This document shows positions 1 through 14,410 of a stretch of DNA of 14,410 nt, one piece after another (the first letter of the stretch is position 1; each line of letters begins with the position of its first letter). The position numbers were made by a program, and so were the translations under genes. This DNA comes from Candidatus Auribacterota bacterium (GTDB lineage: Bacteria; Auribacterota; UBA6266). The notes below the pieces were generated by a model. It ran no database searches. It saw only the letters and a program-made list of their open reading frames with translations, and was not told the DNA's origin. The stretch lies in assembly GCA_023136205.1 (NCBI GenBank), contig JAGLRQ010000003.1, positions 1 to 14,410 on the forward strand, given 5' to 3'.

Positions 1-3000
1 ATAACCATAACAGGAAGGTTTTTTTCTACAAGTTCAAAATTTTTCTTAAAAGCCGACGGAAAAAGAATGACTTCCATGCTCCCTTTAAGGTCTTCCAGTG
101 TAAGAACAGCCATTTTTTCTCTTGTTTTTCTTGTCGCCAGATTTTTTAAATTTGAAATAATTCCTCCTACCATAACAGTCCCGTTAGAAGAAGCCTTTTT
201 AATACTTTCGGTATCAGCGGTAGAAAATATCTTCAAAACATTTTTATACTGAACAATTGGATGACCTGAAATATAAAAGCCTAAAAGTTCCTTTTCAAAC
301 GTCAGAAGCTGGCTTTCATGAAATTCCGCGACATCAGGCAATGCTTCTGACTTAATAGTTGCGGTCTCCTCTCCAAAAAGAGATTGTTGCCCTCTTTGTC
401 TTTCTCTGTGTAATCCGGCGGCATCAATAAGCTTCGCATCCAACACCTTAAATAATTGGGCTCTTTTGTATCCAAGGCTGGAAAAGGCCCCGCATTTAAT
501 AAGGCTTTCCACAACCTTTCTATTAGAAGCTTTTGTATCAACACTATTAAGAAAATCTGTTAATGAAATAAACTTTCCCCTCTTTTCCCTGACTTTCACT
601 ATTGATTCAACTGCTGTCTCCCCGACATTTTTTATTGCCGCCAAACCAAACCTGATATTACCGCCTACAACAGTAAATCCTTTAAAACTCTCGTTAATAT
701 CGGGCGGCAGAATTTCTATACCCATGTTTGAACACTCATCAATATATTTAGCCATTTTATCCATATTGTTAAGTTCGCTTGTTAGAAGAGCGGCCATGTA
801 CTCCACAGGATAATTTGCTTTAAGATACGCGGTCTGATAGGCGATCACGGCATAAGCCTGGCTATGAGATTTATTAAAACCGTATCCGGCAAACTTTTCA
901 ATGGTATTAAAGATTTTTTCAGCAAGTTTCTTCTTTATTCCATTTTTTACCGCGCCATCAATAAACTTCGTCTCCTGCTTTCCCATTGCGGCTTTTTTCT
1001 TCTTTCCCATAATCCTTCTTAAGATATCCGCATCAGCAAGAGTATATCCCGCAATCACATTCACAGTCTGCATCACCTGTTCCTGGTAAAGCATAATGCC
1101 ATAGGTATCTCGCAAAATCGGCTCAAGGCTTGGATGGTCATACTTTATGGGAACCTTACCAAGCTTTTTCTGAACATAGTCATCAAGCATATTCATCGGG
1201 CCCGGCCTATAAAGAGCTACAAGAGCATTTACATCTTCCAAAGTTGAAATTCCTATTCTTCTCGCGAGATCCTGCATTCCCGCGCTTTCAAGTTGAAACA
1301 CACCTATAGTATCGGCATTGTTCAGCAGTTCAAATGTTTTAAAATTCTCGAGAGAAATTTCATCAATATTAATTTTCTCTCCTCGGGTTTTATCTATAAT
1401 TCTTATACAGTTTTGAATTACTGTAAGAGTCTTCAGCCCCAGAAAATCCATTTTCAAAAGGCCGATTCTGCTGACATCGTTCATATCAAACTGTGTAATA
1501 ACTTCACCCTCTTTTCCCCTGCAAAGCGGCAGGTATTCCTCCAAAGGTTTGTTGTCAGCGATAACTACTCCCGCGGCATGAGTGGAGGCATGTCTGCTTA
1601 ACCCCTCAAGTTTAAGTGCCATCTCAAAAAGCCTTTTTATTCTTTCATCTTTGTTTATCGCTTCTTTTAATCTCGGCTCGCTTTTTAAAGCTTTCTTCAA
1701 TGTAACACCCAAACCTTCCGGAACAAGCTTGGCAAGTCTATCAACCTCGGCATATGGCATATTCAGAACCCTTCCAACATCCCTTACCACTGCCTTAGCC
1801 TTCATGGTTCCAAAGGTTATAATCTGAGCAACACTGTCTTTGCCATATTTTGTGGAGACATATTCAATAAGCTTTCCCCTGTCCTCATCAGCGATATCGA
1901 TATCGATATCGGGAGGAGAAACACGAGAAGGGTTTAGAAATCTTTCAAAAAGAAGATTGAACTTTATGGGATCAACATTTGTTATTTCAAGAACATAGGA
2001 TACAAGGCTTCCTGCCGCGGAGCCCCTGCCGGGGCCTATCGCAATCGCATGTGTTTTTGCATAGTGTATAAAATCCCACACGATAAGAAAGTAACTTATA
2101 AAACCAAGTTTTTCTATAATTTGAAGTTCATGCTCTAACCTTTCCCTGACTTCAGAAGTTACTTTGCCATATCTTTTCACCAACCCTTTCTCGCAAAGTT
2201 CTCTTAAATAATCTTCCTGTTTTTTGCTTCCGGGCACCACGAATTTCGGATAATAGTATCTACCGCCAAGCTGAAGTTCCAGGTTGCATCTGTCTGCTAT
2301 TTCCAATGTAGTTTCCAAAGACTGCGGCAAATCTTCAAAAGCTATTTTCATTTCTGTTTCGCTTTTTAAATAAAATTCATCTGTGGACATTTTCATCCTT
2401 TTTGCGTCATCGACTGTGGCATCTGTCTGTATGCCAAGGAATATTTCGTGAGCGGCAGCATCCTCTTTGTCAATGTAATGAACATCGTTTGTCGCAACCA
2501 GCTTTAAACCAGAATCTTCAGAAAGTTCTTTCAAAACTTTATTAACTTTAATCTGTTCCGGAATCAGGTGATTCATAACTTCGAGATAAAAATTTTCTTT
2601 TCCAAAAATTCCTATGTACTCATCAATAATAGCCCTGGCTTTGTCTATGTTTCCATTAAGAATCTCCTGTGCAATTTCACCTTTGAGACATCCGCTAAGC
2701 GCTATAAGCCCGCTGCTAAACTCTCTCAGCGTTGCCTTGTCTATTCTCGGTTTATAATAGTATCCCTCGCGGTAAGCTCTGGTATTTAATTTTATGAGAT
2801 TGCTGTATCCTTCCTTATCCTTTATGAGTAAAGTAAGATGATACGCATTGGTTTTGCGTGAATTAGGTTTCTTTTCTTTCATGCTGCCGGGAGAAACGTA
2901 CATCTCGCATCCTATTATGGGTTTTATACCTGCATCCAAAGCCTTATCATAAAACTTTATAACACCATGCATATTACCGTGGTCCGTTATCGCGAGGGTA

Positions 3001-3113
3001 GACATTCCAAGTTCAACCGCTTTTTTAATAAGCCTGTCTAAACTACAAGCTCCATCAAGAAGGCTGTACTCGGTATGAACGTGCAGGTGAGCAAAATTTT
3101 TATTATTATTCAT
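1..3113 (-). CDS. dnaE: DNA polymerase III alpha subunit (DnaE), N-terminal ~1037 codons; 3' end lies beyond the window
   Basis: ATG at 3113-3111. Hand translation begins MNNNKNFAHLHVHTEYSLLDGA...LAITDHGNMHG, showing PHP-domain HxH and DHG motifs. VSPPDIDIDIA is encoded at 1922-1890, the polymerase catalytic-Asp PDIDID motif. The frame has a start but no stop in the window, which explains why the track (start-to-stop ORFs only) does not list it. Confidence 0.95.
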   Translation of the reverse strand, partial: MNNNKNFAHLHVHTEYSLLDGACSLDRLIKKAVELGMSTLAITDHGNMHGVIKFYDKALDAGIKPIIGCEMYVSPGSMKEKKPNSRKTNAYHLTLLIKDKEGYSNLIKLNTRAYREGYYYKPRIDKATLREFSSGLIALSGCLKGEIAQEILNGNIDKARAIIDEYIGIFGKENFYLEVMNHLIPEQIKVNKVLKELSEDSGLKLVATNDVHYIDKEDAAAHEIFLGIQTDATVDDAKRMKMSTDEFYLKSETEMKIAFEDLPQSLETTLEIADRCNLELQLGGRYYYPKFVVPGSKKQEDYLRELCEKGLVKRYGKVTSEVRERLEHELQIIEKLGFISYFLIVWDFIHYAKTHAIAIGPGRGSAAGSLVSYVLEITNVDPIKFNLLFERFLNPSRVSPPDIDIDIADEDRGKLIEYVSTKYGKDSVAQIITFGTMKAKAVVRDVGRVLNMPYAEVDRLAKLVPEGLGVTLKKALKSEPRLKEAINKDERIKRLFEMALKLEGLSRHASTHAAGVVIADNKPLEEYLPLCRGKEGEVITQFDMNDVSRIGLLKMDFLGLKTLTVIQNCIRIIDKTRGEKINIDEISLENFKTFELLNNADTIGVFQLESAGMQDLARRIGISTLEDVNALVALYRPGPMNMLDDYVQKKLGKVPIKYDHPSLEPILRDTYGIMLYQEQVMQTVNVIAGYTLADADILRRIMGKKKKAAMGKQETKFIDGAVKNGIKKKLAEKIFNTIEKFAGYGFNKSHSQAYAVIAYQTAYLKANYPVEYMAALLTSELNNMDKMAKYIDECSNMGIEILPPDINESFKGFTVVGGNIRFGLAAIKNVGETAVESIVKVREKRGKFISLTDFLNSVDTKASNRKVVESLIKCGAFSSLGYKRAQLFKVLDAKLIDAAGLHRERQRGQQSLFGEETATIKSEALPDVAEFHESQLLTFEKELLGFYISGHPIVQYKNVLKIFSTADTESIKKASSNGTVMVGGIISNLKNLATRKTREKMAVLTLEDLKGSMEVILFPSAFKKNFELVEKNLPVMV

Positions 3114-3125
3114 AAACAAAATATT

Positions 3126-3368
3126 TCACTCTCTTTTTTTTCCTTCACTTTTATTTATAGAACTACAGCGAGGGCAGCGTGAAAAGTCCTCTTCGGAATC
3201 ATAAATATATACATACGCACAAATCGGGCACCTGCAGGTTTTTTTTTGTTCAGGATTTACCCTCTTCACCTTGACCTTATACTCAAAAAAAATCCAGGCA
3301 AAGAGCACCACTCCCAGGGAAAGGCACAGATACACAACAAAAGCAGTGGAAATATCAACTTTTATCAT
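3126..3368 (-). CDS. small (80 aa) membrane-anchored zinc-ribbon protein, function unknown
   Basis: ATG at 3368-3366 overlaps the stop of the upstream TonB_C gene by 14 nt (AAATGATAAAAGTTGA). One N-terminal hydrophobic helix (ISTAFVVYLCLSLGVVLFAWIFFEY) is followed by a K/R-rich stretch and by CRCPIC-x15-CPRC, two Cys knuckles typical of a zinc ribbon or rubredoxin-like fold. The stop is 12 nt before the dnaE ATG. No family recognised by eye. Confidence 0.6.
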   Translation of the reverse strand: MIKVDISTAFVVYLCLSLGVVLFAWIFFEYKVKVKRVNPEQKKTCRCPICAYVYIYDSEEDFSRCPRCSSINKSEGKKRE

Positions 3369-4143
3369 TTTTTATTTCTTCCACATTAGAATCCGGAATT
3401 GCCGGATGCGCATTAATGGTCCCCCAGTCAAGAGAATCAGTGCCGGTATCTTCAGAAAATATCCATTCGGAAACCGCATCCGCCCACAATTGATCAATTT
3501 TTTTTCTGCCGCAAGATTTCTCAATTATTACATATCTCACTTTACCTAACGGTGTAACCCAGAATTTCAGCGTAAGCCTGTTCAAATCTGAATAGTCCTT
3601 AAAATCCTCCGGCAACTGTGGAAAATGCATTTTCACGGCATCTCTCACGGATACAGGGCCCGCAACAAGTGATTTTTTCCTTTCAAATATATCCAGTAAG
3701 CCCCCACCCCATTTTCCTTCAATCATAGATGGAGCGAAGACATCTTTCGATTCTAATTCTAACTTTATGTTAAACTCCGGTTTCGATAAGACTCCAGCTA
3801 AAGTTATCGGAGATTCCTGTCTGCGGCTGCGCAAACTTGCGGGCTCCTGATCCCATACAACCACCTGGTGATCAAATTTAATTTCAGAATCCAGCACTTT
3901 TCTTGAAAATCCAGCCCGGCCCGGCATAGAAAAAAGGCTATAGTCGCTTTCGCTTAAAATATCAGTAATCTCAGGTTTATCAAGCCTCAGAGGAACTGAA
4001 ACAAGAAAAACTTCCACGGGTAATCTTTTCGCGAGGAAAAAGGGGTCGCTTTTCACACCCACCAGCAAGAAACCTGCCAAGTGCCATACAACAGACAATA
4101 AAAATGCCTGAAAAAATATTTTGTCTTTCAAAACACCATTCAT
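3355..4143 (-). CDS. TonB/TolA-like energy-transducer candidate: N-terminal TM anchor plus C-terminal TonB_C-like domain
   Basis: ATG at 4143. N-terminal helix is FFQAFLLSVVWHLAGFLLVGV. The C-terminal segment FPQLPEDF...LTLKFWVTPLGKVRYVIIEKSCGRKKIDQLWADAVSEWIF fits the TonB C-terminal pattern (YP..A...G.V.v.F.V...G.V....v..SSG...LD.AA..AV..W.F). It lies 16 nt downstream of exbD, the canonical exbB-exbD-tonB order. The central region is not Pro/Glu/Lys-rich, unlike classical TonB. No obvious SD. Confidence 0.65.
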   Translation of the reverse strand: MNGVLKDKIFFQAFLLSVVWHLAGFLLVGVKSDPFFLAKRLPVEVFLVSVPLRLDKPEITDILSESDYSLFSMPGRAGFSRKVLDSEIKFDHQVVVWDQEPASLRSRRQESPITLAGVLSKPEFNIKLELESKDVFAPSMIEGKWGGGLLDIFERKKSLVAGPVSVRDAVKMHFPQLPEDFKDYSDLNRLTLKFWVTPLGKVRYVIIEKSCGRKKIDQLWADAVSEWIFSEDTGTDSLDWGTINAHPAIPDSNVEEIKNDKS

Positions 4144-4159
4144 CGGAAAGGGATAAAGG

Positions 4160-4570
4160 TTATTCTCTCTTCTTAGGTTTCGTAGCTATGGCTAATCTGT
4201 TTATACCGGCAGATTTTATTTCACCCATCACTTTTACAACAAGCCCATGATTAACCCTGTCGTCAGCTTTAATAATAACTATCTTATCGGGGGTTCTCTT
4301 TGCTATAGGCCTGAGCTTAATTCCAAGGGCTTCTTCAGTTATATTTTCATCATTTAGGAGAATCTTCCTTTCCGAAGTAATTGTTACAATAATATTATCC
4401 TCAGACTGCGCTTCGCTCACTTTCGATTCAGGAAGATTCACTTTTATCCCCGGCTGAAGTATAAATGAAGATGACAGCATAAAAAACAGCAACAGCAGGA
4501 AAATCACATCTATAAGAGGAGTAATATCTAATTTCCCTTTTTCAAGCGAGGTCTTTTTTCTAAACTTCAT
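4160..4570 (-). CDS. exbD: ExbD/TolR family biopolymer transport protein (136 aa)
   Basis: The track ORF runs to 4648, but I place the start at the ATG at 4570-4568 (MKFRKKTSLEKGKLDITPLIDVIFLLLLFFMLSS...). This gives the typical short cytoplasmic N-terminus, the D-x-TPLIDV-x-F-LL-FF TM signature of ExbD/TolR and a periplasmic domain. This ATG overlaps the exbB stop by 11 nt (GAATATGAAGTTTAG), suggesting translational coupling. Confidence 0.9.
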   Translation of the reverse strand: MKFRKKTSLEKGKLDITPLIDVIFLLLLFFMLSSSFILQPGIKVNLPESKVSEAQSEDNIIVTITSERKILLNDENITEEALGIKLRPIAKRTPDKIVIIKADDRVNHGLVVKVMGEIKSAGINRLAIATKPKKRE

Positions 4571-5192
4571 ATTCTTCTCCTCTAGCAGCAAGAATATTGA
4601 CAAGTTCCGTAGCGCTCTTTTCCATATCAAGAACCAGAGAATCAACACGGCTTACAAGATAGTTATAAGCCACATAAGCCGGTATAGCAACTGTTAACCC
4701 CGCGGCGGTTGTCACCAGAGCTTCCCATATACCTCCCGCAAGGTCAGCCGGATTTACAATGCCCGCCTTCGCGCTTATATCCTGAATTCGCATAAAAGCC
4801 TTGATCATGCCCGTTACCGTCCCAAGAAGCCCCAGAAGAGGTGTTACATGAGCAATGGTCGCGAGTACTACCAGGTTTTTTTCGAAACGCGGAACTTCAT
4901 GCAATCCCGCATCTTCTATTGATTCTTTTATTTCTTCTTTTTGATCATCATGTTTCAGGAGCCCTGCTTTGACTATATGTGCCACAGGGCCAGGTGTTTC
5001 ATCACAAATCGAGATAGCTTCCGTTATTTTTCCCTTCTTTATTATATTTCTAATGCCCGCCATGAATTTCTCGGTATCAATCTGGGCACGGTGGAAATGA
5101 AACAACCGTTCAATGAAAATAGTAAGAGCAAGGACTGAACAAAACCCAATAAGATACATTAACGGCCCGCCTTTTACTACAATTTCTAACAT
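4560..5192 (-). CDS. exbB: MotA/TolQ/ExbB family proton-channel protein (210 aa)
   Basis: ATG at 5192, preceded by a strong SD (AAAAGGAGGATTAT-ATG). It has three predicted TM helices. The family signature is present: PLLGLLGTVTGMIKAF...LAGGIWEALVTTAAGLTVAIPAYVAYNYL. Confidence 0.92.
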   Translation of the reverse strand: MLEIVVKGGPLMYLIGFCSVLALTIFIERLFHFHRAQIDTEKFMAGIRNIIKKGKITEAISICDETPGPVAHIVKAGLLKHDDQKEEIKESIEDAGLHEVPRFEKNLVVLATIAHVTPLLGLLGTVTGMIKAFMRIQDISAKAGIVNPADLAGGIWEALVTTAAGLTVAIPAYVAYNYLVSRVDSLVLDMEKSATELVNILAARGEEYEV

Positions 5193-5214
5193 ATAATCCT
5201 CCTTTTATTATATC

Positions 5215-5242
5215 GTATTGAGTATTGAGTATCGCGTATTGC
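5215..5242. repeat. four tandem heptamers GTATTGA GTATTGA GTATCGC GTATTGC (plus strand), in the TPR-exbB intergenic region
   Basis: Read directly from the sequence. Copies lie at 5215-5221, 5222-5228, 5229-5235 and 5236-5242. On the transcribed strand they read GCAATAC GCGATAC TCAATAC TCAATAC, ending about 12 nt before the exbB SD. Confidence 0.85.
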
Positions 5243-5270
5243 GTTAAGAATTCTATTTAATACGCAATAC
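5236..5270 (-). repeat. inverted repeat / RNA hairpin: 9-bp arms (GTATTGCGT / ACGCAATAC) with a 17-nt loop containing the palindrome AGAATTCT
   Basis: Arms at 5236-5244 and 5262-5270 are perfectly complementary. The right arm extends to ACGCAATACTC, which can alternatively pair with GAGTAT of a neighbouring heptamer. It sits 17 nt after the TPR stop codon, but no U-tract follows on the minus strand, so it is not a canonical intrinsic terminator. Confidence 0.7.
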
Positions 5271-5286
5271 TCACTACTGATTTTTC

Positions 5287-7755
5287 CTACCAGATAAAAC
5301 TTCCCTTCCTCCTCAATTCGCTTATCCTTTTTGCGGCATCTTCGCTTAACGGATTGTTTACATCAATCAGTTTCTGATAAATTTTTATAGCTTCTTTAAA
5401 TTTGCCCATCCCTTCATATAATTCAGCAGCTTTATAATCTGCCTTCGAAAACCAGTGTTTAACCTGAGAATAACCATATATTACCATAAGATAGCGATCC
5501 AGAGCTTTATCAATATCACCAAGTTTTTCAAAACATCTTCCTATTTTATAATATGCCTGGGCTTTTAATTCAGGGTTGTCGCTGCTAAGAATTTCTTCGT
5601 ACACCTCGACTGCCTCCTGATATTTTTCCATAGTGAAAAGTGAATCTGCAATTCTTCCTTTTGTTTCGAAAACAAGGTAGTTATTCTTTTGCTCCGAAAG
5701 TGCGGTAAAAGTTTCAAGCGCTTCACCAAATCTGGCTTGAGCCGCAAAGCAATCACCTAAAAGAAAGGCGCCATCAAATCTAAAATCGCCGTCGGGGTAC
5801 CTGGCTAAAAGTTCCTTCAAAATTGCTTCGGCATCATTAATGTCCTCATTTCTAAAAGCACTTTTCGCCGCCCAAAACATTGCCTCATCGGCCAGCTCGG
5901 AAGAAGGGAAGACTTCATATAATTTCGTGTATATTCCCCTCGCGGACTTAAATTCTTCATTATTATACCTCTTCTCACCAAGCCAAAACATGACTTCCGC
6001 TGTAATAGGTGAATGAGGGTACTTTACGACATATTCTTCAAAAGATTTACTTGCTTCTTCCATTTTCCCCATCTGGCTGTAACACCAGGCACGTTCATAT
6101 TCCGCGCGCGGAACCAGAGGACTACCAGGAAACTGTTCTATCATTTCCGAATAATATTTAAGAGACCGCTGATAATCTCCCATCGCATAATATGTGGCGC
6201 CTATCCGAAAGGTCGCCATATCCTTAAGGTCAGATCCGGCAAAAGAGTTTAAAAGCTTAAAATATGCTCCAATAGCTTTTTCGAAATTTCCCGCATTGAA
6301 ATTAGCCATACCAATTCTATATTGCGCATTATCTGAAAACGGGCTTTCAGGATATTGAGTTATAAGAGTCTCAAAAGCTCCCATTGCTTTCGAAAAACCT
6401 TCCAGTTTATAATAACACCACCCTATTTGAAAAAGAGCCTGGTCGGCTTTCCCGCTCCGCGGATATTCACTAAGAATCATTTTATAACTTTTTACAGCCC
6501 CTTCGTAATCACCCAGAAAATAATAGGCATCGCCTATTTTTAACTGTGTTCCCGCTTTAAAACCAGGATCGTTACTGCTTTCTCTCGCCCTTTTGAAATT
6601 ATCAACTGCCTTAATATATTTACTCTGCCTGAAATATGCCCATCCAAGCCCATTATAAAATTTGGGTAATTTTACACTGCTATGAAATCTATTCAACAGC
6701 TCCTTGAAAAACGCTTCGCCTTTTTCATATTCTCCGAGCTCCAGATAGGATTCCGCAAGCCAATACGTCGCATCCTCAATACTAAAATCCTCCGGATAAT
6801 CTTTAATAAATGTTTCCAGTTTCTCAACAGCTGTTTTATAATCCGCCAGAATAAAACTGCCTTCCCCTATGCGCAAATAAGCAGCCTTCGCGTAAGAGCT
6901 GGATGGATAGTCTGTTATAAGAAGCTGGAACTTTTCTACCGCCTTATTATACTCCTTAAGTTCCCAGTAAGACCACCCAATAAGATACAGACAGGTATGA
7001 GCCCATTCTTCATTTTTCCCTTTCTCAAGAGCTTTCTCCAAATTATCAATTGCCTTGGAATATTTATTTTCTGCAAGGTTAACTTTCCCAAGCCACAACA
7101 TGGACTCCATGGCTTCATAAGAATCCGGTGATTTTTCAACAACCTTCCTAAAATTATCCTCCGCAATATCGTAATGCTTAAGACCATACTCCATAGATCC
7201 AATACTGAGACAGGTTTTCGCGAAAAGTTTACTCTCAGGAAATTTTTTCACAAGTTCATTAAAAATCTCTATTCCCTTCTCATCCTCATTTTTATGGCGG
7301 TAACACCATCCCAGAGAATAATACGCGTACTCCATATAAAAACCTTTATCGTACTCTACAATAAGTTTCCGATACGCTGAAATAGCTTCATCGTATCTTT
7401 TCTTTTTAAGATACGATTCCCCAATCCAGTACAGCATTGAATCCCTGAAGGATCTATCACGATACTTGATATATCTGTTTAAAAGATTAATCGCCTGATC
7501 GTAATTTTCACTATAATAGTGGCATTCTCCAAGAAGCGCTATCGCTTCCCTGCGATTTTCCGCGGTGGGATAGGTAGAAATATATCTTTGTAATTGGATA
7601 GCGGCAGTATCATACAATTCATCGGCATATGCTCCCTTTGCCACATCCAAAAGCTCTTTAGCCTCTTTGCCTTCATACGCAGAACAAAGCGTCGTAAAGA
7701 AAAGAAGAATGATTATACATACATAAGTTCTTAAACTACAACGGGATAAAAGCAC
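5287..7755 (-). CDS. large secreted tetratricopeptide-repeat protein (~820 aa), tandem CpoB(YbgF)/BamD-type TPR units
   Basis: The ORF is open from 7821 (TTG), with other in-frame starts at ATG 7812 and GTG 7755. I favour GTG 7755. It lies 4 nt after the ymdB stop, has GAAAGG upstream, and yields a clean signal peptide (M)LLSRCSLRTYVCIIILLFFTTLCSA|YEG. The body has more than 12 repeats of the ~37-aa pattern A...F..L...YP.S....A.y.iG.cyy..g.y..A (for example ITDYPSSSYAKAAYLRIG, LSEYPRSGKADQALFQIGWCY, ITQYPESPFSDNAQYRIGMAN, IEQFPGSPLVPRAEYERAWCY, VVKYPHSPITAEVMFWLGE). The start coordinate is uncertain (7755, 7812 or 7821). Confidence 0.9.
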   Translation of the reverse strand: MLLSRCSLRTYVCIIILLFFTTLCSAYEGKEAKELLDVAKGAYADELYDTAAIQLQRYISTYPTAENRREAIALLGECHYYSENYDQAINLLNRYIKYRDRSFRDSMLYWIGESYLKKKRYDEAISAYRKLIVEYDKGFYMEYAYYSLGWCYRHKNEDEKGIEIFNELVKKFPESKLFAKTCLSIGSMEYGLKHYDIAEDNFRKVVEKSPDSYEAMESMLWLGKVNLAENKYSKAIDNLEKALEKGKNEEWAHTCLYLIGWSYWELKEYNKAVEKFQLLITDYPSSSYAKAAYLRIGEGSFILADYKTAVEKLETFIKDYPEDFSIEDATYWLAESYLELGEYEKGEAFFKELLNRFHSSVKLPKFYNGLGWAYFRQSKYIKAVDNFKRARESSNDPGFKAGTQLKIGDAYYFLGDYEGAVKSYKMILSEYPRSGKADQALFQIGWCYYKLEGFSKAMGAFETLITQYPESPFSDNAQYRIGMANFNAGNFEKAIGAYFKLLNSFAGSDLKDMATFRIGATYYAMGDYQRSLKYYSEMIEQFPGSPLVPRAEYERAWCYSQMGKMEEASKSFEEYVVKYPHSPITAEVMFWLGEKRYNNEEFKSARGIYTKLYEVFPSSELADEAMFWAAKSAFRNEDINDAEAILKELLARYPDGDFRFDGAFLLGDCFAAQARFGEALETFTALSEQKNNYLVFETKGRIADSLFTMEKYQEAVEVYEEILSSDNPELKAQAYYKIGRCFEKLGDIDKALDRYLMVIYGYSQVKHWFSKADYKAAELYEGMGKFKEAIKIYQKLIDVNNPLSEDAAKRISELRRKGSFIW

Positions 7756-7759
7756 AACA

Positions 7760-8539
7760 TCACACCTTTCTTTGAATCCTTTTAACAGATAAAGTTTTCC
7801 CCGTTTTTTCATCAATTTCAAAAAGCGCCCCGCAAACTTTTAAATCATTTTCCGCTACGTCAAATCTGGCGGGTATTTGTGTAATAAATCTTTTTAAAAC
7901 CGGTTCCACTTCTCTCCCGAGAACAGATTTATAGGGCCCGGTCATACCAATATCCGTTATAAAACCAGTGCCATTCGGAAGTATTGTTTCGTCGGCTGTC
8001 TGTATATGTGTATGCGTTCCAAAAATGCATGAAACTTTTCCGTCAAGATACCAACCAAGAGCTATTTTCTCCGATGTAGCCTCCGCATGCATATCTATTA
8101 TTATTATTGGTGTTTGCTGTGATAATTTGCTTACTAACTCGCCCGATGTTTTAAAAGGACATTCCACCGCATTCATAAAAACCCTGCCAACCAGGTTTAT
8201 AACAGCTATTTTTAACCCGTTTTTAAGTTCAAAAATACTATATCCTTTACCCGGCGCGGAATCAGGATAATTCGCAGGCCTTAACAGCCTCGGCTCTTCA
8301 TCTATAATCTTAAAAACCGCCTGGTTTTTCCAGACATGGTCTCCACTTGTAATAACATCTGCTCCCGATTCAAGAAGAAAAGAAACCACTTTAGGTGTAA
8401 ACCCGCTTCCTGCCGCAGAATTTTCTCCATTGACAATACAAAAATCAACGGAATACTCCTCTTTTAACACGGGAAACAGCTTGGCAAAGGCCTGTCTCCC
8501 CGGCCTTCCTACTATGTCACCGATTACCAGTACATTCAA
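7760..8539 (-). CDS. ymdB: YmdB-family metallophosphoesterase (2',3'-cyclic-nucleotide phosphodiesterase-like), 259 aa
   Basis: TTG start at 8539, preceded by AAGGGAG. The N-terminus MNVLVIGDIVGRPGR...VNGENSAAGSGFT...GDHVW...DMHAEATSEK...GTHTHIQTAD matches the calcineurin-like YmdB (TIGR00282-type) motif series. It lies directly downstream of rny, as in Bacillus subtilis rny-ymdB. Confidence 0.9.
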   Translation of the reverse strand: MNVLVIGDIVGRPGRQAFAKLFPVLKEEYSVDFCIVNGENSAAGSGFTPKVVSFLLESGADVITSGDHVWKNQAVFKIIDEEPRLLRPANYPDSAPGKGYSIFELKNGLKIAVINLVGRVFMNAVECPFKTSGELVSKLSQQTPIIIIDMHAEATSEKIALGWYLDGKVSCIFGTHTHIQTADETILPNGTGFITDIGMTGPYKSVLGREVEPVLKRFITQIPARFDVAENDLKVCGALFEIDEKTGKTLSVKRIQRKV

Positions 8540-8573
8540 CGAATTACTCCCTTTCAGTTTGTATGCTTAACAT

Positions 8574-10142
8574 TTATTTTGCATATTCTATCGCTCTGGT
8601 TTCTCTGATTACCGTCACCCTAACCTGACCTGGATAATCAAGTTCTTCCTGAATCTTTTTGGTAATGTTTCTTGCAAGAAGTACGGCTTCGGAATCATCA
8701 ACTTTGTCAGGCTCGACAATTACTCTTATTTCTCTTCCGGCCTGGATAGCATAGGATTTTCCTACCCCGCGAAATGAATTGGCTATTTCTTCAAGTCTTT
8801 CAAGTCTTTTAACATACGCTGCAAGTGTTTCAGAACGTGCCCCCGGCCTTGCAGCCGATATGGCATCAGCAGACTGAACAAGAATAGCACAAACAGATTT
8901 TGGATCTTCATCCCCATGATGCGCGGCAATAGAATTAATCACTATGTCCTTTTCCTTGAATTTCTTAGCAAGATCCGCTCCTATCTGGGCATGTGAACCT
9001 TCAACTTCATGGTCAACGGATTTCCCCAGGTCATGGAGAAGCCCCGCCCTTTTTGCAGTTTGAATGTCAATCCCCAATTCAGCGGCCATTACAGCCATCA
9101 GAGATGCGACTTCCCTCGAATGCTCATAAACACTTTGGCCATAACTTGTCCTATACTTCAACCGCCCCAAAAGCCTGATTTCTTCCGGATGTAATCCGTG
9201 AACACCAACATCAAATGCTAACTGTTCACCGGCTTCCCGAATATATTCATTTACTTCTTTCTTTGCTTTTTCAACAACCTCTTCAATCCTGGCCGGATGT
9301 ATTCTTCCATCAGCTATAAGTCTTTCCAATGCTATCCTTGCAATCTCTTTTCTTGTATTATCAAACCCGGAAAGAACCACAGCTTCAGGCGTATCATCAA
9401 TTATCACATCTACACCTGTTGCCGCTTCAAGGGCTCGTATGTTTCTCCCCTCACGGCCTATTATTCGCCCCTTCATTTCATCATTGGGAAGCGGCACAGT
9501 TGATATTGTTGTCTCAGAAACATAATCAGACGCGGATCTCTGGATTGCAAGACTTATTATTTTTTTTGCCTCTTTTTCAGCCTTATCTTTCGCTTCCGCT
9601 TCAATCCTTCTTATAAGCGCCGCCGCTTCATGTTTCACGTCATCTTCAAGACTCGAAAGAAGAATATTCTTAGCTTCCTCTCTGCTCAACCCTGAAATTT
9701 GCTGTAATTTCTCTTTCTGCTGATCGATTATGGAATTCAGTTTATCAACACGTTCTTTTACATGAAGCTCCTTGTCATTAATTGATTGTTCTTTTCTTTT
9801 AACTTCTGTTTCTTTCTTATCGATAAAATCAACCTTCCTGTCAAGGTTTTCCTCCTTTTGAAGAACTCTTTTTTCCAGAGCAAGAAGTTCCCGTCTTCTT
9901 TCTTTTGTTTCTTTCTCGAACTCGGTCATAGCTCTGTGCATTTCTTCTTTTGCTTCAACACTTGCCTCTTTTCTCTTTGTATTCGCTTCTCTTTCAGCTT
10001 CGGAGATTATTTTCTTTGCCTGCTGTTCAACACTATTCTTCTTAAACTTTGCTAATATCATTCTCAGGACAAAGCCGAAAATAAAAAGGACAGCAAAAAG
10101 AAGGGAAAACCCTAACAACTGTTCCTCTATTAACTCAATCAT
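8574..10142 (-). CDS. rny: ribonuclease Y (522 aa): N-terminal TM helix, coiled coil, KH domain, HD domain
   Basis: ATG at 10142 with SD GGAGGTG. Elements seen: TM helix [18 protein letters not shown]; a long E/K-rich coiled coil; KH motif [26 protein letters not shown]; HD motif HSREVA...LLHDLGK...AAHHGD. Confidence 0.95.
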
Positions 10143-10162
10143 TATTACACCTCCATATGTTA

Positions 10163-10216
10163 AAAATTCTAAATCCTAAATTCTAAATCCTAAACAAATG
10201 CTAAATTCTAAATCCC
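10163..10216. repeat. three copies of a 14-nt direct repeat (plus strand TAAATTCTAAATCC; transcribed strand GGATTTAGAATTTA), itself built from 7-nt subunits, in the rny leader/promoter region
   Basis: Copies lie at 10163-10176 (first base A), 10177-10190 and 10202-10215, with an 11-nt gap between copies 2 and 3. On the transcribed strand each copy holds a GGA motif and a TAGAAT hexamer (plus-strand attcta at 10166-10171, 10180-10185, 10205-10210). The array ends about 20 nt upstream of the rny ATG, next to the SD. Confidence 0.85.
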
Positions 10217-10285
10217 AAATAAATTCACAATCTAAAACTACAAAGTTTTCAAAAATATTTTTTACTGCTTACTTCTTAGTGCCTG

Positions 10286-10894
10286 CTACCTGCTCTTTTT
10301 TTGCTGCAGACTTCTTCCTTGTTTTTTTACATAAATTATTCTCTTCTCGGTGACAACAACATCTACAGGCTCATCATGCTTTCTTCCGGATACATCTTCC
10401 ACAACCTGAAAATCAAATGCAACTCCGATTCTTTTTGTCTTCTTTCCTGTCTTTTTTAAAAACTTATCGTAATAACCTTTTCCCCTTCCTATCCTGTTGC
10501 CTTTCGTGTCAAAAACAACTCCCGGAAGAATGACAAGATCAAGATCCTCTACGGAACAATCTCTGTGCATATTCTGTTTCGGCTCCATTATGCCATAAGA
10601 CGATTTCTCAAGATCTCCTAAAGAATTAACCCTCCCTATAGTAAATAATTCTTCTTTTTTCTTGCACCTTGGAAGATATACAATTTTTCCTTTAGAACAG
10701 GCATTCTGGATTATCTGCCTTGTATCCACTTCGTCATCCAATCCATAAAACAAAAGTACCCTCTTTGCCGAGAGAAAAAACTCATTATCTTCAAGCTTCC
10801 TGGCCACCAACGTAGAAACTTTCTCTCTATCTAACGGTAATTTTGTTTTAAGACTGGAAATCCAGTTCCTCAGTCTTTTGATTCTCTTCTCCAA
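10286..10894 (-). CDS. 5-formyltetrahydrofolate cyclo-ligase (MTHFS/YgfA family), 202 aa
   Basis: Family pattern seen: ...AKRVLLFYGLDDEVDTRQII...GKIVYLPR...YGIMEP...DLVILPGVVFDTKGNRIGRGKGYYDKFL. The only start that keeps the conserved N-terminal helix is TTG at 10894, which overlaps the rarA 3' end by 25 nt. The start is moderately uncertain. Confidence 0.85.
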   Translation of the reverse strand: MEKRIKRLRNWISSLKTKLPLDREKVSTLVARKLEDNEFFLSAKRVLLFYGLDDEVDTRQIIQNACSKGKIVYLPRCKKKEELFTIGRVNSLGDLEKSSYGIMEPKQNMHRDCSVEDLDLVILPGVVFDTKGNRIGRGKGYYDKFLKKTGKKTKRIGVAFDFQVVEDVSGRKHDEPVDVVVTEKRIIYVKKQGRSLQQKKSR

Positions 10895-12186
10895 ATTTTT
10901 AACCGCTCAGCAATTTGTTTCTCTTCTCCGTTATCCGAAGGATGGTAATACCTCTTATCCTTCGGCAAATATTTCTGTTTTACATAATTGCCGGGAAAAT
11001 CATGAGGATACTTATAATCCACTCCTCTCCCGATTGTCTTCGCGGATTTATAGGTTGAATCCTTAATGTGCATGGGAACTTCCATTACTTCCCCTTTTTC
11101 AATATCGGCCCACGCCGCAGATATCGCTTTATACGATGCGTTACTCTTGGGAGCAACCGCAATATATACGGCAGCCTGCGAAAGAATTATCTTCGCTTCG
11201 GGCATGCCTACAAAATTTACAGCATCAGCAGCTGCCTGAGCGACCACAAGAGCCATGGGATCAGCGTTGCCAACATCCTCACTCGCACAAATAACCATTC
11301 TCCGGACAATAAACATAGGGTCTTCTCCCGCGTATAACATCTTTGCAAGCCAGTAAACCGACGCGTCGGGATCACATCCCCTCATACTCTTAATAAATGC
11401 CGAGGCAGTATCATAATGACCATCCCCTGTTGAGTCATAAACTACCTGTTTTTTTTGAACTGAATCCTCAATAACCTCACGGGTTATCTTTACCACACCG
11501 TTTTTCGGCTCGGTGGTCAAGACAGCCATCTCAAGAGCATTAAGGGCTTTTCTCGCATCACCACCACTTACCTGTGAAATAAATTCAATATTACCAGGTA
11601 CTATTTCAACTCTCATTTTTCCAAAGCCCCTCTCCTTGTCTTCCAGGGCTTTTCTTATAATCTTTTTAATTTCCTCTTTCTCAAGTTTTTTCAGTTCAAA
11701 TATCAAAGACCTTGAAAGCAAGGGCGGAATAACCGAAAAGAACGGATTCATAACTGTTGCCCCCACTATAGAAATCACACCCCGTTCAACATCAGGCAGC
11801 AACGCATCCTGCTGGGCTTTATTAAACCTGTGTATCTCATCTATAAAAAGAACCGTCTTTTTCCCTTCGTCAGAAAGACGATTCTTGGCTTCTGTCACAA
11901 TTTTTCTTATATCTTTTACATTCGCGGTTACCGCATTCAGATAGTAAAAATGCCTTTTTGTCGTATTGGCAATAACAATACCTAGAGCGGTTTTACCACA
12001 ACCGGGAGGGCCAAAGAAAATAATGGAGGTAAAATTGTCAGACTTAATGGCACGCCATAATAGCTTACCCTTTGCGATTACATGCTCCTGTCCAACAATC
12101 TCTTCAAGAATGCCAGGCCTCAATCTATCTGCAAGCGGCCTTGCTTTATCTATCCTATTTTTGCTTTCAGTATCAAATAATTCCAT
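10870..12186 (-). CDS. rarA: replication-associated recombination protein A (RarA/MgsA, AAA+ ATPase), 438 aa
   Basis: ATG at 12186. Elements seen: PLADRLRPGILEEIVGQEH; Walker A GPPGCGKT; Walker B LFIDEIHRFNK; a MgsA C-terminal domain (HYDTASAFIKSMRGCDPDASVYWLAKML..GEDP.FIVRR); and YKYPHDF near the C-terminus. Confidence 0.93.
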   Translation of the reverse strand: MELFDTESKNRIDKARPLADRLRPGILEEIVGQEHVIAKGKLLWRAIKSDNFTSIIFFGPPGCGKTALGIVIANTTKRHFYYLNAVTANVKDIRKIVTEAKNRLSDEGKKTVLFIDEIHRFNKAQQDALLPDVERGVISIVGATVMNPFFSVIPPLLSRSLIFELKKLEKEEIKKIIRKALEDKERGFGKMRVEIVPGNIEFISQVSGGDARKALNALEMAVLTTEPKNGVVKITREVIEDSVQKKQVVYDSTGDGHYDTASAFIKSMRGCDPDASVYWLAKMLYAGEDPMFIVRRMVICASEDVGNADPMALVVAQAAADAVNFVGMPEAKIILSQAAVYIAVAPKSNASYKAISAAWADIEKGEVMEVPMHIKDSTYKSAKTIGRGVDYKYPHDFPGNYVKQKYLPKDKRYYHPSDNGEEKQIAERLKIWRRESKD

Positions 12187-12199
12187 GGAAAAATGGAAT
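12180..12199 (-). promoter_or_regulatory. 7-bp hairpin (AUUCCAU / AUGGAAU, 6-nt loop UUUUCC) whose 3' arm contains the rarA start codon
   Basis: Plus-strand arms attccat (12180-12186) and atggaat (12193-12199) are perfect reverse complements. The AUG at 12186-12184 lies inside the stem. No purine-rich SD is present in the 24 nt upstream (UUUUUUGUGUGAUUCCAUUUUUCC-AUG). Confidence 0.5.
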
Positions 12200-12204
12200 C
12201 ACAC

Positions 12205-12391
12205 AAAAAACCCCACATTTGCCGTGAGCAGCATCTCTTTGGTCCATAACTCAACAAGTGGGTACTCTCTCAAGCTTTCCTGTTATGCTACATTCCAGAC
12301 TTGAAGCCCGAGTTCCCAATAAAAAAACTGTTGGCTCAAAGAGTAATATGCTACAGCTCGAACAACGCAGGGCTTTTTTATTCTCTCTTCT
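12205..12391 (-). ncRNA. ssrS: candidate 6S RNA (SsrS-like), ~187-nt rod-shaped RNA; ends approximate
   Basis: The 244-nt gap has no credible ORF. From the promoter-predicted 5' end, the RNA folds by eye into one long imperfect hairpin. Closing stem: AAAAAAGCCCUGCGUU (12379-) pairs with AAAUGUGGGGUUUUUU (-12205), followed by GAGC/GCUC. Further pairs: GCAU (12351-12348) with AUGC (12234-12231), and CUCUUUG (12343-12337) with CAAAGAG (12241-12235). A central asymmetric A/U-rich bubble spans 12336-12318 against 12259-12242. The distal stem is GGGAACUC (12317-12310) with GAGUACCC (12267-12260), carrying one A.A mismatch, then an apical hairpin including UCAAG/CUUGA. It ends in a U6 tract. The size, rod-plus-bubble shape and position between zapA and a 5-FCL gene match 6S RNA. 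No covariance model was run. Confidence 0.5.
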
Positions 12392-12397
12392 ATCTTT

Positions 12398-12426
12398 ATT
12401 CTATCACAAGCTAAGAAGTTTTTCAA
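12398..12426 (-). promoter_or_regulatory. sigma70-type promoter: -35 TTGAAA, 17-nt spacer, extended -10 TGaTAGAAT
   Basis: On the minus strand the -35 TTGAAA is the complement of 12421-12426. The -10 TAGAAT is the complement of 12398-12403 and is preceded by TGa. The spacer (12404-12420) is exactly 17 nt. The promoter starts 5 nt after the zapA stop and predicts a transcription start near 12391. Confidence 0.55.
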
Positions 12427-12430
12427 GAAA

Positions 12431-12706
12431 TCATTTCTGAATTTCTGAATCAACAATGGTAATTATCCTGTTTACCTTTTCTTCCGCCTCTTTAAATTTC
12501 TTGTCGTTTTTCATAAGCGTATCAACAAAATTTAAACAGGCTAAAATAGCCAGTTTAGCTACAGGTATTCCAGGACTTTCCTTGGCAAGTTCGGTCATTT
12601 TTTTATCTACAACCGAAGCTACCTTAACAATGTGATCTTCGTCAATATCCCCTACAACGGGATACTCCGCCCCGTAAATTTTAACTTTTACTGGTTCGCT
12701 GCTCAA
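12431..12706 (-). CDS. zapA: cell division protein ZapA (91 aa)
   Basis: TTG start at 12706, preceded by GGAGAGAG. VKVKIYGAEYPVVGD...VASVVDKKMTELAK......KLAILACLNFVDTL matches the ZapA pattern (v.I.G..Y.l......e.l..aA..ld.km.e........a.l.al....). It lies directly downstream of pheT, as B. subtilis zapA (yshA) does. Confidence 0.85.
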   Translation of the reverse strand: MSSEPVKVKIYGAEYPVVGDIDEDHIVKVASVVDKKMTELAKESPGIPVAKLAILACLNFVDTLMKNDKKFKEAEEKVNRIITIVDSEIQK

Positions 12707-12760
12707 ATTACTCTCTCCAATTATCAGTGGAAACTCAAGGCAACACCCCCGCCAGAGATA

Positions 12761-14410
12761 TTAATAATCCCTGATGCCGCATTTCAAGCTGGATGTCCAC
12801 CCGTTGATTAGTTTTTTGTGTAACTCATCTACCTCCTTATCTGTCAGTGTTGAAATTCTTGATCTGTAAGTGATAGAAATACCCACGCTTTTTTTGTTCT
12901 TAGGTATTGGTTTTCCGCGGTACAAATCAAAAAGTTCAATTGATTCTACAACATCCGCCCTATTCTTACGAGCAATTTCAAGAACTTCGTTATATGTAAT
13001 CCCCTCATCAAGAATCAATGCTACATCCCTTTTTACCGATGGATATTTCGGCACAGGAACATATTTTTTTACAAAGCTGCCTTTTTTAATAAGTTCATCA
13101 ACATCAACTTCACAATAATAAACTTTTTGTTCTATTTCATACTTCCTGCACAGGCCTGAACTTAATTCGCCTAAAGACCCGATAATCTGGCTGCCGATTT
13201 TTATGTAAGCTGATTTATCACGGTTAAAAGTCCCGGAATCGCAGGAAACAAAAGAACACTCATTAATGCCAATCGATTGAAGAACATTTTCAACCATGCC
13301 TTTTAAATCGAAAAAATCCACGTTTGCTGTTCCTTCAATCCACTTACTTTCATATCTGAAACCTGTTATTATAATTCCAAGTGTTAAAATCTCGCGAAAA
13401 CCGGCATCAGGATCCCTGGCATTCAAAAATATTCTTCCAAGTTCATAAAACCCCGCATCTTTACTTCCTCTCTTAATGTTGTAGCTCAAGGCTTTCACCA
13501 TTCCCGGGAAAAGAGTGGTTCTCATATAAGCCAGTTCTTCACTCTGAGGATTTTGAATTTTTACAGCTTTTTTCTCTTCAAAACCCGCATCATTCAATTC
13601 ATTTTTTCCTATGAAGCTAAACGACATGATTTCAGAACACCCGCCGGATCTTACTACAGAAGTTATTCTCTTAAGCAAATCTGTTTTATTATAACTGCCT
13701 TCATCCACAAGCCTGGATTTCGGCATTAATTCTTCTATCGACTCATAGCCGTAAATTCTTGCTATCTCTTCGATAAGATCCGCTTCGTGAAAAAGGTCAA
13801 CCCTAAAAGAAGGAATGTCAACTTCAATATGTTCCTTTCCCTCCTTTAAAACTTTCAAGTCAAGCCTTTTAAAAATATCCGAAATCTCGCTGATGGAAAG
13901 GTTGGTGCCCAGAAGGTCATTAGCTTTTTGAATCTTACATTTAAGAACTCTTTTCTCCCCAGACTCTTCACCCTCGGAAAGAATACCCTTTAAAACTTTA
14001 CCCTCCGCTAATTCAGCAATTATTTGAGCGGCTTTATCAAGAGCTTTCACAACCATTGCTCTGTCGGCACCCCTTTCAAACCTGTGAGAGGATTCTGAAG
14101 AAAGATTAAGCTTCTTTGAAGTTCTTCTTATGCTTCCCGGGTTAAAATACGCGCTTTCAAGCAAAACATTTAATGTTCCTTCGCCTATCTCGGTATTCTT
14201 GCCACCCATAACACCCGCGACTGCAACAGGTCTTTGTTTGTCGGCAATCACCAGCATGTCTCCGCTTAATTTCCTTTCAAGGCCATCAATCGAAACAATT
14301 TTCTCTCCTTTTTTTGCCGTCCTTACAACAATCTGTTTCCCTTCCAGAAGGTTAAGGTCAAAAGCATGGAGAGGCTGTCCCATGTTTACAAGAACATAAT
14401 TTGTAACATC
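12761..14410 (-). CDS. pheT: phenylalanine--tRNA ligase beta subunit, C-terminal ~549 codons; 5' end lies beyond the window
   Basis: The frame is open from the window edge (…[17 protein letters not shown]…). Elements seen: B3/4 domain motif GVMGG; [11 protein letters not shown]; a B5 domain; the catalytic-like core; and a C-terminal FDX-ACB domain ([16 protein letters not shown]...LFDLYRG...[18 protein letters not shown]). Confidence 0.95.

Follow-up and report, generated by a model that had tools for sequence, protein, structure and literature searches.

The window analysed here is a stretch of 14,410 nucleotides from a Candidatus Auribacterota MAG (PVC group), and five consecutive open reading frames on its minus strand make up what we call the cassette (Table 1). 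From upstream to downstream they encode a giant TPR protein, an ExbB/TolQ-family and an ExbD/TolR-family subunit, a TonB-like transducer and a small membrane protein with a zinc ribbon, at the positions and with the overlaps that the initial annotation had given them. Public gene callers start the TPR gene 5 nt past the ymdB stop, and the longest ORF reaches 7821 (844 aa); at the other end, dnaE starts 6 nt downstream of the zinc-ribbon gene. A terminator scan of the window found no terminator-like sites between the cassette genes. Between the TPR gene and exbB lies a 94-nt spacer with a predicted stable RNA stem-loop (-24.2 kcal/mol, z = -3.65 against shuffles) that no U tract follows and that is absent from the list produced by that scan. 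The initial annotation had also noted the absence of TolB, Pal, OmpA-like and receptor genes around the cassette, and this holds for the window and for 10 kb on each side in the source contig.

Table 1. Positions of the cassette features in the window.
Feature	Position	Strand	Basis or remark
Secreted giant TPR protein	5287..7755	-	822 aa by public gene callers
Predicted RNA stem-loop, TPR-exbB spacer	5221..5278	-	Folding energy and shuffles
ExbB/TolQ-family proton-channel subunit, 210 aa	4560..5192	-	Pfam MotA_ExbB
ExbD/TolR-family subunit, 136 aa	4160..4570	-	Pfam ExbD; 11-nt overlap with exbB
TonB-family transducer, 262 aa	3355..4143	-	Family profiles; 16-nt gap after exbD
TM zinc-ribbon protein, 80 aa	3126..3368	-	14-nt overlap with TonB-like gene

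The identities first proposed for these genes were borne out by Pfam, NCBIfam and profile searches, with HMM matches to MotA_ExbB, ExbD, TPR_6 and TIGR02795 and a TonB_C assignment through profiles. The ExbB protein matches PF01618 (MotA_ExbB) at 5.7e-34, with 117 bits against a cut-off of 22.9, and contains two motifs, GTVTGM starting at residue 124 and LVTTAAG starting at residue 159; its Omnitrophota orthologues are 57-67% identical to it across the phylum boundary. The ExbD protein matches PF02472 at 2e-31 and has its membrane aspartate at D21, inside a PLIDV motif. At the level of curated subfamilies, the best NCBIfam match of ExbB is the TolQ model TIGR02796 (112.7 bits, under the cut-off of 221), the ExbB equivalog TIGR02797 gives 74.8 against a cut-off of 206.2, and ExbD scores 84.3 on the TolR model TIGR02801, whose cut-off is 127.3. 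Both motor subunits thus stay below these cut-offs, and for both the TolQ/TolR models give better scores than the ExbB/ExbD models do.

The transducer begins with a transmembrane helix in which the spacing S17-x3-H21-x6-V28-x3-S32 is found; among 51 orthologues H21 is invariant and S17 is conserved in at least 90%. A strand resembling the motor box follows at residues 43-50 (VEVFLVSV) and is conserved in Omnitrophota as 'VsFLGpiLEKTAFDIMLE'. The linker contains 8 prolines in 116 residues along with conserved non-proline motifs, in agreement with the earlier remark that the protein has no Pro-rich rod. Its C-terminal region, about residues 150-244, is a divergent TonB_C domain: the single sequence has no Pfam match and scores 19.8 bits on TIGR01352, below the cut-off of 27.1. 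A family profile (A1) retrieved 157 proteins among 1.84 billion sequences, with residues 150-244 matching their C-termini, and found TonB_C proteins down to E = 1.2e-12. Nine of the ten profile hits that were scanned match Pfam TonB_C, six of them above its cut-off. Compared with solved structures, a profile of the 51 sequences (A4) gave E = 1.3e-7 for the C-terminal domains of TonB and only E = 0.3 for TolA, which places the domain with TonB rather than with TolA. An AF2 model of the transducer, built from a 4-sequence alignment, was unusable (pLDDT 33.5).

The TPR protein matches Pfam TPR_6 in 11 stretches (1.7e-92) and YfiO at 1.1e-34. On the NCBIfam model TIGR02795 (tol_pal_ybgF) it reaches 298 bits against a cut-off of 90.1, a score that is the sum over 9 separate stretches, and on the E. 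coli CpoB model NF008068 it scores 128, where the cut-off is 383. These matches indicate a protein built from TPR units of the CpoB/YbgF and BamD types. Because TPR_6-type repeats are generic, the resemblance to CpoB may say little about the partners of the protein. There is a hydrophobic segment at the N-terminus, and the orthologues have signal-peptidase-I-type leaders. We considered and rejected two further features, namely a lipoprotein as in the ancestral state of CpoB, since the orthologues lack a conserved lipobox cysteine, and a conserved C-terminal docking motif, since this end of the protein varies from phylum to phylum.

The 80-aa protein has one N-terminal transmembrane helix (about residues 6-30) and then a basic juxtamembrane segment. 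W25, C47, C50, Y54, S63, C65, P66 and C68 are invariant in the alignment, and the cysteines form the knuckles C47-x2-C50 and C65-P-x-C68, about 15 residues apart, of a predicted C4 rubredoxin-like ribbon (CxxC...CPxC). The ribbon is predicted to face the cytoplasm from the cluster of K/R residues after the helix. No specific Pfam family was matched; the generic RUBY_RBDX (PF21349) was matched by 27 of 30 members, weakly and consistently (best E 2.7e-6), and the family profile found only generic rubredoxin or zinc-ribbon matches among PDB sequences (E >= 0.005). An AF2 model (pLDDT 65) has a helix at 6-37 and a beta hairpin at 43-56; Foldseek searches with it against the PDB yielded no hit with E under 0.3, and the hit to the ZitP zinc finger, at E = 6.2, was not significant. 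Neither the sequence nor the fold search thus gave a significant link to the zinc ribbons of ZitP or GltJ. The ORF is sometimes left uncalled by gene annotation.

We examined 160 related loci from two uncultured phyla; the cassette recurs in most of them, and about 110 were long enough to judge it. The full set of TPR, ExbB, ExbD, TonB-like and zinc-ribbon genes is present in about 100 of these 110 loci, from Omnitrophota and Auribacterota genomes and from metagenomes, and since the same cassette recurs in so many other loci its members are not chance ORFs. L016, L018 and almost all loci of the series L019-L098 keep the order TPR-exbB-exbD-tonB-like-zinc ribbon. The metagenome contigs serve as an independent replicate of the GTDB loci: exbB is immediately preceded by the TPR gene in 65/71 GTDB and 45/52 metagenome loci, the TonB-like gene is present in 43/46 metagenome loci, and of the loci that extend far enough downstream 59/64 (GTDB) and 43/46 (metagenome) have the zinc-ribbon gene. 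The initial annotation had counted the small ORF as an extra subunit, and it is indeed conserved, together with the rest of the five-gene set, across the two phyla. The conservation of the two novel proteins is visible only through gene neighbourhoods, word-indexed homologue searches having returned only 4 and 3 clusters for them. A scan also turned up matching stretches, over 570 of them in genomes that represent species and about as many in metagenome contigs; these are uncharacterised ExbB relatives and not confirmed cassettes.

The surroundings of the cassette differ between the phyla. The setting among zapA, rny and ymdB first described for it is correct for this window but is not a general trait: the Auribacterota cassettes are flanked by ymdB and dnaE, whereas uvrA lies upstream in 54 loci, mostly of Omnitrophota. 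The gene content varies as well. In seven loci (L037, L041, L062, L079, L147, L155 and L177) the TPR, TonB-like and zinc-ribbon genes are jointly absent while exbB-exbD and the flanks are kept, and since the ExbB-ExbD pair can persist alone, its motor may work with other transducers. In about 20% of cassettes the transducer lacks the TonB_C domain while the TPR and zinc-ribbon genes are still kept, and two loci (L029 and L120) have no adjacent TPR gene, so that neither the TonB_C domain nor the TPR protein is universally required. The TPR gene also seems to be missing from L003, L004 and L012, but this is an artefact of 100-N scaffold gaps.

The cassette is an undescribed paralogous variant of the Ton/Tol motor family. 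On balance, the family identities, the conserved order, and the co-presence and co-loss of the TPR, transducer and zinc-ribbon genes lead us to favour, with moderate confidence, a single operon-encoded envelope machine of that family, a paralogue of both classical systems, whose five products would physically assemble. ExbB and ExbD would then form the usual proton-driven 5:2 motor of the inner membrane, on which the TonB-like protein would dock by its S-x3-H helix and motor-box strand. The motor would pull or rotate this protein, which would extend into the periplasm, where its linker and TonB-type domain may cooperate, presumably by contact, with the secreted 820-aa TPR protein. The latter could act as a periplasmic scaffold or as a client that links the work of the motor to some target in the envelope whose gene lies elsewhere. 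The 80-aa protein would be a fourth membrane subunit, its helix packing on the motor-transducer bundle and its zinc ribbon, if it does face the cytoplasm, offering a handle for regulation or localisation.

The resemblance to TonB-ExbB-ExbD is extensive, with a motor of the ExbB/ExbD family that has its membrane aspartate in ExbD, and a single-pass transducer with an S-x3-H helix, a strand located where the motor box would be, and a domain of the TonB_C type. This raises the question of whether the cassette is simply the ordinary Ton system of the lineage, energising TonB-dependent transporters encoded elsewhere, with the TPR and zinc-ribbon proteins as lineage-specific accessories comparable to TtpD. 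The separate Tol-Pal system of the phylum, described below, leaves a Ton role open, and a published account (PMC6957404) documents a TPR accessory protein that is essential for the TonB2-type system of Vibrio. That system (TtpB-TtpC-ExbB2-ExbD2-TonB2-TtpD) likewise joins an ExbB-ExbD-TonB module to a TPR accessory, but the cassette contains no homologue of TtpC or TtpB and has a zinc-ribbon subunit, and its TPR protein is encoded upstream and is much larger. We consider an ordinary Ton system unlikely. The motor subunits lean towards TolQ/TolR in their scores, the proline-rich rod of TonB is replaced by a linker with conserved motifs, and the TonB_C domain, below curated thresholds as a single sequence, is missing from about a fifth of cassettes that retain the giant TPR and zinc-ribbon proteins, which accompany nearly all cassettes. 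No transporter was recognised among the clustered ORFs scanned in the flanks of the GTDB loci, in a scan that contained no transporter model. A 2026 preprint (10.64898/2026.06.07.730766) reports that the canonical architecture of TonB-dependent receptors and sus is absent from 176 complete Omnitrophota genomes, a statement made about giant-protein loci and not as a full census.

The likeness to Tol-Pal lies in a TolQ/TolR-like motor and a CpoB/YbgF-type TPR protein encoded beside a transducer of the TolA/TonB family. In Tol-Pal the TPR protein CpoB binds TolA; it has about 260 aa, with a coiled coil and one TPR domain, and is encoded at the end of tol-pal (tolQ-tolR-tolA-tolB-pal-cpoB). The cassette, by contrast, has its TPR gene first, encoding a protein about three times the size of CpoB with about nine CpoB-type units and no lipobox, has a TonB-type domain on its transducer, and has neither TolB nor Pal, although both belong to the minimal set of motor, transducer, TolB and Pal defined in PMC12204202. 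A canonical tolQ-tolR-tolA-tolB-pal cluster occurs on an Auribacterota contig. Its TolQ reaches 183.6 bits (below the cut-off of 221, and well above the 112.7 bits of the cassette ExbB), its TolB 325.9 bits and its Pal 132.8 bits (above the Pal cut-off), and its TolA ends in a Pfam TonB_2 domain. The TolQ and TolR of this cluster share only 31% identity each with their counterparts in the cassette, ExbB and ExbD. The TolA of Auribacter fodinae, taken from PMC12204202 as a query, matched only itself, with tolB-pal at its locus. Judged from these comparisons, the cassette is distinct from classical Tol-Pal and paralogous to the canonical tolQRAB-pal of its own phylum. A transducer-profile scan of metagenomes for the cassette and Tol-Pal in one organism gave no match, and the ExbB scan of metagenomes retrieved no contig of the sample to which L099 belongs.

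That the cassette instead supplies the TolQ-TolR-TolA-CpoB part of a Tol-Pal system split in two, whose tolB-pal lies elsewhere, and works in outer-membrane constriction appears quite improbable. TolQ and TolR are the best NCBIfam matches of the motor, the CpoB-type model is matched nine times, split tol-pal operons have been reported in other phyla (PMC12204202 supplement), and in this window the cassette belongs to a string of genes that includes zapA. The complete canonical cluster with its divergent motor argues against a split system, as does the cassette transducer's C-terminal domain, which is closer to TonB than to TolA. No homologue of the Auribacterota TolB, Pal or TolA C-terminal domain occurs among the ORFs of the 160 cassette-related neighbourhoods, and the context of zapA and rny is not conserved in Omnitrophota. 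Since a canonical Tol-Pal exists in the phylum, the role in outer-membrane constriction or tethering suggested in the initial annotation is weakened.

A third comparison is with the Agl-Glt machinery of Myxococcus (AglRQS, GltG/GltJ, GltC/D/E), which combines a TolQR-type motor and TonB_C transducers with TPR proteins in the periplasm and, on the transducer side, with a zinc ribbon in the cytoplasm that serves as a switch, the ribbon of GltJ regulating the stability of the motor complex (PMC11135422). The types of component correspond one for one and Omnitrophota have been called host-dependent or episymbiotic (10.64898/2026.06.07.730766), yet an inner-membrane platform for surface motility, adhesion or predation analogous to Agl-Glt is the least probable of these alternatives, for the resemblance is one of analogous parts in which the family models are not reached (the TPR protein scores 28.8 on NCBIfam GltC, cut-off 450, and 27.3 on GltE, cut-off 225), the zinc ribbon sits at the C-terminus of a protein of its own and not N-terminally on the transducer as in GltJ, to whose ribbon, as to that of ZitP, no significant link was found, and no Glt outer-membrane component, MglA/B or AglZ-like gene was recognised in the clustered, scanned flanks.

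A further published arrangement that we compared comes from the same superphylum. Williams-Jones et al. (2025; PMC12204202) described PVC-group clusters that consist of a gene encoding a TPR protein, one tolQ-like gene, two tolR-like genes and a vWA transducer. They share with the cassette an uncharacterised TPR gene, which lies upstream of the genes for a TolQR-like motor and for a transducer that has both a motor box and an SHLS-type helix. The cassette differs in having one ExbD, not two, a TonB_C domain instead of vWA, and a zinc-ribbon protein, the word 'zinc' occurring nowhere in the text or supplements of that paper. The literature searched contained no paper that names the arrangement.

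The 5:2 proton motors (MotAB, ExbBD, TolQR, AglRQS, GldLM, ZorAB) have repeatedly been co-opted for new outputs, and new envelope biology has come to light with every set of motor partners that was newly defined. To such sets the cassette adds a small subunit, strongly conserved and hitherto unannotated, whose zinc ribbon is predicted to be cytoplasmic, as well as a CpoB-type TPR array outside Tol-Pal. It also corrects a gap in the databases, where the zinc-ribbon ORF has no family and is at times uncalled. Because variants without the TonB C-terminal domain occur, the cassette constitutes a natural test of which parts of a transducer are dispensable. We know of no easily cultured members of Omnitrophota or Auribacterota, and for such small-genome, possibly host-dependent bacteria the cassette is a candidate way to energise an envelope process. 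Beyond the single machine favoured above, it is conceivable, and we put this forward only tentatively, that Omnitrophota, Auribacterota and related unclassified lineages possess a third class of TonB/TolA-type force machine, independent of TonB-dependent transporters and of Tol-Pal, in which ExbBD would move a giant CpoB-like TPR scaffold via a rodless transducer and the zinc-ribbon subunit would gate or position it from the cytoplasm. If so, its output might be, for example, the coordination of wall and outer-membrane growth, or cell-cell contact, in these very small cells.

The minus strand of the window encodes all its genes, in the order pheT, zapA, rarA, 5-FTHF cyclo-ligase, rny, ymdB, TPR, exbB, exbD, tonB-like, zinc-ribbon ORF and dnaE. 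The entire 14 kb is thus one string of genes read in a single direction, and GC skew is negative along all of it; the rarA/mgsA-like gene overlaps the 5-formyltetrahydrofolate cyclo-ligase gene by 25 nt (10870-10894). ORF calls reproduced the coordinates, overlaps and gap assigned to the five cassette genes in the initial annotation, and a terminator scan of the window found no terminator-like sites between them. The stem-loop in the spacer between the TPR gene and exbB may act in RNA processing or stability and thereby set how strongly the TPR gene is expressed relative to the motor. A 291-kb ENA scaffold and the NCBI MAG GCA_030639325.1 encode proteins identical to those of the window. Closest to the window are MAGs that carry the label Candidatus Aureabacteria (now Auribacterota, PVC group) and have the entire pheT-to-dnaE gene string in common with it.

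Cassette features in the window (strand given) and related loci in other genomes and metagenomes (L numbers)
Feature	Location	Strand	Remarks
TPR gene	5287-7755	-	822 aa in public assemblies; longest ORF to 7821
Stem-loop, spacer from TPR stop to exbB start (94 nt)	5221-5278	-	~15 paired bases; -24.2 kcal/mol; z = -3.65; without U tract
exbB	4560-5192	-	ORF call
exbD	4160-4570	-	11-nt overlap with exbB
tonB-like gene	3355-4143	-	16-nt gap after exbD
Zinc-ribbon ORF	3126-3368	-	14-nt overlap with tonB-like gene; dnaE 6 nt further
Tol-Pal locus	L099 8913-13303; L100		tolQ, tolR, tolA N-part, TonB_2 C-terminal domain, tolB (TolB_N + PD40), pal (OmpA), LysM
Short-transducer loci	L031, L034, L043, L052, L053, L066, L068, L074, L063, L077, L081, L088, L089, L093		exbD to zinc-ribbon ORF
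Reduced loci	L037, L041, L062 (Candidatus Erginobacter occultus), L079 (GTDB); L147, L155, L177 (metagenomes)		

ExbB, scanned against GTDB genomes taken one per species, matched at least 599 stretches, at least 573 of them encoding relatives. The best 80 of these relatives belong mostly to Candidatus Omnitrophota, plus Auribacterota, at 57-67% identity, and comparison of the window's proteins with their ORFs showed the order TPR (~820 aa), exbB, exbD, an ORF of ~700 nt and the zinc-ribbon ORF in almost all 80. The gene-neighbourhood comparison proposed earlier thus finds the five-gene set, zinc-ribbon ORF included, to be recurrent: in GTDB genomes the TPR gene lies upstream in 65 of 71 loci, with the TonB-like gene in 60/64 and the zinc ribbon in 59/64 (60/65 in an earlier count under a different length criterion), and independent JGI metagenome contigs agree (45/52, 43/46 and 43/46, respectively). 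Four distant transducer relatives from the exhaustive profile search (P0029, P0009, P0036 and P0021) are likewise encoded in this cassette, with a zinc-ribbon ORF of ~79 aa after each of them. The ymdB/dnaE setting of the initial annotation holds in Auribacterota but not in Omnitrophota, which account for most of the 54 loci with uvrA upstream; assorted housekeeping genes lie downstream. Since the flanks differ between phyla, the conserved unit is the five genes and not their surroundings. At L093 (4981-9984), uvrA and the TPR gene read as one 1667-aa ORF, possibly a gene fusion or a sequencing error.

Seven reduced loci are devoid of the TPR, transducer and zinc-ribbon genes together and keep exbB-exbD at 64-71% identity. 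Their G+C is higher where measured (56-58% in the three metagenome loci), and they retain the genes found on either side of the full cassette in relatives, namely uvrA and dnaE in one group and an IMPDH-like gene, guaA and dnaE in a second. This joint absence speaks for the three non-motor genes acting jointly, and suggests a motor able to work with other partners. Single exceptions are L023, without the zinc ribbon, and L029 and L120, without an adjacent TPR gene. An apparent TPR loss in three assemblies of one population (L003, L004 and L012) was rejected as an artefact of 100-N scaffold gaps.

Pfam searches, as proposed in the initial annotation, recognised three of the five cassette proteins: MotA_ExbB (5.7e-34), ExbD (2e-31) and a TPR_6-rich protein (1.7e-92). 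The motor proteins score nearer the NCBIfam TolQ/TolR than the ExbB/ExbD models, under every equivalog cut-off, and keep the membrane Asp (D21 within PLIDV) of ExbD and the GTVTGM and LVTTAAG motifs of ExbB. The TPR protein gave nine matches to the NCBIfam CpoB/YbgF TPR model (298 bits) and scored 210 bits with BamD. Signal-peptidase-I-type leaders and the lack of a conserved lipobox cysteine among its orthologues suggest that it is probably soluble in the periplasm, in contrast to the ancestral CpoB, inferred to be a lipoprotein (PMC12204202).

Neither the 262-aa TonB-like protein nor the zinc-ribbon protein of the window has a Pfam match. Across loci, the ORF that follows exbD and precedes the zinc-ribbon gene represents one protein family with four parts: an S-x3-H transmembrane helix, a strand, a linker and a C-terminal domain. 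In the window's protein, S17, H21, V28 and S32 are spaced as in the TonB SHLS motif, and across 51 sequences H21 never varies and S17 hardly does. The conserved strand ~20 residues past the helix (VEVFLVSV in the window, VsFLGpiLEKTAFDIMLE in Omnitrophota) sits at the position of the 'motor box' reported for 93% of validated TolA sequences and all TonBs (PMC12204202). The linker carries conserved non-proline motifs and 8 Pro in 116 residues, which bears out the earlier remark on a missing Pro-rich rod. Towards the C-terminus, residues 189-230 of the window's protein match NCBIfam tonB_Cterm faintly, at 19.8 bits. A profile built from the four closest transducers found only one close family member among 1.84 billion representatives and matched 157 proteins through residues 150-244, at their own C-termini, with Pfam TonB_C in nine of ten scanned hits (six above cut-off). 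A 51-sequence profile reached E = 1.3e-7 with solved TonB C-terminal domains, against E = 0.3 for TolA, so that the TonB_C assignment of the initial annotation stands at profile level. Taken together, the helix, strand, linker and C-terminal results indicate a rodless transducer of the TonB family whose head is TonB-type. About 20% of cassettes in Omnitrophota encode a 123-187-aa transducer with the His-bearing helix and motor-box strand and without TonB_C, and leave no room for a separate C-terminal-domain ORF before the zinc-ribbon gene. An ordinary Ton system with accessory proteins, to which the TonB-type head would point, seems rather unlikely to us for a rodless transducer beside TolQ/TolR-leaning motor proteins.

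In the PMC12204202 supplement, Auribacter fodinae is entered with a 'tol-pal operon' whose TolA is split, annotated 'No pal or TolB Nearby'. Our search with this TolA recovered its N-terminal portion, carried by contigs as long as 516 kb, and these longer contigs, in contrast, show tolB and pal directly downstream of the split TolA. The tolQ-tolR-tolA-tolB-pal order and NCBIfam scores (at L099, TolQ 183.6, TolB 325.9 and Pal 132.8 bits, Pal above cut-off) indicate that Auribacterota have a canonical Tol-Pal cluster; two metagenome scans for a cassette from the same organism, with the transducer profile and with ExbB, yielded no contig from the sample of L099. The TolQ and TolR of this cluster share only 31% identity with ExbB and ExbD of the cassette, against 57-67% for cassette ExbB orthologues across two phyla, which argues that the cassette is an old paralogue and not the Tol motor of a split operon. 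Homologues of the L099 TolB, Pal and TolA C-terminal domain were absent from all 160 cassette neighbourhoods, in keeping with the initial claim of no TolB/Pal around the module. A split Tol system, with the cassette as its motor part, might explain the TolQ/TolR-leaning scores and CpoB-type TPR protein, yet it is improbable given the separate tolQRAB-pal in the phylum, the 31% identity and the conserved small ORF.

That small ORF encodes a protein which its alignment indicates is strikingly conserved, with the consensus MIKxDiStAiFlYL...W.FFe.k..l..F..ee..iWqCsIC.YtYvDSkh.eiS.CPRCgSYNkk and invariant W25, C47, C50, Y54, S63, C65, P66 and C68. It consists of a short N-terminus, one helix, a K/R-rich EYKVKVKR stretch and the C4 module, and by the positive-inside rule the zinc ribbon would lie on the cytoplasmic side. 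Neither Pfam nor NCBIfam holds a model of this family, which matches generic rubredoxin-like/zinc-ribbon models only; an AF2 model of moderate confidence (helix 6-37 plus a beta hairpin) had no significant structural matches. At L108 (~10800-11100) the gene caller of the public annotation missed this ORF (hmmsearch 1.4e-16).

The evidence best fits a four-part membrane complex with a periplasmic scaffold, and we somewhat favour a separate machine partnered by the TPR protein. Motors of the ExbB5-ExbD2 family are driven by proton flow, which they turn into movement, as the cassette motor would do here. The conserved motifs suggest that the transducer uses its His-bearing helix and motor-box strand for docking, while the CpoB-TolA precedent, gene adjacency and co-loss suggest that the TPR array engages the transducer's linker or head. 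The zinc-ribbon subunit may serve in cytoplasmic control or positioning, by analogy with the TonB-like GltJ, whose cytoplasmic zinc ribbon regulates stability of the Myxococcus Agl-Glt complex (PMC11135422); an Agl-Glt-like platform as such, which this analogy might evoke, is very improbable. The nearest published arrangement to such a separate machine is that of PVC clusters of unknown function with a gene for a TPR protein, one tolQ-like and two tolR-like genes, and a transducer with a vWA head (PMC12204202), which differ from the cassette in transducer head and TolR-like gene number and are without the zinc-ribbon protein. The literature searched contains no mention of the cassette, nor of a named TonB subtype of this kind. 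Its conserved new subunit and wide distribution should make the cassette of solid interest for work on Ton/Tol systems.

Follow-up and report, generated by a model that had tools for sequence, protein, structure and literature searches.

A small membrane protein with a predicted cytoplasmic zinc ribbon, probable partner of a TonB-like protein in ExbB/ExbD-type operons of Auribacterota and three further phyla

Ton and Tol motors, which rank with the most thoroughly studied machines of the cell envelope, have been described as assemblies of three inner-membrane components, ExbB–ExbD–TonB and TolQ–TolR–TolA in E. coli, and the membrane anchors of TonB and TolA share an SxxxH signature. To our knowledge, no fourth, small zinc-ribbon subunit exists in the E. 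coli systems, and literature searches for a subunit of this kind in Ton/Tol systems found no description of one. The gene considered here, called ZR after the zinc ribbon predicted in its product, lies directly behind three genes homologous to those of E. coli, encoding a MotA_ExbB protein, an ExbD protein and a protein that combines an SxxxH anchor with a TonB fold.

A cytoplasmic zinc ribbon is known from one motor of this kind. The TolQR-type Agl motor of Myxococcus includes the TonB-like GltJ, whose N-terminus bears such a ribbon; this ribbon works as a binding switch for MglB and for the GltJ linker, and it modulates how stable the machine is (PMC11135422). The GltJ/GltG proteins of the Agl-Glt system of Myxococcus xanthus (PMC11135422, PMC11761067) share with ZR, as it is predicted, the combination of a Cys4 ribbon on the cytoplasmic side of the inner membrane, a TonB-like protein and a proton motor. 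The ribbon of GltJ is, however, part of the TonB-like protein itself and precedes its transmembrane (TM) helix, whereas that of ZR is C-terminal, belongs to a separate protein of 80 aa and would have the opposite orientation; moreover, ZR lacks a GYF domain as well as any MJ0042-type sequence match, and the genome that carries it yielded no Roadblock gene of the MglA/MglB type. ZitP of Caulobacter crescentus (PDB 2nb9) is also membrane-anchored and bears a small cytoplasmic zinc finger, which docks PopZ, but this finger is N-terminal, ZitP stands outside any ExbBD operon and its structural match to ZR (rank 21, E 1.6) is not significant. A local likeness exists with PqiA, from the PqiABC lipid transporter, in which a TM helix is followed by a cytoplasmic CxxC...CxxC pattern; several ZR members bear the automatic JGI name 'paraquat-inducible protein A', and in one genus ZR sits in an MlaFE lipid-transporter operon. 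PqiA has about 400 aa and eight TM helices. Membership in its family was rejected for ZR, which has 80 aa and a single TM helix and scores 13.2 bits against a TIGR00155 cut-off of 260; four of ten members gave matches, likewise far below threshold, at E≥0.007.

The window, that is, the whole 14,410-nt stretch of Auribacterota DNA under analysis, carries the genes in question on its reverse strand. A large protein of 844 aa (positions 5287–7821) that matches TPR families heads the module in Auribacterota and Omnitrophota; at 24–31% identity, it aligns over nearly its full length with the product of a gene of about 816 aa preceding ExbB in Omnitrophota. Then come ExbB/TolQ (210 aa; 4560–5192; PF01618, E 6e-34; TolQ TIGR02796, E 2e-32) and ExbD/TolR (136 aa from an ATG at 4570; 4160–4570; PF02472, E 2e-31; TolR TIGR02801, E 1e-23), the latter keeping the TM Asp (TPLIDV). 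Both are slightly nearer to the NCBIfam TolQ/TolR models than to the ExbB/ExbD ones. They are followed by a gene of 262 aa (3355–4143), by ZR (3126–3368) and by dnaE (3–3113), which encodes the alpha subunit of polymerase III with its PHP and pol III alpha domains and is a neighbour outside the module.

The product of the 262-aa gene has a TM anchor that contains S17-x3-H21 at its N-terminus and a domain of TonB_C fold at its C-terminus, with a disordered linker in between. It has no Pfam match of its own and gives just a sub-threshold hit to TIGR01352 (E 7e-4). Among 51 orthologues, H21 is invariant and S17 is present in at least 90%, and 30 of the 51 match Pfam TonB_C (PF03544), with a best E of 5e-10. 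In its AlphaFold model, the TM helix and the beta-beta-alpha-beta domain at the C-terminus (pLDDT 80–96) are confident, and the linker (residues 45–164) is disordered, not helical and not rich in Pro; the top 15 Foldseek matches of the C-terminal domain are all TonB C-terminal domains (best E 5e-4, probability 1.0). The 'TonB-like' label given to this gene by the first-pass annotation is therefore right, as the anchor signature, the TonB_C matches of the orthologues and the Foldseek matches agree, and the gene is a divergent member of the TonB family. The nature of the linker sets the system apart from the canonical Ton system, as does the lack of any detected TonB-dependent receptor (PF00593, PF07715) in the window's genome, which is 92.65% complete.

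The ATG of ZR (3368–3366) lies within the final codons of the TonB-like gene, whose TGA stop is at 3357–3355, so that the 14-nt overlap (3355–3368) noticed in the first-pass annotation is confirmed. The stoichiometric co-expression that it had read from this overlap holds as far as coupled translation is concerned, although a 1:1 stoichiometry is not necessarily implied. Of 80 loci, 22 have a Shine-Dalgarno core 5′ of ZR, the background being 16%, too weak a signal to argue either way on independent initiation. ZR itself ends in a TGA codon, and the ATG of dnaE, at 3113, follows 12 nt further downstream. A promoter and terminator scan of positions 2800–8000 yielded sites no more numerous than in shuffled sequence, with no terminator-like site on the reverse strand between the start of ExbB and dnaE. 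From this arrangement, the TonB-like gene and ZR would form a translationally coupled cassette that ends a TolQ/ExbB–TolR/ExbD operon.

Translation of the reverse-strand ORF 3368..3126 gives the 80-aa sequence MIKVDISTAFVVYLCLSLGVVLFAWIFFEYKVKVKRVNPEQKKTCRCPICAYVYIYDSEEDFSRCPRCSSINKSEGKKRE. It begins with MIKVD and continues with a hydrophobic helix, the segment EYKVKVKRVNPEQKK, the cluster C45-R-C47-P-I-C50, 14 residues, the cluster C65-P-R-C68 and a short basic tail. The predicted TM helix spans residues ~6–28 (3285–3353), with the near-invariant W25 at its end, and rests on the conservation of W25 and Y13 and on the helix of the AlphaFold model. As previously outlined, this sole hydrophobic helix is followed by a K/R-rich stretch, EYKVKVKR...KK. 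The predicted zinc ribbon occupies residues ~44–72 (3153–3239) and contains C47-x2-C50 and C65-P66-x-C68-x-S70. Its motif had been written as CRCPIC-x15-CPRC; both Cys clusters stand, but the spacer from C50 to C65 has 14 residues, and C45 is not conserved, position 45 being Cys in just 12% of 129 distinct homologues. Since the other four of the five Cys and P66 are invariant in that set, the motif of the family is CxxC-x14-CPxC.

The first-pass annotation had taken conservation in relatives and purifying selection as marks of a genuine gene, and ZR bears both. A profile search detected homologues at E≤1e-12 in 44 of 79 species genomes of Auribacterota, and a search of 41 related genomes gave full-length matches in most families of the phylum, counts in which related genomes are not independent samples and absences rest on incomplete metagenome-assembled genomes (MAGs); three further phyla also carry the gene. 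Sixteen diverse orthologues align without gaps over 70 columns, with M1, C47, I49, C50, C65, P66 and C68 invariant. In the 129 distinct sequences, drawn from several phyla, the alignment is still almost gapless and M1, C47, C50, C65, P66 and C68 remain invariant, while W25 is kept in 99%, S70 in 94%, I2 in 92%, I49 in 90%, R67 in 87% and Y13 in 84%, and position 54 is always aromatic. Pairwise dN/dS is 0.04–0.08 within the window's own family and has a median of 0.12 over 130 Omnitrophota pairs. The ZR gene is under purifying selection, and these values exclude a chance ORF.

The ZR family amounts to 361 clusters at 50% identity in one search (E≤1e-10) and to 841 clusters at 90% identity in another (E≤1e-4). 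It had been suggested that ZR might be a mini-protein skipped by automated annotation. This is not the case, as NCBI records of MAGs list it as 'hypothetical protein', although none of the sources gives it a meaningful name; the family now provides annotators with a name and a context for hundreds of such 'hypothetical' mini-proteins. Longer database matches with N-terminal extensions were discarded as true forms of ZR because they look like miscalled starts, and matches of 776–1172 aa were set aside as unrelated proteins with repeated zinc-finger motifs. ZR from the verrucomicrobial genus Chthoniobacter, as labelled, has 79 aa. A subfamily labelled Hydrogenedentota reaches 118–125 aa through an Arg-rich C-terminal tail, which could bind nucleic acid or acidic lipids. 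Sequences with such a tail (P0116, P0133, P0138, P0154, L150 and L152; tail example RRKRRGARRGPRKRGGRR) include one P entry that bears the Hydrogenedentota label.

The AlphaFold model of ZR (pLDDT 75) consists of a helix at residues 6–36 and four short strands, with a pLDDT of ~90 at residues 11–30 and of ~75 in the strands of the ribbon. C47-x2-C50 and C65-x2-C68 form two CxxC knuckles, conserved in 100% of the 129 sequences. Top Foldseek matches of the model are zinc ribbons, the best at E 0.18, and its structural or sequence neighbours (HOIL-1 RING2, L37ae, HVO_2753, ZitP and TMEM55B) are all non-significant; a sequence search of the PDB returned no significant homologue among solved structures. 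When ZR and 48 members were scanned, no Pfam or NCBIfam model fitted, and the matches, all sub-threshold, were spread over dozens of generic models for zinc ribbons, HypA, Zn_ribbon_RPB9 and rubrerythrin among them. A ribbon of the MJ0042/ZitP/GltJ type was considered and rejected, both by position, as those ribbons are N-terminal and precede the TM helix while that of ZR follows it, and by sequence, as zinc_ribbon_4/5 (PF13717, PF13719) does not appear among the matches of ZR at E≤1, nor among the 25 most frequent of the 61 families matched (E≤0.05) by 38 ZR members. A ZAS anti-sigma factor was rejected as well: the HxxxCxxC motif of that family would require a His at position 43, which is Y, F or T in ZR, and no sigma-factor gene lies in the window or in the related loci.

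The orientation of ZR can be read from its charges. Net charge is -0.2 over residues 1–5, as against +1.6 over the 16 residues that follow the helix, about four of which are Lys/Arg, and by the positive-inside rule the basic flank of a TM helix is cytoplasmic. The cytoplasm is also a chemically fitting place for a Cys4 zinc site. On these sequence grounds, the predicted zinc ribbon is most likely cytoplasmic, in an N-out/C-in topology. The earlier placement of the K/R-rich segment and the Cys motif in the cytoplasm is thus upheld by the charge bias, and a natural fusion described below fits it. No single conserved face could be assigned to the TM helix, as 34% of shuffles reach the observed helical moment.

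The gene order around ZR is conserved well beyond the window. In Auribacterota, 17 of 20 loci have ExbB and/or ExbD directly upstream. A pattern scan with one genome per GTDB species provided 160 further ZR loci, 80 of which were kept (L053–L132), labelled either Omnitrophota or, automatically, 'Planctomycetia'. ExbB and/or ExbD lie upstream of ZR, across a gap of ~0.65–1.05 kb, in all 76 Omnitrophota loci with enough upstream DNA, and each of these 76 gaps is occupied by a TonB-like ORF. The junction itself is contained in 78 Omnitrophota loci; in 72 of them ZR starts -7 to +14 nt from the TonB-like stop, the commonest arrangement being a 4-nt ATGA overlap, and a large TPR gene is found 5′ of ExbB in nearly all Omnitrophota loci. 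Five contigs assigned to Verrucomicrobiota, to Hydrogenedentota or to no phylum present the order ExbB–ExbD–[250–290 aa]–ZR, again with a 4-nt overlap; the genes in the middle position fit the profile of the TonB-like family and their products retain the anchor His, and the Verrucomicrobiota and Hydrogenedentota loci examined have no TPR gene. Altogether, in three phyla all loci that were read have ZR behind the TonB-like gene, and in the fourth most of them do. The architecture of ZR, a TM helix followed by the Cys motif, and its position behind a TonB-type gene are retained across four phyla, as the first-pass annotation had anticipated for relatives.

What lies downstream of ZR varies with lineage, and includes IMPDH, GuaA and winged-helix (wHTH) genes or genes on the opposite strand. 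In Omnitrophota, 59 of 80 loci carry a winged-helix gene of the DUF2582 family behind ZR, often succeeded by genes for a W/K-rich protein of ~92 aa and for a member of the histone-deacetylase family; this stretch lies ~250–900 nt 3′ of ZR. None of these three genes adjoins ZR in the window.

Loci that lack ZR tell which of its neighbours is its partner. Auribacterota without ZR keep orthologous ExbB (56–72% identity) and ExbD, yet the TonB-like gene is absent from all 13 informative ZR-less loci, which come from five families; there, ExbD is directly followed by dnaE or by an IMPDH-like gene that is elsewhere found after ZR. As they are missing together, the TonB-like gene and ZR act as a cassette of two genes, and their joint presence and absence points to the TonB-like protein, rather than ExbB, as the partner of ZR. 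Individual ZR-less loci in which ExbB–ExbD stand without a TonB-like gene alongside are L133, L135–L138, L142, L146 and L139–L141. In two more, from family f11 (L144 in genome G023, L145 in G063), two LptF/LptG permease genes are inserted between ExbB and ExbD and dnaE follows; the assignment rests on PF03739 in L144 (E 1e-65 and 1e-79) and on resemblance only in L145. This insertion hints at a link of the motor to LPS or outer-membrane transport.

The pairing takes another form in genus g5 of family f4, where the nine ZR loci (L016, L019, L041, L043, L044, L046, L047, L154 and L155) have a STAS-MlaE fusion and MlaF, instead of ExbBD, ahead of ZR. The order there is LysM lipoprotein, STAS-MlaE fusion, MlaF, a conserved 60-aa protein and ZR, the LysM and STAS parts being confirmed in L155 only. 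In the 60-aa protein, a basic N-terminus precedes a single TM helix and a short tail rich in Pro and Glu; the gene for this protein overlaps ZR by 4 nt in L016, the locus checked. The pairing of ZR with an upstream membrane-protein gene has survived relocation in this genus, and since the MlaFE operon lacks ExbBD, an association of ZR with the ExbBD motor itself may not be obligatory. A second variant occurs in genome G022 (L153:5400–5720), in which a 106-aa ORF directly after ExbB joins a TonB-like anchor helix (LLSISFHILG) in frame to a complete ZR; a deletion has taken out ExbD together with the periplasmic portion of the TonB-like protein. Such a fusion fits solely an N-out/C-in ZR and sets the anchor helix and the ZR helix side by side; as it may be a decaying remnant, it is counted here as weak support.

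That ZR is a real gene and a dedicated partner of the TonB-like gene is very likely, and its place directly behind that gene in at least four phyla makes it probably a fourth motor subunit. The reading favoured here as a whole, with a probability of about 0.55, is that ZR is a membrane subunit paired with the TonB-like anchor, its ribbon serving as a cytoplasmic docking or regulatory knob. Some five residues of ZR would be periplasmic, followed by the single TM helix and by a predicted Cys4 ribbon of ~30 residues at the cytoplasmic face. The helix may pack antiparallel against the anchor helix of the TonB-like protein, at the rim of the ExbB/ExbD stator, and the ribbon could then touch either the cytoplasmic portion of ExbB or some soluble partner, different from lineage to lineage; in the neighbourhoods examined, no cytoplasmic partner common to all ZR lineages was identified. 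A docking or regulatory function of the predicted ribbon, taken on its own, is advanced tentatively, its chances falling somewhat short of even. More doubtful is a wider proposal, in which the PVC group and Hydrogenedentota would possess a class of four-component TolQR/ExbBD-type motors whose arm is controlled or coupled via ZR and whose job is the maintenance of outer-membrane lipid, LPS or the envelope, instead of receptor-dependent uptake; a task of this kind is hinted at by the missing TonB-dependent receptor, the LptF/LptG insertion in one family and the MlaFE context in another.

Other readings of the same data have to be weighed. ZR could be only an assembly or stability factor, a membrane chaperone for the TonB-like anchor helix in which the ribbon is a structural cap with no partner. 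The joint presence and absence of the two genes, their coupled junction and the helix-to-helix fusion fit this idea as well as they fit a motor subunit, and the failure to find a universal cytoplasmic partner speaks for it; it is nonetheless unlikely, because conservation on the surface of the ribbon equals that of the helix (87–100% for aromatic 54, I49, R67 and S70), which is beyond the needs of a cap and suggests that the ribbon is more than a passive one. Equally improbable is that ZR acts as a signalling tether, its ribbon, together with the basic tail of some lineages, binding a cytoplasmic regulator or nucleic acid, so that the state of the motor would bear on gene expression or on a GTPase switch. 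The frequent DUF2582 winged-helix gene behind ZR in Omnitrophota, often accompanied by the small W/K-rich protein and the deacetylase, would suit a tether, as would the Arg-rich tail of Hydrogenedentota members and the recruitment of MglB by the zinc ribbon of GltJ (PMC11135422). Yet neither DUF2582 nor Roadblock (MglA/MglB-type) genes were detected in the window's genome at its 92.65% completeness, three Verrucomicrobiota-type loci were read without a neighbour of either kind, and hardly any of ZR lies in the periplasm, where it could serve as a sensor.

The four invariant Cys might alternatively form a redox or metal sensor that switches the motor with zinc availability or oxidative stress. 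Very little probability is given to this reading, as no metal or redox genes occur in the window or in the contexts of related loci and Cys4 ribbons are mostly structural. As for dnaE, the 12 nt that separate it from ZR in the window had led to the proposal of a link between the two genes. The comparison refutes it: dnaE follows ZR solely in the window's family (f1), other genes take its place elsewhere, and it follows ExbD in relatives without ZR, so that the adjacency reflects an old regional synteny. A function of ZR in replication, or a chance ORF, which the dN/dS of 0.04–0.12 contradicts, can hence be given a negligible probability. The motor subunit with a cytoplasmic knob remains the preferred reading.

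If correct, this reading has consequences for how these motors are viewed. The first-pass annotation held that a cytoplasmic zinc knuckle on a Ton/Tol complex was undescribed; this stands for the subunit, of which no description was found, but the principle of the ribbon has a precedent in GltJ (PMC11135422), and by analogy ZR would be a separate-protein counterpart of that ribbon with reversed topology. New are the spread of ZR over four phyla, its joint presence and absence with the TonB-like gene, the Mla-linked variant, the fusion of anchor and ZR, and the measurements of selection. A fourth subunit would mean a layer of cytoplasmic control or coupling that model organisms lack, and the gliding motor of Myxococcus seems to have acquired such a layer in a different form. 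The family is large and its proteins are small, and most carriers (Omnitrophota, Auribacterota, Hydrogenedentota) are uncultured. Chthoniobacter is believed to have a cultured member, and the members labelled with this genus would make ZR testable at the bench.

The window's genome contains three ExbB-type systems, and ZR accompanies only one of them. Two other contigs, C164 (about 4350–6520) and C135 (about 2230–4090), hold further ExbB/ExbD sets, each with a TonB_C-type gene and without ZR. By eye, C164 also begins with an OmpA/Pal-like fragment. On C135, a 216-aa protein rich in CxxC pairs (MPCVNHPNKAAAWKCRQCGTEYCDNCVKK...) is encoded at 805–1455, ~770 nt upstream of ExbB, and an ORF on the opposite strand lies between the two.

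Follow-up and report, generated by a model that had tools for sequence, protein, structure and literature searches.

A 6S RNA gene between zapA and rarA in a Candidatus Auribacterota bacterium and its genomic neighbourhood

The 14,410-nt stretch of Candidatus Auribacterota DNA analysed here in full (the window) contains a gap of 244 nt (12187–12430) that is the largest ORF-free interval between its real genes, and the question is what this gap encodes. All genes in this part of the window are on the minus strand, and the gap is bounded by the stop codon of zapA (12433–12431) and the ATG of rarA (12186–12184). Only short minus-strand ORFs (22–57 aa) and spurious plus-strand ORFs overlap it. An initial annotation, made from the sequence alone, had likewise picked this as the largest non-coding gap, and proposed that it holds a 6S RNA with its own promoter, with zapA directly upstream and a 5-formyltetrahydrofolate cyclo-ligase (5-FCL) gene one gene beyond.

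The neighbouring genes are as described there. The upstream neighbour, zapA (12431–12706, minus strand), matches Pfam ZapA (E = 5e-17), and the downstream neighbour, rarA/mgsA (10870–12186, minus strand), contains the Pfam domains MgsA_C, AAA_assoc_2 and AAA. It is followed by the 5-FCL gene, a homologue of ygfA/fau (ORF coordinates 10286–10894, minus strand; Pfam 5-FTHF_cyc-lig, E = 3e-40), the start of which overlaps the end of rarA by 25 nt. The full series of Pfam-identified products is PheT, ZapA, MgsA/RarA, 5-FTHF cyclo-ligase, RNase Y and YmdB, and a TPR/ExbB/ExbD cassette comes next.

A cmscan search of both strands of the entire window against all 4227 Rfam families returned one match, to 6S/SsrS RNA (RF00013). 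This 6S RNA (ssrS) match lies on the minus strand at 12206–12376, extends end to end across the model (positions 1–187), and scores 71.7 bits (E = 8.2e-13) where the gathering threshold is 46.4, which bears out the family assignment made initially. The interval given at that time, 12205–12426, covers the promoter plus the RNA, and the Rfam match proper is the shorter span. The match is the only one in the 1.76-Mb draft genome (92.65% complete), where a whole-genome search reproduced it. Contigs with the locus are present in the assemblies ERZ23498405, ERZ23498471, ERZ23498485 and GCA_030639325.1. Its score lies in the upper part of the range seen in the phylum, and is well below the 139.8 bits that E. 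coli ssrS obtains with the same model. The sequence blocks characteristic of the family (UGUUCG, UGAGCC, GGG, CCCAC and CGGCA) agree with the model consensus and are invariant or nearly so in an alignment of the phylum, in which the conserved blocks are listed as UGUUCG, GAGCCAAC, GGG, CCCAC and CGGCA.

The predicted structure of the RNA is one long interrupted helix, as first described, with a minimum free energy of −58.7 kcal/mol compared with a mean of −46.6 for shuffled sequences (z = −3.0; none of 200 shuffles as stable). In this fold the 5′ strand of the closing stem (AAAAAAGCCCUGCGUUG, 12363–12379, minus strand) pairs with 12221–12205, and is followed by the helix CUCUUUG/CAAAGAG and a central bubble that encloses an internal and apical stem-loop (GGGAACUCGG ... 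GAGAGUACCC, 12260–12317, minus strand; helices 3 and 4). The bubble had been described as asymmetric, but its 5′ strand (AGCCAACAGUUUUUUUAUU, 12336–12318, minus strand) is 19 nt and its 3′ strand (ACUUGUUGAGUUAUGGAC, 12259–12242, minus strand), which is preceded by the conserved CCCAC block, is 18 nt, making it nearly symmetric. The apical loop (12271–12303) is 8–10 nt shorter than in the sister genus (L008, L009, L012 and L015), a property shared with the sister species; the 6S RNAs of the window and the sister species are 171 and 168 nt long versus 179 nt in the sister genus, with the deletion confined to the terminal loop.

Comparison of relatives supports the same structure. When 25 6S RNAs of the phylum were aligned with MAFFT, which is blind to structure, and the Rfam consensus structure was laid on top, 76.8% of cells were paired, versus 37.8–45.3% when the 3′ partners were slid by 1–3 columns; the sequences are related and the structure is taken from the family model, and the slid controls retain that relatedness and still differ by a large gap. 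Both sides change in 31 of 45 pairs, the covariation score is 0.327 (at most 0.153 with slid partners), and none of 500 shuffles reaches any of the observed measures. Compensatory changes are present in every helix. The closing stem (helix 1) is 90.2% paired over the 25 sequences, with 8 of its 17 pairs changing on both sides, and pairing reaches 78% in helix 3 and 67% in helix 4, with changes on both sides in 14 of their 16 pairs. RNAalifold applied to the same alignment recovers the closing stem and the stems adjoining the bubble, and 19 of the 29 pairs that it reports are compensatory.

The promoter reported initially, TTGAAA–17 bp–TGaTAGAAT, is present at 12426–12398 on the minus strand. 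Its −35 hexamer (TTGAAA, 12421–12426) begins 5 nt past the zapA stop codon, and a 17-nt spacer ending in TG leads to an extended −10 element (12398–12406; TG at 12406–12405 and TAGAAT at 12403–12398), such that 10 of 12 hexamer positions agree with the consensus in addition to the extended −10. From this geometry transcription is predicted to start about 7 nt past the −10 (~12391; 12389–12393, minus strand). A terminator-like site (12200–12221, minus strand) comprises the 3′ strand of the closing stem and a run of six U residues (12210–12205), and the distance between the two predicted ends gives a transcript of ~187 nt, consistent with the length and U6 ending proposed at the outset. The U-run after the closing stem is likely a weak intrinsic terminator or the 3′ end itself. 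The terminator-like feature is weak, consisting of either the long-range closing stem or a local hairpin of 6 pairs, and the 3′ end of the 6S RNA could be formed by processing instead of termination.

These signals are conserved together with the RNA. In an alignment of six genomes (the window's, its sister species and four of the sister genus) the TTG and AA of the −35 hexamer are invariant, and TTGnAA, the spacing, an extended −10 of the form TGTGnTAnAnT, the RNA, the U-run and the first bases of rarA are all conserved; the sister genus has TGgTAAATT at the position of the window's extended −10. The U-run is also kept throughout the window's family and in most of the phylum. In the more distant relatives L018, L019, L025 and L026 the RNA is preceded by a promoter of its own that resembles TTGACA/TATAAT, and in other relatives, with no visible promoter at this position, the RNA is probably transcribed from zapA.

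The gene is widespread in the phylum. Matches above the cut-off are present in 24 of 31 genomes (30 relatives plus that of the window), and in 51 of 79 genomes when the search is extended across the phylum (23 families). In tblastn searches with the window's proteins, a co-directional rarA is the next gene after 6S in 21 of the 24 primary loci, and zapA is detectable upstream in 15. Farther downstream, all 11 of the loci sampled, each from a different genus and together spanning 11 families, have the order rarA-5-FCL-rny, and ymdB follows rny in nine of them. Two loci of the window's phylum (L018 and L019) lack rarA, and 6S is directly before 5-FCL. Three genomes contain two 6S matches each (G010, loci L022 and L026; G019, loci L003 and L025; and G083), reminiscent of the 6S-1 and 6S-2 paralogues of Bacillus; the second copies are outside the pheT/zapA/rarA context, and two of them (L025 and L026) have their own promoters with TTGAC- and TATACT elements.

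This distribution also bears on whether the match could have arisen by chance in an AT-rich intergenic region. Promoter-like hexamers are not rare in such DNA (3 found in 700 bp versus 1.4 expected), and nothing beyond this general frequency speaks for a coincidence. An E-value of this size over both strands of the whole window, orthologous matches at the equivalent syntenic position in dozens of genomes, and covariation exceeding that of shuffled and slid controls all speak against one. The Rfam score, the orthologues in the phylum and the covariation together exclude a chance match, the probability of which we regard as negligible.

Seven families of the phylum have no 6S RNA detectable with the Rfam model, the largest being f9 and f11 (0 of 9 and 0 of 8 genomes), and a phylum-specific covariance model (R1) found none in five nearly complete genomes from 6S-negative families. 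The pheT-(zapA)-rarA-5-FCL-rny slot is intact in six 6S-negative genomes (G007, locus L114; G013, L131; G029, L132; G015, L130; G023, L128; and G021, L129), and it is too short to hold a 6S gene (~65 nt past zapA in G007). In about a third of the phylum, then, 6S was lost, or it moved elsewhere and has become unrecognisable through divergence. A search for the ZapA protein in five 6S-negative genomes found it in one, the other four being missed because ZapA is short and divergent.

Since such absences indicate that loss happens in this lineage, the copy in the window might itself be a 6S gene that has lost its function and is decaying, and of the 39 pairs of the Rfam consensus that can be placed on its sequence, 7 are non-canonical. 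However, promoter, RNA and U-run are all conserved between two genera, substitutions preserve pairing, and the copy is the sole one in its genome with a score that is high for the phylum. With promoter, structure and ends conserved in this manner, a relic is very unlikely.

The short distance between the RNA and rarA raises a further possibility. The rarA gene starts 19 nt past the U-run, leaving no room for its own promoter outside the 6S gene, and the promoter scan found no promoter-like site within the 6S gene. Because of this spacing, the lack of an internal promoter and the overlap of 5-FCL with rarA, expression of the two genes by read-through is probable; whether their expression requires transcription through the closing stem and U-run is, in our estimate, evenly balanced. 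Transcripts reading into rarA and 5-FCL would originate at the promoter of 6S or at that of zapA, in the way that ygfA/fau is expressed behind ssrS in E. coli.

The rarA start codon is buried in a hairpin, AUUCCA(loop)AUGGAAU (12180–12199, minus strand), that is at the same place in L007, L008, L009, L012 and L015. Its arms, ATTCCA and ATGGAAT, are kept across two genera in the six-genome alignment despite differing loop sequences, and no Shine-Dalgarno sequence is evident ahead of rarA. The hairpin may gate either the translation of rarA or transcript read-through.

Taken alone, these features would fit a 5′ leader or attenuator that acts in cis on rarA-5-FCL, resembles 6S RNA and has no action in trans on RNA polymerase. 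The closeness of rarA, the lack of a separate promoter-like site and the enclosure of the start codon in a conserved hairpin do suggest that the rarA transcript probably includes the RNA, at least on occasion. A purely cis-acting role is nevertheless highly improbable: the 6S model is matched over its whole length, with a score that clears the curated cut-off by a wide margin; the RNA precedes 5-FCL with no rarA present in L018, L019, L135, L141 and L142; and it is at a distance from rarA in L013/L127 and in two second copies (L025 and L026). Conversely, relatives that have no such RNA keep pheT-(zapA)-rarA-5-FCL intact with a short gap, and rarA thus does not need the RNA. The best explanation as a whole, which we hold with high confidence, is that the minus strand at 12206–12376 is the single 6S RNA gene of this genome, with its own housekeeping promoter and a rod-like product that, by homology, would mimic melted promoter DNA.

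The genomic position of this 6S RNA gene resembles that in E. coli. The annotation of strain MG1655 has the order zapA-ssrS-fau; ZapAB-SsrS-(FAU1) is conserved in beta- and gamma-proteobacteria and SsrS-FAU1 broadly in the Proteobacteria, and the dicistronic SsrS-FAU1 transcript of E. coli is processed to 6S RNA (PMC7641849). With reference to Barrick 2005 and Wehner 2014, PMC9130861 places ygfA beside 6S in the alpha- and gamma-proteobacteria, and also in part of the beta- and delta-proteobacteria and of the Firmicutes. The window shares with E. coli the same Rfam family, zapA directly upstream and 5-FCL downstream on the same strand (PMC7641849), a sigma-70-type promoter, a rod with a central bubble, the GAGCC, CCCAC and CGGCA blocks, and downstream genes that are probably reliant on read-through. 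It differs in that 6S, just after zapA and upstream of the co-directional 5-FCL, is separated from the latter by rarA, and in that its RNA ends in U6, whereas termination in E. coli is Rho-dependent and accompanied by 3′ processing going by the title of Chae et al. 2011 as cited in PMC7641849. The linkage of zapA, 6S and 5-FCL that the initial annotation supposed to extend past E. coli thus does so, as zapA-6S-rarA-5-FCL-rny-ymdB is conserved in the phylum.

A second likeness is to the Firmicutes. 6S RNA adjoins rarA in nearly all lactic acid bacteria, and 6S-1 (bsrA) of B. subtilis is near rarA; these loci share with the window the closeness of the two genes, a promoter belonging to the RNA and a U-rich terminator (PMC8414754). 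Unlike the window, in which rarA is immediately downstream and co-directional, the lactic acid bacteria have rarA upstream of 6S and B. subtilis has it in the opposite direction (PMC8414754), and neither zapA nor 5-FCL is reported at these Firmicute loci. Two cultured Firmicutes, Alicyclobacillus pomorum (L049) and A. herbarius (L058), contain co-directional 6S matches (74.6 and 85.4 bits, respectively) ~270 nt upstream of rarA; the orientation is that of the window, whereas the arrangement in lactic acid bacteria is the reverse, with rarA upstream.

The best named relative of the window's rarA is in the Omnitrophota MAG UBA10147, where it is part of a 6S-rarA-5-FCL-rny-ymdB segment. All 10 of the sampled relatives of UBA10147 have pheT-6S-(rarA)-5-FCL-rny-ymdB, with rarA present in seven and absent in three. 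Seven of the 10, as well as L028, agree with the window in both the order and the strand of 6S, rarA, 5-FCL, rny and ymdB, and in the three others (L135, L141 and L142) 6S abuts 5-FCL, as in E. coli. In contrast to the window, none of the 10 has zapA between pheT and 6S, and their 6S RNAs are shorter (~146–163 nt) and lower scoring (41–64 bits). The sampled relatives of UBA10147 do not overlap with those of the window, and with 79 genomes in 23 families the window's phylum seems too small to be the Omnitrophota, for which PMC10066038 gives 349 + 72 genomes and 276 species. Variable presence of rarA between 6S and 5-FCL is accordingly seen in two different phyla (L018 and L019; L135, L141 and L142).

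Across 80 rarA loci from many other phyla, 6S is found within 3 kb upstream in five (an Omnitrophota MAG, two Alicyclobacillus species, one Thermoanaerobacterales MAG and one unclassified MAG) and 5-FCL is nearby in two. With a 6S upstream of only 5 of 80, the arrangement is lineage-restricted and not general to rarA. Earlier publications on Proteobacteria and Firmicutes describe the linkage of 6S with 5-FCL and that of 6S with rarA. The locus of the window combines the two, to our knowledge in lineages from which they had not been reported, and a literature search found no mention of 6S together with Omnitrophota.

Homology allows the mode of action to be outlined. In its known role, 6S RNA imitates an open promoter, binds the holoenzyme containing the primary sigma factor, and is released upon synthesis of a short product RNA (pRNA), which in E. 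coli starts at U44 (PMC9670815). The genome of the window encodes a primary sigma factor, RpoD (contig C63; 394.9 bits). A second RpoD-like sigma factor (G000:C130:2181–2873) is encoded in a frame of 278 aa and scores 272.8 bits, below the RpoD cut-off of 354 bits. Transcription from the housekeeping-sigma promoter just past zapA, with its extended −10, would yield the ~187-nt RNA ending at the U6 after the closing stem. Its rod with a large central bubble would imitate melted promoter DNA and, in polymerase that carries the primary sigma factor, would fill the active-site channel, so that housekeeping transcription would be damped when nutrients are scarce.

When both RNAs are aligned to the Rfam model, C47 of the window's RNA (12330) corresponds to U44 of E. 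coli, and the predicted pRNA would therefore begin with G rather than A. C47 is within a block, CCAACA, of which C43, A46 and C47 never vary in the phylum alignment and the other three positions (C44, A45 and A48) reach at least 90% conservation. The putative template (CUCUUUGAGCCAAC, 12330–12343, minus strand), placed by the same model alignment, gives a predicted pRNA of 5′-GUUGGCUCAAAGAG, starting opposite C12330, and the first five bases of the prediction, GUUGG, are the same in 23 of 25 relatives. The pRNA of Bacillus 6S-1 is GTP-initiated, as this one would be. The predicted pRNA also has GG at positions 4–5, a feature called conserved in PMC8414754.

During outgrowth, polymerase would copy the 5′ strand of the bubble and the adjoining helix from C12330, and synthesis would unzip the CUCUUUG/CAAAGAG helix and allow the 3′ bubble strand to fold back on itself, releasing the polymerase. 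When the fold is computed with the 14-nt template blocked, this helix is lost and a new 9-bp hairpin forms between the 3′ bubble strand and CAAAGAG (12241–12235). Such a rearrangement is analogous to those that release polymerase in model organisms, but it is less clear in other genera: the hairpin is well formed only in the genus of the window, and the sister genus and several families form another small hairpin or none.

The locus is an ordinary 6S RNA gene, findable by any Rfam-based annotation and a routine addition to a well-known family; it leaves the understanding of 6S RNA action unchanged and is a modest side note in comparative genomics. It nevertheless provides an uncultured bacterium of small genome size with a 6S RNA gene annotated at its correct position, and shows that a global regulator that sequesters polymerase co-occurs with zapA, 5-FCL and rarA, its neighbours in the classical loci, outside the Proteobacteria and Firmicutes. 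Its uses are in annotation and in synteny as a guide to divergent 6S RNAs. A more speculative reading, tentative and on balance doubtful, is that (pheT-zapA-)6S-rarA-5-FCL-rny-ymdB is an old, selectively maintained unit joining the zapA-6S-5-FCL linkage of Proteobacteria with the 6S-rarA linkage of Firmicutes, in which 6S doubles as a promoter-proximal, partly terminating leader. If so, transcription of 6S would be coupled to the production of a replication-restart ATPase, a folate-salvage enzyme and perhaps RNase Y, and the variable presence of rarA in two phyla, together with clean loss of 6S from the slot in roughly one third of the phylum to which the window belongs, would represent evolutionary rewiring of that coupling.
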